From Candidatus Micrarchaeota archaeon (GTDB lineage: Archaea; Micrarchaeota; Micrarchaeia; Norongarragalinales; Norongarragalinaceae): a stretch of 59,325 nt of DNA. The translations under genes were made by a program, and so were the position numbers. Location of the stretch: the NCBI GenBank assembly GCA_016212375.1, contig JACRGH010000052.1, forward strand, positions 1 to 59,325. The letters run 5' to 3'. Positions 1 through 59,325 of this stretch are shown one piece after another (the stretch's first letter is position 1; the number at the start of each line of letters is the position of its first letter). Below the pieces are notes generated by a model. That model did not search any database and was not told the origin of the DNA. It saw only the letters and a program-made list of their open reading frames with translations.

Positions 1-142
1 CTCGCGTACGTATTTTTCGTCTGTCATGGCGGGTGGGCCTTTTTTTGCGCGGGGCGTCCTGGTCGGGACGCCCAAGCAAAAGAGGTACGAAAAAGTAGAA
101 CTTACGCCTTTCGGTCGACCTACAAAACTAAACCCTTACGAA
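1..142 (-). mobile_element. End of a repeated element (probable IS end), inverted copy of 59183..59324; includes start of an ORF (MTDEKYVRE) running off the contig
   Basis: 141/142 identical to the reverse complement of the right contig end. Internal hairpin GGGCGTCC-N6-GGACGCCC. ATG at 27 (minus). Supplies the stop codon of the adjacent gene. Confidence 0.7.
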
Positions 143-2105
143 CGACTTTAATGCCACGATTAGACGTGTTAGAAATGACGTTGTTCGTGACCCAGCTGGT
201 ATTCGAGGATGACTCGAGGCTGATGCCGTCACCGGAAACATTTGAAACCGTATTGGAAGACAAAGTGGTGTTGGATGATGCCATGATCTGGAAGCCGCCC
301 GCATAAATGAACGAAAGAGTGTTACCGGAAAACGTATTGTTGTGCGATGAGCTACCCACGACGGTACAGGCCGAAGTGGAATTGGCGAACGTATTGGATT
401 GGATGGTATTGAACTTAGAGGCTGACGAAAGAATCAAACAATTGGACGTCACGTTGATGACGCGGTTGTAGGAGACGTTGGTGTAATTTGAATTGGTGAG
501 GTAGATGCCTTCGGAAAAACCGTTGGTGAAGTTATTCAGATACGCCGTGTTGTTCAGGGACGAGTCGAGGCGGAAACCGGACGAGGAGGAAAAATTGGTG
601 ACCACGTTGTTGGAAAACGTGTTGAAATTGGATGAAGACAATAGGAGGATGGACGAACCGGTGACGTTGTTCACCCGGTTGTCGTGGACGTTGGAGTACG
701 AGGCGCCGGTCAGGGATATACCAGAGGAGCCGCCGTAGATGAACGACACGTTGTTGTAGGCGACGGTATTGTTGTTGACAGTGGATGTCGTCAGGACGAT
801 GCCGCTTGCGGAGGAATTGGTTATCGTGTTGTTCAATACATAATTGTAGGAAGACTGTTGCACCAAAAGCGATGTCGACGTAGTATTGGTGATGGTATTG
901 TTCAGCACCGTGGTGTTCGACGTGCCGGTATTGGACAGGCTGATGCCATTGTTGACTGCGAATGTAACCGTGTTGTTGCGGATGGTATTGTTTACGCCTT
1001 CAATAACATCCACGCCGCCCGCGTCGTGGTCCAAGGTATTGGAACCGATGAACGTGAAATTCTCGCTGGAATCCAGGCGGATGGCGGTGCCCGTTGTGTT
1101 GGTGATGGTGTTGTTGCTGGCGTTGTTGTACGAGCCGGCCTGGAATTGGATTCCGTTGGACGTCGTATTATGGATCACGTTGCCCGTAACGTAGGCATAG
1201 TGGGCGCCGGGGAGGCCGATGCCAGTGGAAGAAAAGTTGATGGTGTTGTTGAACAAATACGAATTGTTATTCTGGGTATCGACGCGGATGCCGGCGGAGT
1301 TGTTCGACAACATATTGGCCGTCGCATTGTTCCGTAAGCCGCCTTGGAACACGATGCCATTGGCGGAATTATTGTAGATACGGTTTCGGTCCACCACGAT
1401 GTCCGACGTGGTGCCGACGAATATGCCGTCCTGGGTGTGGTTGAAAATTGTGTTGTTGAACAGGTAGGTGTTGGTTTCGCCTTGGTCCACCACGATGCCC
1501 CAGTTGGTGCCGTTCCAGATGGTGTTGTTGGTGATGTTGTTGTTCTGGCCGGTTGAAATCCACAATTGGTAATCACGGGTGCCGTAAAGAAGGTTGTCGT
1601 GGATTTGACTATTGTTCAGCGGAGTCGCATAGACCCCGGATTGCACGTTGTTCGCAAACGTGTTATTGTAGATGTTCGTCGAATTGACAGGCGCGGTGTC
1701 CGTCCGGATGCCGTCGTAACTGTTGTTGATGAAGGAGTTGTTGTAAATCGCTACGTTGCTGGCGGTGCTGATGCGGATGCCGGCGGAATAATTGGAAACG
1801 GTGCAGTTGGCGACGGTGACGTTGTTGACCCCGTGGATGTAAACCCCCACATCGGTCAGTTCATTGTCGCCCGCATCACTGCCGTTGCCGGAAATGCGGA
1901 AACCTTGGCAATTGAGGACCACGTCGGAAGATGTGACGTTCAAACAGATGGCATTGGCTGCGAAAAGGTTGGCCGTGATGTTGAAAACGCCCGATGCCGC
2001 GATGTTGCCACAAACGGAAACGGCCGTGTCGGCCTGGACCAATGGAAACAACAAAAGGGCCAACAAAGCAAACAAAAACAGCGTTAAGGACTTGAAACGG
2101 GACAT
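120..2105 (-). pseudogene. Secreted right-handed beta-helix (NosD/PbH1 repeat) surface protein, 3'-truncated by the repeat element
   Basis: N-terminal signal peptide; many N-N-T-I-x-N-N / G-I-x-L repeats. The repeats stop abruptly and the last residues (RKGLVL*) come from the element. Confidence 0.8.
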
Positions 2106-2254
2106 AACGAACCAAAACGGTTACGGATGACGGATATATTAATCGGTTTGAAAAAAAGTTTCAAAACGGTGCGAAAAGACCCAAACGCGACGGTTCTTCA
2201 CCCAAACCGCTCCAAGTTCCAATCCATATTGAACGACAAGCCGTCGTTACACGT

Positions 2255-2944
2255 TCATGAAAGCGTTTCCAACTTCTTTTTGATGTCGGACAGACCCAAC
2301 TTGGTCACAGCCAACGGGATGCCTTCGCTTTCCGCGATTTTGACCGCCAATTTATCCACCTTGTCGCCTGGAAGGTCATGCAAAACGACCATGGCCGGCT
2401 TAATTGGCGCCAATCGGACGGCGACCATTGGGCTACGCCCGGTAGAGGTGCCGGTGAACAACAAGGCGCGCTGGCTCGTGGTGCTGTAAATCCGGACGAA
2501 ACTTTCGTACGGCAATTCCAGGATGATTTTAATGGAATCCAAGATGGTCACGCCGTACAGGGGCAATTCATCGACTTTGCGGCTGCAGGCCACGCATTCA
2601 CCCTGGATGGCTTCCAGAAGCTTGCCCCCGGTAATGGATTTTGAAAAGTCAACCGCGTCAAAGAATTTTTGCTCCGGTTCCGCTTCCATAAACCGTTTGA
2701 TGAGCTCGCCGCCGGCTTTCAGGTCTATTTGGAAAAGGGCATCCACGAACCGTCGGATTACACCGATGCCGGGGCTTTTGCGCCGGTTGGACTCGTAATC
2801 GCTGATGGTTGAGGGGGAAATGCCCAAATAGTGGCTCAAATCGCTTTGGGAGATACTGAACACTTCACGCCATTTTTTCATGGCATTGCCCGGATCTGAG
2901 CTTAGGGCAATTTCACCGGCAATTTTGACTTTTAGTTGGTCCAT
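2255..2944 (-). CDS. Archaeal XRE-HTH transcriptional regulator with DRTGG-like C-terminal domain
   Basis: ISQSDLSHYLGISPSTISDYESNRRKSPG HTH; RALLFTGTSTGRSPMVAVR. Start moved to ATG 2944. Confidence 0.85.
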   Translation of the reverse strand: MDQLKVKIAGEIALSSDPGNAMKKWREVFSISQSDLSHYLGISPSTISDYESNRRKSPGIGVIRRFVDALFQIDLKAGGELIKRFMEAEPEQKFFDAVDFSKSITGGKLLEAIQGECVACSRKVDELPLYGVTILDSIKIILELPYESFVRIYSTTSQRALLFTGTSTGRSPMVAVRLAPIKPAMVVLHDLPGDKVDKLAVKIAESEGIPLAVTKLGLSDIKKKLETLS

Positions 2945-3296
2945 GGAAATAGGATATCCACCAAAGCAAATGGGGCGTTCATACGAATAAAAAGCTTTGC
3001 TTCTTGACGAAGGGTAGTTCGGCAGATGGCTATCAAATCCAGTTGCCACGATGCGGCTGACGCCAAAGCACGCCAACAACGATTAGCCAAAAATCCCAAG
3101 GGACCAATAGTCAATGCCTACGTACAAAATAAGGGCCCATTTCCAAAGTTTTCGAAGCGGAGGCGTGCCCGCCCAGCCCAGTATTATATTTAGAGGAGAG
3201 AGGCGGACAAGCGGGAAAACAATCCTGGGTCACAGGATAAAGAAACGCACAAACAAATATAATTATATATACATAGATTAATAGAAATAATAGAAA

Positions 3297-3512
3297 ATGA
3301 CGCTTTTTTTCCATTTGAAAACCGACACGGAACAAAAATTCCGAGAAGCGGCGATGAAAAAACACGGCTATTCCAAAGGCTCCCTTAAAACGGCATTGGA
3401 AGAGGCCATCGGCGATTGGCTCGAGAAACAAAACGGCCAGCCGACAGATTCAACAAATGAAAAAGAACGTCAAACAAAAGAAACAACACAAACACAGAAA
3501 AAAACAACGTAA
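3297..3512 (+). CDS. Small ribbon-helix-helix-like DNA-binding protein
   Basis: EQKFREAAMKKHGYSKGSLKTALEEAIGDWL pattern; AT-rich promoter-like region upstream. Confidence 0.6.
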   Translation: MTLFFHLKTDTEQKFREAAMKKHGYSKGSLKTALEEAIGDWLEKQNGQPTDSTNEKERQTKETTQTQKKTT

Positions 3513-3550
3513 CAAAATTGCGTCGTAAGAAAATTAGGTGAAAACCAAAA

Positions 3551-5104
3551 ATGAAAACAATAGTCCCCGATACCGGCGTCCTCATCGACGGCCGCATCAC
3601 CCAACGCTTAGAACAACTCAAGGAACCCCTCAAAGTCCTGGTGCCTGAAAGCGTCGTCGCGGAACTGGAATACCAGGCCAACAGCGGAAAGGAAATCGGC
3701 TTTGCCGGACTTGCCGAGCTTAAGATTCTCTCGGAATTTGCCAAAGAGGGCAAGATTGAGATTGAATTCGTCGGCGAGCGCCCCACGGCTTCGGAAATCG
3801 AGCGCGCCCGTTTCGGAGAAATCGATTCAAAAATCCGCCAAGTGGCCAAAACCCGGAAAGCAATGCTTTGGACCACGGACAAAGTGCAAAGCAAGGTCGC
3901 GGAAGCCGAAGGCATACCCGTCGAATACTTGGAACCCATCATTACACAGGCCAAACTTTCCTTGGAAAAATACTTCACGCCTGAAACCCTTTCCGTCCAT
4001 CTGAAGGAAGGGGTCAAACCCAAAGCCAAAAAGGGCAAGCCCGGCAACTTCCAACTGGTACCCATCGGCCAAGAACTCATCAACCGAAAAGAAATCGAAG
4101 TTTTGATGAAAGATGCGGTGGAATTTTCCAAGCAGCATGAAAAATGCTTCATTGAAATCGACAAGCGCGGTGCCACCGTGATGCAGGTCAAGGACTTGCG
4201 CATCACGTTCACCCGCCCACCCGTTTCCGAGGCATTTGAAGTCACTGCGGTCCGCCCTATCGCCAAACTGTTTTTGAAAGATTACGTTTTGGGGGATAAA
4301 CTCCGAGAGCGCCTCAACGCCCAGGCCGAAGGCATCATCATCGCAGGACCCCCCGGTTCCGGAAAATCCACCTTTGCCACGGCTTTGGCCGAACATTACA
4401 ACTCGCAGGCCAAAATCGTCAAAACGCTGGAGTCGCCCCGCGATTTGCAAGTGAGCGCGGAAATCACGCAGTACGCGCCCATGGACGGAAAAGCCGAAAA
4501 TACGGCGGATATCCTTCTGCTGGTACGACCCGATTATACCATTTACGATGAAGTGCGCAAAACCGATGACTTCCTCGTATTTGCCGACCTGCGTATGGCG
4601 GGCATCGGCATGGTCGGCGTGGTGCACGCTTCAAAGCCGATTGATGCCATCCAACGGTTCATCGGCAAAATTGAATTGGGCATGATTCCACAAGTGATTG
4701 ACACCATCTGTTTCATCGAAAAAGGGACGGTCGCCAAGACTTTTGCCTTGACCTTCACCGTCCGGCCGCCGCACGGCATGCCCGATGCGGACCTCGCGCG
4801 GCCCGTCATCGAAGTCCGTGACCTAGAGTCCAACGTCCTGGAATACGAAATTTACAAGTTCGGCGACGAAACGGTCGTATTCCCGCTCAAGAACGCCAAA
4901 CCGGAAAAGAAGGTGGATGAGCGCCAGGTGCAAAAGGTGCTGGACCGCTTCATCACGGGCGATTACGAATACGAGCTTACGGGAAGAACCGTGCATCTGA
5001 TCGTGCCGGAACACGCCATCGCCAGCGTCATCGGCAAAAAAGGCGCCAACATCATGAAATTGGAAAAGATGCTGGGATTGAAAGTGGACGTCAAGGCGGA
5101 ATAA
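3551..5104 (+). CDS. pinA: PINA: PIN domain + PilT/VirB11-type ATPase + KH domain
   Basis: PIN DTGVLIDG; Walker A GPPGSGKS; LLVRPDYTIYDEVR; KH VIGKKG; SD AGGTGA. Confidence 0.92.
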   Translation: MKTIVPDTGVLIDGRITQRLEQLKEPLKVLVPESVVAELEYQANSGKEIGFAGLAELKILSEFAKEGKIEIEFVGERPTASEIERARFGEIDSKIRQVAKTRKAMLWTTDKVQSKVAEAEGIPVEYLEPIITQAKLSLEKYFTPETLSVHLKEGVKPKAKKGKPGNFQLVPIGQELINRKEIEVLMKDAVEFSKQHEKCFIEIDKRGATVMQVKDLRITFTRPPVSEAFEVTAVRPIAKLFLKDYVLGDKLRERLNAQAEGIIIAGPPGSGKSTFATALAEHYNSQAKIVKTLESPRDLQVSAEITQYAPMDGKAENTADILLLVRPDYTIYDEVRKTDDFLVFADLRMAGIGMVGVVHASKPIDAIQRFIGKIELGMIPQVIDTICFIEKGTVAKTFALTFTVRPPHGMPDADLARPVIEVRDLESNVLEYEIYKFGDETVVFPLKNAKPEKKVDERQVQKVLDRFITGDYEYELTGRTVHLIVPEHAIASVIGKKGANIMKLEKMLGLKVDVKAE

Positions 5105-5111
5105 ACGCCAA

Positions 5112-5564
5112 TTACATCCACGGGCCATCCGGACGTTTTTTGGATCTATTTTTTTCATCGGCGTCCATTTCACGCTCACGTTCCTGCCGCATTTTTTCAC
5201 GTAGACGTTGTTCATTCCGGTGCGACTGGTCAATCAACTTTACGGCATGGTCGGGTGTGAACATATTCGAATCCAGCCAACGGGGAGGAATCGCAGCCAA
5301 TAACACCAGATGTTTTTTCCCTTGGCGGATTTCGGATAGCCTCATGTGCCATTCGGGTTCCAGCGAAACGACCACATGACTTTCGCACAATTTGGTGTAA
5401 AGCGCCTCGTCCGATGGCGGGCGTTTTTCGGTATAGCGGACTTGCTCAAAAATAGGTCCTTTGGCATTTTTGGCGGATATCGATGCCATGGACTCAAAGA
5501 AAGCGTCCGAACCAGGATTCTGCGCGCTGGAAAGAACGATGACGCGCGGCCGCTCAAATGCCAT
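5112..5564 (-). CDS. Hypothetical protein
   Basis: ORF fills the gap between convergent/divergent neighbours; no recognised motif. Confidence 0.5.
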   Translation of the reverse strand: MAFERPRVIVLSSAQNPGSDAFFESMASISAKNAKGPIFEQVRYTEKRPPSDEALYTKLCESHVVVSLEPEWHMRLSEIRQGKKHLVLLAAIPPRWLDSNMFTPDHAVKLIDQSHRNEQRLREKMRQEREREMDADEKNRSKKRPDGPWM

Positions 5565-5620
5565 ACCCACGCTGAAAACATGAAAGTAGATAAACCGTGC
5601 GGCCGTTTCAAAGATGGACC

Positions 5621-5830
5621 ATGAAACCACACGACGACTCCGCCATGCGCCACCATGAGATTTACATGGGCCAAAAGGAAGGCTGGACCGAAGTTGGCAA
5701 AGAATTGGGCCTGAGCGCCAAAGAGCTTTGGACCGCCGTTCGAACCGGAAAAATCAAATCGGTCGAGACGCACGAACGGGTCTACATCATCCCGCCGGAC
5801 GAGGAGTTGAGGCTGACGGGGAATTTATGA
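5621..5830 (+). CDS. Small excisionase-like HTH protein
   Basis: EVGKELGLSAKELWTAVRTGKIKS...VYIIP. Confidence 0.55.
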   Translation: MKPHDDSAMRHHEIYMGQKEGWTEVGKELGLSAKELWTAVRTGKIKSVETHERVYIIPPDEELRLTGNL

Positions 5831-5850
5831 GTCTTGAATGAGCCGCACGA

Positions 5851-6597
5851 TTATCGAAGGAGAATCACTCCCCCGGCACTAGACCTGCGGCCGTGATGAA
5901 ATGCCAAAAGTTTCTCGAAATGATTCCCTGCCAATGGAATTTCCTCCAAAACGACCCCTGGAGATAATCGTGATTCCAACTCTCGAATAAAAGCAGAATT
6001 CAAGTCCGCGCGCTGATTGGTCAAAATCAGACCCGCGGGTTTTAAAGACTCTGCAAGACTGGCAGCCATGCGCCGTTGTCCATGTGCGTCATAATGTTGC
6101 GCCACGTTGATGCAAGTGATTAAATCGGGTGACTCAGAGGGAATCGAATGAAGAATATCCCCCGAAACCCCTGGTCCGTGCCATTGGAACCTGCGAACCA
6201 CATCGACAGGAACGCGAAACCGGAAAGGAACACCCGCCAACGGCTTTACCCCCGTCAGGCCATAAATGTACTCCCGTTGTTCATTCAAGTCACGACGGTT
6301 GAATGCCTCGGAATTAGAATCACGCGCGGTGAAGACTGCTGGGACCCCTTCAGGATGTTCCAACACGTGCTTTGCAGAATCGAGAAGAGGTTTGCTAGGT
6401 TCAACCGCATGAACACGATACCGGCGAACGCCGTGTCTTTTTAGAGAAAGAGCAATCTCAAGATGTTCGGTCCCAGGCGATTGCTTTCCACCCAACCCCA
6501 CTACCCACGCTATAATTGGTCCCGCGTGACCCGAAAAATAATGAGACGCATACGTAATGGCTTTATGATTTCGTCCCATCCAGGTCGTGTGTTGCAA
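5851..6597 (-). CDS. Putative SAM-dependent methyltransferase, CheR-like C-terminal motifs
   Basis: GDIL...DLITCINV...LAESLKPAGLIL; start uncertain. Confidence 0.5.
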   Translation of the reverse strand: MQHTTWMGRNHKAITYASHYFSGHAGPIIAWVVGLGGKQSPGTEHLEIALSLKRHGVRRYRVHAVEPSKPLLDSAKHVLEHPEGVPAVFTARDSNSEAFNRRDLNEQREYIYGLTGVKPLAGVPFRFRVPVDVVRRFQWHGPGVSGDILHSIPSESPDLITCINVAQHYDAHGQRRMAASLAESLKPAGLILTNQRADLNSAFIRELESRLSPGVVLEEIPLAGNHFEKLLAFHHGRRSSAGGVILLR

Positions 6598-6615
6598 GGA
6601 ATCCAGCCACCAAAA

Positions 6616-7242
6616 TTACTCAAACAAAACCGCCCGTGCCGGCGCCGCTTCCCGCCCTTCCAGCTTCAGCGGCAAGCAGACCAAAAAGTACCGCCCCGCC
6701 TTGACCTCGCCTAAGCGAAGGCCCTCGATGATGGCCAACCCCTTGTCCAAAATGGCGTGGTGGACGGGGTGGTTGCCGGAACGGAATTTGTCCACGGATA
6801 AGCCATCGACCCCGACGGTCTTGACGCCCGTTTTGGCCAAATATTCCGCGGCTTCGACGCTTAAGGGAACAAAATCTTCGCGCCAGGCGTTTTCCGAGGA
6901 GTTACACGTCTTGAACAAAACGATGTCGCCTTTTTTGGGCCCCGCCTTCTTGAGGGTTTCCAACGTCACGGCCGGCAGGTCCGACGTGGCATCGACGACC
7001 AACGCCTCGCCCACGAATGCCGAAAGCGGCACGTCATCCAGACTTGCCGCACCCAACTTGAAATGCATCGGCGCGTCCACGTGCGTGCCGGTGTGCGCGC
7101 CAAAGGAAATGCGCGTCACGAACGATTTGTCGGCGGGCAAACTTTTGGCCCATTCCAGTTGGGGCACCGGATCGCCCTTGTAAACGGGCATCGACTCGGT
7201 AATCGGCATGGAAATGTCGAACATTTTGGAATATTGGAACAT
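6616..7242 (-). CDS. Cyclase family (KynB-like) metal hydrolase
   Basis: HTGTHVDAPMH; GVDGLS; HHAIL; LPLKLEGREAAPARAV. Confidence 0.9.
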   Translation of the reverse strand: MFQYSKMFDISMPITESMPVYKGDPVPQLEWAKSLPADKSFVTRISFGAHTGTHVDAPMHFKLGAASLDDVPLSAFVGEALVVDATSDLPAVTLETLKKAGPKKGDIVLFKTCNSSENAWREDFVPLSVEAAEYLAKTGVKTVGVDGLSVDKFRSGNHPVHHAILDKGLAIIEGLRLGEVKAGRYFLVCLPLKLEGREAAPARAVLFE

Positions 7243-7305
7243 GACATGCAACCTCGAAATATTCATGACGGTTTCAATTCGTTTCGCGCGTTGAACAGTT
7301 CATTT

Positions 7306-8094
7306 TCATTCTTTTAACTCAATATCATTCGGATTGGCCAAGAAGCCGAAATCATCCGGATTTTCCGCGAACAGTTCGTAATTGTACCCGCCGTCCAAAA
7401 AGTCCGCCAATTCGGGATTGACCATCCGGTTGAACTCGTGCGCCAAAAACGTTTCCAATTTGGGAAGGGCGCTTGAATCGCCATAAGCCGGATTAGGCGT
7501 GTCCCCGTCTTCCGTCACGTAATACGCGCCGCCTTTTTGTTTGATGTACGGCTCGTACACGCTTTTGAAATTCCGCTCCACGAGGTTGTCCATCACCAGC
7601 ACGTCCGCGCCCATATTGAGGGTGACGTGACCAAAGTTGGGGGGAATCAGCACTTTTTCCCCTTCCGGGCACTCAACCATTATCACACGTTGGACGCCCT
7701 TGAAATCCGGACCCGGTTGTTGGAGCAAATAGTGGGCCGTACCCGACAAGACCTCATACAGTTCAGGAAATGAAAACCCAGGCCGCGCAGTTGAAGGCGG
7801 GTGGTAATGGCCTAAGGTCTTGTTGAACTCGGTCCCCAGCATGATGGACGGCACGACGGTGATATCATAACGCAAGTTGCGGTCGGAATAGGTTTTCAGG
7901 TCCGCCGAGTTGCACGATTCCCTATACATATAATAGAGGGGCGCCGAGTCGGCCAAGGCCACGGCAGCTGAATCCATAAGCACGGGGCGCATCTGCTGAA
8001 GGGTGCGGATGTCGGGGGCTAATTTTTGGCCTTCAACCAGTAAGTCAAACGAATCGGACAGTTCGACGTTTAAACCGGGATTATGGATGTCCAT
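7306..8094 (-). CDS. Cupin-type glucose-6-phosphate isomerase family protein
   Basis: LRYDITV; KTLGHYH; PELYEVLSG; IPPNFGH. Confidence 0.85.
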   Translation of the reverse strand: MDIHNPGLNVELSDSFDLLVEGQKLAPDIRTLQQMRPVLMDSAAVALADSAPLYYMYRESCNSADLKTYSDRNLRYDITVVPSIMLGTEFNKTLGHYHPPSTARPGFSFPELYEVLSGTAHYLLQQPGPDFKGVQRVIMVECPEGEKVLIPPNFGHVTLNMGADVLVMDNLVERNFKSVYEPYIKQKGGAYYVTEDGDTPNPAYGDSSALPKLETFLAHEFNRMVNPELADFLDGGYNYELFAENPDDFGFLANPNDIELKE

Positions 8095-8148
8095 GTGGAT
8101 TCCTCTTGTGAATTCAAACTTTTAAGCCCGAATTCAGGCAAACTTTGA

Positions 8149-8220
8149 AGCCCCGGAGGAGGATCGAACTCCCGACTTCCTGTTTACAAAACAGGCGCTC
8201 TGCCGCTGAGCTACCGAGGC
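8149..8220 (-). tRNA. tRNA-Thr(TGT)
   Basis: Cloverleaf GCCTCGG...TAGCTCAG...CCTGT-TTTGTAA-ACAGG...GTTCGATCC...CCGGGGC. Confidence 0.95.
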
Positions 8221-8469
8221 GTCTTAAGCAAAGCGATCGTTGAAAGGAAACGACCGCTAGCTTCGTATTTGCCGCCACGCTTTTTCCATGGCGCCAGACT
8301 CCTTACAAATTGATTTCTTTCTCAAGGCCACATTCCCTGAAGCGCAAACCACTTGAAAAAGACGTAGAAAAGTAGTGTTCTTGAGGATATTTATACGGTT
8401 TAAACCATAGGAACTTACCAACCAAAATCATTTAAAAAAAACCAATTACAATTCAAGGTGACCAAACCC

Positions 8470-8775
8470 ATGGAAAATTTCGTCTACTCCTGCTCCGACG
8501 TCAAGGAACTCAAGAAAGTACTGGATGCCGACCCTCTGGACGCCCAGTCGTTCACGCGGCTCGGCTACATTTTGCGCGAAGGCAAACTCTACGGCCTGAC
8601 CGGCTATGTAGTCCACTTCAAGGTTGATGCCGCGTTGGCCAAAGGCTATCAGGACAAATTGGCCGCCGTGCCCGGATGCACCGCCCTTCCAGCCGCGGAC
8701 AAACAAAAAGTCGTGGACGCCATCGAGCAGGAAGAAAATTCGGCCACCGCCGGCTTTGGCAGTTTGTTCGGCTGA
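8470..8775 (+). CDS. Hypothetical protein
   Basis: SD AGGTGA; host-like codon usage; C-terminal AGFGSLFG. Confidence 0.75.
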   Translation: MENFVYSCSDVKELKKVLDADPLDAQSFTRLGYILREGKLYGLTGYVVHFKVDAALAKGYQDKLAAVPGCTALPAADKQKVVDAIEQEENSATAGFGSLFG

Positions 8776-8863
8776 ACCAAACCAAGTCAGCCGCAATCCG
8801 GTCGTTTTAGGCGACAAGGTACCTCGGTTTTTATAGCGTGACTGCGTCCCTCTACTGATTCAC

Positions 8864-9817
8864 ATGTTGCGCGCGCTTTGCAGCCATAATGGCAGTATCC
8901 GGCATATTTCGGGATTGGATGAATTGGAAGCCGAAATGAAGGACGCCAAAAAACAAATCTGGATGGACATCGACAAACCCACGCCGGATGAATTCGAATT
9001 TTTGGAAAAGAAACTCGGCTTGCACTCCTTGGTCCTGGAAGATATGGCGCACGAACGCCAGCGGCCCAAAGTCGAGCCGTACGACGACCACCTGTACGTC
9101 GTCGTCAAGGTATTCCAAAACGGGAACACCGGACAGACGGCCCAGCTGAACATGGTGCTGGGTGCCAACTATTTTTTGACGTCGCGGTACAAACCCATGC
9201 CGTTTTTGGAAGAGGTCTGGGAGCGGGCCGGAAAAAACAATGGGTTGCTCAGTCGCGGGGCCGATTTTGCATTGTACAGCCTGCTGGACGCGTTCGTCGA
9301 CAACCTGTTTCCCCTCATCAACCAAATTGACCTGGAACTTGACGACGTCAGCGAAAAAGTGTTCAAGGATTCCTCACCGGACGTGATGAGCCGCCTATTC
9401 AGCCTCAAACGCCGGTTATTCAACACGCGAAAAGCCATCGTACCGTTGCGCGACGTGTTGACCACCCTGTCACGCCATGACAGCACGCTGATAAGCAAGA
9501 AAAACGCCGTGTACTTCCGCGACGTGTACGACCACATGATCCGCATCATCGAATCGCTGGACAACGACCGTGAAGCCACGTCGTCTGCAATGGAAGGCTA
9601 CCTTACCGGCGTGTCGAACAACCTTAACATCATCATGAAAAAACTCACGGCGATTACCGCCATCATCATGGTCCCATCCCTGATTGCCGGCATCTACGGC
9701 ATGAATTTCGCGAACATTTCCGATTACGCCCTCGGGGGCGCACAAGTGGCGTTCGCCATCATGGCGCTGTCCGTCATGGGCCTGGGAATTTATTTCAAGG
9801 GGCGCGGCTGGCTCTGA
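8864..9817 (+). CDS. corA: CorA Mg2+/Co2+ transporter
   Basis: QRPKVE; YFRDVYDH; GIYGMNF signature; two C-terminal TM helices. Confidence 0.95.
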   Translation: MLRALCSHNGSIRHISGLDELEAEMKDAKKQIWMDIDKPTPDEFEFLEKKLGLHSLVLEDMAHERQRPKVEPYDDHLYVVVKVFQNGNTGQTAQLNMVLGANYFLTSRYKPMPFLEEVWERAGKNNGLLSRGADFALYSLLDAFVDNLFPLINQIDLELDDVSEKVFKDSSPDVMSRLFSLKRRLFNTRKAIVPLRDVLTTLSRHDSTLISKKNAVYFRDVYDHMIRIIESLDNDREATSSAMEGYLTGVSNNLNIIMKKLTAITAIIMVPSLIAGIYGMNFANISDYALGGAQVAFAIMALSVMGLGIYFKGRGWL

Positions 9818-10044
9818 GACGAGCAAGACGATGATATACCGTTCAAACCGTTTCTCATTTCCGGAAAAAACGACCTGTTTTTTAACGCGAAAACCCACCG
9901 TTTGCCTTGAATGATGAGGCATATGAGTAATGAGCAATGCAGCGCATTGCGATGATATAGAGTTAGAGTGCTGAAAACCGATTCCACGCCACGTCGATAT
10001 GCCTGCGTGGAATCAAAAACAATAAAAAAATCATTGCAAACAGT

Positions 10045-10578
10045 ATGAAAAAGTTGACGTTATCATATGAATTGACTTGGAGGACCAAAGAAGACAATGA
10101 GTTCCTAAATAGCCAAGAATGGAAAAACATCCGCGTAAAGATACTGAAACGCGACGATTTTTCTTGCAATTATTGCGGTTTAAAAAGGGAAAAGGGGATG
10201 CACGTAAACCACATCGACGGCAACCCGAAAAACAATTCCAATGAAAACCTCGAAATAATTTGTCCGGAGTGCCACATGATTACCCATTCAGGCCTCTGGT
10301 GCGAAGTCCGAAAAGTCATCGATTGTTATGAAAAAAGCAATACTGACCAGAACAGGATTATCCGAGTCACGAGGGAACTAAGAGCGTCTGGAAAAACTGA
10401 CGCGGAAATCATCGCACACCTAGGGCTGAAGAACCAAGTTCCGTGGAAACAGGACCTAAAATATCTTTCAAAGTTGTTTGGTTTTGTCACAAAGCGAGCG
10501 CCGCAGACGGAAAATGAAAAACCAATTCTTACAAACGCGGAACAAAAACAGGCAGTGTTGACTAGGCAAAACTGGTGA
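10045..10578 (+). CDS. HNH endonuclease
   Basis: RDDFSCNYCG...HVNHIDGNPKNNSNENLEIICPECH. Confidence 0.85.
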   Translation: MKKLTLSYELTWRTKEDNEFLNSQEWKNIRVKILKRDDFSCNYCGLKREKGMHVNHIDGNPKNNSNENLEIICPECHMITHSGLWCEVRKVIDCYEKSNTDQNRIIRVTRELRASGKTDAEIIAHLGLKNQVPWKQDLKYLSKLFGFVTKRAPQTENEKPILTNAEQKQAVLTRQNW

Positions 10579-10585
10579 AAAAAAC

Positions 10586-11324
10586 ATGATTGACGCCGAC
10601 TTGACCATCGCCAAAATCATTAACGAAGCCAACGGGGTCAAGACGTTCCGATTCAGCCTTGCGGACTTGCCTGCGGGCCAAACCTTGGGACAAAAACCGG
10701 GTCAATTCGTCTCGGTCCAAATCCCGACCGCCTCAGGCATCCAAATCCGCTCGTTTTCCATTTCATCCTCCCCATTGGAGCTGGACCACTTGGACATCAC
10801 GGTCAAGCGCTACGAGGACAGCTTGGCGGCAAAGGCCTTGCACGAATTGAAAGAGGGCCAGAAATTGCACCTCAAGGCGCCGTTTGGCAGGTTTACGTTC
10901 AACGATGCGGACCAAAACCCCGTCTTCATCGCCGGAGGAAACGGTGTCACGCCGCACATGGCCATGATACGCTACATCGTCGAAAAAAAACGCTCCCAGA
11001 AGCCCATTTTGATTTACAGCAACCGGACGCAAGACGACATCATTTTCAAGGACGAATTGGAACAATACGGCCGGGATAAAAAAAATCGTAGCCGACATCA
11101 CCCTGACCAATGAACCGGAAGGCACCAATTGGGCCGGCTTGCGGGGCAGGATTGACGCGGCCATGATTACTACGCTTGCCTCACCCTTGAATGAAAAAAC
11201 GTTTTTCCTCTGCGGCCCGCCGGACATGGTCAAAGCGATGAAAGGGACGCTGTTGGGCCTAGGCGTGGCCGATACGCAAATCAAGATGGAGCAGTTCATC
11301 CGGCCGCCCAAAAAAGCGGTTTGA
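10586..11324 (+). pseudogene. FNR-like FAD/NAD-binding oxidoreductase split by a frameshift in an A8 run (11078..11085)
   Basis: PGQF, RSFSISS, APFGRF and AGGNGVTP in the first frame; GRID and FLCGPPDM in the next. Removing one A joins them. Confidence 0.8.
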
Positions 11325-11370
11325 AACGAAAAAGAAACAAGGAAAAAGAAGAAAAAACAAGTGAAAGGCC

Positions 11371-11814
11371 ATGTACGTCGAACGACCCCGCAAATCCCTC
11401 TTGGTTAACACAGTCATCACATTGGCCATCGTGGCATTGGGCGTGGCATTTTGGTTCACGGTGAATTCAAGAAATGCCCCAAGTGGCGCGTTTTTGGCCG
11501 TTGGCACCGCAGTGGTCGCAGTTGCATACGTCCTGATTGCCTTTTACACCATGGAATACCGCATTACGACCGATGAATTGCAAATCCGATATCCGCCCTT
11601 TTTGTACCGCATACCCAAGCGCGACATCCGCCGCATCGAGGTGGCAAAACTGCCTTGGTGGCGCGGCGTAGGAGTAAAAATGGGTTGGCACCGGATTGCA
11701 TTCACCACACGCTACGGCCAAGCGATGCACATCGAACGCAAAACCGGATTTTTCCACGACGTGTGGCTGACGCCGGATGAACCGGACGCGTTCGCTGCCA
11801 AGTTGAAAAAATAA
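11371..11814 (+). CDS. Membrane protein with bacterial PH-like domain
   Basis: Two TM helices, then YRITTDELQIRY...IPKRDIRRI...LTPDEPDAF. Confidence 0.7.
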   Translation: MYVERPRKSLLVNTVITLAIVALGVAFWFTVNSRNAPSGAFLAVGTAVVAVAYVLIAFYTMEYRITTDELQIRYPPFLYRIPKRDIRRIEVAKLPWWRGVGVKMGWHRIAFTTRYGQAMHIERKTGFFHDVWLTPDEPDAFAAKLKK

Positions 11815-11882
11815 GGGAAAAAAAGCCAGTCAAACATAAAAATGAAAGCCGGGCTATAGCCCAAAGCGGAAATAAAAAAAAC

Positions 11883-13004
11883 TCAAGTCCGCTCCTCACT
11901 CATCACGATTTTGACCAATTCATCCAAGGATTCCTTAACTGCGGCCTGAAGGTCCCAGTTCTTGAAATGGTCCTTGCGGTCGTGGGGGTGGGCGGCAAAG
12001 ACCTTTCCTTTGACCGTCAATCGGCTCTTGATTTCATACTGGCGGCGGGCACCTCCCGTGTTTTTGGCCTTGATATCCACAACCAACTCATCATCCGGCT
12101 GCAAATCCACCCGGCTTGAGAGTTTGTCCCAGTATTTGGCGCCGATGTCCTCCAACGACGTCTTGAAGATATGCTCCTCGGAATTCAGACCCAAAAAACG
12201 CACGTTGGCCCGCTCGTGAACCAAGCAGGCTTCGAACACGTCGCGGACGGTCAGGACCCCGGTAAGCGTCCCGCCGGATACGACGGCAAAGGAGGAGACG
12301 CCGTTTTTCTGCATGAGTTCCACCGCATCTCCGACGGGCTTGTCGGCCGAAACGGTTTGAGCGGGGCTGGTCATGATGCTGGATACGGGCTCCTCATCGA
12401 TGCGCACTTTGGGGGTGTCAAAATAGTAGTATTGGCGGCGGTTGTCCTTGGGGTCGGCTTGCACCCGCGTGGCCAAGTCAAACGAGGAGACCATGCCGAC
12501 GACCTGGCGTTTGCCATTGATGACGACCAAACGGAATATTTTTCCATCCTTCATTGCGTTGCGGGCCTGGGCGATGCTCGCCGTGTCCAAGATGCTCAAC
12601 GCCGGCGCACTCATGATTTCAATGACTTTCTTGCCGTGCAAATGCGATGCGTTCTTGACCAACGCCAATGCCTTCCAGCGGGTGACGGCACCGACGACTT
12701 TGTCGGTTTTATCCAAAACGGGCAGGACCTTGGTCTGGGTGGCAAGCAATTTGCGGACCACTTCTTCGTCGGAATCTTCCGCACGTAAGACGGGGGGTTT
12801 GACGGCCAGATGCTGGCATTTGGTCTTGGACGGATCGGCGTAAAAATCACGCAACACGCGACTGTCGACTACGCCTGCGTATTTGTTCGTTCCATCGGTT
12901 ACGATGAAGTAATCGTCGTTTCGCTGTTTTAACTGGCCGATGGCCTTGGATAACGTCTCATTCCCATCAATCATGACGGGGGTTTCGATGACTTGTTGAT
13001 CCAT
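11883..13004 (-). CDS. 4xCBS protein with C-terminal HPF/RaiA-like domain (Hib-type ribosome hibernation factor candidate)
   Basis: Four CBS repeats; C-terminal YEIKSRLTV...WDLQAAVKESLDELVK; SD GAGGTG. Confidence 0.7.
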   Translation of the reverse strand: MDQQVIETPVMIDGNETLSKAIGQLKQRNDDYFIVTDGTNKYAGVVDSRVLRDFYADPSKTKCQHLAVKPPVLRAEDSDEEVVRKLLATQTKVLPVLDKTDKVVGAVTRWKALALVKNASHLHGKKVIEIMSAPALSILDTASIAQARNAMKDGKIFRLVVINGKRQVVGMVSSFDLATRVQADPKDNRRQYYYFDTPKVRIDEEPVSSIMTSPAQTVSADKPVGDAVELMQKNGVSSFAVVSGGTLTGVLTVRDVFEACLVHERANVRFLGLNSEEHIFKTSLEDIGAKYWDKLSSRVDLQPDDELVVDIKAKNTGGARRQYEIKSRLTVKGKVFAAHPHDRKDHFKNWDLQAAVKESLDELVKIVMSEERT

Positions 13005-13226
13005 AGGGGTTACCACCTCAGCGCGACAATCGGCCCAAAAAACATAGGGTCAAATCGTCAAAGCCGTTCAAACCATTCCAATTGTCCAATGCCTAATTAC
13101 GAAGTCAAAGTAGAATAAGCTTTCGCGGATATCCGGCCCAAAAAATCACGGGCATAGGCGTAAAAGGCAACCGATGACCCTTCCGGGAAAAAAGCCAAGA
13201 CACCGACAAGATAAAAAAAGAAAGGA

Positions 13227-14288
13227 TTAACGCGTAATCTTCGCGTCCTTGTAGACGTCCAAGAACCTCGGGTTTTTCTCAAAATGCGTGCGGACCGGCT
13301 CCAACACGCGGTTGACGTGCGAGGCCACGCCGTTTTTGAGGTCCATCGGATGCAGTTTTCCGGCGGCAAAGTCCACCTCCAGTTGGCCGTATGACTCGTA
13401 CCACACGTCGCCGCCGAACTTTTCCGGCCGCTCGATGCGCAAAGAACCGATGGAGGGGAAAATCAGGTACTTAGCCCAATCCAACACGGGGTTGTCAGCA
13501 ACCGTCTTTTCCGGACAGAAAGCTTTCTTGAATTTGGACTTGATTTCAACATCAGTGTCGTGAATGAAAACCGCGGAATCGGGTTTTGACTTGCTCATTT
13601 TCTGCAACATGACGCGCTCTTCGATGTCGTCGGTTTTCGGCGGCTCGCCTAAGGCGGGCAAGAGGTGGTGATGGACGCACACCGGGGGCTTCCAACCCAT
13701 TTTGGGGTAGACTTCGCGTGCCAAAACGTGGATTTTACGCTGGTCCATGCCGGCGTGCGCAATGTCCGCGCCCAATTCGTGGATGTCCACGCCCTGCATG
13801 GACGGGTAGAAAAACTGGGACACATGGAGCGTCTCTTTTTCCGAGCGGCCCATGATGGTCAGACATCGGGTGGCGCGGGCCATGGTCACGTGGTTGGAAA
13901 ACTCCAACACCTTGCGCCAGAACTCGTCGTTGGAGCGGTAAAGGTCGGAGCCGTGGACGATTTTGACACCCGGGCAGAAAAATTTGAAGGCGGCCTCGTA
14001 GTATTTGGCGGCTTGCTGGATTTTGTCCCAATCCCCGTCCATCTTGCGGTTGATGACGGAATGCCAATCCGCCAAGAATACCTGGCACTCCACGCCGGCT
14101 TTGAGAAGATTGTTGATGACCAAACCATTGGCCACCAACGAGCCCACGTGAAGCAGACCGGAAATCTCGAAACCGATGTAGTGCTTGGGCTTTTTGTTCG
14201 TCTCAAATAAGGTAGTCAGCTCGTCAGTCTGGATGATTTCCTCGACCGGCAAGGCGGTTGCCAATTCGACTTTGCTTTGGACGTCCAT
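13227..14288 (-). CDS. tyrS: Tyrosine--tRNA ligase (archaeal type)
   Basis: YIGFEISGLLHVG; YPSMQGVDI; GMDQRK; KMSKS; LHPMDLK. Confidence 0.95.
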   Translation of the reverse strand: MDVQSKVELATALPVEEIIQTDELTTLFETNKKPKHYIGFEISGLLHVGSLVANGLVINNLLKAGVECQVFLADWHSVINRKMDGDWDKIQQAAKYYEAAFKFFCPGVKIVHGSDLYRSNDEFWRKVLEFSNHVTMARATRCLTIMGRSEKETLHVSQFFYPSMQGVDIHELGADIAHAGMDQRKIHVLAREVYPKMGWKPPVCVHHHLLPALGEPPKTDDIEERVMLQKMSKSKPDSAVFIHDTDVEIKSKFKKAFCPEKTVADNPVLDWAKYLIFPSIGSLRIERPEKFGGDVWYESYGQLEVDFAAGKLHPMDLKNGVASHVNRVLEPVRTHFEKNPRFLDVYKDAKITR

Positions 14289-14390
14289 AATCCAGAACCT
14301 TGGAAACTTGGGCTTTTAAGCTCTTTCCAGCCTTCACAATATCATGGCGCGGAAAAAAAGAAAACGGACGGCACAAACCAAACTCGCGTA

Positions 14391-14879
14391 ATGCCCGCCA
14401 ACGCCGCGCCAATTGTCGCAAATCCCGAAAAATCGGTTCCCGCAATAAAAATCAAGAAAAACGCCCTTTTGAGCGCTTTGGAGGGCGCCAAGAACATGCA
14501 TCCGGATGAATTCATCGCCTTATTCCGAGGAAACGAGCAATCGGATACGTCCGGCAAGACCAAAAAAGGAGGCATTGATATCAGCCAAAAGAAAGACGGC
14601 AAGCCGGATCTTTTACTCACCGAACTCATCATCCCGCCCTTTGCCACCGGGGATGAGGATTCGTCATCGTATTCGCCTTATTTCATCCCCGCCAACTCCT
14701 CGGAAAAAGCTTCGTTCCACTCCCACCCCGACCCGGACACGGCGTATCCCTCGGATGAGGACTTGTATTACATGGCGCGCTCCGGCGGAGTTCACTTCAT
14801 CGCCTGTTGGCCGTTCCGGATGCAGGACGTGGCGTGTTTTGACGCGGCAGGAAAACCCCAGCCATTTGCCATTGTTTGA
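14391..14879 (+). CDS. JAB/MPN (JAMM) metalloprotease
   Basis: HPDEF...HSHP...PSDED motif. Confidence 0.85.
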   Translation: MPANAAPIVANPEKSVPAIKIKKNALLSALEGAKNMHPDEFIALFRGNEQSDTSGKTKKGGIDISQKKDGKPDLLLTELIIPPFATGDEDSSSYSPYFIPANSSEKASFHSHPDPDTAYPSDEDLYYMARSGGVHFIACWPFRMQDVACFDAAGKPQPFAIV

Positions 14880-15040
14880 AAATGCCCTGCGTTGAGAGGG
14901 AATCGGCAAGTGTCGGACGGCAGGTCGATGCAAAAGCCGTTTTAAGCGCAAAGGTACAATAGAAGCTCAAGAAAACCGAAAAAATAACACAAATACGCGT
15001 AACCAAATCTCAAAACCGTTTACCAAAGGTGTCAAACATT

Positions 15041-16240
15041 ATGCGGATTGCTCGCCGATTGGACGGAGTGACGTACGCCGTGCGTGACGTCGTGGCCGAA
15101 GCGCAGAAATTGGAAAAACTGGGCCACAAAATTTTGAAACTCAACATCGGCGATCCCAACGCGTACGACTTGGACACACCGCAATACATCAAAGACGCGC
15201 TGGCCAAAGCGGTTGCGTCCGGACATAACGGTTATTCCGATTCCCAAGGTTATTTTCCACTGCGCGAAGCAGTGGTGCAATTCAACAAGGGCAAAGGATT
15301 TGACAGCACGGCGGACAACGTCGTCGTCACGTCGGGCCTATCCGAGGCAGTCAACCTATTGTTTGGGGCCATGGTTGAGCCGGGCGACAACGTCGTCATC
15401 CCATCGCCGTCTTACCCTCTTTACGATGCCTTTGTTTCCTATTACGGCGGCGAAAAACGCCTTGCCCTTTTGGACGAGTCCAACGGCTGGGCTCCCGATG
15501 TGGACGACTTGCGAAAACGGGTGGACGAAAACACCCGCGCCATCGTGGTCATCAACCCCAACAACCCCACCGGCTCACTGTATCCGGAAAAAGTCCTGCG
15601 CGACGTCATTTCTGTCGCCGGCGAGTACGACATTCCCATTTTGGCCGACGAAATTTACGACGAATTAGTGTACGAAAAGACGCCCAAATCCATGGCATCC
15701 CTGACCAAAGACGTGCCCATCGTCGCCATGAACGGCCTATCCAAGAACTTCATCGCACCCGGCTGGCGCGTGGGCTGGATTACGTTCTGCAACTTCCCGG
15801 ATGACAGCCTCAAGAACGCATTCATGCAATTGGCCCGCATCCGACTGTCCTCCAACTTCCCGGCCCAGGTGGCAACCGTCGAAGCCCTCAACAACCGCAA
15901 GGCGTATGTCGCTGCCAAAGCCGAATTCATCCCGAAACTGCAAAAACGCCGCGACATCACCTACAAGCGTTTGAACGAAATCCACGGTTTGTCTTGCGTG
16001 AAGCCGGAAGGCGCTTTTTATGCATTCCCCAGAATAAATGAAGGGCCCTGGCCCACGGACAAGGAATTCGTGCTCCAACTCCTCCGCGAGAAACATGTCC
16101 TGACCGTTTATGGCGTGGGTTTCGCCCAACCGGCCAACACACGCCATTTCCGCACCGTTTTCCTGCCCAATGAACAAATTCTTGAGGAAAGCTTTAACCG
16201 GATTGAGGCGTTTATGAAGGAGAACGTCGGAAAAAAATAA
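15041..16240 (+). CDS. Class I PLP aminotransferase (alanine transaminase-like)
   Basis: LNIGDP; INPNNPTG; DEIY; NGLSK...PGWRVGW. Confidence 0.9.
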   Translation: MRIARRLDGVTYAVRDVVAEAQKLEKLGHKILKLNIGDPNAYDLDTPQYIKDALAKAVASGHNGYSDSQGYFPLREAVVQFNKGKGFDSTADNVVVTSGLSEAVNLLFGAMVEPGDNVVIPSPSYPLYDAFVSYYGGEKRLALLDESNGWAPDVDDLRKRVDENTRAIVVINPNNPTGSLYPEKVLRDVISVAGEYDIPILADEIYDELVYEKTPKSMASLTKDVPIVAMNGLSKNFIAPGWRVGWITFCNFPDDSLKNAFMQLARIRLSSNFPAQVATVEALNNRKAYVAAKAEFIPKLQKRRDITYKRLNEIHGLSCVKPEGAFYAFPRINEGPWPTDKEFVLQLLREKHVLTVYGVGFAQPANTRHFRTVFLPNEQILEESFNRIEAFMKENVGKK

Positions 16241-16280
16241 AAAAAAGTGTAAAAAAAGAAAAAAAGGTCCCGGATTAAAT

Positions 16281-16916
16281 ATGGTTCGCGCATACACGGA
16301 AAAAATATTCAAACGTAACAGTCCTTTTGGTGACCAACCGCACAAACCCGGACTTTGGAAGGTCACTGGCCAAATCGAAGCAGAAGATAAATATAGAGGA
16401 ATACCGATTCCGTCATTGCGTCTTACGACTTCGGGGAAGCTGATTAAAACGGCCGAATTGCACCTATTCGACCGACCTGAACTGGGACCCCACTTTCTTC
16501 TTGATATCAAAGAACCGGAAAGTAAAACCCCGGACTTAGTAGCGGTGACGATTGACACAGAATTCGTCAGAAGCCAAGTCAAAAAACCACTTAATTCCAG
16601 AGTCAGGCCACAAGTAAAGGTGTTTTGTTACAAACCAGGGGTTGAAGGTGAATTAGAGCCGCATCCGCAAAAAGAAGTCATCCTCCAGCGGTTGGCAGAA
16701 CTATTCTGGCATGCAGGAAAAAATGCAAGCGAATTTCAAAAACAAGGAAAGTCATCGGAAACGTATCCGAGCAGCCTTTCGGCTAAAGCGTTGAAACGAA
16801 TTTCCATCGCATTGATTCACGCGGCGGATATCGGGATGGCAGACAAAGCAAAAAAAATCAGGCAGTCCAATGCCAATCGGCAACCACAATACCAACATGG
16901 TCCCGCGCGGAAATGA
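16281..16916 (+). CDS. Hypothetical protein (ORFan-like)
   Basis: Long ORF, visibly more AT-rich than neighbours; no motif recognised. Confidence 0.6.
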   Translation: MVRAYTEKIFKRNSPFGDQPHKPGLWKVTGQIEAEDKYRGIPIPSLRLTTSGKLIKTAELHLFDRPELGPHFLLDIKEPESKTPDLVAVTIDTEFVRSQVKKPLNSRVRPQVKVFCYKPGVEGELEPHPQKEVILQRLAELFWHAGKNASEFQKQGKSSETYPSSLSAKALKRISIALIHAADIGMADKAKKIRQSNANRQPQYQHGPARK

Positions 16917-16963
16917 GGGAAAAATATTAACTAAAAAGGCCTAACCGGTTCGAGGTGTTTTCG

Positions 16964-17425
16964 ATGAAGTATGAAACCCGGGATGTCTCACGGACGAACA
17001 TGTGGCGCGGAACGCCTGGCTCCAAACGGTTTATTTTCAACCCATTTCACCGGATGAATGACGAGGCAGGAATACAAAACGGGGAATTCAACCTCGGAGG
17101 CAAGGAAAGTTCGTCCCACCTCCATCTGAGAAACGGCGAGGGCCATTCGATTTCCATCCTATTCAGTCCGGAACTTTTCACGAAAGTCGGATTGAACCGC
17201 ACGGATTACCGCGATGCCGTCCAACGGGGCCAAGGTGAACCGGTGGCGGTGATGCACGCCCAAGAAGGCGGCGGTGCAATATCCCCAGTCCAAATGGAAA
17301 AAATGAAAAAAATAGCATTACAGGCATTGGGGCAGCTCGGAAAAGAAAAAGGCTATAAAAACGCCCTAAAACTTGCAAAAATGGCGATGGATGAAGACAA
17401 CGCCCCGGCCAGAAAAGCGGCCTAG
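16964..17425 (+). CDS. Hypothetical protein
   Basis: SD GAGGTG upstream of ATG 16964. Confidence 0.65.
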   Translation: MKYETRDVSRTNMWRGTPGSKRFIFNPFHRMNDEAGIQNGEFNLGGKESSSHLHLRNGEGHSISILFSPELFTKVGLNRTDYRDAVQRGQGEPVAVMHAQEGGGAISPVQMEKMKKIALQALGQLGKEKGYKNALKLAKMAMDEDNAPARKAA

Positions 17426-17504
17426 TGGACGATTAAAACCACTCCGGCAAAAAACAATGCACATTTGAAAATTGCAGCCAATGCAAAAAACGGAACGATT
17501 GAAT

Positions 17505-18707
17505 ATGCAAAAAGACTTCTACGCCGAATCGATGAAATTGCACCGAAAGGTCCGCGGCAAAGTGTCAACCGAGTCCAAAGTCCCCTTGAGCTCGAAAGAC
17601 GATTTGAGCATCGCCTACACGCCCGGCGTGGCCGAACCTTGCCGCGAGATTGCGCGGAATCCGGAAGCCGCATTTGACCTGACCATCCGGGCCAACACCA
17701 TTGCGGTGGTATCCGACGGCTCGGCGGTATTGGGGCTTGGAAATATCGGCGGATTGGCGGGATTGCCCGTCATGGAAGGAAAGTGCCTTCTGTTCAAGGA
17801 GTTCGGCGGCATCAACGCGTTTCCCATCTGTTTGCAGACACAGGACCCCAAAAAGATCGCCGACATCGTCGAAGAGATTTCCATCAATTTCGGCGGCATC
17901 AACTTGGAAGACATTGCTTCACCCAATTGCTTTGAAGTGGAGCGCCTGCTCCGGGAGCGCTTGGACATTCCCGTATTCCATGACGACCAGCACGGCACCG
18001 CCATCGTGGTCATGGCCGCCCTCATCAATGCCTGCAAGGTCACTGGGAATAAAATGAAGGATTTGAACGTGGCCTTTAGTGGGGCGGGTGCTGCGGGTTT
18101 GGCCATTTCGCGCTTTTTGCTCGGCATCGGCCGCAAACCCGACGAATACATCGTCAAGAATATCATTTTGTGCGACTCACACGGCATCGTCTCCCGCGAC
18201 CGCAAGGACCTGAATTGGGCCAAAGCGGAAATCGCGAAGATAACCAACAAATCCAACCGAAAAGGCACCATGGCAGACGCCATGAAGGGAGCCGACGTGT
18301 TCATTGGCGTATCCGTCAAAGGCGTCGTTACCCAGGAAATGGTCAAATCCATGGCCAATAACGCCGTGGTCTTAGCCATGGCCAATCCGGAGCCGGAAAT
18401 CTGGCCCGAAGATGCCTTGAAAGCCGGCGCCAAGATTGTCGGCACCGGCAGAAGTGACTTGCCAAACCAAATTAACAACGTCTTGGCGTTTCCCGGGGTC
18501 CTGAAAGGCGCATTGGACGCCCGCGCCACGCAAATCAATGAGGAAATGAAGCTTGCAGCCGCGTTGGCTATTGCGAATCATTTGCCGAAGCCTACCGCCG
18601 GCCAAATCGTGCCCAGCGCGTTGGACCGAACCGTCGGGAAAGCCGTGGCGAAAGCGGTGGCGGATGCGGCGATAAAGACGGGAGTAGTACGGCACAATAA
18701 AACATAA
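17505..18707 (+). CDS. NAD(P)-dependent malic enzyme
   Basis: AYTPGVA; PVMEGK; NLEDI; FHDDQHGTA; GAGAAG; ANPEPE; NQINN. Confidence 0.95.
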   Translation: MQKDFYAESMKLHRKVRGKVSTESKVPLSSKDDLSIAYTPGVAEPCREIARNPEAAFDLTIRANTIAVVSDGSAVLGLGNIGGLAGLPVMEGKCLLFKEFGGINAFPICLQTQDPKKIADIVEEISINFGGINLEDIASPNCFEVERLLRERLDIPVFHDDQHGTAIVVMAALINACKVTGNKMKDLNVAFSGAGAAGLAISRFLLGIGRKPDEYIVKNIILCDSHGIVSRDRKDLNWAKAEIAKITNKSNRKGTMADAMKGADVFIGVSVKGVVTQEMVKSMANNAVVLAMANPEPEIWPEDALKAGAKIVGTGRSDLPNQINNVLAFPGVLKGALDARATQINEEMKLAAALAIANHLPKPTAGQIVPSALDRTVGKAVAKAVADAAIKTGVVRHNKT

Positions 18708-18778
18708 CCGGCATGATCATCTCATTGACTTAATCAAAATAATATTCAGCGAATAATTTTAAATAATAAAAAACAAAG

Positions 18779-19063
18779 GTGGTTTTCTTGAAAGAAGAGA
18801 TTCGACCAAAAACAGCGGCTGAATACAAACTCGTGGAAGCCATGGGCCACACTTTCGCGGTAGATGCAAGAAACAGCGTCGTCGGAGTCACGTTCAATGG
18901 CGGCCTTCAAAAAACAATGACGGCAGGCAGTTTTGCAAACACAAAAATTGGCAATCAAGTGCACCGGATGTTCATTATTCATCCCGAAGAAAAACAAAGA
19001 ATCCAGCAAGCAATCGAGCTGAAAATAGAAGAACAAGAAAAAAATAAAAAAAATAGGCGTTAG
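18779..19063 (+). CDS. Hypothetical protein
   Basis: Short ORF after an AT-rich promoter-like tract. Confidence 0.45.
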   Translation: MVFLKEEIRPKTAAEYKLVEAMGHTFAVDARNSVVGVTFNGGLQKTMTAGSFANTKIGNQVHRMFIIHPEEKQRIQQAIELKIEEQEKNKKNRR

Positions 19064-19122
19064 TGAACCCGCAAATCAATGAATTCCAGTTGGGTCAGCG
19101 ACTCAATCACGCGTAGCGGTGC

Positions 19123-19695
19123 TTAAAGCGGCTTGACGTACAACAAAACGTCCTTCCCCCAAATCTTCTGAGCCAACTTGCCCCGTTTGACAAAGCCGGC
19201 CTTTTCATAGATACAGATGGCCGTTGCGTTGCTTTCTTCCACCAACATCACCACCTGCGTACACCCCGTGGTTTTGGCCTCGCTCAACGCGGCCGCCAAT
19301 AACTTTTTGCCCCAGCCATGGCCTTGAAGTTCGGGTACCACGCAAAGCCCGAGTATTTTGGCGGTTTTCTGGGCCGGGAGTGGGGGTTTTTCGGTTATTG
19401 CGTGACGGGGGTTGGGCTCGTCATTGAGCTCAAAGTCGATGAAACCGACCAATTCGGCAGTTCCATCGACGTCGGACCGTTCCAAGACAAAATAAACCAC
19501 TCCCGTTTTAATCCGCTCAAAGACGTGGTCCGCGCTGATGTGGATGTAGGAAAAGAAGCGTTTGGTCAACTCGGACAAGCGGACCGAGTCGGAGGTGACG
19601 GCGCGGCGTATGTGAATTGGGGAAACCAATGCGGTTTCCAATGACACGTTGGAAGGTGGGCGATAATCCAATTCGTTTGTATTTAAGGGGTCCAT
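19123..19695 (-). CDS. GNAT (RimI-like) acetyltransferase
   Basis: LCVVPELQGHGWGKKLL; NATAICIYEKAGF. Confidence 0.85.
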   Translation of the reverse strand: MDPLNTNELDYRPPSNVSLETALVSPIHIRRAVTSDSVRLSELTKRFFSYIHISADHVFERIKTGVVYFVLERSDVDGTAELVGFIDFELNDEPNPRHAITEKPPLPAQKTAKILGLCVVPELQGHGWGKKLLAAALSEAKTTGCTQVVMLVEESNATAICIYEKAGFVKRGKLAQKIWGKDVLLYVKPL

Positions 19696-20279
19696 GGGGT
19701 GCCGATATTCCAATCGGTTTCAAAAACCGACTCAAATGAATTGGCAACGTCGATGTTTTCAATGCTTACGGCCGCCTCGCGATTCAATTGCATGGCATGG
19801 CGGGACCAGTTGGTTGAGCCGACAAAGACGGCTTTTCGGTCCACCACCATGAATTTCGCGTGGGTAGAGGCAAAAGAACGGCTTGCCCAGCGTACGCGCA
19901 CGCCGGATTGGACCAGCTTTTCGGCGACGAATAAGTTGGAGTCGATTTTGGGATCCATCAACACGCGAACCGTTACACCGCGGGCCGCAGCCATTGCCAG
20001 CGCGACCTGAAGGGGGGTGTACGAAAATTGGTAAAGCATCACATCCAAACGGGCGTCCGCCGAGTCAATCAAATCCAAAAGGACCGGTTCGCTCTGGCCG
20101 GGCGAAAAAACCGGACGGACGAGCGCTGCATCCGCATTCAGCGAAGCGGAAGGCAACGGAACGAAGGCGTGGAAAATAAATCCGGCAATAAAAGAAAGGG
20201 CGGCCACGACGACCAAAAGAACCAGCGGGCGCTTGGGGCCGATCAAAACGGGGGAAAAACCGCGGGAAAACGTCGACAC
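19683..20279 (-). CDS. Membrane-anchored PLD-family (single HKD, Nuc-like) nuclease
   Basis: N-terminal TM; FSP; HAKFMVVD...VGSTNWS...NRE. Confidence 0.85.
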   Translation of the reverse strand: MSTFSRGFSPVLIGPKRPLVLLVVVAALSFIAGFIFHAFVPLPSASLNADAALVRPVFSPGQSEPVLLDLIDSADARLDVMLYQFSYTPLQVALAMAAARGVTVRVLMDPKIDSNLFVAEKLVQSGVRVRWASRSFASTHAKFMVVDRKAVFVGSTNWSRHAMQLNREAAVSIENIDVANSFESVFETDWNIGTPWTP

Positions 20280-20338
20280 GGAAACCTGGGCCGAAAATGG
20301 GACTTAAAGCTTGGGTGGAAAAAAAATCAACTCAGAAC

Positions 20339-20458
20339 CGCGGAGGGGAAGCGTCCCGTCCCAGTTTCATGGTCTTGCAAGCCATGGGCGGCTTGTAAGG
20401 CCACACAATTTTGCGAAAAAATTGTGCTGTCCTCCTGCCCCTCCCCTCAAATTCGCAC
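20339..20458. ncRNA. Candidate structured non-coding RNA, family unrecognised
   Basis: Closing stem GGAGGGG/CCCCTCC; 13-bp stem GGTCTTGCAAGCC/GGCTTGTAAGGCC; hairpin CACAATTTT/AAAATTGTG. Confidence 0.35.
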
Positions 20459-20538
20459 GAATCAAAAAAGAAGCGCCGGAATACAGGTAGTATTCATGCA
20501 AAAATGCGATGCGGCGGTTGCACCCCGGCGAATCCGTA

Positions 20539-21399
20539 CTAATACGACGCCTCGATGTACGCGCCCACGCCCAACAACACGAACGAGAGGACCAGCAACA
20601 AAAGCACTTCAAGAAATACGTGGAAGAACAAATCCGGTTTGGAAAAGCCGCGTTTCATGAATTCCATGGAAAACAGGCCGCCGGCGATGCTGGCAAGGAA
20701 GTACGCCGACATCTCGAAGATGCCGTGGGGCAACAAGTTCAGAAAACCGATGGCAGCGCCCATGATGCCCATCTGATGCACCTGGCCGCCGATGACCACG
20801 CCGATGATGGAGGCGTTCCACAATAAAAGATAAATCGAGCCGATGCCGTACACCAGTGAAAACAAAAGCATCAGGCCCATCACTTGCAGGTTATGCTCCA
20901 GAAGGAACCAAAACGTGCCTTCTTTGGCCCCCAGGCCGATGTTGACGACCTGTCCTTGGATGGCGGATACGGAGCCGCGGATGAAGCTGACTTCCTTGAG
21001 CTGGTCGGCAAACAACGCATTGGAGCCCGGAAGTTGGCGGCCCATGAACTCAAACGAATCCGGGGGCAAAATGGCGAACCAAAACGTGTATGCCAATGCC
21101 GACCCGATGAAAAAAAAGGCGAATACTTCCCATAAATCGATGTTGTGGCTGAACAGGCGGAGTTTGCCGGTTCCTTTTTTCCAGGCATCCACTTCGGATT
21201 CCTCCAATTCCTCCTCGCGCATCAGCACCATCCAGACCAACGGGATCAGGGGGACCATGGCGAAAACGATGATGGAGCCTTGGATGGGTAAGTACATCTC
21301 GACAAAGACGCCGAAGGAGACGAAGACGAACGTCGCCAGTATCAGGGACCACGGCTCCTTGGTGGCTTGCGTTGGGGACACTAAAAAGTCCAAGACCAT
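20539..21399 (-). CDS. SpoIIM-like polytopic membrane protein
   Basis: HNLQV; WNASIIG; LPHGIFEM; GAYIEA. Confidence 0.85.
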   Translation of the reverse strand: MVLDFLVSPTQATKEPWSLILATFVFVSFGVFVEMYLPIQGSIIVFAMVPLIPLVWMVLMREEELEESEVDAWKKGTGKLRLFSHNIDLWEVFAFFFIGSALAYTFWFAILPPDSFEFMGRQLPGSNALFADQLKEVSFIRGSVSAIQGQVVNIGLGAKEGTFWFLLEHNLQVMGLMLLFSLVYGIGSIYLLLWNASIIGVVIGGQVHQMGIMGAAIGFLNLLPHGIFEMSAYFLASIAGGLFSMEFMKRGFSKPDLFFHVFLEVLLLLVLSFVLLGVGAYIEASY

Positions 21400-21461
21400 A
21401 AGGGGACTAAGCAAGCGCCGATTAATAAAGGAGCCAAGACGGAAAGAAAAAAAATCCAGGA

Positions 21462-22967
21462 TTACCGGAATCGCACCATCGCCAAAGACAGCAACAGCAC
21501 CAGGCCCAACAACAGCCCGTCATATCGGCGTGCCACGACCATTCCATCGGACGGGGGTTTGCCGACGGTGACCACCGAATCGGCAAATGCCGCGGAAAGT
21601 CCGTCAGCGCCTGGAAAGCGGGCCAGAATCCGGTACGCGCCCGGTTGGTCGAACGTAAGGGCGGAATAGGCAAAACCGTCGGAATCCGTGAAAAGGTCCT
21701 CGCGGTTTCCGGCGGATTCCAGGACCAGCGGTTGACCGGAAAGGGGGTCACCAAAAAAGTTGCGCAAGGATAGACGGACTGGAACCGTTTGGAAAGGATG
21801 CACGAAATTGGGAGTGGCCCGGATGGCCAATCGGACCGAGGCGTGACCCGAGACATTCACGGAAAACCCAATGGCATCCCCGAATACGTCGTAAGCCGTG
21901 ACGGTCCAGCGATGCGTATTTGCGGACGTGCGGGAATCCAAGGATTGCTCAGCACGGATGGCCCATGAAAAGTTTTTTGCCGCGAACTTTTCCACCCGGT
22001 CGGATGCACGGTCATCCGGCGTCAGGAAAAACGTCGAATCGTTTGCAAGTGTCCAAACCGACCAGGCATCCGCGGAATCCGAGCGGATCTCAAAATCCAG
22101 ATACCGGCGCCTACCCCGGATTGACCCGTCCAAACTCGACGACACCCGATACGACGTCGTATTGGAAAACAAGTAGGCCTGAAGATTGGGCAAAAATACG
22201 CTGTAATTTGAAATCCAGGGGTTCAAAAAAACGGTTCGATTCACCGGATGGACTATCGGGGCGACAACAGTCGAGGAGGTTGCAACATACGGATAATCCA
22301 ATACGCGATGCGTGGTTTCCACCCAGGTCTGAATGTTGCAACTGCCCCAAAAACAGGCGGTACGGCACATCCGGATTTCATCATCGGTGTAATAATGGAG
22401 CGTCAGATTGCCATCCAGCCATACGGACAGCGGCTTTTTGGACGAAGAAAGCTCGGATACCGACCAACCCACGCTTACCGGGCTTTTTTTCACTTCCACC
22501 GACCGCACGCCCCCGTCCGAGAGGGAGTGAAGCCAAAATCGCCCCGACGTCCCGGACAACACCATGCGCGTGCGGTTCGCACCGCAACTATAACCCAAGG
22601 CCCGGTCCCAATCGTAATTGGATTGGGCATCATAGGTCCAGCCCCACAACACCGAGGTGGGATGGATGGCCGAAATCGTTTGGTCAACAGACGGATAGAC
22701 CGAATGGAGCGACACGGTGAATGAGCGAAGCGGGCTGTCCTTTGGGCGATTGCCTTCCAAGGGCAACCGGACGCCTAAAAGTTTCAAACCAAGTGCGTCA
22801 TTGTGTTCCGCAACCTGCGCATGCGGCGGATCCGGATAGAATCCGGAGGAAAAAGGTAGTGCCAAAAAAAGGATTAAAAAGAAAAGCGTACGGGAATTTT
22901 GGAACGGCCGGCATTGGGAAGCGGCACGATTGGATATGCCGGAAAAAAAGCCAACCAAATCCATCAC
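21462..22967 (-). CDS. Extracellular protein with N-terminal signal/TM, Ig-like (Big_1-like) domain and C-terminal TM anchor
   Basis: GDPLSGQPL...TDSDGFA...PGAYRILARFPG; overlaps upstream gene (ATGA). Confidence 0.7.
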   Translation of the reverse strand: MMDLVGFFSGISNRAASQCRPFQNSRTLFFLILFLALPFSSGFYPDPPHAQVAEHNDALGLKLLGVRLPLEGNRPKDSPLRSFTVSLHSVYPSVDQTISAIHPTSVLWGWTYDAQSNYDWDRALGYSCGANRTRMVLSGTSGRFWLHSLSDGGVRSVEVKKSPVSVGWSVSELSSSKKPLSVWLDGNLTLHYYTDDEIRMCRTACFWGSCNIQTWVETTHRVLDYPYVATSSTVVAPIVHPVNRTVFLNPWISNYSVFLPNLQAYLFSNTTSYRVSSSLDGSIRGRRRYLDFEIRSDSADAWSVWTLANDSTFFLTPDDRASDRVEKFAAKNFSWAIRAEQSLDSRTSANTHRWTVTAYDVFGDAIGFSVNVSGHASVRLAIRATPNFVHPFQTVPVRLSLRNFFGDPLSGQPLVLESAGNREDLFTDSDGFAYSALTFDQPGAYRILARFPGADGLSAAFADSVVTVGKPPSDGMVVARRYDGLLLGLVLLLSLAMVRFR

Positions 22968-24958
22968 CGCCGAGCCCGCGCTTTATTTGCCATGTATTTT
23001 TCAAGTTCGCATAAATCCATCGCCGACTTGACCCCGATGATCCGCACCCGGCCCACGGGCCCGTCCGCGTCCAAATTAAAACGGCACCCATACCCGTGGC
23101 ACGTATATCGGTTTTTTTTCCGCGTAAAGCGCCAACCGGCCAAAGTCAGCGCATCCGCAACGTGGCGGTTGAAAAAAGCGGCCTTGGCATCGGCCTTGGT
23201 TGCAAACCAGCCAACGGGGGCGGACAGGCCGCGTTCGACGTAAAGAAAGCCAGAGTCTTGCGCCTGCAACAAAAACAACCGGGCCGCATCCTCGGTCAGA
23301 ACCAACGTCGGATCACCCAGTACCGAGATGACGCCGGAACAAAATTCGGTAATATGAAGCGGCATACGCGTCCAACCGAAACGGGCGTTGGTGGATTCAA
23401 AAACCAAGTCCAATTTTTGCACATCCAAGGGGATTTTATGCGAACGGGGTGGAGCGGATGCCAACAAACGGATGCGCAACGGCCGGCTCCGCGCCATATG
23501 CCACGCGCCCAAAAAAAGCAACAGTCCGGATGCGGCCAACATCCGGTCGGGCCATGTGGACAAAAAGGAGGATTGCACCTCATAATCCAACGGCACGCGG
23601 ATTCCATCCCCTAAGTCCAAAAAGCCGCGGTTGGCGCCGGAGGCCATATCCGGATCCGGCAATTTGAAATTACCCTCGGAATCCGCATACACCGTCTGGT
23701 TTTTCCAAATGAGTTTCGCACCCCCCGCAGAATGCGCGCCTTGCCAAAGGCGGCCGTAAACGGTTTTGGACGCCCCATCGACGTACCGCACCTCCACACG
23801 GTAGGCGTAAACCTCCAATGCCGAATACGCATTGACTCGGTCCGACCCCATGACTTCCAAAACATACATGCCCGGAGCAAGGGGACCAGGCACGGGTTGG
23901 GAGTGCCAAAACGGCCCAACCGGGAATACACCCAACGGCATCCGTGCCACCTCTTGGCTAGTGTTGGACATAAAAAGCGAGAATGACGCGGCGGTTGTCA
24001 GGTTCGCCAACACGGACACGAAAAGGGTTCGATTGAAGGGCATCCGGCTTGGATGGACCACGCGTAACGCGGGCATGGAAAGGGCGACCGAATGCCGGGT
24101 CCGGCGTCCGGCCGAATCGCGTATCCAAAGCACGGCATGGCTGGGCGTTCCGGAAAAGGCAGGTGAAAAAATAGTCCGGATGCCGGACACGTTGCCTGAA
24201 AAGAAAACTCGTTGCAGCCAGGACGCGTTAAGATACATATCGGAAAAAACACGGGCCGCAACTTCCGCATCGGCAAAGGAAACATCCAAAAGGCCAGGAT
24301 GGACGGCCAAATATCCGCGGCCTCGCTGGAAAACCTGCCATCCGTCCATCCGACGTAGCGTACCGTTGCGTGCGACCAGCCGGTAATCGGAAAGCCCGTC
24401 GCCGGTTTTTTCAAACCCAAGTCCCAAACCTGCGCTTTGGATGTTCCAATCCGGATTGTCAACCAGGCGGCCATCATGGCGCACCATTGAAAAAGGCAAA
24501 CCGGAATACAGGACGACCCATCCACGGTCCAACAATCGGGAAAGCAGTCCATCACGCAGGAGACCGGATGGAATGGCCGACGCGACCACGACCAGCACGG
24601 ACGGATCCATTGCATCCAACCGGACAAGCGTGCGGGCATCCACCTCGCCGGATGGAATGGATTCATTGGAAAGCAGACCGGCCAATGATTTGGAAAAACG
24701 ACCGAAACCGTTTTGGTCCGAATCGTTGAATACCAACACGTTAGAGGGCGACGGATGCGAAAAAAGGGTGCCCTGGACGTCGGCCGTTCCGCTTGCATTA
24801 ACGACAAAAAATGCGACGGTTGCGTTGCCATCCACCCAGGCTATGCCAGACTTTTCCAAATCGGCCGTTCCGGGCGTTTGCACGACATGCACGGGCTGCA
24901 CGAAAAACCATAGGCCGACGAGTACCAAGCCCACAGCCAACAATACCACTCGCCGCAT
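22964..24958 (-). CDS. Large membrane-anchored protein of the VirB4-like operon
   Basis: N-terminal TM, beta-rich extracellular part, second TM, cytoplasmic tail; translationally coupled on both sides. Confidence 0.7.
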   Translation of the reverse strand: MRRVVLLAVGLVLVGLWFFVQPVHVVQTPGTADLEKSGIAWVDGNATVAFFVVNASGTADVQGTLFSHPSPSNVLVFNDSDQNGFGRFSKSLAGLLSNESIPSGEVDARTLVRLDAMDPSVLVVVASAIPSGLLRDGLLSRLLDRGWVVLYSGLPFSMVRHDGRLVDNPDWNIQSAGLGLGFEKTGDGLSDYRLVARNGTLRRMDGWQVFQRGRGYLAVHPGLLDVSFADAEVAARVFSDMYLNASWLQRVFFSGNVSGIRTIFSPAFSGTPSHAVLWIRDSAGRRTRHSVALSMPALRVVHPSRMPFNRTLFVSVLANLTTAASFSLFMSNTSQEVARMPLGVFPVGPFWHSQPVPGPLAPGMYVLEVMGSDRVNAYSALEVYAYRVEVRYVDGASKTVYGRLWQGAHSAGGAKLIWKNQTVYADSEGNFKLPDPDMASGANRGFLDLGDGIRVPLDYEVQSSFLSTWPDRMLAASGLLLFLGAWHMARSRPLRIRLLASAPPRSHKIPLDVQKLDLVFESTNARFGWTRMPLHITEFCSGVISVLGDPTLVLTEDAARLFLLQAQDSGFLYVERGLSAPVGWFATKADAKAAFFNRHVADALTLAGWRFTRKKNRYTCHGYGCRFNLDADGPVGRVRIIGVKSAMDLCELEKYMANKARARR

Positions 24959-26490
24959 CAGGGGACCAACACCAATTCGGCCAACCGTTTGCCGGACGGA
25001 AGCGAGAGTGCAAAAAGGCCGGCCATGGCGTGCGCCACTTGGTCATCGGGCAGTCCGGCGGTTTTGAATTTCTGCCGGATGGCCTCGCGCGATAAACCGC
25101 ATTCCTGCAATGCTTGGGCAAAATGGGCGGCGTCCACCACATGGTTGCGTCGGTTCAAAAATGAATCCAACACGGCCAATCGATCCTCCCCGACACCGTC
25201 CGCACGCAATCCGTCGAATACCGCACTTTTTTCCAACGCCCATTCCATACCGGTTCCCTCCAACACGATCCACTGCAACAGCCCTTCCCCGTCCACGCGC
25301 TCAAGGAAAAACAAATCCGAGCGGGCGTGGTCCGCCCACTGCAACGCAACGGCGCATTGCCCTTGGCGCAACTGGGCCAAATCGTTCCGGACGTCCGGGC
25401 CAAAACGCAACGAGCGCTGCAAATAATCCAGCGAATCGGAAAAGGGCGTGCGGAATACGAACAACGAGCCCACGTTGGAAAAAATCACCGGACTCAAGTC
25501 AGTCGGGTTCTGCGACGCGACCATTAGACCGAACGCGTATTTGCGGCCCTCCCGGACAATGGCGACCGGATCACCGTCTTCCTGGCAGATTTTCCACGCT
25601 TCATCCATGACCACCATCAAATCCAAGTTCCGTCCCTCGCATGGTCCCCGGGCCCGCATGGCCTCCCGCACGAACTGCACGATGCAAAGCCCGGCTAACG
25701 AACGCATCGATTCGCTGGGCAGCCCGCTTAAATCGACGCAGGACAAACCGGATTTCAACAAGGCATCCAGCCGGAACGACGTGGGGCGCGCGAAAAAATC
25801 GGCACCAGGCAAGCATAAGGGGCGCAACAGATGGTAGGCGCTTTGGACCACGGAACGCTCAGAAAGGTTTTGTTTTTTAGCCTGTAGTTTGAGCCACGCC
25901 AGGACATCCAGCAAGGTGGGCGCGCGCCGTGACGAGCGCTGGGAGGGGGAAAAACGGCCAAGCGCATAGGCCATTTCCACGGCCAGGCGGACCCATTGGC
26001 GCTCTTTTGGAAAATCCTTCAAATCGGTCAACAGACGCAAGGAATCCACCACTTGCGAGGTGCGCATGGACGGGCTCATGCCGCCCAAATCCAGCAGGTT
26101 CAACGACTCGGGGCCCAATCGGACCACCATGCCGCCGGACTGCCGCACCCACGGCACGTATTCGCCGGACCAATCGATGATAAGCGCCCGCGTGCCAAAG
26201 GAGACATTGGCCCGAGTCAAGAACGTCTTGACGAAAAAACTCTTCCCCGAACCGGACATGCCGATGACGGCGATATGCGGATTGGACAGCGGCGAGAACG
26301 ACCAGGAAAACGGCACGGCCCAATGGCGGGTCCGGGCCACGCGAACGCCGGCGCCATCCGTCGGCATGAGCCAATCGGCTTTGGGTTGCGGCGGGCGCAC
26401 GAAAATAGGCCGACTACGCAGGGACCCTGATAAAAGTGGCGCCGATTGGTCCATACCCAATAGACGTTCAATGACGGCCAACAAATCCAA
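24958..26490 (-). CDS. VirB4/HerA/CedB-like ATPase
   Basis: NPHIAVIGMSGSGKS; IIDWSGEY; VVMDEAW; REGRKYAFGLMVASQ. Start TTG 26490 or ATG 26454. Confidence 0.88.
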   Translation of the reverse strand: MDLLAVIERLLGMDQSAPLLSGSLRSRPIFVRPPQPKADWLMPTDGAGVRVARTRHWAVPFSWSFSPLSNPHIAVIGMSGSGKSFFVKTFLTRANVSFGTRALIIDWSGEYVPWVRQSGGMVVRLGPESLNLLDLGGMSPSMRTSQVVDSLRLLTDLKDFPKERQWVRLAVEMAYALGRFSPSQRSSRRAPTLLDVLAWLKLQAKKQNLSERSVVQSAYHLLRPLCLPGADFFARPTSFRLDALLKSGLSCVDLSGLPSESMRSLAGLCIVQFVREAMRARGPCEGRNLDLMVVMDEAWKICQEDGDPVAIVREGRKYAFGLMVASQNPTDLSPVIFSNVGSLFVFRTPFSDSLDYLQRSLRFGPDVRNDLAQLRQGQCAVALQWADHARSDLFFLERVDGEGLLQWIVLEGTGMEWALEKSAVFDGLRADGVGEDRLAVLDSFLNRRNHVVDAAHFAQALQECGLSREAIRQKFKTAGLPDDQVAHAMAGLFALSLPSGKRLAELVLVP

Positions 26491-26545
26491 CACCCCTTTT
26501 TTTAGTTGCCAACAAGGCCCACCCGTCCTATCGTGCGTCCATCGA

Positions 26546-27337
26546 CTATGCGGACCCCAATCCGTCGCGTGCGATGGCCACTTTCCAATCCAGGCATCGG
26601 CGCAGCGCATCCCCATCCAGCGGCCGGACCTGGGCATTGAGCGCATGCGAAAGAACGGCACGGAGTTCGCGGGCCTGCAAGCGGGCGGACTCCGCGGCTT
26701 GCTCATGCGTTGGCCCGGCGGCCGTGGTTGAGACGTAATACACCGCATCCAACGGACGCTGGCCCGCCGACAATTGGTTGAGCACGCGGGTGGCCATCGC
26801 TTTTTTCCGTTCGGCCGACGCAAGGGCCGAAGCGTCAGGCGTTGGCGATTGTTTGATGCGGCTGATGGAAAGCTCCGCCTCCAGTCGCTGCGTCAATACC
26901 GATTCCCGGTATTTTTCCAAATCAATCGGATACACCAGCAAACCGAATTGGGCGGGAAAGGACAGGCCGCAAAGGGCCTTTTCAAACGCCGCGCCATAGG
27001 AAACAGATGCTTCCGCCGGATGGCGCGACGGTGAAAAATGCACGTCGACGTCGAGATATGCCGAGGCTAAATATCGGTCGCCGTCGTGCAGGACGGCCAC
27101 GTCGCGGTCCAGGACCCAACCGCCGCGGGTCTCGACCACCGAAAGGCCCTTGAGAAAATAAGGCAATAGGACGCCGCCGAAGCGCTGGATGACCACTGAC
27201 AAACACAACAAAACGGCGGACAAACCGATGAGCCATGCATTGGCCAGGACCAAGGAGAAGACCAGAGCGATCAGACCGCCGCCCAAGCTTATCAAAACGG
27301 CCTGGCGTGCGTTCAAATCCAAAACACCATAACCCAT
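26546..27337 (-). CDS. Membrane protein with two N-terminal TM helices and a coiled coil (VirB3 / VirB4 N-terminal-like)
   Basis: Hydropathy pattern; position directly upstream of the ATPase. Confidence 0.6.
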   Translation of the reverse strand: MGYGVLDLNARQAVLISLGGGLIALVFSLVLANAWLIGLSAVLLCLSVVIQRFGGVLLPYFLKGLSVVETRGGWVLDRDVAVLHDGDRYLASAYLDVDVHFSPSRHPAEASVSYGAAFEKALCGLSFPAQFGLLVYPIDLEKYRESVLTQRLEAELSISRIKQSPTPDASALASAERKKAMATRVLNQLSAGQRPLDAVYYVSTTAAGPTHEQAAESARLQARELRAVLSHALNAQVRPLDGDALRRCLDWKVAIARDGLGSA

Positions 27338-27347
27338 TACGAATAAT

Positions 27348-28283
27348 TCAACTCCAAAGGACCACGTCGGATGCCAACACGCGGTACAACGAACGGGTGA
27401 ACAAGAAAACGACGGCTAGGTTGAACAGCGGGAAAAACGTGGTCTGGACCGTCAAATCGGCCACTAATTTGGCCAATGGGGCGATTGCGCTAAGGGCAAG
27501 GTTCCACACGCGTTGCGTAATCAGGGACGCGACAAAGGATGCTACGGCTGCCGGATTGAGAAGATCCAACGAGGAAAGGGAATATTTGGAATTGAAATCC
27601 TTCAGACTATCCAAGCGGGCATCGATGGATTCGTTGGTCTTTTCCACGGCCGCGGCATTGAACACGTACGTCAAAGGCAGGACGAAATACAGCCCGACCG
27701 CCAAGGCAATCATGAACGCGCCGACCGGCCGCGTGAGAACGAACGTGCGTAAGACCACGCCGACGGGCAAAAAATAGTACATCATCGTGGCCGAAATGAA
27801 CGTGAACAACACGCGCTGCACCTCGTTGAACAATTTGGTCCATTCCAATATCGATAGGATGAAATGCACCTCGTGCAGGGCCTCGTTCAGCCCGGCCAAT
27901 GGTTTGTCACGCACCTCCACCACCTCGGCATTGACGCCGACTTCGATTTCGCTCAGTGCGGCCACCACCAGGCCGAAAAGCGTCGTCGCACTGGAGATGG
28001 TTTCAATCCTCGAGTTGACCTCTTCCAGATAACGGTCGGCAAAAGCAATCGGTTCCTCGCCTCCGGACAACTCCGACGCAAAAGCTGAAATGCCCACCGC
28101 GGATACCAACAAGACGCCCACCAACAGTGCGGACACGACGGCTTGGAAAAATTCCGCTTTGGCCCACACCCGCAAGCCGCGCAGGTCGAAAATCGCACCC
28201 AGCGCGAAGACCATGGCAGCCAACAACATGCTGAACGTGGCGGCGGCAACCGCGATGGGTTGCCAGCCGTCGACAAAGTCCAT
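27348..28283 (-). CDS. Polytopic membrane protein (VirB6/CedA-like candidate)
   Basis: About 5-6 TM segments; WAKAEFFQ; LPVGVVLR...TRPVGAFMIALAVGLYFVLP. Confidence 0.65.
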   Translation of the reverse strand: MDFVDGWQPIAVAAATFSMLLAAMVFALGAIFDLRGLRVWAKAEFFQAVVSALLVGVLLVSAVGISAFASELSGGEEPIAFADRYLEEVNSRIETISSATTLFGLVVAALSEIEVGVNAEVVEVRDKPLAGLNEALHEVHFILSILEWTKLFNEVQRVLFTFISATMMYYFLPVGVVLRTFVLTRPVGAFMIALAVGLYFVLPLTYVFNAAAVEKTNESIDARLDSLKDFNSKYSLSSLDLLNPAAVASFVASLITQRVWNLALSAIAPLAKLVADLTVQTTFFPLFNLAVVFLFTRSLYRVLASDVVLWS

Positions 28284-28288
28284 GGGGC

Positions 28289-28528
28289 TCAGATTCCGGT
28301 GAGCCAGTTGACCAACGTCGGCGCCACGTTGCCGATGACCACGGCGATGGCGCCACCGATGCCGACGCGGTGCGCCCACGCTTTCATCCGCGCATTGACC
28401 TCATGCGAGCCGGCCATAGCGCCGAAAGCATACAGACCTCCTGCAAGAAGGATGGCAAAAAGCCCCAGCGTCGGCAACAACGTCTGCAACAAGGTCACGA
28501 GCTGATGCACCTGCGTTTCAATCCCCAT
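28289..28528 (-). CDS. Small two-helix hydrophobic protein, VirB2/TrbC/CedA1-like pilin candidate
   Basis: 79 aa; two hydrophobic helices split by a basic loop (ARMKAW); SD AGGTGG; first gene of the operon. Confidence 0.65.
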   Translation of the reverse strand: MGIETQVHQLVTLLQTLLPTLGLFAILLAGGLYAFGAMAGSHEVNARMKAWAHRVGIGGAIAVVIGNVAPTLVNWLTGI

Positions 28529-28574
28529 GATTCAAAACCACCTTGAAACCCGTTAGCGGAATTTCCGGTAAAAA

Positions 28575-28599
28575 ACCTTGGGTAGAAAAAAGTTCTACC
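28575..28599. promoter_or_regulatory. Palindromic operator GGTAGAA-N5-TTCTACC, copy 1
   Basis: 24/25 identical to 32015..32039; upstream of the pilin gene. Confidence 0.6.
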
Positions 28600-28795
28600 G
28601 AAGATTAAAAAGGGAAAAATGGCGTTTGAATCATCTACGAGGAAAAAACACAAACGAGTGAGTTGGTGAAAACCATAAAAATCCGAAAATACGCGAATTT
28701 CCGAAAAATATAAGAAATCCGAAAACTACAACACATACATGAAAACAAAAAAAAGGAAAACACTCGGAAAAAAAATACCGACCCGGACAAAACCC

Positions 28796-29047
28796 ATGTT
28801 CACCGACATCGTCAAACTGGGAAAGAAAGGCCAGATTACCCTCCCGAAGGAAATACGGGAGGATGAAGGCTACCGGGAAGGGGACGAATTCAAGCTGACA
28901 CATATGCCGGGTGGCGACGTGCTATTGCAAAAAAGAAACGGGCAGTCACCGCTGGATTGATTGTCCGAATTTCTCGATACAGTGCCCAAATTTGACTGGA
29001 GCAAGGCGTGGAAAGAAGTGGAAGAAGAACGTAACCGTGACCGATGA
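28796..29047 (+). pseudogene. vapB: AbrB/MazE-family antitoxin with in-frame TGA at 28958..28960
   Basis: KLGKKGQITLPKEIRE. The frame stays open for 28 codons after the TGA, to a stop overlapping the vapC ATG. Confidence 0.8.
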
Positions 29048-29448
29048 TGATATACGCGGTAGACACCTGGTTTATCCTGTCCATTTGGAACAAGGAGCCC
29101 AAAAGCCAGGACACGTTGAATGAAATCGGCCAAGGCAAAGCACAGTTGGTCATTTCCTACGCGGCCGTAGCGGAAGCCGCGCGGAAACTGATGCAACAAG
29201 GCAACGGATGGCAAAGTATCGAAACGCTTTGGTCAATGCTTGAATCGTTTGAAAAAATCCGGTTCGTCCAATTGGACAAGACCATCGCGCTTGAAAGTGC
29301 GCGCATCAGCATGAAGTATGGAATCCCGCTGATTGACGCCATCATCGCCGCCACGGCGAAACTTTCCGGATGCGACGTCCTTTTATCGGCGGATGAGGAC
29401 ATGGCGGTTTTGGCAAAGAAAAAATACCTCAAAGTCCAGTCGTGGTAA
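29044..29448 (+). CDS. vapC: PIN-domain VapC toxin
   Basis: VDT...AVAE...IDAIIAATA...SADED. Confidence 0.88.
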   Translation: MMIYAVDTWFILSIWNKEPKSQDTLNEIGQGKAQLVISYAAVAEAARKLMQQGNGWQSIETLWSMLESFEKIRFVQLDKTIALESARISMKYGIPLIDAIIAATAKLSGCDVLLSADEDMAVLAKKKYLKVQSW

Positions 29449-29585
29449 GATACAAAAAAAACATTTTCGCCAGCGCCACGGCAACCGCCGAACCTAAGAC
29501 TCCTTTTTAAAGAAAACGTGCCTCAAAAGCAGTTACAACCATTCCTTCCATTCAAAATATTTTTCAGCGCGAGGTGTTAATTTCC

Positions 29586-30494
29586 ATGCAGAACCCGACC
29601 GACATGCTCATTTTGGCCTTTGACCACCGCGGCTCCTTTAAGAAAAAACTCATCGGCGCGGCGGGCGAGAACCTTACGCCGGAACAGTTGCAAAAAGCCA
29701 AAGAGCTTAAGAGCATGATTTACTCAGGTTTCGAAAAAGCCATTTCCATGGGCGTGCCGAAGACAAAGGCTGGCATGTTGTTGGATGAGGAGATGGGCGA
29801 GGCCGCACTCAAGGACGCCCAATCCAAGGGCTACATGACCATTTGTCCTGCGGAGAAAAGCGGGCAGGACGAATTCGACTTTGAATACGGCGCCCAATGG
29901 AAAGAACACATCCGAAAAATCAACCCAACTTTTTTGAAAGTGCTGGTGCGCTACAACCCGGAAGCGGATGCCGAGGCTAATAAGCGCCAAGCCGCCAAAC
30001 TCAAGGAGCTGGGTGCCTTCCTTAAGTCCATTGACAAAGGCTTCCTGATTGAGCCCTTGGTGCCCGCCACAAAAGCGCAACTAGACGAAGTCGGCGGCAA
30101 CCAAGCCACCTTCGACTTGGAAATCCGGCCCAAATTAATGGTCCGCATGATGCAACAACTCCAGAATTACGGCATCACACCGGACATCTGGAAGCTGGAA
30201 GGCGTAGACCGGCCCGAAGACGCCCAAGCCTTGGTCAACCAAGCCCGTGCCGGCGGCCGAAAAGCCGGAATCGTCACGCTCGGAAGGGGCGAGTCCAAAG
30301 AAAAAGTCGCGGAATGGCTCAAAGTCGGCGCGCACATCAACGGCATCGTCGGCTTTGCCATCGGCCGCACCATTTTCATGGACGCCTTGCAGGCCTACGT
30401 AAAAGGCGCAACAACAAAAGAGCAGGCCATCGAACAAATCGCCAAGAACTACAAGGAATTCGTGGACTTGTGGCAAAGGGAGCGCAAGTCTTAA
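29586..30494 (+). CDS. Class I aldolase, DUF2090/LacD-like
   Basis: ILAFDHR; KVLVRYNP; DIWKLEG; LGRG; GFAIGRT; SD GAGGTG. Confidence 0.8.
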   Translation: MQNPTDMLILAFDHRGSFKKKLIGAAGENLTPEQLQKAKELKSMIYSGFEKAISMGVPKTKAGMLLDEEMGEAALKDAQSKGYMTICPAEKSGQDEFDFEYGAQWKEHIRKINPTFLKVLVRYNPEADAEANKRQAAKLKELGAFLKSIDKGFLIEPLVPATKAQLDEVGGNQATFDLEIRPKLMVRMMQQLQNYGITPDIWKLEGVDRPEDAQALVNQARAGGRKAGIVTLGRGESKEKVAEWLKVGAHINGIVGFAIGRTIFMDALQAYVKGATTKEQAIEQIAKNYKEFVDLWQRERKS

Positions 30495-30510
30495 GCGCAA
30501 CACGCGCTAA

Positions 30511-31398
30511 GTGAATAACATGCCCGACCAACTTCTCGACCACGTCGCCGCCGACGCCAATGCCGAATTGGCCAAAGTCATCGACGCTATTGCCAAAGCC
30601 TCCATCGACATCCGCTTGGAGTTTCCCTACCGAATGGGCATCGTGGAAGGGGGCGAGAACAAATACGGCGAACAACAGCTCAAACTGGACGCATGGACCA
30701 ACGAGTTTTTGTGCGACCGGATGATTGAGACCAATTTGGTCAAAGCGGTTTATTCCGAAGAGCTGGAACAGCCGGAAACGGGCCTTCCGGACGCGCCCTA
30801 CATCATTTGCATGGATCCGCTGGACGGCTCGTCCAACGTCAAATCCAACAACAGTTGCGGCACCATCGTGTCCATTTACAAAAATGAATTGGGCCGAGGT
30901 TCGGAGCAGGTCGCCGCGTTGTTCAAGCTGTACGGTCCGGTCACTACACTTGCATACACCGTAGGCAAAGGCACCCACCAGTTCATCCAACAGCTCAAGC
31001 ACGACATCGGGTTCGTCATATCACAGGAAAACATGACGCTTTCCGCCACGGGGGGTATTTACGGCATCGGCGGCAAAAAAGAGGAGTGGAACCCCAAACT
31101 CCGGACATTCGTTGAAGGGCTTGAACCCCGCGGCTACAAATTGCGCTATTCCGGCAGCATGGTCGGGGACGTCAACCAGGTCCTGCACTACGGCGGCCTG
31201 TTTGCATACCCCAAACCCAAACTCCGCCTCAACTATGAAGCCAAACCCATGGCATTTCTGATTGAACAGGCCGGAGGCGCTTCAACCAACGGCGTGCAGA
31301 GCCTGATGGAGGTGTTGGGTGACAGTGTCGACGCCCGCACGCCCGTCTTCTTGGGCAATAAAGACCTGATTAAGGAAATCGAGAAGATGAACCGGTAA
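30511..31398 (+). CDS. fbp: Fructose-1,6-bisphosphatase class 1
   Basis: NKYGEQQLKLD; SEE; DPLDGSSN; RYSGSMVGD; KLRLNYEA. Confidence 0.92.
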   Translation: MNNMPDQLLDHVAADANAELAKVIDAIAKASIDIRLEFPYRMGIVEGGENKYGEQQLKLDAWTNEFLCDRMIETNLVKAVYSEELEQPETGLPDAPYIICMDPLDGSSNVKSNNSCGTIVSIYKNELGRGSEQVAALFKLYGPVTTLAYTVGKGTHQFIQQLKHDIGFVISQENMTLSATGGIYGIGGKKEEWNPKLRTFVEGLEPRGYKLRYSGSMVGDVNQVLHYGGLFAYPKPKLRLNYEAKPMAFLIEQAGGASTNGVQSLMEVLGDSVDARTPVFLGNKDLIKEIEKMNR

Positions 31399-31407
31399 GT
31401 TGTTCCG

Positions 31408-31785
31408 TCATTGCTTTGGCCGCAAAAACTTTACGCCAGAAAGCCCGGAAAAGTCCGAATCCGACGTGAGAAGCTCAAGACCATTGGTTTGTGCCGTCGC
31501 ATAAATGAGCGCACCCGTGGTCGACAGCCCTTTGGAATGGGAAACGCGAGCGGCCATTTCGCAGGCGTCCGAAACAAGCGGAAGCATATCAAATTGAAGT
31601 AACCGCTGGCGTAGGATTTCAAAATCCATTCCGCTTACCTTTTTGTGAAGATGGCGCAACGCTTCAAAATACGTCACGATGCTGATTCCACCGTCCCCGG
31701 ACTCCAAACGTGCATCCGTTTGGGGGCTTGTCCGATTCTGGAGGTAGTCGATTAAGATAGAGGTATCAGCCAAAAACCCGGTCAC
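31408..31785 (-). CDS. vapC: PIN-domain VapC toxin, third catalytic Asp replaced by Gly
   Basis: ADTSILI...FE...TTGALIYATA...TSDSDF. Confidence 0.8.
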   Translation of the reverse strand: MTGFLADTSILIDYLQNRTSPQTDARLESGDGGISIVTYFEALRHLHKKVSGMDFEILRQRLLQFDMLPLVSDACEMAARVSHSKGLSTTGALIYATAQTNGLELLTSDSDFSGLSGVKFLRPKQ

Positions 31786-31978
31786 GTTTATCCCTCACGA
31801 ACGGTTCGGTCCCCGTTAATATGCCCTTGAGGTCCTTGATGAGCAAAAAATTACTCCGCTTTGCCAAGGCATTCAACGTCTCATCATAACTCCGAGCACC
31901 CAACGCATGCCGGAAGGCGTCAATCTTATCCTTGGTCTCTTTTTTTACCGGGATATTCACATACACAGAAACCACCAT
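31766..31978 (-). CDS. vapB: Antitoxin (VapB/RHH-like)
   Basis: NIPVKKETKDKI...SYDETL; overlaps vapC. Confidence 0.75.
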   Translation of the reverse strand: MVVSVYVNIPVKKETKDKIDAFRHALGARSYDETLNALAKRSNFLLIKDLKGILTGTEPFVRDKRDRVFG

Positions 31979-31985
31979 TGCAACT

Positions 31986-32011
31986 AATATTGCAATAGAT
32001 ATTACAATATT
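31986..32011. promoter_or_regulatory. Palindrome AATATTGCAAT-AGAT-ATTACAATATT, likely antitoxin autorepression operator
   Basis: 10/11-bp dyad between TATAAATA (minus) and the vapB start. Confidence 0.6.
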
Positions 32012-32014
32012 TAT

Positions 32015-32039
32015 ACCTTGGGTAGAAAAAAGTTCCACC
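32015..32039. promoter_or_regulatory. Palindromic operator, copy 2
   Basis: ACCTTGGGTAGAAAAAAGTTCCACC; abuts the minus-strand TATA box. Confidence 0.6.
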
Positions 32040-32121
32040 CACGCCCGGTAAATACGACTCGCCCGGAATAATCTAAACCAACGATTTAAGTATCTTTTCC
32101 GGCAAACTTTTCTTCCATCCT

Positions 32122-32259
32122 GCAGGGGTGGCAGAATCCGGTATCGCGCTAGACTCGAAGCCTCTCTTTTCAACCAAACGCCCAAATGGGTCAAAAAAAG
32201 ATTGCCGCGAGCCATCTAGTGTTCTTCGGAACTTCCGAGTTCAAATCTCGGCCCCTGCG
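32122..32259 (+). tRNA. tRNA-Ser(CGA) with 54-nt intron (32160..32213) at position 37/38
   Basis: GCAGGGG/CCCCTGC acceptor; CTAGA/TCTAG stem; BHB (CTCG/CGAG helix, 3-nt bulges); long variable arm; GTTCAAATC. Confidence 0.93.
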
Positions 32260-32347
32260 TCCTTTTTCGTTATTGCAACAAAGTGCGCTTGATGAAAACG
32301 CCGGAGAGTGCCAAGTTTTTTCAACCCAAGACTTCCACGATTGAAAC

Positions 32348-33448
32348 ATGAAGTCACCCTCAATGGCCAAAACGGTCGGAATGGTGAAAGCTTACGCCGC
32401 CCAAAACAAGGACGCCCCGCTTGCGCCCATGGAAATCCGCCGACGCGAACTAGGCCCGTCCGACGTATCCATTGCCATCCGTTACTGCGGCATTTGCCAT
32501 TCGGATTTGCACAAGGCGCGTGACGAGTGGGGCGTGACGCAGTACCCCATCGTGCCGGGACACGAAATCGTTGGCCAAATTGAAGCGACCGGTTCAGCCG
32601 TTGGAAAATTCAAAACCGGCGACTGGGTCGGTATCGGCTGTTTAATCGATTCATGCCTTACCTGCCAAAGTTGCAAAAACGGCCAAGAGCAGCACTGCGA
32701 AAAAGGCGCCACCTATACCTACAACTCCCCGGATATCCACCTCGGTGGCATGACGTACGGCGGTTATTCGGAAAAAATCATAGTGGATGAGGCATTCGTG
32801 TTGCGGATTCCAAAAGAACTGGATCCCGCGGCGGCCGCACCTCTGTTGTGCGCCGGCATCACCATCTACTCCCCCATGGTCCGCTGGAACGTCAAAAAGG
32901 GCGAAAAAGTGGGCGTCGCTGGCATCGGAGGCTTGGGCCATGTGGCAGTCAAGATTGCCAAAGCTTTAGGCTCCCATGTCACGGCCATCACTACGTCGGA
33001 AAGCAAAGCCCAAGCGGCAAGAATATTGGGTGCGGATGACAGCTTGATTTCAAACGATGCGGATGCCATGGCCAAAAATGTCCAAACATTGGACGTCATC
33101 ATCGACTCCATACCCGCGTCCCATGACGTGGACGCCTTGTTGCAACTATTGAAACGCGACGGTGTGCTGGTCCTAGTCGGCCTGCCGGCGGAGCCGTTGC
33201 AGGTTTTCGCCAAAACCCTGGCCCGCAAAAGCCGCATCCTGACCGGCTCCCAAATCGGCGGCATAACGCAAACGCAGGAGATGCTGGACTTTTGCGCCGC
33301 GCACGGCATCGTTGCTGACGTGGAAATCATTCCCATTCAGAAAATCAATGAAGCGTATGCGCGGATGAAAAAAGGCGACGTGCACTACCGGTTCGTCATT
33401 GACATGGCAAGCCTGAAAGAATCAAATAAAAAGTCAACGGCCCGTTGA
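32348..33448 (+). CDS. Zn-dependent NADP alcohol dehydrogenase (CAD/YahK-like)
   Basis: CGICHSD; PGHEIVG; four-Cys Zn site; APLLCAGIT; GIGGLGH; YRFVID. Confidence 0.93.
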   Translation: MKSPSMAKTVGMVKAYAAQNKDAPLAPMEIRRRELGPSDVSIAIRYCGICHSDLHKARDEWGVTQYPIVPGHEIVGQIEATGSAVGKFKTGDWVGIGCLIDSCLTCQSCKNGQEQHCEKGATYTYNSPDIHLGGMTYGGYSEKIIVDEAFVLRIPKELDPAAAAPLLCAGITIYSPMVRWNVKKGEKVGVAGIGGLGHVAVKIAKALGSHVTAITTSESKAQAARILGADDSLISNDADAMAKNVQTLDVIIDSIPASHDVDALLQLLKRDGVLVLVGLPAEPLQVFAKTLARKSRILTGSQIGGITQTQEMLDFCAAHGIVADVEIIPIQKINEAYARMKKGDVHYRFVIDMASLKESNKKSTAR

Positions 33449-33467
33449 ACCAAGAAAACCAATCCGC

Positions 33468-33980
33468 TCAATAAACGCTCATCTTTTTGACGCACGACAA
33501 TCCTGACAATTCGCCCAACACTTTCACCGGCGGTTTGCGCTGCAGAACGATGAACAGTTTGGGTGATTCGAACAACTCCGGATCCTGCGACAAAATCTGC
33601 CGGATGGCCACTTTATGGTCGGCCAAAAGGGCGGTGATCTCCGCCACCACTCCGCATTTGGACGCTACAGATGCGGGCGGCTCCAATTCCAACACCGTCA
33701 GACCCAACGCGGCGGCATTCTGTACGAATAAGGGCCCGGCCGGCTGGAGGCTTTCAAAGACCGGCCTCAGGAAAGCATCGGACTCAATCCGAACCACGGT
33801 GGCTGCAACAACGCGCCGGTCCACGCCGCAGCTTTGGGCCAACGACACGTCCTTGACTTCAACGCCGCCAGAATTGATGGACCCATTTCGCACCGAAAGG
33901 CCCAAGGCCAACATTTTTTCAGCGACAGATCGTTGAGCGGGAAAATCCGCGAACGACGCCCGAACACGCTCCAGAATCAT
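33468..33980 (-). CDS. trpY: TrpY-like HTH-ACT regulator, divergent from trpE
   Basis: FADFPAQRSVAEKML; LAQSCGVDRRVV; C-terminal ACT (IRQILSQDPEL); same arrangement as trpY/trpE in methanogens. Confidence 0.8.
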   Translation of the reverse strand: MILERVRASFADFPAQRSVAEKMLALGLSVRNGSINSGGVEVKDVSLAQSCGVDRRVVAATVVRIESDAFLRPVFESLQPAGPLFVQNAAALGLTVLELEPPASVASKCGVVAEITALLADHKVAIRQILSQDPELFESPKLFIVLQRKPPVKVLGELSGLSCVKKMSVY

Positions 33981-33982
33981 GA

Positions 33983-34018
33983 TGAACAATAATGTACAAC
34001 ATAGATATAAATAGTACG
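33983..34018. promoter_or_regulatory. TRP-box-like hexamers overlapping the trpY/trpE promoter region
   Basis: TGAACA-N4-TGTACA-N4-AGATAT-N4-AGTACG versus consensus TGTACA; TATAAATA overlaps. Confidence 0.6.
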
Positions 34019-34131
34019 TCGGCCCCAAGGGACGAAGCAAGATAAGCGTAACGGGGCAGAAGTCGAAAGCGTCGGAAAAATAAGACGAAAAAGACACGAC
34101 GAAAAGCAATAGAAAATATCAATACGAGGAT

Positions 34132-34224
34132 ATGACGATGGAAAGCGGAGAGGGTTTTCTTTGGCCTGCGACACGACTTCCAGTCCCAACCCTTGGATTT
34201 GAAAGACCCACTTGGCGCGTTTGA
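34132..34224 (+). other. Zero-frame uORF (MTMESGEGFLWPATRLPVPTLGFERPTWRV) with candidate +1 frameshift site CTT TGG C at 34159..34165
   Basis: SD GAGGA at 34126; ATG 34132/34138; two Trp codons; +1 frame from 34160 is continuous with TrpE. Confidence 0.6.
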
Positions 34225-35542
34225 GTCCCTGTACGACCAATGCCAAAACTGCTTTTTGTTGGAATCGTTTGAGCAGGACGGCACGCTTGGTCGGTTTTCC
34301 TATGTGGGCTTCAACCCCAAAACCACGGTGCAAGTCAAGGACGGCGTCATCCGCGTCGGCACCGAGGAATTGGAACAAGACCCCTTCGCGTTCTTGAAAA
34401 GCTATTGCACCTCAAGCTCCCGACAGGGTTTCCGCGGCGGATTGGTCGGTTACCTCGCACACGATGCCATCCAGTACGTCGAGGATTTCAAGCCAAAGCG
34501 AGGCACCTTTGCAGACATGGAATTCGGCCTTTACCTCGATGGCTTGGTCTTTGACCACCTCAACCACACGGCGCGCTACGTCACATATGGCGAAAATCGC
34601 TTGGACGAATTGCAAAAATTGCTATCCCAGGGAAAAGTTGACCCCACAATAGATCAGAACGCAACCGAACAACCAACGGCCAAACTCTTCGACCCTTTTG
34701 TCAACCAGAACGCATATTGCCAAAGCGTTCTGCAAGCACAGGAGTCCATCCGTGCCGGCGATGCATTCCAAGTGGTCCTATCCCGGAAATTTCCAGTCCG
34801 CATTCGCGGCTCTAAGATGCCATTTTACAAGCGGCTTCGTGCGACGAACCCATCCCCTTACCAATACGTGTTGAAAATGGGCCAGCGGGAAATCATCGGC
34901 TCAAGCCCCGAGATGCTCATCCGGGTGGAAAACAAAAAAGCCACCACGTTTCCCATTGCCGGCACCCGGCCCCGCGGACGCAACCCAGACGAGGACGCCC
35001 GATTGGCGGCCGAACTGAAAGCGGACCCAAAGGAAAACGCGGAACACGCCATGTTAGTGGATTTGGCCCGAAACGACATCGGCCGCGCATCGAAGCCGGG
35101 CACCGTCAAAGTCGAACGTTACGCCGAAATCAAGAAATTCAGCCACGTCCAGCACCTGGTGTCCGAAGTCAGCGGCACCCTGAACGGGACGGCCGCCGAC
35201 GGCTTAAAATCCGTGTTTCCGGCCGGCACCCTATCGGGCGCGCCGAAGCTTTCCGCACTCAAAATCATCGACCGACTTGAACCGCAAGCGCGCGGGCCCT
35301 ATGGCGGTGCCGTGGGATTTTTGTCCCTCGACGGAAGCGGCGATTTTGCCATTTCCATCCGCACGCTGTTTTGCGATGGGGAAGCCGGATTCGTGCAAGC
35401 CGGAGCCGGGATTGTCCAGGATTCCGTTCCGGAAAACGAGTTCCAAGAGACGCAAATCAAAGCACAGGCGTTGTTGGATTGTTTGAAACCGCAAGGAAAA
35501 GACGAAAACGAAAAAACAAAAACGCGAAACGCCAAGTTGTGA
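34132..35542 (+). CDS. trpE: Anthranilate synthase component I (start probably via +1 frameshift; otherwise TTG 34193)
   Basis: LLES; GDAFQVVLS; NPSPY; GSSPE; PIAGTRPRG; EHAMLVDLARND; FPAGTLSGAPK. Confidence 0.93.
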
Positions 35543-35544
35543 AC

Positions 35545-35757
35545 ACCATGGCACCCCGACTCCCCATATTGGACAACTTCGACTCATTCACCTACAACCT
35601 AGTCCAATTATTCCAAACGGTCGCCCCGGGGGAAGCATACCCCCTGGCCCGGCCTGGGCCTCGCCCCCTTCCGTGACGAAAACCATGGCACCCCGACTCC
35701 TCATATTGGACAACTTCGACTCATTCACCTACAACCTAGTCCAGTTATTCCAAACGG
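35545..35757 (+). repeat. 76-bp direct repeat of the trpG 5' end (35545..35620 and 35682..35757)
   Basis: 74/76 identical; separated by a GC-rich hairpin spacer. Confidence 0.9.
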
Positions 35758-36257
35758 CAGGGGCTGAATGCCTCGTATTCCGCAATACCGTTTCGTTCGA
35801 CCAAGTCCTTCGGTTGAAGCCGGACGCCGTCGTGATTTCTCCCGGCCCTGGAACCGTGGAAAATGCCAAAGATTTCGGCGTGTGCGCCCGCGTCATCAAA
35901 GAATTCGAAAAACCGATTTTGGGAGTCTGCTTGGGCCATCAGGGCATCGCCTACGCGTATGGCGCCAAGATCGTGCGGACCACGCCGGTGCATGGAAAAA
36001 CCAGCATCATCACGCACGATGGCACCGGCCTGTTTGCGGGCGTGAAGAATCCGCTCCAAGTGGCCAGATACCACTCTTTAGTCGTAGACCCCGCCTCGGT
36101 GCCGGAAGTCCTGACGGTCACAGCCAAGACTCAAGACGGCCAAATCATGGCACTCCAACACAACGAAAAACCGCAATACGGCGTGCAATTCCATCCCGAA
36201 TCATTTATCACGGAAGATGGAAAGAAAACGGCGGATAATTTCCTGAAACTGATTTGA
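35673..36257 (+). CDS. trpG: Anthranilate synthase component II
   Basis: LDNFDSFTYNL; ISPGPG; GVCLGHQ; RYHSL; GVQFHPES. Confidence 0.95.
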   Translation: MTKTMAPRLLILDNFDSFTYNLVQLFQTAGAECLVFRNTVSFDQVLRLKPDAVVISPGPGTVENAKDFGVCARVIKEFEKPILGVCLGHQGIAYAYGAKIVRTTPVHGKTSIITHDGTGLFAGVKNPLQVARYHSLVVDPASVPEVLTVTAKTQDGQIMALQHNEKPQYGVQFHPESFITEDGKKTADNFLKLI

Positions 36258-36312
36258 AACCCAACCGGACGAAATTGAGTCAAACACATCAACACATCAA
36301 AAGGTTCCAAAA

Positions 36313-37308
36313 ATGCAAACCCCACTCACCCGACTCCAAAATAACGCCGATTTGGACGAAAAACAGGCCCAGGAGCTTGCGGACGGTTTCTTTGACGGCA
36401 CGTTGGACGAAGCCCAAATGAAAGAATCATTGCTTGCGCTCAATGCCAAAGGCATTACCGTGGACGAGCTCGTAGGATTTGCCCAAAGCATGCGACAACA
36501 CGGAGTGCATATCCAAACGAAAACGCCGTGCGCCGACACCTGCGGCACCGGCGGCGACGGCCTAAAGACGTTCAACATCTCCACCGCGGCCGCATTTGTG
36601 GTCACGGCATGCGGCGTCTCCGTTGCAAAACACGGGAACCGCTCGGTGTCAAGCCAAACCGGCTCGGCCGACGTCTTGGAAGCATTGGGCGTGCGCGTCA
36701 ACTTACCGCCGGAAAAGACAACGCAGATGATTGATACCGTCGGATTCGGCTTTTTGTTCGCCCCAACCTACCATCCGGCGATGAAGCGCGTAGCACCGGT
36801 GCGAAAAGCATTGGGCGTCAAGACGATTTTCAACATGCTTGGGCCCCTGACGAACCCCGCAAGCGCCGCGTACCAAGTCATCGGCACCTACAACCCCGAA
36901 TGCCAGGACAAAATGGCGCATGCCGTCACACGCGTGGGCATCCGCCGGGCCTTGGTAGTGCACGGCAACGGCATGGATGAAGCGGGTTTTGGCATCAGCC
37001 GCATCTTGGACGTAACCGGTGGAAAAATTGAAGAAAGCAATTTGGATGCCGCCTCGCTGGGCATTACCGGAACGATTACGGATTTGACGGTACGGAATGC
37101 GGCAGAGAGCGCCACCAAAATCCGGAAAGCCTTGAGCTCCGCGGACAAAATGGAGACGCAAATCGTCTGCCTCAACGCGGCATTGGCATTGGTCGCCGCA
37201 GGTAAGGCCAAGGATGCCCATGAAGGCTTTCACCAAGCGCGAAAAGCGGTGAGCACCGGTTGGGCCATGAAAAAACTGCAGGAAAGCGTGGAGGCCGGAC
37301 GCGAATGA
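36313..37308 (+). CDS. trpD: Anthranilate phosphoribosyltransferase
   Basis: DTCGTGGDG; NIST; KHGNRS; GSADVLE; FNMLGPLTNP. Confidence 0.95.
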   Translation: MQTPLTRLQNNADLDEKQAQELADGFFDGTLDEAQMKESLLALNAKGITVDELVGFAQSMRQHGVHIQTKTPCADTCGTGGDGLKTFNISTAAAFVVTACGVSVAKHGNRSVSSQTGSADVLEALGVRVNLPPEKTTQMIDTVGFGFLFAPTYHPAMKRVAPVRKALGVKTIFNMLGPLTNPASAAYQVIGTYNPECQDKMAHAVTRVGIRRALVVHGNGMDEAGFGISRILDVTGGKIEESNLDAASLGITGTITDLTVRNAAESATKIRKALSSADKMETQIVCLNAALALVAAGKAKDAHEGFHQARKAVSTGWAMKKLQESVEAGRE

Positions 37309-38126
37309 ATTTTTTGGACGACGTGTTGGATGGAGTTCGGCAAAGCCTGGTTGACGGCTACTATGAAGTCGGAAAAATGGAACCAGATGCAGAATCGCGA
37401 ACGCAAGGAAAAAAATCACTCAAAACCGAATTGCAACAAAGATTCAGCATTATTGCCGAAATCAAGCCGCGCTCGCCCACCGCCGGAGTGCTGTACCAAG
37501 GCTCAGCCGCGGATTTGGCCAAAACCTATGCCGAAGCGGGAGCAGGCGCATTGAGCGTGTTGTGCGAGTCGAAGCGCTTCAACGGCCGACTTGAAAATCT
37601 GACGGAAGCGAAAACAGCAGCGACGCACTTGCCCGTTTTGGCCAAGGATTTCGTAATTTCGAAAAAACAGCTGCAGGCCTATGCCGCGCATGGCGCAGAT
37701 GCCGCCCTTTTGATTTACGAGCTTTTCGAGCACAAAAAGACCAACGTGCCATTGGAAGCTATGATTGACGCGGCGCACGAATTGGGACTCGAAGTCTTGT
37801 TGGAAGTGCACGGTGCCAAAGACCTGGACGAGGCGCTCAAGAGCAAAGCCGACGTCATCGGCATCAACAACCGGAATTTGGATGATTTGTCGCTCAACAT
37901 GCTTCATTTCCAGAACGTGTTATCGGAAAGCGGCGTGGACATTGAAAAAATAACGGCCGAAGGAAAAGCCCTCATCGCCGAAAGCGGATTTGTTAGCGCC
38001 GCGGACGTGCAGATGGCCCGCGATGTCGGATTGAACGGCATCCTAATTGGCACCGGCCTTCTGAAGAACAAAGACCCCGCCTTCGCATTGAAACAACTCA
38101 CAAAAATAACGAAACAAACGAGGTAA
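37305..38126 (+). CDS. trpC: Indole-3-glycerol phosphate synthase
   Basis: IAEIKPRSP; LSVL; KDF; GINNRNL; AESG. Confidence 0.93.
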
Positions 38127-38134
38127 ACAGCAAA

Positions 38135-39343
38135 ATGACATATTTTGGAGAATTTGGCGGACTGTTTGTTCCGGAAACACTGGTCAGCCCGCTTCAAGCG
38201 ATTTCAGAGGCGTACGAAAATGCCAAAAAAGATCCGGCGTTCCAAAGTGAGTTCCAACGGCTTTTACGCGAGTACGCGGGACGGCCGTCCATGCTGTACT
38301 TTGCAAAAAACCTATCCGTTAAGTACGGCTGCCGCATCTACCTCAAACGGGAGGACTTGCTGCACACCGGCTCGCACAAAATCAACAACGCGTTGGGACA
38401 GGCCTTGCTTGCCAAATCCATGGGCAAAACGCGCGTCATCGCGGAAACCGGTGCGGGACAGCATGGCGTGGCGTGCGCCACGGTCTGCGCCCTGATGGGT
38501 TTGAAATGCGTCGTGTACATGGGCTCGGAAGACGTCATCCGCCAAAACTTGAACGTCCAGCGGATGCGCCTATTGGGCGCCACCGTGGTGCCGGTCGAAT
38601 CCGGAACCAAAACCTTGAAAGATGCCATCAACGAAGCCCTCCGGGACTTCGTGGCGAATCCCGACAGCTATTACCTCATCGGCTCAGCCGTGGGCCCGAC
38701 GCCGTATCCGGAAATGGTGCGGGATTTCCAGCGGGCCATCGGCGATGAGACCAAAGCCCAAATCCTCAAAGCCGAAGGGCGGCTTCCGGACGCCGTGGTG
38801 GCCTGCGTGGGCGGGGGCAGCAATGCGATAGGCATGTTTTATTCGTTCAAAGACGACCAAAGCGTCAAAAAAATCGGCGTGGAAGCATATGGCGCGGCAT
38901 CGTTGGGTTACGGCCAGACGGGCGTGCTGCACGGTGCGAAAACCAAAATTTTGCAGGACAGCGACGGACAAATTTCCGGCACGCACAGTATTTCGGCCGG
39001 ACTGGATTATTCCGCCGTGGGGCCGGAGCATGCTTTTTTCCAATCGGCTGGAATCGCGAAATACGTTTCCGCCAACGACGAGGACGCGCTTTTCGGCTTC
39101 AAGGAACTTTCCCTACAAGAAGGCATCATTCCGGCACTGGAATCGGCACACGCCGTGGCCCATGGCCTCAAAGTGGCCAAAACCATGACCAAAGACCAGA
39201 TTCTCGTCATCAATTTGTCCGGACGCGGAGACAAAGATGCGCATGCATTGGAAGCTCTTGGAAAAGAAAAAGAGCCGTCGGCGTGGGGAAAAAATGAAAT
39301 AACCAAAATAAATGCCAAAACAACGGAGGCGAACAATCAATGA
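38135..39343 (+). CDS. trpB: Tryptophan synthase beta chain (TrpB1)
   Basis: [16 protein letters not shown]; AETGAGQHG; GGGSN; SAGLDY; NLSGRGDKD. Confidence 0.97.
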
Positions 39344-40116
39344 AATTCTCCGAACTTTTCAAAACCAAAAAATTTGCCTTCCTACCATACGTTTGCTTAG
39401 GTTACCCCACACTCGAAAAAAGCCTGGACCTAGTGCGGGCCTTGGAACCGTACGCGGATGGCTTTGAGCTCGGTATCCCTTTTTCCGATCCGGTGGCCGA
39501 CGGACCCGTTCTGCAGAAAGCCGCCCAGAGTGCCCTAGAGGCCGGTTTTAAAGTCAGCCAGACGTTTGACGCGGTGCGGGTGGTCCGCCGGTTCACGCAA
39601 AAACCAATCGCCATCATGACGTACTTGAATCCGGTTTTGGCCCACGGATTACAGCGTTTCGTTGACGAGGCGCATGCCACGGGAGCCGATGCGCTCATCA
39701 TACCGGATGCGCCGATGGAAGAAATCGGACCGGTCCAGGCCGCGTGTGCCGGAAAACTGGAAGTGCCGTTATTTGTCACCCCCACCACGCCGAAAGCGCG
39801 CGCCGGGAAAATCGCCCAAAGCGCACAAGGATTCATCTACGGCATTGCAATCAAAGGCGTCACAGGCGCACGCAAAGAAACCGAAATGGACGGCATGGGT
39901 GCCGACGTCAAGGCATTGGTGGAAAAAACGTCCGACATGGGTTTCCAGATTCCGGTGGTCTTTGGTTTCGGGATTTCAAACGCAAAGCATGCAAAAGCGG
40001 TCCAAAACGCCGGAGCCGCCGGTTTCATCATCGGTAGCCGCATCGTCCAGGCCTACGAGGAAGACGGATTGGAGGGCGTGAAAACATGGGTACAATCGCT
40101 AACCTTAAAAACGTGA
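39340..40116 (+). CDS. trpA: Tryptophan synthase alpha chain
   Basis: [14 protein letters not shown]; MTYLN; GVTG; GFGIS. Confidence 0.95.
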
Positions 40117-40162
40117 ACCGGGAAGTAATTGAAAAGACAACGAAATCAGCGAGTTAGTTCCC

Positions 40163-40228
40163 ATGAACCAACGCAAAAACCAATGGTCGTATCCGACGTT
40201 TGGCTTTAGCTTTGGCTATTACCAATAA
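40163..40228 (+). promoter_or_regulatory. Aromatic-rich leader peptide MNQRKNQWSYPTFGFSFGYYQ
   Basis: 7 of the last 14 sense codons are Trp/Tyr/Phe; sits upstream of DAHP synthase; followed by long stems. Confidence 0.75.
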
Positions 40229-40230
40229 TC

Positions 40231-40321
40231 TTGGGAAAAACCCGCGCAAACTGAAAAAAAGTGTATCAATCGGTTTCAATCTTCGGTTTGCAGCCGCCAG
40301 GCCATTGCGGGTTTCTTCCAA
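40231..40321 (+). promoter_or_regulatory. Long RNA stem-loop directly after the leader stop
   Basis: 40231..40245 pairs with 40307..40321; 40246..40255 pairs with 40282..40291 (one G-U). Confidence 0.6.
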
Positions 40322-40440
40322 AAACAGCAAAGAAATAAGACCAACGGAAAAAATGGGAAAAAAGCAGAAACCATATTGAAAACATCAAAATAAGAGTACA
40401 AAAACTAAAAAAATAATCCGAACGAACAGGTGTTACGACT

Positions 40441-41454
40441 ATGATCATCGTCTTTGAACCGTCCGCGAAACACGAACAAATCCAGCACGTCTTTGACCGC
40501 CTTATCGAATGGGGTTTCAACCCGGTACTTCAAGAAGGGGAAGCCACCAGCATCGCGATTACCGGAGACACGTCCTCGCTGAAGTCCGAGACGCTAGAGG
40601 CCTTTGACGGAGTCCAAAAGGCCGTCCGCCTGACCCAGCCGTACAAACTGGTGGCCCGTGAGTTCAAACCCGAAGGCACCATTATCGACATCGACGGCGT
40701 CAAAATCGGCGGAAAACATTTCACCATGATTGCCGGCCCCTGCAGTGCGGAAAGCGAAGCCCAACTTCTGACCACGGCTCACGCGGTTAAGAACGCGGGC
40801 GGCAAAATCCTGCGCGCCGGCATCTACAAACCCCGCACATCCCCCTACGAATTCCAAGGCATCGGCGAAAAAGGATTGCCCTGGCTAAAAAAAGCAAAAG
40901 AGCAGACGGGATTACCGGTGTGCACAGAAGTGATGGACCCAAAAGTTCTGGACAAAGTCAAGGACGTCGTGGACATCTACCAAGTCGGTGCGCGCAACAT
41001 GCAAAATTATGATTTGTTGCGGGAATTGGGCAAGTCCAAAAAACCGGTATTGCTCAAACGGGGCCTTTCCGCCACGCTCAAGGAATTGTTGTTGGCCGCG
41101 GAATACATCATGTCCTCCGGCAACCATGACGTGATGTTGTGCGAGCGGGGCATCCGCACGTACGAAACGGCCACCCGCTTCACCTTGGACGTCGGCGCCG
41201 TTCCCGTGCTCCGCCACGACACGCACCTGCCCATTATCGTGGACCCATCCCACCCCGCCGGCAAGCGGGCATTGGTCGGGGCATTGGCCAAAGCGGGCTT
41301 GGCAGCGGGTGCCGATGGGCTCATCGTGGAAACGCATCCAGATCCGGAGCGTGCTTGGTCCGACGCGGCGCAACAATTGACGTTCGACCAATTCGGACAA
41401 CTGATGACCGAACTTCGGCCCATTGCCACAGCCGTGGGACGGACGATGGATTGA
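40441..41454 (+). CDS. aroF: DAHP synthase type I-beta with N-terminal regulatory domain
   Basis: IAGPCS; KPRTSPY; GARNMQN; LKRG; CERGIR; DPSH; SD AGGTG. Confidence 0.95.
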   Translation: MIIVFEPSAKHEQIQHVFDRLIEWGFNPVLQEGEATSIAITGDTSSLKSETLEAFDGVQKAVRLTQPYKLVAREFKPEGTIIDIDGVKIGGKHFTMIAGPCSAESEAQLLTTAHAVKNAGGKILRAGIYKPRTSPYEFQGIGEKGLPWLKKAKEQTGLPVCTEVMDPKVLDKVKDVVDIYQVGARNMQNYDLLRELGKSKKPVLLKRGLSATLKELLLAAEYIMSSGNHDVMLCERGIRTYETATRFTLDVGAVPVLRHDTHLPIIVDPSHPAGKRALVGALAKAGLAAGADGLIVETHPDPERAWSDAAQQLTFDQFGQLMTELRPIATAVGRTMD

Positions 41455-41556
41455 TATCACAGCTAAAAAAATGAGAAAAAAGGGGCAATGAAAAAACAAA
41501 AAAAAGGAAGATCGGAAAACCAAATTGGAAAATAAAAAAACGAATGGAAAAAAAAC

Positions 41557-42648
41557 TTGAAAAAAGGATTGAAATCAACCATGACGCATGCATCGGGCCT
41601 TTTGTTGGATTTGGGGCAATATCCCGTTTTATTGGGACGCGGCACCTTGAAGGCCTGTGGCACGCACGCACCCATTTGCAGCCGCGCATTCATCATCCAC
41701 CAAGCTGCATCGAAAAAATACGCGCAAACAGTGGCGGAAAGCCTCGACGAACGAAAGACGGACTTAGCATTGGTGGAAGTGCCCGACGGAGAAAAAGCCA
41801 AAGAGCTGGACCAGGTCGAAGTCTTGTACGAAAAAGCCCTTGATGCCAAACTGGAGCGGACAGACGCGGTGTTCGCCGTGGGCGGAGGGTGCGTGGGCGA
41901 TGCGGCCGGATTCTTTGCAGCCACCTACCTTAGGGGCTTGCAGTTGGTCCATGTGCCTACGACGTTATTGGCGCAAGTGGATTCCAGCATCGGCGGCAAA
42001 GTGGGCGTCAATCTGGGCGCTACCAAGAACATGGTGGGCAGTTTTTACCAACCCGAACTGGTCGTGGATGACATCGACGCGCTGCAAAGCCTACCACCCA
42101 TGCAAATCAGCAACGGATTGGCCGAAGTCATCAAATACGGCCTGATCCGGGATTCCGATTTTCTCAGGTATTTGGAAAAAAACATGGACGCAGTCCAGGC
42201 CAAAGACCCCGGCGCCCTTTTGCACGTGGTCCAGCAAAGCGTCCAGCACAAAGGGACGGTAGTGGCGCAGGACGAGCGTGAAGCGGGTAGCCGGATGACG
42301 CTCAATTACGGACACACTTTGGGCCATGGCATTGAAACGGTTTGCGGACTGCCGCACGGTTTTGCCATTGCCATAGGGATGCATGCGGCCGGGATTTTGG
42401 CCGTTGAAAAAGGCCTGCTTGAAAAACAAGACCTCGAAAGGCAAAATGACTTAATCCAAGCCGCCGGATTGGCCCTGGTCGCAAAAACGAAAGCAGACGC
42501 GGAAGGCATCATGGAAAAAGTACGCAACGACAAAAAGCGCACGGCAGGGAAACTCCGGATGGTACTGTTGGACAAAATCGGCAACTGCCGCATCGTTGAA
42601 GTCACTGAAAAGGACGCGCAATTTGCGTTGGAGCAGGTGTTGGAATGA
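41557..42648 (+). CDS. aroB: 3-dehydroquinate synthase
   Basis: GGGCVGD; PTTLLAQVDSSIGGK; KNMVG; LNYGHTLGH. Confidence 0.95.
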   Translation: MKKGLKSTMTHASGLLLDLGQYPVLLGRGTLKACGTHAPICSRAFIIHQAASKKYAQTVAESLDERKTDLALVEVPDGEKAKELDQVEVLYEKALDAKLERTDAVFAVGGGCVGDAAGFFAATYLRGLQLVHVPTTLLAQVDSSIGGKVGVNLGATKNMVGSFYQPELVVDDIDALQSLPPMQISNGLAEVIKYGLIRDSDFLRYLEKNMDAVQAKDPGALLHVVQQSVQHKGTVVAQDEREAGSRMTLNYGHTLGHGIETVCGLPHGFAIAIGMHAAGILAVEKGLLEKQDLERQNDLIQAAGLALVAKTKADAEGIMEKVRNDKKRTAGKLRMVLLDKIGNCRIVEVTEKDAQFALEQVLE

Positions 42649-43385
42649 ACGCATCCCGAAATAATCCGGAATCCAAAAGCAGCGCGCCGTCCGCGATAAT
42701 CATCGTACCCATTGTCGCCAAAACAATCGACGGGGCAAAAGTCCAAATACACGCAAGTACGGGCGACATCGTGGAACTTCGAATGGATGCATTGGACTCC
42801 ATGGAAAACGTCTCGACGGAGCAATTGCAGGAACTGGTCGCGATGGGAAAAATCATCATGACGGACCGGCGGGCCTACGAAGGCGGCCACAAAGCGCAGA
42901 CGGACACCCAGCGCTTTGACGACATCCATCGTGCCATTGAAGCCAAACCTTGGGCGGTGGACATCGAAATCCAATCACCCCGCCTGTTCCGTCGGAAGCT
43001 CATCAAGTTGGCAAATCAAAACGGCGTGAAAGTCATCTCGTCATACCACAACTTTAAACGCACCCCGCCCTTTGACAAATTGGCGGAAATGGCCAAGGAG
43101 GCGCTTGGAGAATCGGATTACGCCAAAATCGTGTGTTTGCCTGAAAACGACGGTGACATCACGGCGCTGTTGGATTTGGTCCGCCAGCACCCGGGCCGCG
43201 TGGCGGCATTCGGATTGGGCGACAAACCGGCGCAGTCGCACACCCGTATCCTCTCGCTGAAATTGGGCGCGCCCTTTGGCTACGCCCGCGGCCACCAACC
43301 GACCGCACCGGGCCAGATGACCGTAGAAGAAATGAGAAAACAACTCGCCGGAATGCAATTTGCCAAAAAAGACGACAAAAAATGA
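42645..43385 (+). CDS. aroD: Type I 3-dehydroquinate dehydratase
   Basis: VELRMD; DIE; SYHNF; KI; TAPGQ. Confidence 0.9.
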   Translation: MNASRNNPESKSSAPSAIIIVPIVAKTIDGAKVQIHASTGDIVELRMDALDSMENVSTEQLQELVAMGKIIMTDRRAYEGGHKAQTDTQRFDDIHRAIEAKPWAVDIEIQSPRLFRRKLIKLANQNGVKVISSYHNFKRTPPFDKLAEMAKEALGESDYAKIVCLPENDGDITALLDLVRQHPGRVAAFGLGDKPAQSHTRILSLKLGAPFGYARGHQPTAPGQMTVEEMRKQLAGMQFAKKDDKK

Positions 43386-43535
43386 GAACCTGAGAAAAGG
43401 AAAGCGTTGAAAAAATTAAAACGGAAAAAAAGATGAATCCTAAAAAAAAACGAAAAAAAAAGATTCGAGAAATAAAAAATCCGACGAAGAACGAAAACCG
43501 CCATGACTTGGATAAAGACTAACACGGGCCACGCC

Positions 43536-44405
43536 ATGATTACCGCCAAAACCCATATCGTCGCGCTCATCGGCGAGCCGGTCAAACACAGCCTTTCACC
43601 CGCCATGCATAACGCGGCATTTGCCCAACTGGGTTTGGATTGGGCCTACGTGGCGCTTTCCGTCAAAACCCAAAACTTGGCGCAAGCGGTTGCCGGAATG
43701 AAAGCCCTGAACTTCCAAGGGTTCAACGCCACCATGCCGCACAAGCAAGCATTGGTGCATTTGGTCGATGAGTTGGACCCGTTTGCCAAGTTCTGCCAAG
43801 CGGTCAACACCGTATCCGTCCGCAACGGCAAGCTGTTGGGGTTCAACACCGACGGGCCGGGAACGCTCAACGCACTCAAAGAAGCCAAAGCGGACCTAAG
43901 CCACGTCGTCATCCTGGGCGCGGGTGGCACCGGCTCGGCCATGGCCCTGGCATTGGCGCAGGCCGGCTCCGAGGTCGTCATCCTGAACCGAGACGTGAAA
44001 AAAGCCGAGGGCTTGGCCCACAAAATTGGAAAGACCGGTGACGTTTTGATCGAAGCGGGAAGCCTGGATGAAGCCGCCGACCGCATCCGTGAAGCGACAG
44101 TGTTGTGCAACGCCACGTCCGTTGGCATGCGAACCAACGAAACGCCCATTTCCAAAAATGCGTTGCATCCCGGATTGACCATAATGGACGCCGTGTATGC
44201 ACCGCGCCTTACGCGCCTCATCAAAGACGCAAAAGGCGTGGGCGCCCACGTCGTCACCGGAGACCGCATGTTGTTGCACCAGGGCATGATTGCATTTGAG
44301 CGCTGGACCGGCGGCAAGGCGCCAAAAACGGCGATGGAAAACGCGCTTGAACATGCATTCAGCATCTTGGAAACAAACGGTCAGAACGGTTCGGTGAACA
44401 CATGA
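43536..44405 (+). CDS. aroE: Shikimate dehydrogenase
   Basis: HSLSP; NATMPHK; AVNT; NTD; GAGG; MLLHQG. Confidence 0.95.
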   Translation: MITAKTHIVALIGEPVKHSLSPAMHNAAFAQLGLDWAYVALSVKTQNLAQAVAGMKALNFQGFNATMPHKQALVHLVDELDPFAKFCQAVNTVSVRNGKLLGFNTDGPGTLNALKEAKADLSHVVILGAGGTGSAMALALAQAGSEVVILNRDVKKAEGLAHKIGKTGDVLIEAGSLDEAADRIREATVLCNATSVGMRTNETPISKNALHPGLTIMDAVYAPRLTRLIKDAKGVGAHVVTGDRMLLHQGMIAFERWTGGKAPKTAMENALEHAFSILETNGQNGSVNT

Positions 44406-46255
44406 ACATCCTTTTGATCGGCATCATGGGCTCCGGCAAGACCACCGTAGGATATGCATTGGCCGAAAGCCGGCAGATGGCGTTCGTGGATCTGGACCGC
44501 GAATTGGAAAACGTGGAAGGCCGGACCATTTCCGAAATTTTCAAAACCGACGGCGAGGATGCGTTCCGTGAAAAAGAATCGGCGTTGCTTCTGAAGTGGG
44601 CGGAACAACAGTTGGACAACACGGTCATTTCCACTGGCGGAGGCATCGTTCTAAGCGAGGTCAACCTCCAGCTGATTAAGAAAATGGGCCGGACGGTATG
44701 GCTGGACGTATCCGCGGAAGTGGCCCACCAGCGCACGCAACACGAACCAAACCGCCCCCTGCTCAATCATCCGGAGCGCGCCGAAATCCTGAGGGTCCTG
44801 ATACGGCGGCGAAGAGAATTGTATGAACAGGCTGAAGTGCACGTCCAAGTGGACGATAAATCCGTGGACAAAATCGTGGATGAAATCAACGACCGCCTGA
44901 GGCAAACCGCCAAATCCGCGCTTCGGAGCCGGGTCTTATCCGCCATCGGCCAACTGGAAGGCAAGTCCATGCGGATTGAACCATCAGCCCTTCAAGGGTC
45001 GCTCAAAGTCCCGCCGTCCAAAAGCATGACACACCGTGCCCTGATTTGCGCGGCGCTTTCCAAAAAGCCGTGCCGCGTGAGCAATGCATTGGTCTCCGAT
45101 GACACCTTGGCCACGGCCAGTGCGCTCAAAGTCTTGGGCACACGATTTGAAGGCGACGTGCTTGACGGAACCGAAATTTTCACCATCGGAGGAACGCTGT
45201 CCTGTGGCGAATCCGGCTCCACCCTGCGATTCATGCTTCCATTGGCATGCCTCGGACAGACACGAAACGTCCTGATGGGCCACGGACGCTTATTGCAAAG
45301 GCCCATCCAGCCGCTGGCCGATGCGTTGAACCAATTGGGCGGCCACGTGGAAACGGCGGAAGGACTGGCGCCGGTCAACACCACCCCCGGCTTAAGCGGT
45401 AGCACATGCACCCTACCCGGAAACATCAGCTCGCAATTCGTGTCCGGCCTTTTGATGGCCTTGCCGTTGTGTCCAAAGCCGAGCCAAATCCAGTTGGAAG
45501 GATCGTTGGAATCGGCGCCGTATGTGGACGTGACGTTGGACGTGATGGCGCACTTCGGCGTTCACGTGGATGTCCAACGCAATGAACACCAACAAATGAC
45601 CGGTTTTTCCATTGCCCCCCAATCGTATCAACCCCACGACATCACCGTGCCGTCGGATTGGTCCAGCGCCGCCTTTTGGCTCGTGGCCGGATGCATCGGG
45701 AATCACAAAGAGGGAACCTCAAAAAGGTCAGGTGGTTCAAACGGCATCACCATTGAATCTATCCAGCCGGACCGCCAAGCAGATGCCGCGATTGTGCCGA
45801 TATTGCAGAAAATGGGGGGAAAAATAACCATCCAAAGCCAGAGCAAAACCGTGCGGGCGCACGCCTCCGACTTGGTTGGAATTGACATCGACGTCTCGGA
45901 TTGCCCGGATTTGGTGCCCATTTTGGCGGTAGCCGGCTGCTTTGCTGCAGGCATCACACGATTGACCAATGCAGCCCGACTGCGATTGAAAGAAAGCGAC
46001 CGCCTGTCCGCGATGGCAACCGAGTTGCAAAAAATGGGAGCCCGTATCGAGGAAAAGCCCGATGCGCTCATTATCCATCAAAGCGCGCTTTCCGGCGCCA
46101 CCTTATCCAGTCACAACGACCACCGCATCGCCATGGCATTGAGTATTGCCGCAACAAATGCCACCGGCCAGTCGGTCATCGACAACGCGGACTGCGTCGC
46201 GAAATCCTATCCGGCGTTTTTCAACGATTTGCAAGTCCTGGGGGAAAAGACATGA
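44402..46255 (+). CDS. aroK-aroA: Fusion of P-loop (bacterial-type) shikimate kinase and EPSP synthase
   Basis: GIMGSGKTT, GEDAFR, TGGG, RPLL; then PPSKS, ESGSTLR, SSQFVS, RLKESDR, DHR, KSYP. Confidence 0.93.
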   Translation: MNILLIGIMGSGKTTVGYALAESRQMAFVDLDRELENVEGRTISEIFKTDGEDAFREKESALLLKWAEQQLDNTVISTGGGIVLSEVNLQLIKKMGRTVWLDVSAEVAHQRTQHEPNRPLLNHPERAEILRVLIRRRRELYEQAEVHVQVDDKSVDKIVDEINDRLRQTAKSALRSRVLSAIGQLEGKSMRIEPSALQGSLKVPPSKSMTHRALICAALSKKPCRVSNALVSDDTLATASALKVLGTRFEGDVLDGTEIFTIGGTLSCGESGSTLRFMLPLACLGQTRNVLMGHGRLLQRPIQPLADALNQLGGHVETAEGLAPVNTTPGLSGSTCTLPGNISSQFVSGLLMALPLCPKPSQIQLEGSLESAPYVDVTLDVMAHFGVHVDVQRNEHQQMTGFSIAPQSYQPHDITVPSDWSSAAFWLVAGCIGNHKEGTSKRSGGSNGITIESIQPDRQADAAIVPILQKMGGKITIQSQSKTVRAHASDLVGIDIDVSDCPDLVPILAVAGCFAAGITRLTNAARLRLKESDRLSAMATELQKMGARIEEKPDALIIHQSALSGATLSSHNDHRIAMALSIAATNATGQSVIDNADCVAKSYPAFFNDLQVLGEKT

Positions 46256-47364
46256 ACCAACATTACGGAAAACTGTTTGAAGTGCAGATTGCCGGCGAAT
46301 CCCACGGACACGGCGTCGGATGCATCATCCAAGGCTGCCCCGCGGGACTTTCCTTAAACGAAAGTGACATCCAAATCGAATTGGACAAGCGCAAGCCGGG
46401 CCAGAAACTCACAACCGCGCGCACCGAGGCCGACCGAATCCACATCAAGACCGGCGTGTTCAACGGCAAAACCACGGGCGCACCCATTTTGTTGTGGATG
46501 GACAACACCGACACCCGGTCCGCCGACTACGAAGCGCTGCAGGCCACCCCGCGGCCCGGACATGCGGATGTCACGGCGGCTGAGAAGTACGGAGGATTCA
46601 ACGATTACCGCGGTTCCGGTCCGTTTTCGGCCCGCCTCACGGCGCCCTTAGTTGCAACGGGAGCCATAGCTCGAAAACTGTTGCAACAACACGGCGTGGA
46701 AATCCTTGGCCACGTCCAGCAATTAGGCGGACTTAAAATCGAAAACGCCTCCGACACGGCCATCCGCACCAACGTTGCCAACAGCCCCCTGCGGTGCGCG
46801 GATGCCAAAATGGAAAAACGCTTCGAAGCCGCGCTTCAGGACGCACTCAAAGCCGGCGACTCCCTTGGGGCGGTCATAGAATGCCGCGTCAGAGGCCTTC
46901 CGATGGGCGTGGGTGAGCCCCGCGCGCAATCGGTGGAAAGTGCCATCGGGGCCATTTGTTTGGGCATTCCAGCGGCTAAAGGCGTGGAGTTCGGCGAAGG
47001 CTTTGCCGCGGCGGCGATGAAAGGAAGCCAGCACAACGACGCATTTGAAAAAGTCGGAACCGGCGAATCAAACAAAGACCACGTAACCATCCGCACCAAA
47101 ACGAACCACTCCGGCGGCACGCTGGGCGGCATAACCACAGGAATGCCATTGATTTTCCGCGTGGTATTCAAACCCACGTCCAGCATCGCCAAAACCCAAA
47201 CAACGCTCAACGTCAAGACCGGCAAGCAATCCGAAATGTCAGTCATTGGCCGACATGACCCGTGCGTCGCGCTTCGAGCCGTGCCCATCGTCGAAGCGGC
47301 TGCGGCGTTGGCGTTGGTTGATTTGATGTTGCAGGCACAAAAAATTCAAAGGGTGCTAAAGTAA
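46252..47364 (+). CDS. aroC: Chorismate synthase
   Basis: GESHG; PRPGHAD; SARLTA; KPTSS; GRHDPC. Confidence 0.95.
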   Translation: MNQHYGKLFEVQIAGESHGHGVGCIIQGCPAGLSLNESDIQIELDKRKPGQKLTTARTEADRIHIKTGVFNGKTTGAPILLWMDNTDTRSADYEALQATPRPGHADVTAAEKYGGFNDYRGSGPFSARLTAPLVATGAIARKLLQQHGVEILGHVQQLGGLKIENASDTAIRTNVANSPLRCADAKMEKRFEAALQDALKAGDSLGAVIECRVRGLPMGVGEPRAQSVESAIGAICLGIPAAKGVEFGEGFAAAAMKGSQHNDAFEKVGTGESNKDHVTIRTKTNHSGGTLGGITTGMPLIFRVVFKPTSSIAKTQTTLNVKTGKQSEMSVIGRHDPCVALRAVPIVEAAAALALVDLMLQAQKIQRVLK

Positions 47365-47365
47365 G

Positions 47366-48595
47366 ATGGCGGAAGCAAAAATGCCAAAGCAGGAAAAAAA
47401 GAAGGACAACAAAATGGAAAAAGTCGACAACGACGGCCTTGACGCCACGCGCCAGCAAATCGACTCCATTGATGAGCAAATCACCAAACTGTTAGCGCAA
47501 CGCATGGACCTGGCCATAAAGACACGCCGGGAAAAAGAACGCAGCGGAAAAAGCGTCGAAGACTCAAGCCGGGAAAAAAACGTATTACAACACGTGGAAG
47601 CCGTAGCGAAATCCGAAGGCCTGGACGGCGCCGTCGTATTGCGCGTGTTCGAGGAAATCATGGCCGCAAGCAAGTCGCAGCAAATCATGGACCACGCCCC
47701 CGCGCATGCCGCCACCAATCAGATGCAACCCAAAACCATCGCATTCCAAGGGGAGCGGGGCGCATACAGCGAAGAAGCCTTGAAAGCGGCGTGGCCGAAC
47801 GCGCAACCGGTGCCCTGCAAGGAATTCGCCGACGTATTCGAGGCGGTGCAATCCGGAACGGTGGACGCAGGCTTGGTGCCGATTGAAAACAGCACCGAAG
47901 GCAGCATCAACTGGACCTACGACTTGCTTCTCAACTCCCAACTCACTATTGCGGGAGAAAAATTCCTCCGGGTGCACCATTACTTATTGGCCCCCGCCGG
48001 CACTCAGCTCCAAGCCGGACTAAACGTCTACTCACACCCCCAAGCCTTGGCGCAATGCCGGGATTTTTTGCACGACAAAGGCCTGCAAGCGGTGCAATAC
48101 TATGACACGGCAGGTGCGGCTCGTGATTTGGCCCAAGGAAAAATCGAAACCACCACACCGACCGCGCAAGACAAAAACAAAGGACAAACCGGCGGTGCGC
48201 CATTTGCCGCGGCCATCGCCTCTCGCATTGCTGCCGAACACTACGGCTTAACCGTCATCGCCGAAGGCATCGAGGACAACCGCAACAACTACACTCGGTT
48301 CATCCTGATTTCAAAGACGGCCCCGACACCGCAGGCCGATTTCAAGACGTCCATCGTCTTTTCGACCCAGCACAAACCCGGCGCCCTTTTTCGCGTGCTG
48401 AAGGCATTCGCTGACGCCGGAATAAACCTCACAAAACTGGAATCCCGCCCGACCAAGTCCACGCCTTGGGAATACGTCTTCTACCTGGACTTTGAAGGTT
48501 CGGCGTTCCACGACCCCGCCCGCACGGTACTGGAACAAATCAAGCCGGACACCCTGATGCTCAAGGTGCTGGGAAGTTACCCGAAGGCGAAGTGA
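47366..48595 (+). CDS. pheA: Chorismate mutase / prephenate dehydratase (P-protein)
   Basis: RQQIDSID (AroQ); PIENS; SHPQALAQC; NYTRF; ACT domain LTKLESRP. Confidence 0.95.
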   Translation: MAEAKMPKQEKKKDNKMEKVDNDGLDATRQQIDSIDEQITKLLAQRMDLAIKTRREKERSGKSVEDSSREKNVLQHVEAVAKSEGLDGAVVLRVFEEIMAASKSQQIMDHAPAHAATNQMQPKTIAFQGERGAYSEEALKAAWPNAQPVPCKEFADVFEAVQSGTVDAGLVPIENSTEGSINWTYDLLLNSQLTIAGEKFLRVHHYLLAPAGTQLQAGLNVYSHPQALAQCRDFLHDKGLQAVQYYDTAGAARDLAQGKIETTTPTAQDKNKGQTGGAPFAAAIASRIAAEHYGLTVIAEGIEDNRNNYTRFILISKTAPTPQADFKTSIVFSTQHKPGALFRVLKAFADAGINLTKLESRPTKSTPWEYVFYLDFEGSAFHDPARTVLEQIKPDTLMLKVLGSYPKAK

Positions 48596-48687
48596 ACCCG
48601 GTTTACCCAACGCCGCATCTGCGTCAACACCGCATGCGTAGGTATCGGATAGAATCAATTATTAACTATCCGATACAACAAGTAGTC

Positions 48688-49629
48688 ATGACGGAATCGC
48701 GCATCGGAAATGAGTTGCTCGAAAGGATTGAAAAGAAGCAAAAAAACCTCCGAAGCTTGCGTCCGTTCAACCAAGGCGCCTTGCTGAAGCTGCAGGAAAG
48801 CTTCCGCGTCTCTTTGACATACAACTCGAACGCCCTCGAGGGCAATTCGCTTTCCTTGAATGAAACCAAACTCGTGCTGGAGGAAGGCATCACCATAGGC
48901 GGAAAGACGCTCAAGGAACATCTGGAAGCGACGAACCATGCCAAAGCGATGGAATTAATCGACGGCCTGGTAAAAAAAGCCCATATCGATGAAATAGACG
49001 TCCTTGAGCTTCACGCGTTGATTTTGGACCGGATTGATCCGCAGAACGCCGGCGTCTACCGGAAAGGGTCCGTACGGATCAGCGGGACGGATTACACTCC
49101 GCCGAACGCCGCGAAGGTCCCGGCATTGATGGGCGACGTTTACCGCAGGCTCAACCAGAAAAACAGGCACGCGCAAGACATCATCAAATCGGCCGCGTCC
49201 ATCCACCAACGGTTCGTCGATATCCACCCGTTCATTGATGGCAATGGCCGCACCGCCCGCCTTCTTTTGAACCTACATCTCATGCGCTCGGAGTACCCGC
49301 CCGTCATCATCCTGCGTACGGAGCGCCAAAAATACATTCACACCATCATCGAGGAACAAGTCGGCCAAAACCCGGCGCCGTTTGCCAACTTCGTCGCGTC
49401 ATGCGTGGACCGATCACTCACGATTTATTTGGATGCGTTGGGCACGGAAGCCAAAGAATACCTGGGCTTGACGGAGGCGGCTAAAATTTCAAAGAACGGA
49501 TACGGCGCCGAATACTTGGGGTTCCTTGCAAGAGAGGGCAAAATCGGAGCGGTCAAATTCGGCCGTAACTGGAAGATATCAAAAGAAGCCCTGGAGGAAT
49601 ACGAAACGGAGCAAGCACCGAAAAAGTGA
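48688..49629 (+). CDS. Fic protein (class II, autoinhibited) with C-terminal HTH
   Basis: SNALEGN inhibitory motif; HPFIDGNGRTAR; C-terminal GKIGAVKFGRNW. Confidence 0.9.
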   Translation: MTESRIGNELLERIEKKQKNLRSLRPFNQGALLKLQESFRVSLTYNSNALEGNSLSLNETKLVLEEGITIGGKTLKEHLEATNHAKAMELIDGLVKKAHIDEIDVLELHALILDRIDPQNAGVYRKGSVRISGTDYTPPNAAKVPALMGDVYRRLNQKNRHAQDIIKSAASIHQRFVDIHPFIDGNGRTARLLLNLHLMRSEYPPVIILRTERQKYIHTIIEEQVGQNPAPFANFVASCVDRSLTIYLDALGTEAKEYLGLTEAAKISKNGYGAEYLGFLAREGKIGAVKFGRNWKISKEALEEYETEQAPKK

Positions 49630-49668
49630 GAGCCGCAAGGGCTAAAAGCCAATATGGCCGCAACCATA

Positions 49669-50373
49669 TCAAGAAAGCATTAGATGAAGCCAGTTCGTCA
49701 GCTTGACGAATTTTTCAACTGCAAACGAGTCCTTGACGGCGCCGCTGTGCCCATCGCCTGCAACGACATGCTCCAAACGATGTGCCCGGATGTTCTTGAC
49801 GATTGGAACATGCCGATCTTCAATCAATTGGTTAAAATCGGCCGTAGCTTCGCGGCTGCCCTCAGGATCGCTGAAAACGGTAGAACCTGCTCTTTCCTTC
49901 GCCAATGAAGCACGCTTCCGCAATTCGCGATCGTCCAATGGAATCACTTCAATGCCTCGTTCTTCCGCGTGATATCGGATGGCTTCAAGTACCCCGAAGG
50001 TACCGTTTCCAACTTGACGCTTAAAATCGGCAAACGAATCGGCCGCGTTAACCAGGTGTGCAAGTGCCGTAGGCGGCGTTCTGGAACCATTGGCGCCCGT
50101 CCATTTCGAAATAGCCTTGGCAAGCGTTTCACGCGCCTTTGTATCAAATATCGCTAGTCCATCGCTCAGAACATATTTCTTGGGTAAGTCAGCAACTGCA
50201 TACCCCAATAACGACCTTTTAGACGCCGTTTCAAGACCGATGCGTCTGGGCGAATGACGGTCAAGAAGCGAAATCGTCTTTCGTATGACGGCCTGATGGA
50301 ATCGCCCTTTGTGCCCAAATTTGGAACCATGACGGATACCAATCAAAAGCTTGACAGAATGACCCTCAAACAT
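49669..50373 (-). CDS. Hypothetical protein (ORFan-like; GIRHG...IGLE...GDGH)
   Basis: ORF with atypical codon usage, opposite to the operon. Confidence 0.55.
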   Translation of the reverse strand: MFEGHSVKLLIGIRHGSKFGHKGRFHQAVIRKTISLLDRHSPRRIGLETASKRSLLGYAVADLPKKYVLSDGLAIFDTKARETLAKAISKWTGANGSRTPPTALAHLVNAADSFADFKRQVGNGTFGVLEAIRYHAEERGIEVIPLDDRELRKRASLAKERAGSTVFSDPEGSREATADFNQLIEDRHVPIVKNIRAHRLEHVVAGDGHSGAVKDSFAVEKFVKLTNWLHLMLS

Positions 50374-50498
50374 ACTCAAATCAAGGGAAACACATACTAA
50401 AAAAGCAACCGTTGCTCCGCATGCCAAAACCTTGAAAAAGCGGACCGCACCCAACAGCAAACGGACGCAAGTCAACCATGATTCAGGGTGGAACCAAC

Positions 50499-51575
50499 AT
50501 GTCGCTTTACAAGTTATCCGAACGCATCTTCGAACTGGAAAAACAAGGCAAAAGCATCGTCAAGTTGAACATCGGCGACCCCGGATTGCCGACCCCGCCG
50601 CTTTTGGTCCAAGCCGCGCAAAAAGCCATCTCCGAGGGAAAGACGCGCTATGCCTCCGGCCAAGGCGAAAAAAAACTTTTGGAATCCATTGCCGGATTGC
50701 ATGGTGCCGAAGTCAAGAACACCACCGTCACGCCCGGCTCGAAATGGGCCATCTACGGCCTGATGAAAATCCTGGTGCAACCGGGAGAGAACATCGTCAC
50801 ACCCGGGCCATTCTGGTCGGCATTTGAACTGATGGCCAAAAATCTGGGCGGAAGCTGCAAATTGGTGCCCACCACGGCAGAAAACCGGTGGAATTTCCAA
50901 CCCGATGCTTTATTCGAGCTAATTGACAAAAAAACCAAGCTCATAGTCCTGAACAGCCCGCTGAACCCGACGTCCACCGAATACAACCCCAAAGACCTCC
51001 AAGCAGTGTACGAATACGCCCAGGACCACAAAATCCAAGTATTGGTGGATGAGGCGTACCGCGACTTATCGTTCAAGTCCAACGGCTTGACCCCCTATGC
51101 CGAATGCATCAACGTGACCAACACGTTTTCCAAAGCGTATTGCATGTCCGGCTGGCGCGCCGGCTACCTAGTGGCCTCGGATGAGCTGACCAAGAAATTG
51201 GTGGAGCTGAACCAAATCACGTTTACGAACGTCCCGTTGTTCACCCAGGCGGCCATGCTCGCAGGACTTGAAAACCGCCAAACCATCACAAAAGCCACGC
51301 GTGAGGAGTGCCGCAAGCGCCTCCAGATGGCCCAAAAAGTCTTTGACGGCATCGAGTACGCCAAACCGGATGCCGGATTCTACATGTTCCTCCGTTGCCC
51401 CGGCCGGGACGGCAACAAAGTCGCCCAAAGCGCATTGGAAAAAGGCGTGGCCATTGTTCCGGGCCAAAACTTCGGCGGCTACGACGAATACGTCCGCATT
51501 TCGCTTTCTCATCCGGAAGCCGTTCTAAAGCCAGCGCTGGAAAAAGTGAGGCAGGCGTTGGACGAAACGGCTTAA
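50499..51575 (+). CDS. Class I PLP aminotransferase, probably aromatic
   Basis: LNIGDP; NSPLNPT; DEAY; TFSKAYCMSGWR; context between pheA and tyrA. Confidence 0.85.
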   Translation: MSLYKLSERIFELEKQGKSIVKLNIGDPGLPTPPLLVQAAQKAISEGKTRYASGQGEKKLLESIAGLHGAEVKNTTVTPGSKWAIYGLMKILVQPGENIVTPGPFWSAFELMAKNLGGSCKLVPTTAENRWNFQPDALFELIDKKTKLIVLNSPLNPTSTEYNPKDLQAVYEYAQDHKIQVLVDEAYRDLSFKSNGLTPYAECINVTNTFSKAYCMSGWRAGYLVASDELTKKLVELNQITFTNVPLFTQAAMLAGLENRQTITKATREECRKRLQMAQKVFDGIEYAKPDAGFYMFLRCPGRDGNKVAQSALEKGVAIVPGQNFGGYDEYVRISLSHPEAVLKPALEKVRQALDETA

Positions 51576-51686
51576 GCAAAAAAAGGCAAGGAAAAGCGAA
51601 AAAGGGAAACGGCCAAGAACGCCTGAGTTTTCAAAGAAGGACAACCTCCCGCGCTCCTTTTATTATCGGCGCATTTACACCTCATC

Positions 51687-52655
51687 ATGAATAAAAGCGC
51701 CGTTACCGCCGTCTTGATCTTTTTTATATCCATCCTACTCACCGGATGCATGACCCCGGACAAATTTCAAGAAAAAACATCGAAAGCACCGACAAAAATC
51801 TCGGGAACAATAAGTTGGGACACCAGCTGGTCCGGAAACATTTCAATCTCGGGCGATGTGACGGTTGAAGAATGGGCTACGTTGACGATACTGCCGGGAA
51901 CAACAGTCACGGTAAATGCGTTTAGCGACGACCAACACGGCGGAGACGACCACCCCCGCGACACGCCCTTTCCAAAAGACCCGGACCGGAAAGAAACATC
52001 GAGCACGACCATCACAATACGCGGCACCCTGAATGCCACGGGCACGCCTGACAAGCGCATTGTCTTCACATCAGACCAGAAAAAAACGACCTATGACTGG
52101 GATGGCTTGTACATCAACCATGGAAAATTGGATTATGCAGTGGTGGAGCATGCACGGTACAACAAAATCCAGGAAACATCGGACGTAACCATTTCCAACA
52201 GCATCATCCGAAACAGCCTGGAATGCTGCCTATGCATAGGGCACTACAAACCGGTCAGCCCACAAATACTGGACAACGACATCTACAATTGCGGGCATGA
52301 GGGGATTGACAACGGCGGCGGTTCGGCAACAATACGCGGAAACTATTTCCACGTGGAAAACCCCGAAATCCAGCCGGACCCATCGATTGGCAGAAACGGG
52401 ATTATCATATATCAAAATACCCACCCCATTGTCGAAAACAACCGGTTTGAAAAATTGAGCAGGGCGGTTTACTTCCTGGAGGATTCCAAGAATGCGCGGG
52501 AAGAAGGCAAGCAGGCCATGGTGCGGAACAATATAATAAGAAACAATGATGCGGCATTCGGCGTAAACCCCGGCTATTCAATGGAACTAGTTTTGCGGGA
52601 AAACAACACCTTGGCAAACAACACGGAAGACGAGGCCTTGGAAGGGCGGGACTGA
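51687..52655 (+). CDS. Lipoprotein with right-handed beta-helix repeats
   Basis: Lipobox LLTGC; ATLTILPGT; GTLNATGT...IVFTS; N-x-I-x-N repeats. Confidence 0.75.
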   Translation: MNKSAVTAVLIFFISILLTGCMTPDKFQEKTSKAPTKISGTISWDTSWSGNISISGDVTVEEWATLTILPGTTVTVNAFSDDQHGGDDHPRDTPFPKDPDRKETSSTTITIRGTLNATGTPDKRIVFTSDQKKTTYDWDGLYINHGKLDYAVVEHARYNKIQETSDVTISNSIIRNSLECCLCIGHYKPVSPQILDNDIYNCGHEGIDNGGGSATIRGNYFHVENPEIQPDPSIGRNGIIIYQNTHPIVENNRFEKLSRAVYFLEDSKNAREEGKQAMVRNNIIRNNDAAFGVNPGYSMELVLRENNTLANNTEDEALEGRD

Positions 52656-52755
52656 GGCGTAAAGCGGCGCCATTGAAGTTGGCGCAAAGAAGGGAACGGT
52701 ATGGAAAAAGCGCAACGGGCATGAAATGGAAAAACTGCGAAACGAGGAAGGTAAA

Positions 52756-53598
52756 ATGAAAACGGTCGGAATCATCGGTTTTGGGAATTTCGGCCAATTC
52801 GCCGCCTCTCACCTCAAAGAACATTTAGACGTCAGCGTCAGCGACGCCCACGACGTCTCCATCGCGGCCAAAAAAATCGGCGTCAAAGCCGTTTCCTTAG
52901 AGCAAGCCGCTTCCTGCGACATCGTCATCCTGGCCGTGCCGGTTCAACAGATGGAAACAATTTTGTCCCAAATCAAGCCCCACGTCAAGCCCGACGCGAT
53001 CGTCATCGACGTCGCCTCGGTCAAGCAAAGACCCGCCGCTTTAATGGAAGCAATTTTGCCCAAATCGGTCCAGCTCATTGGCACCCACCCTCTTTTCGGG
53101 CCCCAAAGCGGGAAGGATGGCCTCAAAGGGCTTCAAATCGCACTGTGTCCCATTCGTGCGGATGCCAACACCGTTGTCAAAACGCGTGCTTTTTTGAGCG
53201 AACTCGGCCTCGAAGTTATCGACATGACACCCAGCAAGCACGACCAATGGATGGCCCGGACGCAGGCGGTGGCGCACCTGGTTGGAAGGGCGGCTAAAGA
53301 GATGGACCTGCCGGCGGCACCTTTCAAACTGGCCACATACGACGCCTTGTTGGCATTACGGAATTTGGTCAAGGACGACTCGGATGCGTTGTTTGAAACC
53401 ATCCAGAACGAAAACCCGGATGCGGCGAGTCAGCGAGAGAAACTGGAGCGCAAGATGCTGGAAATCGAAAGCCGGCTTGCGGATTCAAAAGCCAAAAAAG
53501 AAGAAACCCGCGCGGTTCAAAGCAAAGAATCCAATCCAGCCAAAACGCAAAAAATCAAGCCACCATTGAGCAAACCCGTGAAGAAAAAGCAAGCTTAA
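52756..53598 (+). CDS. tyrA: Prephenate/arogenate dehydrogenase
   Basis: GIIGFGNFG; DVASVK; THPLFGP; HDQWMA..Q...H. Confidence 0.9.
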   Translation: MKTVGIIGFGNFGQFAASHLKEHLDVSVSDAHDVSIAAKKIGVKAVSLEQAASCDIVILAVPVQQMETILSQIKPHVKPDAIVIDVASVKQRPAALMEAILPKSVQLIGTHPLFGPQSGKDGLKGLQIALCPIRADANTVVKTRAFLSELGLEVIDMTPSKHDQWMARTQAVAHLVGRAAKEMDLPAAPFKLATYDALLALRNLVKDDSDALFETIQNENPDAASQREKLERKMLEIESRLADSKAKKEETRAVQSKESNPAKTQKIKPPLSKPVKKKQA

Positions 53599-53627
53599 AC
53601 AACCTTTGGCGCATTAGTGAATCCAAG

Positions 53628-54749
53628 ATGAACAAAGAAATCAACCCCTGGTCCAACCAGCTCGTAACCGACTACGATTACTTGTTCGAGCAATTCGGCT
53701 TGCAACGGATGAATCCGACATTGGTTGCCAAACTGGGCAAGCATCGCTTATACCGCCGGGGCATCGTGTTTGCGCACCGGGATTTGGACAAGTTCGTGGC
53801 GGCGGCGGAAGCCGGCAAGAAAACCGGCGTCATCACCGGCATCAAACCATCCAGCGAATTCCATTTGGGCTCGCGCATGACGGCCGAACAAATCATCCAC
53901 CTGCAACAACAGTTCGGCACCAAGGTTTTCTATGCCATTGCGGACATCGAAGCGTACGCGGACAATGGCTTAGGACTGGAAGACAGCCACAACTACGCCG
54001 TGGACAATGTGGCCGATTTGTTGGCCCTTGGACTTGACCCCGAAAAGACCTTCTTTTACAAACAGTCGCAAAACATGCACGTCGCGAATTTGGCGAACAT
54101 TTTCGCCCGGAAAACCACGCTGAACATGTTGGAAGCGCTTTACGGCCACCAAAATTTGTCACTTTACCTCGCGGTCTTGACGCAGGCCGGTGACATCATG
54201 GCCCCGCAACTGGAGGCCTTTGACGGGCCCAAGCACATGGTCGTACCGGTGGGCATCGACCAGGACCCGCACATCCGGTTCACCCGGGATTTGGCCGACA
54301 AGTTCAAGGACGAATTTGGATTCATCACCCCCGCCGCCACGTTCCACAAGTTTTTCCGCGCCTTAAACGGCGAGACGAAGATGTCCAAACGCGACCCATT
54401 GGGCGTCATGACACTCAACGACACTCCTGAATTGCTCAAGAAAAAGCTTGCCAATACCCTCACCGGCGGCAGGTCCACGGCGGAAGAACAACGCCGCCTG
54501 GGCGCGGAGCCGGAAAAATGCGTCGTGTTCGAATTGATGCAGTACCACTTCTACGAGGACGACAAAGACTTGAAGGAAATGGAAACGGATTGCCGTTCCG
54601 GAAAGTTGCTCTGTGGAGAATGCAAAGGCATACGCCTCAAACATATCCAAGAGATTTTTAAGAAGCACCAGGAGAAGAAGAAAAAGATGCTTCCAAAAGC
54701 CGAGAAAATACTCGAACAGCCGATTGGGTTCAAGAAAAAAACCAATTAA
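53628..54749 (+). CDS. trpS: Tryptophan--tRNA ligase (archaeal type)
   Basis: RRGIVFAHRD; TGIKPS..FHLG; PVGIDQDPH; KMSK; CGECK. Confidence 0.95.
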   Translation: MNKEINPWSNQLVTDYDYLFEQFGLQRMNPTLVAKLGKHRLYRRGIVFAHRDLDKFVAAAEAGKKTGVITGIKPSSEFHLGSRMTAEQIIHLQQQFGTKVFYAIADIEAYADNGLGLEDSHNYAVDNVADLLALGLDPEKTFFYKQSQNMHVANLANIFARKTTLNMLEALYGHQNLSLYLAVLTQAGDIMAPQLEAFDGPKHMVVPVGIDQDPHIRFTRDLADKFKDEFGFITPAATFHKFFRALNGETKMSKRDPLGVMTLNDTPELLKKKLANTLTGGRSTAEEQRRLGAEPEKCVVFELMQYHFYEDDKDLKEMETDCRSGKLLCGECKGIRLKHIQEIFKKHQEKKKKMLPKAEKILEQPIGFKKKTN

Positions 54750-54891
54750 TCCGGCGCAAAATCCCCATCCAAATCAATGCCAAGAAGCAGTTTTAAAAGC
54801 GCAACTGACGTCTTTTGTTCCGGGAGAAAAAAAGAAAAAAAAATTCAAGTTTTTCAAATCGATAAAGTGGGGAAGTGATTAACCGCCGTAC

Positions 54892-56019
54892 ATGCTGATT
54901 GATTTCAGACTTGCCAAAAAACTGGTCGCACAACATGACTCGCCCCTGATGGTCATCAGCAAGTCCCGCATCCGCCAGAACTACCAAACGCTTAAAAAAG
55001 CCATGCCGCGTGCGGAAATCCATTACGCCATGAAGGCCAATCCGCACAAGGGCATCCTGAATATCCTGCGCGAGGAAGGCTCGGATTTCGACGTCGCGTC
55101 TTACAATGAAATCAAGATGTTGTTGGATATCGAAGTCGATTCAACCAACATGATTTACGCCAACCCCGTAAAAGCCATTCCCGATTTGGTGCGCGCCTAC
55201 AACGTGGGCGTCGAGAAATTCGTCTTTGATAACGATGTGGAATTGCAGAAGATGGCACGGTATGCTCCGGAAAGCGACGTGTTACTCCGTTTGTACGCCA
55301 ACGGCGACAACGCGTATTACAAATTATCCACTAAATTCGGCGCCCAACCTAAAGACGCCATTCGCTTGCTCAAGAAGGCCAAACGCCTGGGCCTTGACCC
55401 GGTGGGCATCTGTTTCAACGTCGGCTGCCAAGTGACCCGCTCGGACGGCTATATCCAAGCGGTGCAGGCGGCCATGAAAATTTTCAAGGAAGCCAAGAAA
55501 AACGGCATCGAATTGACCACCTTAGACATCGGCGGCGGATTTCCCGTGCGCTACGGCAACAAAAAAACCGACATGGGCGGCGATTTTGACGCCAAAACCA
55601 TCATTTCCGAAGTCAACGCCGCCATCGAGGAGCACGTGCCCGAACACATCAAGATTATTGCGGAACCGGGACGCTTTATTATCGGCGACGCAGCCGTTTT
55701 GATTATGCGCGTCATCGGATTATCCAAACGAAAGGGCGTAATCTGGTACTATGTGGACGACGGGTACTACCACTCCTATAGTGACATCCATGCATCGGAT
55801 TGGAAGTTCGACTTCGTACCGCAGAGCAAGGGTCGCAAAATCCGCTCGGTTTTGGCCGGCCCCACGTGTGATTCGTTCGACGTAATCGCCAAGAACATCT
55901 GGCTGCCTGAATTGGAACTTGGCGAGCTCATCATGAGCCCCAACATGGGGGCGTACACGTCGGGCATGGCGTCCAATTTCAACGGTTTTCCGCCGGCCAA
56001 GACGGTTTTTGTCGATTAA
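54892..56019 (+). CDS. Fold-type III PLP ornithine/lysine decarboxylase
   Basis: YAMKANP; FDVAS; LDIGGGF; EPGR; GPTCDSFD; MGAYT. Confidence 0.9.
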   Translation: MLIDFRLAKKLVAQHDSPLMVISKSRIRQNYQTLKKAMPRAEIHYAMKANPHKGILNILREEGSDFDVASYNEIKMLLDIEVDSTNMIYANPVKAIPDLVRAYNVGVEKFVFDNDVELQKMARYAPESDVLLRLYANGDNAYYKLSTKFGAQPKDAIRLLKKAKRLGLDPVGICFNVGCQVTRSDGYIQAVQAAMKIFKEAKKNGIELTTLDIGGGFPVRYGNKKTDMGGDFDAKTIISEVNAAIEEHVPEHIKIIAEPGRFIIGDAAVLIMRVIGLSKRKGVIWYYVDDGYYHSYSDIHASDWKFDFVPQSKGRKIRSVLAGPTCDSFDVIAKNIWLPELELGELIMSPNMGAYTSGMASNFNGFPPAKTVFVD

Positions 56020-56071
56020 AAACAGTGGCAAAATCCCAAGACATATTAATTTCGAGATTACTGGTAAAAAT

Positions 56072-56710
56072 ATGATAATAATGAAACCAGCGGGATTCCG
56101 AGAGCCGGCTTTGCAGGACGCACACCCTATTGTTGACCAAGCAATACGTCAGGGAAATATAGAAACTCTGAAAAGAGACTGGCTAGCTCACCAACATCTT
56201 AAAGTAGAAACCTCCGAGGAGCCGATACATATTGAGCGCCATGTCATCAACATGTTAGAGCATCAAGCTAAACAAGGACAACAACTCGGCGAAATACCTC
56301 TTTTTTTCATGATGGTACCAAAAGACGACCATCAAATCGTTCGAGCAGTATGGCAAGGGAATGCTGGAGAGTATGGTAGTGTTAAATTTGGAGGCATGGA
56401 TCCACACTTCAGAAACGCCTTGGGGGCTACGCTATCTCACGGCGGAACAATGCCGTTGGGACATACTCATCCTCGCGGTTATGGCCCCATTTTCTCACAC
56501 GTCACATCAGAAGACGTTGGCGAAGATGGCAGAGAAAGTGCCGACTACAATGTTGCAATGACGTTTGAACCGTTTACCCATTCGCCCTACCATTTGATGG
56601 TCGCGATGAATCCTAGAAACGGTAAACCCACATTGGGAGTGCTGGAAGTAAAAAAAGGTCATAAAGTAGGCTATCATCCTTGGAAATGCATTAATCCAAA
56701 ATCCGAATAA
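56072..56710 (+). CDS. Hypothetical protein with JAB-like HTHP motif
   Basis: GE...GHTHP...FS...AD; visibly AT-richer than neighbours. Confidence 0.55.
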   Translation: MIIMKPAGFREPALQDAHPIVDQAIRQGNIETLKRDWLAHQHLKVETSEEPIHIERHVINMLEHQAKQGQQLGEIPLFFMMVPKDDHQIVRAVWQGNAGEYGSVKFGGMDPHFRNALGATLSHGGTMPLGHTHPRGYGPIFSHVTSEDVGEDGRESADYNVAMTFEPFTHSPYHLMVAMNPRNGKPTLGVLEVKKGHKVGYHPWKCINPKSE

Positions 56711-56736
56711 TAACATTGAAAAAGTGAATAACATAC

Positions 56737-57456
56737 ATGCCTGCAAAATTTCCAAAAAATACTTCTTCAAAATCATACGTCAACACCGTACCCAACGGTT
56801 TGCTTTCCATCCTACCCAAACTGTGGCCATTGGCATTCGTGCCCATCACCATCCTCGTGGTCCAACGGTTCGGACATGACGGCGCCAACCTCCTTCTTGG
56901 GGCATTGTTTCTATACCTTTTCATCCAAAAAGCCGACCTCCGCTTGCGCCGCTTGATGATTGTTCTGGCCGTGTTCTCAGGATTATTTGAGACGGCCAAC
57001 GTCGCATCGGGAGCGTACACCTATTTCGGCGCGCTTGCATCGCCGTTGTGGATTTCCTTAGGCTGGGCCATTTTGGGCTGGTGGTTCATGCAGTTGAAAC
57101 CGGCGTTGGAAAAAGTGCCATTCAACGCCGCATTTGCCGCCATTTCCATCGTCATTGCCGCCGCGTCATTTTCCAATCACACGTTGGGCCTCACCACCGC
57201 CATCTCAATTGCCGGACTGTACGCCTTGAGCCTATCGGTCAAACAGCCATTCGCCATGTTCGCGTTCAGTTCCTTATTCGCCATCATCGCCGAAGTGTCC
57301 GGAACATATGGTCGCATCTGGGGCTACTTTGATTTGAACCACGCACCCGTCCCGCCGGATTTGGCCATGCTAGCCTTAGTGTATTCAGTCGTTATGGCAT
57401 TTTCGATTTGGATATCCGGTTACGAAAATGCGGAGCGGGCTCAAAGCATCGGCTAG
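56737..57456 (+). CDS. Polytopic membrane protein with an internal repeat
   Basis: About 7 TM helices; E..NV.SG.Y.Y motif echoed by EVSGTYGRIWGY. Confidence 0.7.
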   Translation: MPAKFPKNTSSKSYVNTVPNGLLSILPKLWPLAFVPITILVVQRFGHDGANLLLGALFLYLFIQKADLRLRRLMIVLAVFSGLFETANVASGAYTYFGALASPLWISLGWAILGWWFMQLKPALEKVPFNAAFAAISIVIAAASFSNHTLGLTTAISIAGLYALSLSVKQPFAMFAFSSLFAIIAEVSGTYGRIWGYFDLNHAPVPPDLAMLALVYSVVMAFSIWISGYENAERAQSIG

Positions 57457-57505
57457 CAAAGAAAGCAAAAACAAAATCCAGTCCGCAAACGTAAATCGGC
57501 TTTTT

Positions 57506-58126
57506 TCACTCGATTGGTCTTGCAATAACCCGGCACGGTGCTCCATCGCCTTTGTTGATGTTCAAAGGCAGAGCAACTATGTCAACCCGCAAGCCGGCAA
57601 GCGGAGCCAAACCCACCAAGTTTTCCACAATCAGCACGTCATGGTTGAACAGCATCTTGTGCACTTCGTACGGCGGGTTGTCGGGCGTAAACGAATCCAA
57701 CCCAACGAGACGGACCCCGCGTTGGATCAAGGCGTGTGCCGTGGACTTCAAAACCACCGGATTGCCATCAAAATAGTCCGCCTCGTACGCGTTGTCAGAA
57801 TGTCCGGTGAGAAAAAAGACGAAATCACGGACTTGGATTTTTTGCAAGTCCGTTTCGGCCAACCGGATTTCCTTGTGGCCCCTCACGTCAAAGACCCAAC
57901 CTTGGCCCACGAATGCGTCCGCAGGGTAGTCGGACAATTTCTTGCCCGTTTTTAGCATGTGGAAAGGCGCGTCCATGTGCGTACCGAAATGCGAGCTGAA
58001 CGAAAGACGTTTGGTGTTCACACCAGTTTTGCCCACTTTACCCACCTGGGTGAATTCCGCACGGGAATCACCGGGAAAAACGGGGGTCCGAGCGTCCAAT
58101 TGCATTGACAAATCGAGCCAAACCAT
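57506..58126 (-). CDS. Cyclase family (KynB-like) metal hydrolase, second paralogue
   Basis: HFGTHMDAP; GLDSFTPD; VHKML; VENL; DGAPCRVIA. Confidence 0.9.
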   Translation of the reverse strand: MVWLDLSMQLDARTPVFPGDSRAEFTQVGKVGKTGVNTKRLSFSSHFGTHMDAPFHMLKTGKKLSDYPADAFVGQGWVFDVRGHKEIRLAETDLQKIQVRDFVFFLTGHSDNAYEADYFDGNPVVLKSTAHALIQRGVRLVGLDSFTPDNPPYEVHKMLFNHDVLIVENLVGLAPLAGLRVDIVALPLNINKGDGAPCRVIARPIE

Positions 58127-58207
58127 GAAATGAAATAGGTCGATATGGGACTATTAAGATGACGGCGGCATATTGGAATAGAAATGGTATAAAAAAAGGA
58201 AATTAGA

Positions 58208-58897
58208 ATGGAATTGAAATTCATCTACAATACACCGGCCGCCATCCTCGGCGACGCTTTGTTGTTGGCGGATTTGCACCTTGGCATCGAGTACGACCTC
58301 CAGCAAAACGGGTACAACATCCCCCTGCAATTCAAGGCAGTGGCCGACAAAGTCAACAGCCTGCTCAAACAGACCAAAGCCCGACAAATCATCTTTTTGG
58401 GCGACGTCAAGCACGACGTGTACGGGATGAAGGACCCGGAAGAGCGCATGCTCAACTCGTTTTTCGCACGTTTGAAGACCAAACGCATCACCGTGTGCAA
58501 AGGCAACCACGACTCTGCAATCGAGGGCGTCAAAGGGATTACGGTGGCACCAGCCGAAGGGATGCTCTTTGAGCAGACGCTTTTGTTCCATGGCCACGCC
58601 ACACCTGACCCGGCTTTTTTGGAAGACGCCACCACCATCGCCTGCGGCCATGAACACCCGTTGGCGCAAATCAAGGAAGGCAAGCATATGTGGACGGAAA
58701 AGGCCTGGATTTTGGGCCAACAAGACAAACAGAAATTCGTCATTTTCCCTCATTTTGGCGATTTGGTGGGTGGACGGCCCTTTGACCCGAAAAAGCATCT
58801 GGTACGGTTTTTGGAAGAAAAGGCGTGCAAGCAAGCGAGCGTGCATTTGTTGTCGGGATTGAAATTGGGCAAAGCCGGACGCTTGATGCCCAGGTAA
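58208..58897 (+). CDS. Calcineurin-like metallophosphoesterase
   Basis: ADLHLG; LGDVKH; GNHD; HGH; GHEHP. Confidence 0.9.
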   Translation: MELKFIYNTPAAILGDALLLADLHLGIEYDLQQNGYNIPLQFKAVADKVNSLLKQTKARQIIFLGDVKHDVYGMKDPEERMLNSFFARLKTKRITVCKGNHDSAIEGVKGITVAPAEGMLFEQTLLFHGHATPDPAFLEDATTIACGHEHPLAQIKEGKHMWTEKAWILGQQDKQKFVIFPHFGDLVGGRPFDPKKHLVRFLEEKACKQASVHLLSGLKLGKAGRLMPR

Positions 58898-58939
58898 ATA
58901 GGGAATAGGTTTATGGGTCTCCCCAACCTGTTCTAACCC

Positions 58940-59197
58940 ATGGTTTTACCCAAAGCCTACCGGCCGATGGTCTCCAAAGTCAATGCGGCCATCCAAGCGG
59001 CTGGATTGGAAAATATCAAGAACTTGCAAGACCTCAAAGAAACCCTGGCGCAACCTCCAACCACGATAAAAATCCGTTCTCAGGGTCTTGTTGCGTTAGG
59101 CGTCATGGCCAGAGCCACGGAAAGATACCTCGACTCTATTCCGTCAGAGACACTTCACAACCTGAACCGGGACATTGAAAAATTCGTAAGGGTTTAG
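58940..59197 (+). pseudogene. Hypothetical protein, probably truncated by the repeat element
   Basis: Last codons and the TAG lie inside the 142-bp repeat. Confidence 0.55.
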
Positions 59198-59325
59198 TTT
59201 TGTAGGTCGACCGAAAAGCGTAAGTTCTACTTTTTCGTACCTCTTTTGCTTGGGCGTCCCGACCAGGACGCCCCGCGCAAAAAAAGGCCCACCCGCCATG
59301 ACAGACGAAAAATACGTACGCGAGC
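59183..59325 (+). mobile_element. End of the repeated element (probable IS end) with ATG 59298 (MTDEKYVRE...)
   Basis: Inverted copy of 1..142. Confidence 0.7.

What the first reader, a model, noticed from the sequence alone, without database searches (positions are those of the whole stretch)
34126..34224. Candidate tryptophan-sensing +1 ribosomal frameshift gating trpE (prfB-like site with UGG)
Seen: the TrpE frame has a TGA at 34133 and no ATG before the conserved domain; its first start is a TTG (34193) with no SD. The SD-led ATGs (34132, 34138) are in another frame reading ...GGA GAG GGT TTT CTT TGG C... and stopping at 34224. A +1 slip from CTT (34159) to TTT (34160) enters the TrpE frame: MTMESGEGFL-GLRHDFQSQPLDLKDP. 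Established: bacterial prfB shifts +1 at AGG GGG TAT CTT TGA C, using an internal SD 3 nt upstream and a slow A-site codon. Here the layout matches and the A-site codon is Trp. Inference: low Trp-tRNA stalls the ribosome, triggers the shift and makes anthranilate synthase; ample Trp gives a 30-aa dead-end peptide. I know of no described natural example, in archaea or in trp operons.
Basis: partly seen in the sequence, partly recalled or inferred. Interest (0 to 1): 0.93.

Follow-up and report, generated by a model that had tools for sequence, protein, structure and literature searches.

The report
Frameshift switch at start of trpE
The first tryptophan-synthesis gene of this archaeon, and of many other archaea, can only be read if the ribosome slips forward one base exactly where a tryptophan codon waits to be decoded, which looks like a built-in tryptophan gauge.

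Summary
The SD-led ATG (34138; also 34132) is in the -1 frame relative to TrpE. It reads GGT TTT CTT TGG and stops at 34222-34224. The TrpE frame has TGA at 34133 and no ATG/GTG/TTG before TTG 34193.

It is not an assembly error. An independent contig of the likely source run is identical, and strains from two other studies show no indel across the site; one turns TTG 34193 into CTG.

The same layout is a start codon in the -1 frame, 4-9 codons, NTT TGG, then GGN opening the TrpE frame. It occurs in 100 of 147 trpE 5' ends surveyed (one more seen by eye): the window's Micrarchaeota-labelled order 5/8, Methanobacteria, Bathyarchaeia, Nitrososphaeria and Thermoplasmata. It also occurs in 67 of 77 metagenome contigs and 3 of 28 bacterial MAG loci.

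In 33 of the 100 the TrpE frame has no start codon at all. Two loci carry a TrpE-frame TAG directly before TTT, and two carry a -1-frame TGA directly after TGG, which maps the shift to NTT_TGG. The skipped base is always T, so the A-site codon is always Trp.

A programmed +1 frameshift is strongly supported. Tryptophan sensing is inferred, not shown. I found no publication describing it.

The parts
33468..33980 (-). Divergently transcribed trpY-like regulator gene (170 aa)
   Evidence: NCBIfam TrpY_fam NF053754, E 3.3e-41, 141 bits, below the curated cut-off of 180. No Pfam hit.
33993..34017 (.). Shared promoter zone: TGTACA (33993-98), TATA-like ATATAAATA (34005-13), GTAC (34014-17)
   Evidence: Read. 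The same block is conserved in G001, G002, G009 and Methanobacteria. The 'TRP box' name comes from PMC6737238 passages; the TGTACA consensus is recalled.
34020..34125 (+). Purine-rich stretch of about 100 nt between the promoter and the trpE start, absent from G001, G002 and G009
   Evidence: (AT skew 0.37-0.38). Function unknown.
34126..34131 (+). Initiation Shine-Dalgarno-like GAGGAT, 6 nt before ATG 34138
   Evidence: The 16S 3' end ...GATCACCTCCT is.
34138..34224 (+). Zero-frame leader ORF (an ATG at 34132 is in the same frame). It reads MESGEGFLW... to TGA 34222-24 and is a dead end if no shift occurs.
   Evidence: In relatives the part after TGG varies in length from 1 to 46 codons.
34133..34135 (+). 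TGA closing the TrpE frame upstream of the shift site
34147..34155 (+). Internal G-rich, anti-SD-complementary element GGAGAGGGT, ending 3 nt before the shift codon
   Evidence: RNAduplex gives -9.9 kcal/mol with GAUCACCUCCU. Across 87 unique contexts the mean is -7.55 against -2.88 for control windows.
34159..34165 (+). Shift heptamer CTT TGG C. The P-site Leu-tRNA slips from CUU to UUU, T34162 is skipped, and GGC is read next.
   Evidence: NTT TGG occurs in 100 of 147 surveyed loci, and the skipped base is T in all of them.
34163..35542 (+). TrpE in the +1 frame (459 aa plus stop), with no Trp residue
34193..34195 (+). TTG, the first conventional start in the TrpE frame. It is an internal Leu codon, not the start.
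   Evidence: It is CTG in the X3 strain, and the neighbouring X4 changes are all synonymous in the TrpE frame. The residues before it are conserved in G001, G002 and G009.
35673..40116 (+). trpG, trpD, trpC, trpB and trpA downstream in the same direction
   Evidence: Pfam GATase, Glycos_transf_3, IGPS, PALP, Trp_syntA

Best explanation
Proposed mechanism. trpE is expressed through a programmed +1 ribosomal frameshift. Ribosomes start at the SD-led ATG at 34138 (possibly 34132) and read eight codons, M-E-S-G-E-G-F-L. They arrive with Leu-tRNA on CUU (34159-61) in the P site and UGG (34162-64) in the A site. If Trp-tRNA is slow to arrive, the P-site tRNA re-pairs one base forward on UUU. GGC (34163-65) is read next, and translation continues into the 459-residue anthranilate synthase component I. 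If Trp-tRNA arrives promptly, the ribosome stays in frame and ends 20 codons later at TGA 34222-24 with a useless 28-30 aa peptide. A G-rich tract complementary to the 16S 3' end, ending 3 nt before CUU, probably promotes the slip as in bacterial prfB. The net effect would be negative feedback: little charged tRNA-Trp gives more TrpE. This acts on top of transcriptional control by the divergent TrpY-like regulator.

What is shown:
- the out-of-frame layout
- its conservation across lineages
- the absence of any other start in many lineages
- the bracketing of the shift site by natural stop codons
- the invariant UGG

What is inferred: that the shift occurs on the ribosome, the role of the G-rich tract, and the response to tryptophan.

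My odds are about 0.85 that +1 recoding at this site is how TrpE is made. I give about 0.65 for the whole statement including Trp sensing.
For: 1. Conservation of the layout.
- Window's order: 5 of 8 visible trpE 5' ends (G000, G001, G009, G030, G042).
- Methanobacteria: 30 of 30 best loci, 29 by classifier plus L121 by eye.
- Bathyarchaeia: 27 of 29.
- Nitrososphaeria: 25 of 29.
- Thermoplasmata: 8 of 26.
- Other orders of the window's class: 6 of 25.
- Total by classifier: 100 of 147. Metagenome contigs: 67 of 77.

2. Frame control. 100 of 147 loci against 2 and 2 for the other frame offsets, and 3 of 735 coding-body windows.

3. No alternative start. 33 of the 100 have no ATG/GTG/TTG in the TrpE frame before GGN. 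In the window's order the next such codon lies 10, 32, 40 and 48 codons downstream. TTG 34193 is CTG in a related strain.

4. Mapping of the shift site. L158 and L206 have TAG in the TrpE frame directly before TTT. L116 and L124 have TGA directly after TGG in the leader frame.

5. The skipped base is T at all the shift sites. The single C site that passes the relaxed classifier lies far upstream in L182, which has its own TGG site. C would re-pair as well, so T points to selection for UGG.

6. Start signals serve the leader frame. There is an SD 4-8 nt before the -1-frame start in Micrarchaeota, Methanobacteria and Bathyarchaeia. A TATA-like octamer begins exactly at -30 in 20 of 25 Nitrososphaeria loci, which predicts a leaderless mRNA beginning at that ATG.

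7. Junction peptide. The three closest metagenome relatives and G002 are in-frame and encode G-F-L-G with three different codon sets. That is the predicted junction peptide of G000 and G001.

8. Anti-SD complementarity upstream of the site. Mean -7.55 against -2.88 kcal/mol; the window scores -9.9.

9. TrpE itself has 0 Trp in 459 aa, against 0.98% in the genome's long ORFs. 66 of 99 cassette-bearing TrpEs have none. TrpE can therefore be completed when Trp is short.

10. Precedents from PMC5009743 passages: prfB CUU_U with an internal SD, Ty1 CUU_AGG_C, and 'hungry' A-site codons favouring +1 shifts. The abstract of PMC13751296 (listing) says that limiting tryptophan induces frameshifting at Trp codons in cancer cells.
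Against: - No experiment, raw read, RNA or peptide data exist here. All reads laid were contigs.
- In Methanobacteria (29 of 29) and Nitrososphaeria (24 of 25) an in-frame GTG sits 4 codons before GGN and could serve as an ordinary start. A Methanobacteria subgroup also has an in-frame ATG 11 codons upstream. For 67 of the 100 loci the frameshift is therefore not forced.
- In Bathyarchaeia the variable positions upstream of the site are third positions of the TrpE frame (GGN ATH NNN TTT GGN). This would suit translation of that frame before the proposed site. L206 has a stop at the NNN position, which argues against that reading.
- NTT TGG in the leader frame follows automatically from a hydrophobic-Phe-Gly N-terminus encoded as NNY TTT GGN. 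In-frame species such as L043 show that N-terminus.
- MAFFT aligns G000 with in-frame G002 without a gap at the site, so the nucleotide history of the junction is ambiguous.
- The spacing of the G-rich tract differs between lineages. A U aligned with A5 of the 16S tail lies 3 nt from the P codon in the window's order and about 6 nt elsewhere (my reading).
- One of the five copies in the order (G009) is broken further downstream.
- No RNA structure follows the site (z 0.23).
- The genomes are related, so counts and p-values overstate independence.
Confidence: 0.65

Rival explanations
1. A programmed +1 frameshift at NUU_UGG is real but constitutive. It sets a fixed, low TrpE output or is a tolerated 'frozen accident'. 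UGG serves only as a generally slow, single-tRNA codon, and Trp control is left to TrpY and to feedback inhibition of the enzyme.
For: Everything that supports recoding fits this rival equally well. No data on Trp response exist. The divergent TrpY-like gene and the TGTACA/TATA block already offer a Trp-responsive control.
Against: The A-site codon is UGG at every site surveyed, although CGG would allow the same re-pairing. The cassette sits in the first gene of the Trp pathway in five archaeal classes. TrpE is usually free of Trp codons, as expected if it must be made during Trp shortage.
Confidence: 0.15
2. No frameshift occurs. The short ORF is a Trp-containing leader peptide (uORF), and TrpE starts independently in its own frame. 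That start would be the GTG 4 codons before GGN where present, TTG 34193 in the window, or a non-canonical codon or re-initiation elsewhere.
For: The in-frame GTG is present in Methanobacteria (29 of 29) and Nitrososphaeria (24 of 25). Gene callers can annotate these genes without any frameshift. Leader peptides with Trp codons are the classical bacterial solution.
Against: - 33 of 100 loci have no ATG/GTG/TTG in the TrpE frame. In G001 the next one lies 32 codons downstream, inside the conserved core.
- TTG 34193 is CTG in a related strain.
- The residues between GGC and TTG 34193 are conserved, with synonymous differences, against G002.
- In L158 the GTG is followed by TAG.
- SD or TATA spacing serves the leader ATG, not the GTG.
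- A ribosome stalled at UGG would cover the GTG and lower TrpE when Trp is short, which is the wrong direction.
- There is no terminator-like structure.
Confidence: 0.1
3. The +1 shift happens one codon later. UGG is decoded, and the P-site Trp-tRNA then slips from UGG to GGN (or reads UGGN as four bases), so the product carries Trp at the junction and Trp shortage is not sensed.
For: The stop-codon brackets (L158 and L206 upstream, the leader-frame stop downstream) allow a shift at either codon. In L116 and L124 UGG is followed by UGA, a 'shifty stop' layout.
Against: - The two T before the skipped T are invariant, which this model does not explain.
- The base after TGG is not conserved (C 50, A 39, G 6, T 5).
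- Re-pairing of a CCA anticodon on GGN is poor (inference).
- In-frame close relatives have G-F-L-G, not a Trp, at the junction.
Confidence: 0.05
4. Artefact or decay: a one-base assembly or sequencing error in a T run, or a trpE pseudogene in a reduced DPANN genome.
For: The genome is an 82%-complete MAG in 75 contigs. The site contains T runs. G009's copy is broken further downstream. Most relatives in the order lack trpE (9 of 68 have it).
Against: An independent contig of the likely source run is identical, and two strains from other studies have no indel over the site. The same one-base offset recurs in 100 of 147 loci from five classes and in 67 of 77 metagenome contigs. The ORF downstream is intact over 459 codons, with synonymous variation between strains.
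Confidence: 0.02

Closest known systems
Bacterial prfB (release factor 2) autoregulatory +1 frameshift
   Same: Both have a short zero-frame ORF with the main product in the +1 frame. Both use a CUU_U shift codon (UUU_U in a minority). Both have a slow A-site codon whose decoding factor is tied to the gene's own product, and an anti-SD-complementary tract a few nt upstream. Both cassettes are highly conserved and are lost in some lineages (PMC5009743 passages; here).
   Different: The A-site codon here is the sense codon UGG, not the stop UGA, so the sensed molecule would be Trp-tRNA rather than a release factor. The gene is a biosynthetic enzyme. The hosts are mostly archaea. The shift lies only 4-9 codons after the start (codon 26 in E. 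coli prfB). GUU and AUU also serve as shift codons. The spacing of the G-rich tract varies between lineages.
Yeast Ty1 +1 frameshift at CUU_AGG_C ('hungry codon' type)
   Same: The heptamer is nearly identical (CUU_UGG_C in the window). In both, the P-site Leu-tRNA slips on CUU while a slowly decoded sense codon sits in the A site, and the next +1 codon is GGC (PMC5009743 passage).
   Different: Ty1 uses a rare Arg codon and makes a Gag-Pol fusion at a fixed ratio. It is not a feedback sensor of the pathway's own product. It occurs in a eukaryotic retrotransposon.
Bacterial trp operon attenuation by the TrpL leader peptide
   Same: Both use a short leader ORF ahead of trpE whose translation past Trp codons reports charged tRNA-Trp and sets operon output (recalled textbook knowledge; PMC6614838 abstract seen in the listing).
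   Different: Here there are no tandem Trp codons and no terminator/antiterminator structure (z 0.23). The leader overlaps and fuses to TrpE. The proposed output is a change of frame, not continued transcription.
Antizyme +1 frameshift (polyamine sensor)
   Same: The +1 frameshift acts as both sensor and effector of a negative feedback loop on a biosynthetic pathway (PMC5009743 passage).
   Different: Antizyme senses a small molecule at a stop codon at the end of ORF1, its product is an inhibitor rather than the enzyme, and it is found only in eukaryotes.
Frameshifting at Trp codons in Trp-starved human cancer cells
   Same: Shortage of tryptophan makes ribosomes shift frame at UGG (abstract of PMC13751296, listing).
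   Different: There it is described as mistranslation, not a conserved cassette used to express a gene.

Membership tests
Programmed +1 ribosomal frameshift cassette of the prfB type | Short zero-frame ORF from a bona fide start, with the functional product in the +1 frame and no start of its own | tested here: met
   Window. 33 of 100 cassette loci have no ATG/GTG/TTG in the TrpE frame. Start signals serve the leader frame.
Programmed +1 ribosomal frameshift cassette of the prfB type | Shift codon CUU_U or UUU_U that allows re-pairing on UUU | tested here: met
   CTT 47, TTT 36, GTT 12 and ATT 5 of 100. The window has CTT.
Programmed +1 ribosomal frameshift cassette of the prfB type | A-site codon is the stop UGA, read by the gene's own product RF2 | tested here: not met
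   The A-site codon is TGG in all 100, and the gene is trpE. It therefore works like prfB but is not a member.
Programmed +1 ribosomal frameshift cassette of the prfB type | Internal Shine-Dalgarno stimulator about 3 nt before the shift codon | tested here: inconclusive
   Complementarity is clearly enriched (-7.55 against -2.88 kcal/mol; window -9.9). The register differs between lineages, and the function is untested.
Programmed +1 ribosomal frameshift cassette of the prfB type | Shift efficiency responds to the level of the sensed factor | not testable with these tools
   This needs a reporter, ribosome profiling or proteomics with and without Trp.
Leader-peptide transcription attenuator (trpL type) | Tandem Trp codons in a leader ORF plus alternative terminator/antiterminator hairpins | tested here: not met
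   There is a single conserved TGG. The fold of 34126-34260 is no more stable than shuffles (z 0.23). The leader's tail is not conserved (1-46 codons).
Anthranilate synthase component I (TrpE) | Anth_synt_I_N plus Chorismate_bind domains, in a trp operon | tested here: met
   Pfam. TIGR01820 TrpE-arch scores 454.6 bits, below its cut-off of 512. trpG, D, C, B and A lie downstream.
TrpY-controlled trp operon (Methanothermobacter type) | Divergent trpY gene and TRP boxes in the shared promoter region | tested here: inconclusive
   TrpY_fam scores 141 bits, below its cut-off of 180. TGTACA lies at 33993-98 next to the TATA box. The box consensus is recalled. Binding is untested.

The most novel reading that the evidence does not exclude
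An ancient, widely distributed 'frameshift attenuator'. In at least five archaeal classes (Micrarchaeota-labelled DPANN, Methanobacteria, Bathyarchaeia, Nitrososphaeria, Thermoplasmata) and a few bacterial lineages, the committed enzyme of tryptophan synthesis would be made only when a ribosome, waiting for scarce Trp-tRNA at a UGG placed 4-9 codons after the start (12-13 in the bacterial loci), slips +1 on NUU_U. This would be the first amino-acid biosynthetic pathway known to be controlled by programmed frameshifting. It would be the archaeal counterpart of bacterial leader-peptide attenuation. It would also mean that trpE starts are mis-annotated in many genomes, including cultured methanogens and ammonia oxidisers.
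Probability: 0.6. Interest if true: 0.95.

Novelty: new variant of a known kind. Interest (0 to 1): 0.9.

Why it matters
Known regulation. According to PMC6737238 (passages), little is known about how archaea regulate tryptophan synthesis apart from the repressor TrpY. Archaea lack the coupled terminator hairpins of bacterial attenuation.

What the cassette would provide. A conserved cassette that turns 'waiting for Trp-tRNA' directly into 'make TrpE' would be a simple translational sensor for charged tRNA. It would add a sense-codon, amino-acid-sensing member to the small set of autoregulatory frameshifts (prfB, antizyme). It would also be a clear case of programmed +1 frameshifting in cellular genes of Archaea, where the 2021 review PMC8211752 lists very few cases and none in trp genes (find).

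Practical consequences.
- trpE start sites are probably wrong in many annotations. They are called at GTG, at a truncated start, or as pseudogenes.
- The cassette is short enough to serve as a portable Trp-responsive switch.
- The same search logic (start, few codons, NUU, codon of amino acid X, +1 ORF of the X pathway) can be applied to other pathways.

Testability. The idea can be tested directly in cultured Methanobacteria and Nitrosopumilales.

Tried and rejected
- Sequencing error: rejected (see above). No raw reads were on offer, only Logan contigs. No RNA holder was listed, so nothing can be said on expression.
- TTG 34193 as the start: rejected. It is CTG in strain X3, there is upstream conservation in the TrpE frame, and there is no SD.
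- Downstream stimulatory RNA structure: the fold of 34126-34260 gives -31.8 kcal/mol against a shuffle mean of -32.6, z 0.23. Nothing found.
- Codon-by-codon 'synonymous' argument for the junction (G000 GGT TTT CTT against G002 GGG TTC CTG): weakened. MAFFT prefers an ungapped alignment in which the TrpE frames align upstream too. I keep only the protein-level point that four in-frame relatives share G-F-L-G.
- Shift right after the start codon (to explain the G-I-x-F-G periodicity in Bathyarchaeia): rejected as a general model. There is no common slip site. L059/L199 has a TrpE-frame TGA between the ATG and the cassette. L158 and L206 have TAG directly before TTT.
- Transcriptional slippage: unlikely. 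Most sites have only three T in the run (inference).
- Genome-wide scan of G000 for analogous cassettes with any A-site codon: 78 hits, mostly in antisense or chance ORFs. My filter also excluded trpE itself because of TTG 34193. The scan was not informative and was dropped, so I make no claim about other pathways.
- First count of 'no in-frame start' (36): wrong for loci whose match began upstream of the site. Corrected to 33.
The surveys by the genome search replaced it.
- Rows dropped before counts: L013/G064, L020, L036, L049, L053, L144, L166, L207 and L211-L214 (5' end missing or partial match); L062 (same record as G038); L313, L314 and L316 (too little upstream).
- About 30 further lower-scoring Methanobacteria genomes, and the unlisted matches, were not examined.
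The GeneTack cluster tables of PMC3711429 and PMC3531167 might list anthranilate synthase, and I could not check. The text of PMC5009743 is held only to 300,000 of 449,034 characters.
Full report
**1. The observation**

- GAGGAT (34126-31) is followed by ATG 34132 and ATG 34138 in one frame.
- That frame continues GAA AGC GGA GAG GGT TTT CTT TGG CCT and stops at TGA 34222-24.
- The long ORF that encodes anthranilate synthase component I lies in the +1 frame (Pfam Anth_synt_I_N and Chorismate_bind; TIGR01820 TrpE-arch is the best NCBIfam model).
- The TrpE frame is closed by TGA 34133-35, and its first ATG/GTG/TTG is TTG 34193.
- Downstream lie trpG, trpD, trpC, trpB and trpA, then DAHP synthase and dehydroquinate synthase.
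- Upstream and divergent lies a 170-aa gene that matches the TrpY family below its cut-off (141 against 180 bits). Between them is a TGTACA/TATA block.
- The genome is a 1.34-Mb, 82%-complete archaeal MAG. A member of the same order carries the record title 'Candidatus Micrarchaeota' (L062 = G038).

**2. Not an artefact**

Only contigs, not raw reads, could be laid.
- The contig of the probable source run is identical.
- Pieces from two other studies (X3, X4) are diverged strains. They cross the site without any indel and without any substitution in 34132-34191.
- X4 carries 9 changes just upstream and 8 just downstream.
- The X4 changes from 34192 on are all synonymous in the TrpE frame.
- X3 changes TTG 34193 to CTG. 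That codon is therefore an internal leucine, not the start.

**3. Relatives in the order**

Of 68 genomes in the window's order, 9 have trpE and 8 show its 5' end.
- Five have the same offset: G000; G001 (ATG GGA GTC GGT TTT CTT TGG); G009 (ATG GAA GGC GGT TTA CTT TGG); G030 (…GGC GGT TGT TTT TGG); G042 (GTG AAA AAA GGC GGT TGT CTT TGG, with GGTGAT 4 nt before the GTG).
- Three have an in-frame ATG and no cassette: G002, G031 and G038.
- In G001 the next possible TrpE-frame start lies 32 codons downstream, inside the conserved core.
- G009's copy is broken further downstream by a deletion and frame break. It may be decaying or misassembled.

**4. The cassette is widespread**

This was the main surprise. 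The named genome contigs returned showed the same layout in Methanobacteriaceae, Bathyarchaeota, Thaumarchaeota and Methanomassiliicoccales records. The tallies there were Methanobacteriaceae-labelled 14/14, Thaumarchaeota/Bathyarchaeota-labelled 13/14, other archaea 1/19, and bacteria 2/28 by the classifier plus L034 by eye.

I then sampled whole classes with the genome search and scored every fetched 5' end with one script.

| Group | Genomes searched | With TrpE | 5' ends scored | With layout |
|---|---|---|---|---|
| Methanobacteria, best-scoring loci | 151 | 142 | 30 | 30 (one by eye, Ns in the locus) |
| Methanobacteria, lower-scoring TrpE type | (same search) | about 50 | 20 | 0 (plain in-frame ATG) |
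| Bathyarchaeia | 121 | 45 | 29 | 27 |
| Nitrososphaeria | 121 | 83 | 29 | 25 |
| Thermoplasmata | 101 | 41 | 26 | 8 |
| Other orders of the window's class | 301 | 41 | 25 new loci | 6 |

Pooled with the order, and not counting the 20 lower-scoring Methanobacteria loci, the classifier finds the layout in 100 of 147 loci. The pooled features are:
- Start codon: ATG 94, GTG 3, TTG 3.
- The start lies 4-9 codons before the shift codon.
- Shift codon: CTT 47, TTT 36, GTT 12, ATT 5.
- The leader-frame stop lies 1-46 codons after TGG.

Metagenome contigs add 67 of 77.

Three bacterial MAG loci, two labelled Thermotogae and one Bipolaricaulia, have SD, ATG, 11-12 codons and then GGT GAT CGG GTT TGG.

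A frame control gives 100 against 2 and 2 loci for the other two offsets, and 3 of 735 windows inside the genes.

On a quick FastTree tree of 145 TrpEs the state changes at least 13 times. The window's clade sits beside the Methanobacteria. This is a quick tree with long-branch warnings, not a tested result.

**5. Where the frame changes**

Four kinds of evidence bear on the site.

(a) In 33 of 100 loci the TrpE frame has no ATG/GTG/TTG between its upstream stop and GGN. By group: order 4/5, Bathyarchaeia 22/27, Thermoplasmata 5/8, Nitrososphaeria 1/25, other Micrarchaeota 1/6, Methanobacteria 0/29.

(b) Natural stop codons bracket the event. L158 (Nitrososphaeria) and L206 (Thermoplasmata) read …TTA GTT TGG…, which puts TAG in the TrpE frame directly before TTT. 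L116 and L124 (Methanobacteria) have TGG TGA in the leader frame. The only place left is NTT_TGG, or the UGG codon itself.

(c) The only sequence common to all lineages is TT-T-GG. The skipped base is T in every case, although C would re-pair as well with G34 tRNAs. This points to selection for UGG.

(d) The closest in-frame relatives (G002, L260-L262) encode G-F-L-G with three different codon sets. That is the peptide predicted across the junction in G000 and G001. At nucleotide level, however, MAFFT aligns G002 without a gap.

**6. The leader start is the real start**

The initiation signals precede the leader-frame start, not any TrpE-frame codon.
- An SD-like GGTGA, GGAG or GAGG lies 4-8 nt before the leader-frame start in Methanobacteria, Bathyarchaeia and Micrarchaeota.
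- In 20 of 25 Nitrososphaeria loci a TATA-like octamer begins exactly 30 nt before the A of the leader ATG. That is the usual distance to an archaeal transcription start (recalled knowledge), so the mRNA is probably leaderless and begins with that ATG.

**7. Possible stimulator**

- The 14 nt before the shift codon pair with the 16S 3' tail far better than control windows from the same genes: mean -7.55 against -2.88 kcal/mol over 87 unique contexts, and -9.9 for the window. Relatedness inflates the test.
- The element differs by lineage: GGCGGT or GAGGGT in the window's order; [A/T]GTGAA in Methanobacteria; GGGTGGA in Nitrosopumilales; AGGGAT or GGGGTAT in Bathyarchaeia, Thermoplasmata and other Micrarchaeota.
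- Its register relative to the shift codon is not uniform.
- In Bathyarchaeia the variable positions fall on TrpE-frame third positions (G-I-x-F-G). I cannot fully explain this. L206 has a stop at x, so that frame is not read there in at least one lineage.
- No RNA structure follows the site in the window.

**8. Why tryptophan sensing is the best reading**

- The gene is the first committed step of the Trp pathway.
- The waiting codon is always the single Trp codon.
- A +1 slip is favoured by an empty A site (PMC5009743 passages).
- The direction of control is right: less Trp-tRNA would give more TrpE.
- TrpE itself has no Trp in 459 residues, against 0.98% in the genome's long ORFs. 66 of 99 cassette-bearing TrpEs have none. 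This is also true of many in-frame TrpEs, so it is permissive, not specific.
- Limiting Trp is reported to cause frameshifting at Trp codons in human cancer cells (abstract of PMC13751296 in the listing).
- None of this measures the response, so sensing is inference.

**9. Weak points**

- In Methanobacteria and most Nitrososphaeria an in-frame GTG four codons before GGN could start TrpE conventionally. For two thirds of the loci the frameshift is therefore the unifying reading, not a forced one.
- The hydrophobic-Phe-Gly N-terminus encoded as NNY TTT GGN creates NTT TGG in the leader frame by itself. What it does not create is the leader start, the missing TrpE-frame start, the exclusive use of TTT, or the stops at L158 and L206.
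- All the evidence is comparative.

**10. Literature**

- Six full-text searches found no paper that links trpE or anthranilate synthase with programmed frameshifting.
- The frameshifting review PMC5009743 (first 300,000 characters), the archaeal recoding review PMC8211752 and the GeneTack survey PMC3711429 contain neither 'anthranilate' nor 'trpE' (find).
- PMC6737238 states that in Archaea little is known beyond TrpY (passage).
- Supplementary tables could not be read.

**11. Verdict**

The finding is real and is supported well beyond the window. I rate it a new variant of a known kind: an autoregulatory +1 frameshift with a sense-codon, aminoacyl-tRNA input. Interest is high.

Noticed in passing
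window 33468-34017: The locus has the Methanothermobacter-type layout. A divergent TrpY-family gene (141 bits, below the cut-off of 180) sits beside a TGTACA/TATA block, and that block is nearly identical in G001, G002, G009 and Methanobacteria. On a quick FastTree tree the order's TrpE sits beside the Methanobacteria TrpE (SH-like 99). This hints at transfer of the whole regulated operon between Methanobacteria and this DPANN lineage.
   Followed up: partly
window 34020-34125: A purine-rich stretch of about 100 nt (AT skew 0.37-0.38) lies between the promoter block and the trpE start. It is absent from G001, G002 and G009, where the start follows the TATA box by about 23-38 nt. In strain X4 this stretch carries many substitutions and two indels. 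It may be a long 5' leader or hold a second promoter. Unexplained.
   Followed up: no
L034, L044, L051 (about 60-110 nt before the match start at 1501): Three bacterial MAG records (two labelled Thermotogae, one Bipolaricaulia) carry SD, ATG, an 18-30 aa leader ORF and GGT GAT CGG GTT TGG in front of an archaeal-type trpE. GGTGATC is a perfect anti-SD complement. An in-frame GTG lies inside it.
   Followed up: partly
L006/L011 (G009 contig C42): The trpE of G009 keeps the cassette but has an internal deletion of about 35 codons with a frame break. The break removes the conserved AEH..LVDL.RND region. It is either a pseudogene or a misassembly.
   Followed up: partly
window 34163-40116: The trp enzymes are poor in Trp: TrpE 0, TrpG 0, TrpC 0, TrpD 1, TrpB 1 and TrpA 1 residues, against 0.98% in the genome's long ORFs.
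   Followed up: partly
G000 whole genome: ARAGORN finds only 13 tRNA genes without introns and about 25 when introns are allowed, several with long or odd introns. No tRNA-Trp and no tRNA-Leu for CUU was found in this 82%-complete assembly.
   Followed up: no
L240-L259 (Methanobacteria, lower-scoring TrpE): A second TrpE type in Methanobacteria (N-terminus M-F-S-P-S-L-E-E-V-K..., about 500 aa) has a plain in-frame ATG and no cassette in 20 of 20 loci. The cassette therefore goes with one TrpE clade rather than with the host lineage.
   Followed up: partly
window 37260-37308: The longest trpC ORF (TTG 37260) overlaps the end of trpD by 49 nt, so the true trpC start is probably later. trpG starts 130 nt after the trpE stop, so it is not obviously coupled to trpE translation.
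   Followed up: no

What the first reader, a model, noticed from the sequence alone, without database searches (positions are those of the whole stretch)
40119..40440. Trp/Tyr/Phe-rich leader peptide with alternative RNA stems ahead of the aro genes
Seen: 40163..40228 encodes MNQRKNQWSYPTFGFSFGYYQ (1 W, 3 F, 3 Y), naming all three end products of the downstream pathway. There is a stem before the ATG (GGGAA/TTCCC), a hairpin in the ORF (CCAA..GTCG/CGAC..TTGG), several interchangeable CCAA/TTGG motifs, and a long stem at 40231..40321. No U-tract follows; the next 120 nt are A-rich. Established: such peptides define bacterial attenuators, while ribosome-mediated attenuation is not well established in archaea. 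Inference: a sensor for all three aromatics with a non-classical output, e.g. factor-dependent (FttA/aCPSF1) termination, RNA cleavage or translational control.
Basis: partly seen in the sequence, partly recalled or inferred. Interest (0 to 1): 0.85.

Follow-up and report, generated by a model that had tools for sequence, protein, structure and literature searches.

The report
Aromatic leader peptide before archaeal aroF
A tiny gene packed with codons for the three aromatic amino acids sits just ahead of the genes that make those amino acids in this small archaeon and in many of its relatives, and it looks like the amino-acid-sensing 'leader peptide' switches of bacteria, a kind of control I could not find described for archaea.

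Summary
Window 40163-40228 encodes MNQRKNQWSYPTFGFSFGYYQ, followed by a very stable hairpin at 40231-40321. It lies between trpA and a DAHP synthase (aroF) operon of a Micrarchaeota (DPANN) genome.

On its own the ORF is not unusual, but it is conserved. Equivalent Phe/Tyr/Trp-rich ORFs of 17-33 codons precede DAHP synthase in 16 of 22 archaeal loci, against 2 of 57 bacterial loci, and in further Micrarchaeota genera. The same core motif also precedes four aspartokinase/ADH-synthase/DHQ-synthase-II operons, which I read as the non-homologous archaeal entry to the same pathway. A Woesearchaeota-type version shows coding-type third-position variation.

Shared anatomy:
- a hairpin enclosing the ORF;
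- a second hairpin that starts -3 to +4 nt from the stop codon in 21 of 23 lineages, with an A-rich 5' arm and a U-rich 3' arm.

A classical antiterminator pairing was tested and not found.

Best reading: a ribosome-sensing leader for aromatic amino acid supply with a non-classical output, probably masking of a U-rich termination signal. The mechanism is inferred. Six of nine literature searches sought an archaeal precedent and found none.

The parts
40104..40111 (+). TATA-like box (CTTAAAAA) inside the last codons of trpA. I infer it is the promoter of the leader transcript.
   Evidence: Matching boxes (TTTAAAAA, TTTAATAA, CTTAAAAG) lie 47-59 nt before the leader ATG in the five closest sequences. 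The box is invariant between the window and L095. Its function is inferred.
40151..40162 (+). Conserved block just before the leader ATG (GAGTTAGTTCCC; GGGTTAG(C/T/A)T(C/T)CC in four close relatives). It contains only a weak Shine-Dalgarno-like AGG/GGG.
   Evidence: The 16S 3' end of this genome reads ..GGTTAGATCACCTCCT. More distant Micrarchaeota leaders carry GTGGTT or GTGATT 7-9 nt before the ATG.
40163..40228 (+). Leader ORF of 21 codons, MNQRKNQWSYPTFGFSFGYYQ*. Aromatic codons are W8, Y10, F13, F15, F17, Y19 and Y20.
   Evidence: Conserved counterparts appear.
40168..40215 (+). Hairpin P1 inside the leader ORF. The N-terminal codons pair with the Phe/Gly/Ser codons.
   Evidence: window z -2.3; all but one of 23 leaders give a negative z. 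In one search the duplex test gave mean z -1.72, with 12 of 23 lineages having at most 5% of shuffles as good. The window itself is weak in that test (z -1.0).
40205..40219 (+). Core motif TTTAGCTTTGGCTAT (F-S-F-G-Y), the most conserved part of the leader.
   Evidence: It is unique in the genome. The pattern TTYAGCTTTRGCTAT hits 35 of 401 genomes of the phylum, against 7 hits of the reversed control pattern. Of the 35, 22 lie upstream of DAHP synthase (coordinates) and 4 upstream of aspartokinase aro operons.
40231..40321 (+). Hairpin P2, which starts 2 nt after the stop codon. The outer helix is GGGAAAAACCCGC / GCGGGTTTCTTCC, the inner helix GCAAAC / GTTTGC, with a small side hairpin.
   Evidence: -35.4 kcal/mol, z -4.56. 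One search gives a consensus of 5 close sequences with 24 pairs, 3 of which have changes on both sides. One search shows the position next to the stop codon is conserved in 21 of 23 lineages.
40288..40302 (+). Nearly invariant junction sequence TTGCAGCCGCCAGGC within P2.
   Evidence: invariant columns among the 5 close sequences; unique in the genome. Its role is unknown.
40309..40321 (+). U/C-rich 3' strand of P2 (GCGGGTTTCTTCC). I take it as a candidate termination or cleavage signal that P2 hides.
   Evidence: Relatives have T4-T7 here. Across 23 lineages P2 has 76 A(5')-U(3') pairs against 22 U(5')-A(3') pairs. In the window a ribosome at the stop codon opens only this basal part.
40322..40425 (+). 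A-rich spacer (61% A). Its sequence is not conserved, but its composition is.
   Evidence: In G002 and L096 this position holds a second, short DAHP synthase gene. In G001 and G009 it holds short leftover ORFs.
40428..40432 (+). Shine-Dalgarno sequence AGGTG of aroF.
   Evidence: Read. It is complementary to the 16S 3' end seen.
40441..41454 (+). aroF: DAHP synthase with an N-terminal ferredoxin-like domain. It is the first gene of aroF-aroB-aroD-aroE-aroK/aroA-aroC-pheA.

Best explanation
The 21-codon ORF is a translated leader peptide that acts as a cis-regulatory sensor for the aromatic amino acid operon that follows. It belongs to a family of Phe/Tyr/Trp-rich leaders that precede the first genes of the shikimate pathway in DPANN archaea.

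**Shown**
- The leader is conserved, and it is linked to two non-homologous pathway entries.
- The leader ORF is enclosed in a hairpin (P1).
- A second hairpin (P2) abuts the stop codon, with an A-rich 5' arm and a U-rich 3' arm.

**Inferred mechanism**
- A ribosome that starts on the nascent transcript slows or stops at Phe, Tyr or Trp codons when the charged tRNAs are scarce. It then sits too far upstream to touch P2, so P2 folds and buries the U-rich strand. Transcription and use of the mRNA go on into aroF.
- When the aromatic amino acids are plentiful, the ribosome runs to the stop codon and covers the 5' arm of P2. The U-rich strand stays single-stranded, and the transcript is terminated or cut there, most likely with the help of FttA/aCPSF1.
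- P1, which pairs the start region with the aromatic codons, would limit leader translation to the first ribosome, the one coupled to transcription.

In the window itself P2 is unusually long, so a ribosome at the stop codon would open only its basal A:U/C pairs.
For: **Close relatives.** The leader is kept with aroF in G001, G002, G009, L095 and L096. In G001 it is not next to trpA, so it travels with aroF.

**Wider family.**
- 16 of 22 archaeal DAHP synthase loci have an upstream ORF with at least 5 aromatics in its last 10 residues, against 2 of 57 bacterial loci. The reverse-strand controls give 2 of 22 and 2 of 57.
- 16 of 27 further loci of the phylum show the same.
- There are 45 distinct leaders. 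26 contain F, Y and W together, and all 27 that contain W have exactly one.

**Link to the pathway.**
- The core 15-mer occurs in 35 of 401 genomes, against 7 control hits.
- 22 of these lie upstream of DAHP synthase.
- 4 lie upstream of operons of aspartokinase, aspartate-semialdehyde dehydrogenase (in two), DeoC-type aldolase and, in three, DHQ synthase II.

**Coding signal.** In 12 versions of the Woesearchaeota-type leader, the variable columns by codon position are 8/5/18 and 9 codons vary only synonymously. The flanks are flat at 18/18/19 and 12/13/14.

**Geometry.**
- The first hairpin starts -3 to +4 nt from the stop in 21 of 23 Micrarchaeota lineages and in 21 of 23 other DPANN leaders.
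- With an energy filter the count is 20 of 23, against 10.5 expected from shuffles.
- With a ribosome at the stop codon the pair probability of P2 is at most 0.36 in 18 of 23 lineages. With a ribosome at the first aromatic codon of the run it is at least 0.7 in 18 of 23.
- Arm asymmetry: 76 A-U pairs against 22 U-A pairs, with the bias seen in 20 of 23 lineages.

**Termination factor.** FttA/aCPSF1 is encoded in the genome (TIGR03675, 823 bits, cut-off 580). Passages of PMC8716108 state that archaeal terminators are U-tracts without a required hairpin, and that the KH domains of aCPSF1 bind U-tracts.

**Conservation between the window and L095** is high from the TATA-like box through P2 and drops in the spacer.
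Against: - There are no expression, ribosome or 3'-end data. Translation of the window's ORF is not shown, and its Shine-Dalgarno match is weak.
- The classical test fails. No ribosome position abolishes P2 in the window (0.88 at every aromatic codon, 0.84 at the stop). Pairing between the aromatic codons and the 5' half of P2 is no better than shuffles (mean z -0.02; 3 of 23 at 5%; window -5.0 against -7.2 kcal/mol).
- If P2 plus its U-rich strand worked as a bacterial-type intrinsic terminator, the geometry would give the wrong sign: termination under starvation. The proposed sign therefore rests on an untested idea, that pairing hides the U-tract.
- The window's U-run is only TTTCTT. U-runs of 4 or more occur in 11 of 23 lineages and of 5 or more in 6 of 23.
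- Accessibility of the Shine-Dalgarno region of the downstream gene does not change consistently with ribosome position.
- In the Micrarchaeota set the variable columns by codon position are flat (18/21/20). The core is conserved at the nucleotide level (Ser is AGC in 18 of 23), so RNA-level constraint is strong.
- The Woesearchaeota-type peptide is conserved beyond its aromatic residues. A pure codon-counting leader does not need that.
- A promoter in the 104-nt A-rich spacer cannot be excluded.
Confidence: 0.6

Rival explanations
1. A nascent-peptide (arrest-peptide) sensor. The leader peptide in the exit tunnel, together with free aromatic amino acid, would hold the ribosome at or near the stop codon, as TnaC does with tryptophan in E. 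coli (recalled). The held ribosome would keep the 5' arm of P2 covered. The sensed signal would be excess free amino acid, not a lack of charged tRNA.
For: - The Woesearchaeota-type leader is conserved along its whole 24 residues under coding-type selection, including non-aromatic positions.
- The Micrarchaeota leaders share an ordered core F-S-F-[G/S]-Y rather than a plain run of aromatics.
- The hairpin abuts the stop codon in 21 of 23 lineages, so a long stay at the stop codon would have the largest effect.
- It would solve the problem that a normal ribosome leaves a stop codon quickly.
Against: - Leaders of different clades share aromatic content but not sequence. That fits codon sensing better.
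- The nucleotide-level conservation of the core, and its pairing with the start region, can explain the ordered motif without a peptide function.
Confidence: 0.12
2. An independent small-protein gene with its own promoter, ribosome-binding site and terminator (P2). Its aromatic-rich product would act in trans and merely be a neighbour of the aro genes.
For: - A TATA-like box 47-59 nt upstream, Shine-Dalgarno-like GTGGTT/GGGTTAG motifs, and a hairpin with a U-rich 3' arm straight after the stop make a complete small transcription unit.
- There is coding-type selection in the Woesearchaeota-type version.
Against: - The ORF is always co-oriented and directly upstream of the first gene of the aromatic pathway, in two non-homologous operon types.
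- Content in F, Y and W, not sequence, is what distant clades share.
- The same architecture (promoter, short ORF, terminator-like hairpin) is what a leader/attenuator looks like.
- The motif is single-copy in the genome.
Confidence: 0.12
3. A structured RNA element (two hairpins) bound by a protein or a small ligand, with the open reading frame incidental.
For: - Nucleotide-level conservation of AGCTTTRGCTAT and of TTGCAGCCG(G/C)C(A/G)GGC.
- P1 and P2 are supported family-wide.
- There is no codon-position periodicity in the Micrarchaeota set.
Against: - An ATG (one GTG) at a fixed place, an open frame of 17-33 codons, and a stop within 0-2 sense codons of the last aromatic codon are kept in all 23 Micrarchaeota leaders.
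- The Woesearchaeota-type leaders lack the RNA motif but keep the aromatic ORF, and they show third-position variation.
- There is no Rfam match at gathering score or at E up to 10 beyond two chance-level hits.
- No TRAP homologue was found, in a genome that is 82% complete.
Confidence: 0.08
4. A chance ORF, with P2 being simply the terminator of the trp operon upstream.
For: - The element lies directly after trpA in the window and in L095.
- Within this one genome, spurious small ORFs with as many aromatics exist.
Against: - In G001 two opposite-strand genes separate trpA from the leader, yet leader and hairpin stay with aroF.
- The family is found ahead of DAHP synthase or aspartokinase operons in dozens of genomes.
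Confidence: 0.02

Closest known systems
Classical ribosome-mediated attenuators of bacterial amino acid operons (E. coli trpL, pheL, hisL). The model is recalled; trpL and pheL are also described in passages of PMC11802643.
   Same: - A short ORF ahead of a biosynthetic operon, rich in codons for the end product.
- A hairpin with a U-rich 3' side between leader and first gene.
- The regulatory codons sit a few codons before the stop.
- A ribosome at the stop codon reaches the next RNA segment, while one stalled at the regulatory codons does not.
   Different: - No mutually exclusive antiterminator pairing was found.
- The aromatic codons lie in the 3' strand of a hairpin that encloses the leader's own start.
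- The segment a ribosome at the stop covers is the 5' arm of the only hairpin next to the U-rich strand. A bacterial-type reading would therefore give the wrong sign.
- The host is an archaeon, whose terminators are U-tracts without a required hairpin and use FttA/aCPSF1 (PMC8716108 passages).
Corynebacterium glutamicum aroR leader upstream of aroF (Neshat et al. 2014, as described in passages of the review PMC11802643; the original paper was not seen).
   Same: A leader peptide with mixed aromatic residues (Phe-Tyr-Phe) ahead of the operon that contains the DAHP synthase gene. It is said to raise transcription when ribosomes stall at Phe and Tyr codons.
   Different: - It is a bacterial attenuator. 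Sequence relationship was not tested here.
- The archaeal leaders usually add one Trp and have the P1/P2 anatomy described above.
- The bacterial relatives of this aroF gene lack such leaders (2 of 57), so the archaeal family was not simply imported with the gene.
tnaC-type control in E. coli, where a ribosome held at the stop codon hides a termination-factor entry site (recalled, no call).
   Same: The ribosome's position at the leader's stop codon decides whether a termination factor can reach the RNA next to it.
   Different: In tna the held ribosome prevents termination. Here a ribosome at the stop would expose the U-rich strand and favour termination. The factor would be FttA/aCPSF1 instead of Rho. 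All of this is inference.
Cysteine-rich leaderless short ORFs of mycobacteria (bioRxiv 10.1101/834739; only the search listing and the start of the abstract were seen).
   Same: Short upstream ORFs enriched in one kind of codon that tune downstream operon genes according to amino acid supply.
   Different: They are bacterial and leaderless. Details of that mechanism were not read here.
Archaeal U-tract plus aCPSF1/FttA termination (PMC8716108 passages; PMC11616081 listing only).
   Same: U-rich RNA is the signal, and the factor is encoded in this genome.
   Different: In the passages I read, nothing describes control of such a terminator by a leader peptide or by pairing of the U-tract.

Membership tests
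Leader-peptide (ribosome-mediated) attenuator | Short ORF upstream of, and co-oriented with, an amino acid biosynthetic operon | tested here: met
   The ORF at 40163-40228 lies 212 nt before aroF.
Leader-peptide (ribosome-mediated) attenuator | Enrichment of codons for the pathway's end products near the end of the ORF, conserved in relatives | tested here: met
   7 of 21 codons in the window are aromatic. 16 of 22 archaeal loci against 2 of 57 bacterial loci, with reverse-strand controls of 2 of 22 and 2 of 57. 45 distinct leaders.
Leader-peptide (ribosome-mediated) attenuator | Terminator (hairpin followed by a U-run) between the leader and the first gene | tested here: inconclusive
   The hairpin is strong, but the U-run in the window is TTTCTT and lies inside the stem. 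A simple terminator scan did not flag it. Relatives have T4-T7. Archaeal terminators follow different rules.
Leader-peptide (ribosome-mediated) attenuator | Alternative antiterminator pairing selected by a ribosome stalled at the regulatory codons | tested here: not met
   Masked folds: P2 stays at 0.88 at every aromatic codon. The duplex test of the free aromatic segment against the 5' half of P2 gave mean z -0.02, with 3 of 23 at 5%.
Leader-peptide (ribosome-mediated) attenuator | Ribosome position changes a downstream RNA structure | tested here: met
   A ribosome at the stop lowers the P2 pair probability to at most 0.36 in 18 of 23 lineages. In the window only the basal pairs open: 0.87 to 0.68, and 0.88 to 0.84.
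Leader-peptide (ribosome-mediated) attenuator | Leader is translated, and expression responds to charged tRNA | not testable with these tools
   The only indirect evidence is coding-type variation in the Woesearchaeota-type leaders.
Rfam leader and riboswitch families (Phe_leader, Trp_leader, T-box and others) | Match to a curated covariance model | tested here: not met
   No match at gathering score in the window except one tRNA. At E up to 10 over 40050-40480 there are two chance-level hits only.
TRAP-type protein-mediated attenuation | Presence of the TRAP (TrpBP, PF02081) protein | tested here: not met
   0 matches in the genome, which is 82% complete. The control rings in B. subtilis.
Translational attenuation by sequestering the downstream ribosome-binding site | Accessibility of the downstream Shine-Dalgarno/start region depends on ribosome position in the leader | tested here: not met
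   16 lineages were tested. The change is inconsistent: the window gives 0.53, 0.36 and 0.42, and accessibility drops clearly in only 4 (L177, L180, L181, L188).

The most novel reading that the evidence does not exclude
This would be the first family of ribosome-sensing leader peptides in Archaea: a portable cassette of promoter, aromatic leader ORF folded on itself, and a stop-abutting hairpin. It controls both the bacterial-type (DAHP synthase) and the archaeal-type (aspartokinase / ADH synthase / DHQ synthase II) entries to the shikimate pathway in DPANN archaea. Its logic would be inverted relative to bacteria. The hairpin is protective because it buries the U-tract that FttA/aCPSF1 needs, and a ribosome that reaches the stop codon exposes that tract.
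Probability: 0.3. Interest if true: 0.9.

Novelty: new variant of a known kind. Interest (0 to 1): 0.85.

Why it matters
Leader-peptide attenuation is a textbook bacterial mechanism that depends on coupled transcription and translation. Archaea also couple the two (recalled), but six full-text searches for an archaeal case found none. The phrases 'attenuation in archaea', 'archaeal attenuator', 'archaeal leader peptide' and 'attenuators in archaea' gave 0 papers. 'Archaeal uORF', 'uORFs in archaea' and 'leader peptides in archaea' gave 0 occurrences in the 15 papers listed.

If this family works as proposed:
- It shows that tiny, host-associated archaea regulate a costly pathway with a cis-acting translation sensor.
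- It provides a natural system to study how ribosomes, RNA structure and FttA-type termination interact.
- It supplies a sequence signature, an aromatic leader plus a stop-abutting hairpin, that marks operons for aromatic amino acid synthesis in unannotated DPANN genomes.

Tried and rejected
**Tests that led nowhere or were negative**
- Classical 1:2/2:3/3:4 attenuator. Tested by ribosome-masked folding and by a duplex test with shuffles. Not supported.
- Hiding of the aroF ribosome-binding site. Tested in 16 lineages. No consistent effect.
- Other leader peptides in the same genome (His, Trp, Leu, Ile/Val, Thr and others). A crude scan of 1493 small intergenic ORFs showed none that was obvious. 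No Trp-rich ORF was seen in the 84 nt ahead of trpE.
- A second small ORF starting right after P2 and overlapping the start of the main gene. It is seen in some lineages (L183 and L177; G001 has one with its own Shine-Dalgarno sequence) but not in the window, so I dropped it as a general feature.
- Promoter in the A-rich spacer. The spacer sequence is not conserved between the window and L095, but with only two sequences this is not decisive.
- The sigma-70 promoter scan is not relevant to an archaeon.
- Codon-position test on the Micrarchaeota leaders. Flat (18/21/20) and therefore uninformative.
- G315 has a leader-like ORF ahead of ORFs with no Pfam or NCBIfam match. Left unexplained.
- Loci without a leader. 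In L008, L176, L178 and L190 the DAHP synthase gene follows another same-strand ORF closely, so a leader, if present, would lie beyond the fetched DNA. L191 has only 51 nt upstream.
- Public sequencing runs: no RNA holder listed (one DNA run, which may be the source sample).

**Tools and sources not used or not available**
- The protein-database searches, structure prediction and complex prediction were not used, because the leader is shorter than their limits.
- Supplementary files of papers were not consulted. Those of Neshat 2014 and of PMC8716108 could bear on the comparison.
Full report
**Context**

The window is a contig of an archaeal metagenome-assembled genome of 1.34 Mb in 75 contigs, 82% complete. 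Its SSU rRNA scores 1431 bits with the archaeal model against 1103 bits with the bacterial model. The closest public genomes are titled Candidatus Micrarchaeota, from groundwater.

Around the finding lies an aromatic amino acid cluster on the + strand:
- trpE 34193-35542, trpG 35673-36257, trpD 36313-37308, trpC 37260-38126, trpB 38135-39343, trpA 39340-40116;
- a 324-nt gap;
- aroF 40441-41454 (DAHP synthase with a ferredoxin-like N-terminal domain), aroB, aroD, aroE, a fused shikimate kinase/EPSP synthase (44402-46255), chorismate synthase, and chorismate mutase/prephenate dehydratase (47366-48595);
- further on, an aminotransferase and a prephenate dehydrogenase.

**Observation**

- The ORF at 40163-40228 reads MNQRKNQWSYPTFGFSFGYYQ*.
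- A hairpin inside it (P1, 40168-40215) and a long hairpin straight after it (P2, 40231-40321) are present. P2 folds at -35.4 kcal/mol with z -4.56, and 0 of 200 shuffles fold as well.
- The next 104 nt are 61% A.
- P2 ends in GGGTTTCTTCC. Three close relatives have GGGTTTTTCCC, CGGTTTTTCCCC or GGGTTTTCC there. 'No U-tract' is therefore true only in the narrow sense that no U-run follows the stem.
- Taken alone in this genome the ORF is not remarkable. Among 1493 small intergenic ORFs, several spurious ones have more aromatics per 8 residues.

**Close relatives**

The DAHP synthase protein finds 3 close genomes among 40 relatives (G001 and G002 in the same genus, G009 in the same family) and 2 close metagenome contigs (L095, L096). 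All five carry a counterpart of the leader:

| Source | Leader peptide |
|---|---|
| G001 | MTEVKANQQNWSFGFSFGYFG |
| G002 | MNQARLNRTYRAFWFSFGYFG |
| G009 | MAGTEARWNFGYSFSFGY |
| L095 | MNQSKTKQPQWSFSFSFGYYQ |
| L096 | MNRSKTTQYWTPGFSFGYFG |

- In G001 two opposite-strand genes lie between trpA and the leader, so the leader goes with aroF and not with trpA.
- In G002 and L096 a second, short DAHP synthase gene sits between the leader and aroF.
- In G001 and G009 only short ORFs remain at that place. In the window and L095 there is an A-rich spacer instead.
- Between the window and L095, identity is high from a TATA-like box through the leader and P2, and then falls in the spacer.

**Wider family**

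- I scanned 450 nt upstream of the gene in 172 loci. 51 have a small ORF with at least 5 aromatics in a 10-residue window.
- Among the 80 species-representative loci (one, L046, has too little upstream DNA), 16 of 22 loci with archaeal titles have an ORF with at least 5 aromatics in its last 10 residues. A 17th, L015, has the leader ahead of the paralogue. The archaeal titles are Micrarchaeota, Woesearchaeota, Nanoarchaeota and some bins labelled Methanosarcinales.
- Only 2 of 57 bacterial loci pass the same test. The reverse strand gives 2 of 22 and 2 of 57. The archaeal leaders were therefore not simply imported with the bacterial-like gene.
- A phylum-wide search of 401 genomes found DAHP synthase in 69. 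It gave 20 new loci. Together with the 7 earlier same-order loci, 16 of 27 pass the same test.
- Of those without a leader, four have the gene inside an operon and one has only 51 nt of upstream DNA.
- In all I collected 45 distinct leaders of 17-33 residues. 26 contain F, Y and W together. All 27 that contain W have exactly one.
- The Woesearchaeota type (…IGFAFYRLFSSFKYFFFYFKF) has no W. Its 12 nucleotide versions vary at codon positions 1/2/3 in 8/5/18 columns, and 9 codons vary only synonymously. The flanks are flat at 18/18/19 and 12/13/14. That is the pattern of a translated sequence.
- The Micrarchaeota set is too divergent for this test (18/21/20). Its core is conserved at the nucleotide level as TTY AGC TTT RGC TAT.

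**An independent link to the pathway**

The 15-mer TTYAGCTTTRGCTAT is unique in the genome (one search used the 12-nt core). It occurs once each in 35 of 401 genomes of the phylum, against 7 hits of the reversed control pattern. The 35 hits break down as follows:
- By comparing coordinates, 22 hits lie 30-360 nt upstream of a DAHP synthase gene on the same strand.
- Four hits (G138, G287, G282, G398) lie in leader-like ORFs, for example MNAEPKSKNFFYGFSFSYYFWF. These ORFs sit ahead of an aspartokinase with ACT domains.
  - In two of the four an aspartate-semialdehyde dehydrogenase follows the kinase.
  - In all four a DeoC-type aldolase follows.
  - In three a 3-dehydroquinate synthase II follows.
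  - In two a dehydroquinase follows.
  - From memory (White 2004, not seen here), the aldolase and DHQ synthase II are the archaeal route from aspartate semialdehyde into the shikimate pathway.
- One hit (G315) is leader-like but precedes ORFs with no family match.
- Six hits look like chance matches, and two were not fetched.

The same leader ahead of two non-homologous first steps of one pathway is the strongest argument that it is tied to aromatic amino acid synthesis.

**Anatomy shared by the family**

- *Promoter-like box.* A TATA-like box lies 47-59 nt before the ATG in the close group, and similar boxes occur elsewhere.
- *Ribosome-binding site.* A Shine-Dalgarno-like GTGGTT or GTGATT lies 7-9 nt before the ATG in many lineages. 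The close group has only GGGTTAG, which is weak. The 16S 3' end of this genome reads ..GGTTAGATCACCTCCT.
- *P1.* The N-terminal codons, often including the ATG, pair with the F-S-F-G-Y codons. For example, Ala-Lys-Ala codons (GCU AAA GCU) pair with AGC UUU AGC.
  - All but one of 23 leaders fold with a negative z, and I calculate the mean as about -2.0.
  - A duplex test gives mean z -1.72, with 12 of 23 lineages having at most 5% of shuffles as good. The window is weak in this test (z -1.0).
- *P2.* The first hairpin after the leader starts -3 to +4 nt from the end of the stop codon.
  - This holds in 21 of 23 Micrarchaeota lineages and in 21 of 23 other DPANN leaders.
  - With an energy filter the count is 20 of 23, against 10.5 expected from shuffles.
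  - Its A:U pairs are oriented A on the 5' arm and U on the 3' arm in 76 pairs against 22, a bias seen in 20 of 23 lineages.
  - A U-run of at least 4 lies in or just after the 3' arm in 11 of 23 lineages, and of at least 5 in 6 of 23.
  - Among the five closest sequences RNAalifold predicts 24 pairs. Three of them have changes on both sides, and a junction sequence TTGCAGCCG is invariant.

**Tests of mechanism**

- *Window, masked folds.* I masked a 28-nt ribosome footprint at each aromatic codon. P2 stays formed (0.88). At the stop codon only the basal A:U/C pairs open (0.84).
- *Family, masked folds.* A ribosome at the first aromatic codon of the run leaves P2 at 0.7 or more in 18 of 23 lineages. 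A ribosome at the stop codon lowers it to 0.36 or less in 18 of 23, and to 0.0 in 11.
- *Antiterminator pairing.* Pairing between the part of the leader left free by a stalled ribosome and the 5' half of P2 is no better than shuffles (mean z -0.02; 3 of 23 at 5%).
- *Downstream ribosome-binding site.* Its accessibility does not change consistently.

The conserved logic is therefore this. Ribosomes delayed at aromatic codons let P2 fold, and ribosomes that reach the stop codon prevent it. Both hairpins can refold after the ribosome leaves, so a lasting effect needs a decision taken during transcription (inference).

If P2 with its U-rich strand were a bacterial-type terminator, starvation would shut the operon off, which makes no sense for a biosynthetic pathway. 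I therefore propose that P2 protects. It buries the U-rich strand, which in archaea is the termination signal and the binding site of aCPSF1/FttA (passages of PMC8716108). The factor is encoded here.

This step is inference. The window's own U-run is weak, and its P2 is only partly opened by a ribosome at the stop.

**Rivals**

- A nascent-peptide sensor of free amino acid. It is favoured by the whole-peptide conservation of the Woesearchaeota type.
- A free-standing small-protein gene.
- A protein- or ligand-binding RNA with an incidental ORF.
- A chance ORF plus the trp operon terminator, which and the family data contradict.

**Comparison with what is known**

- There is no Rfam match.
- No TRAP protein was found.
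- The closest functional analogue I found in print is the Corynebacterium glutamicum aroR leader (Phe-Tyr-Phe) ahead of aroF (passages of review PMC11802643).
- Searches for leader peptides, attenuation or uORFs in archaea or DPANN found nothing relevant. The one DPANN hit with 'leader peptide' concerns bacteriocin-type signal sequences.
- The library holds open-access papers and bioRxiv only, so a report elsewhere cannot be excluded.

**Verdict**

The core of the interpretation, a conserved aromatic leader tied to the aro genes with a non-classical output, is supported by comparative evidence. The proposed alternative stems are not supported. The mechanism remains a hypothesis. I file it as a new variant of a known kind: leader-peptide control, here in Archaea and with a different architecture.

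Noticed in passing
L231 (G138), L232 (G282), L233 (G398), L234 (G287): In four Micrarchaeota genomes with no DAHP synthase hit, the same aromatic leader and stop-abutting hairpin precede an operon of aspartokinase (ACT domains), aspartate-semialdehyde dehydrogenase (in two), DeoC-type aldolase, DHQ synthase II (in three) and later shikimate-pathway genes. This suggests that a dedicated aspartokinase feeds the archaeal aromatic pathway.
   Followed up: partly
L014 1459-2256 (G002); L096; L005 1430-1501 (G001); L006 (G009): G002 and L096 have a second, short DAHP synthase (no ferredoxin-like domain) between the leader and aroF. G001 keeps only a 14-codon ORF with a strong Shine-Dalgarno sequence that overlaps the aroF GTG start. 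G009 has a 20-codon ORF that repeats the first codons of aroF. The window and L095 have an A-rich spacer there. This looks like stepwise loss of the gene the leader originally served.
   Followed up: partly
window 40322-40425: The spacer is 61% A, the most A-rich 104 nt of the window. Its composition, but not its sequence, is shared with L095. It contains copies of GGGAAAAAAG/GGAAAAAA that resemble the 5' arm of P2. Its role is unknown.
   Followed up: partly
L018-L035 and L097-L110 (Woesearchaeota-type loci): This is a distinct leader class, MAQIGFAFYRLFSSFKYFFFYFK[FYH]. It has 8-9 Phe, 2-4 Tyr and no Trp, and is conserved along its whole length with mostly synonymous variation. It is followed by a hairpin GATTAGC..GCTAATC that overlaps the TGA stop. 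Its Phe codons themselves form a T7 run.
   Followed up: partly
window 44402-46255: A bacterial-type shikimate kinase (SKI) is fused to EPSP synthase in one 617-residue ORF. In G138 (L231 451-2352) dehydroquinase, shikimate dehydrogenase and shikimate kinase are fused instead.
   Followed up: no
window 48592-49629: A Fic/DOC-family gene with a helix-turn-helix tail sits inside the aromatic cluster, directly after the chorismate mutase/prephenate dehydratase gene and overlapping its end.
   Followed up: no
window 40151-40162 and L001 about 1500-1520 (16S 3' end): The conserved block before the leader ATG (GGGTTAGTTCCC in relatives) resembles, in the same sense, the unusual 3' end of this organism's 16S rRNA (GGTTAGATCACC). 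It may be coincidence.
   Followed up: no
L235 174-188 (G315): A leader-like ORF (MNRNERNGWNPSGAFSFSYFYFGRC) with a strong downstream hairpin precedes ORFs of 93, 519 and 320 residues that have no Pfam or NCBIfam match.
   Followed up: partly
L006 about 2671-3033, minus strand (G009): A direct duplication of about 220 nt lies upstream of the leader. It gives two copies of an ORF that starts MSNLPRKKAKNRAMHKKVHFPLKMPTKLTGY.
   Followed up: no
window 40288-40302: TTGCAGCCGCCAGGC in the junction of P2 is nearly invariant among the five closest sequences, more than pairing alone requires. It is unique in the genome and could be a recognition site.
   Followed up: partly
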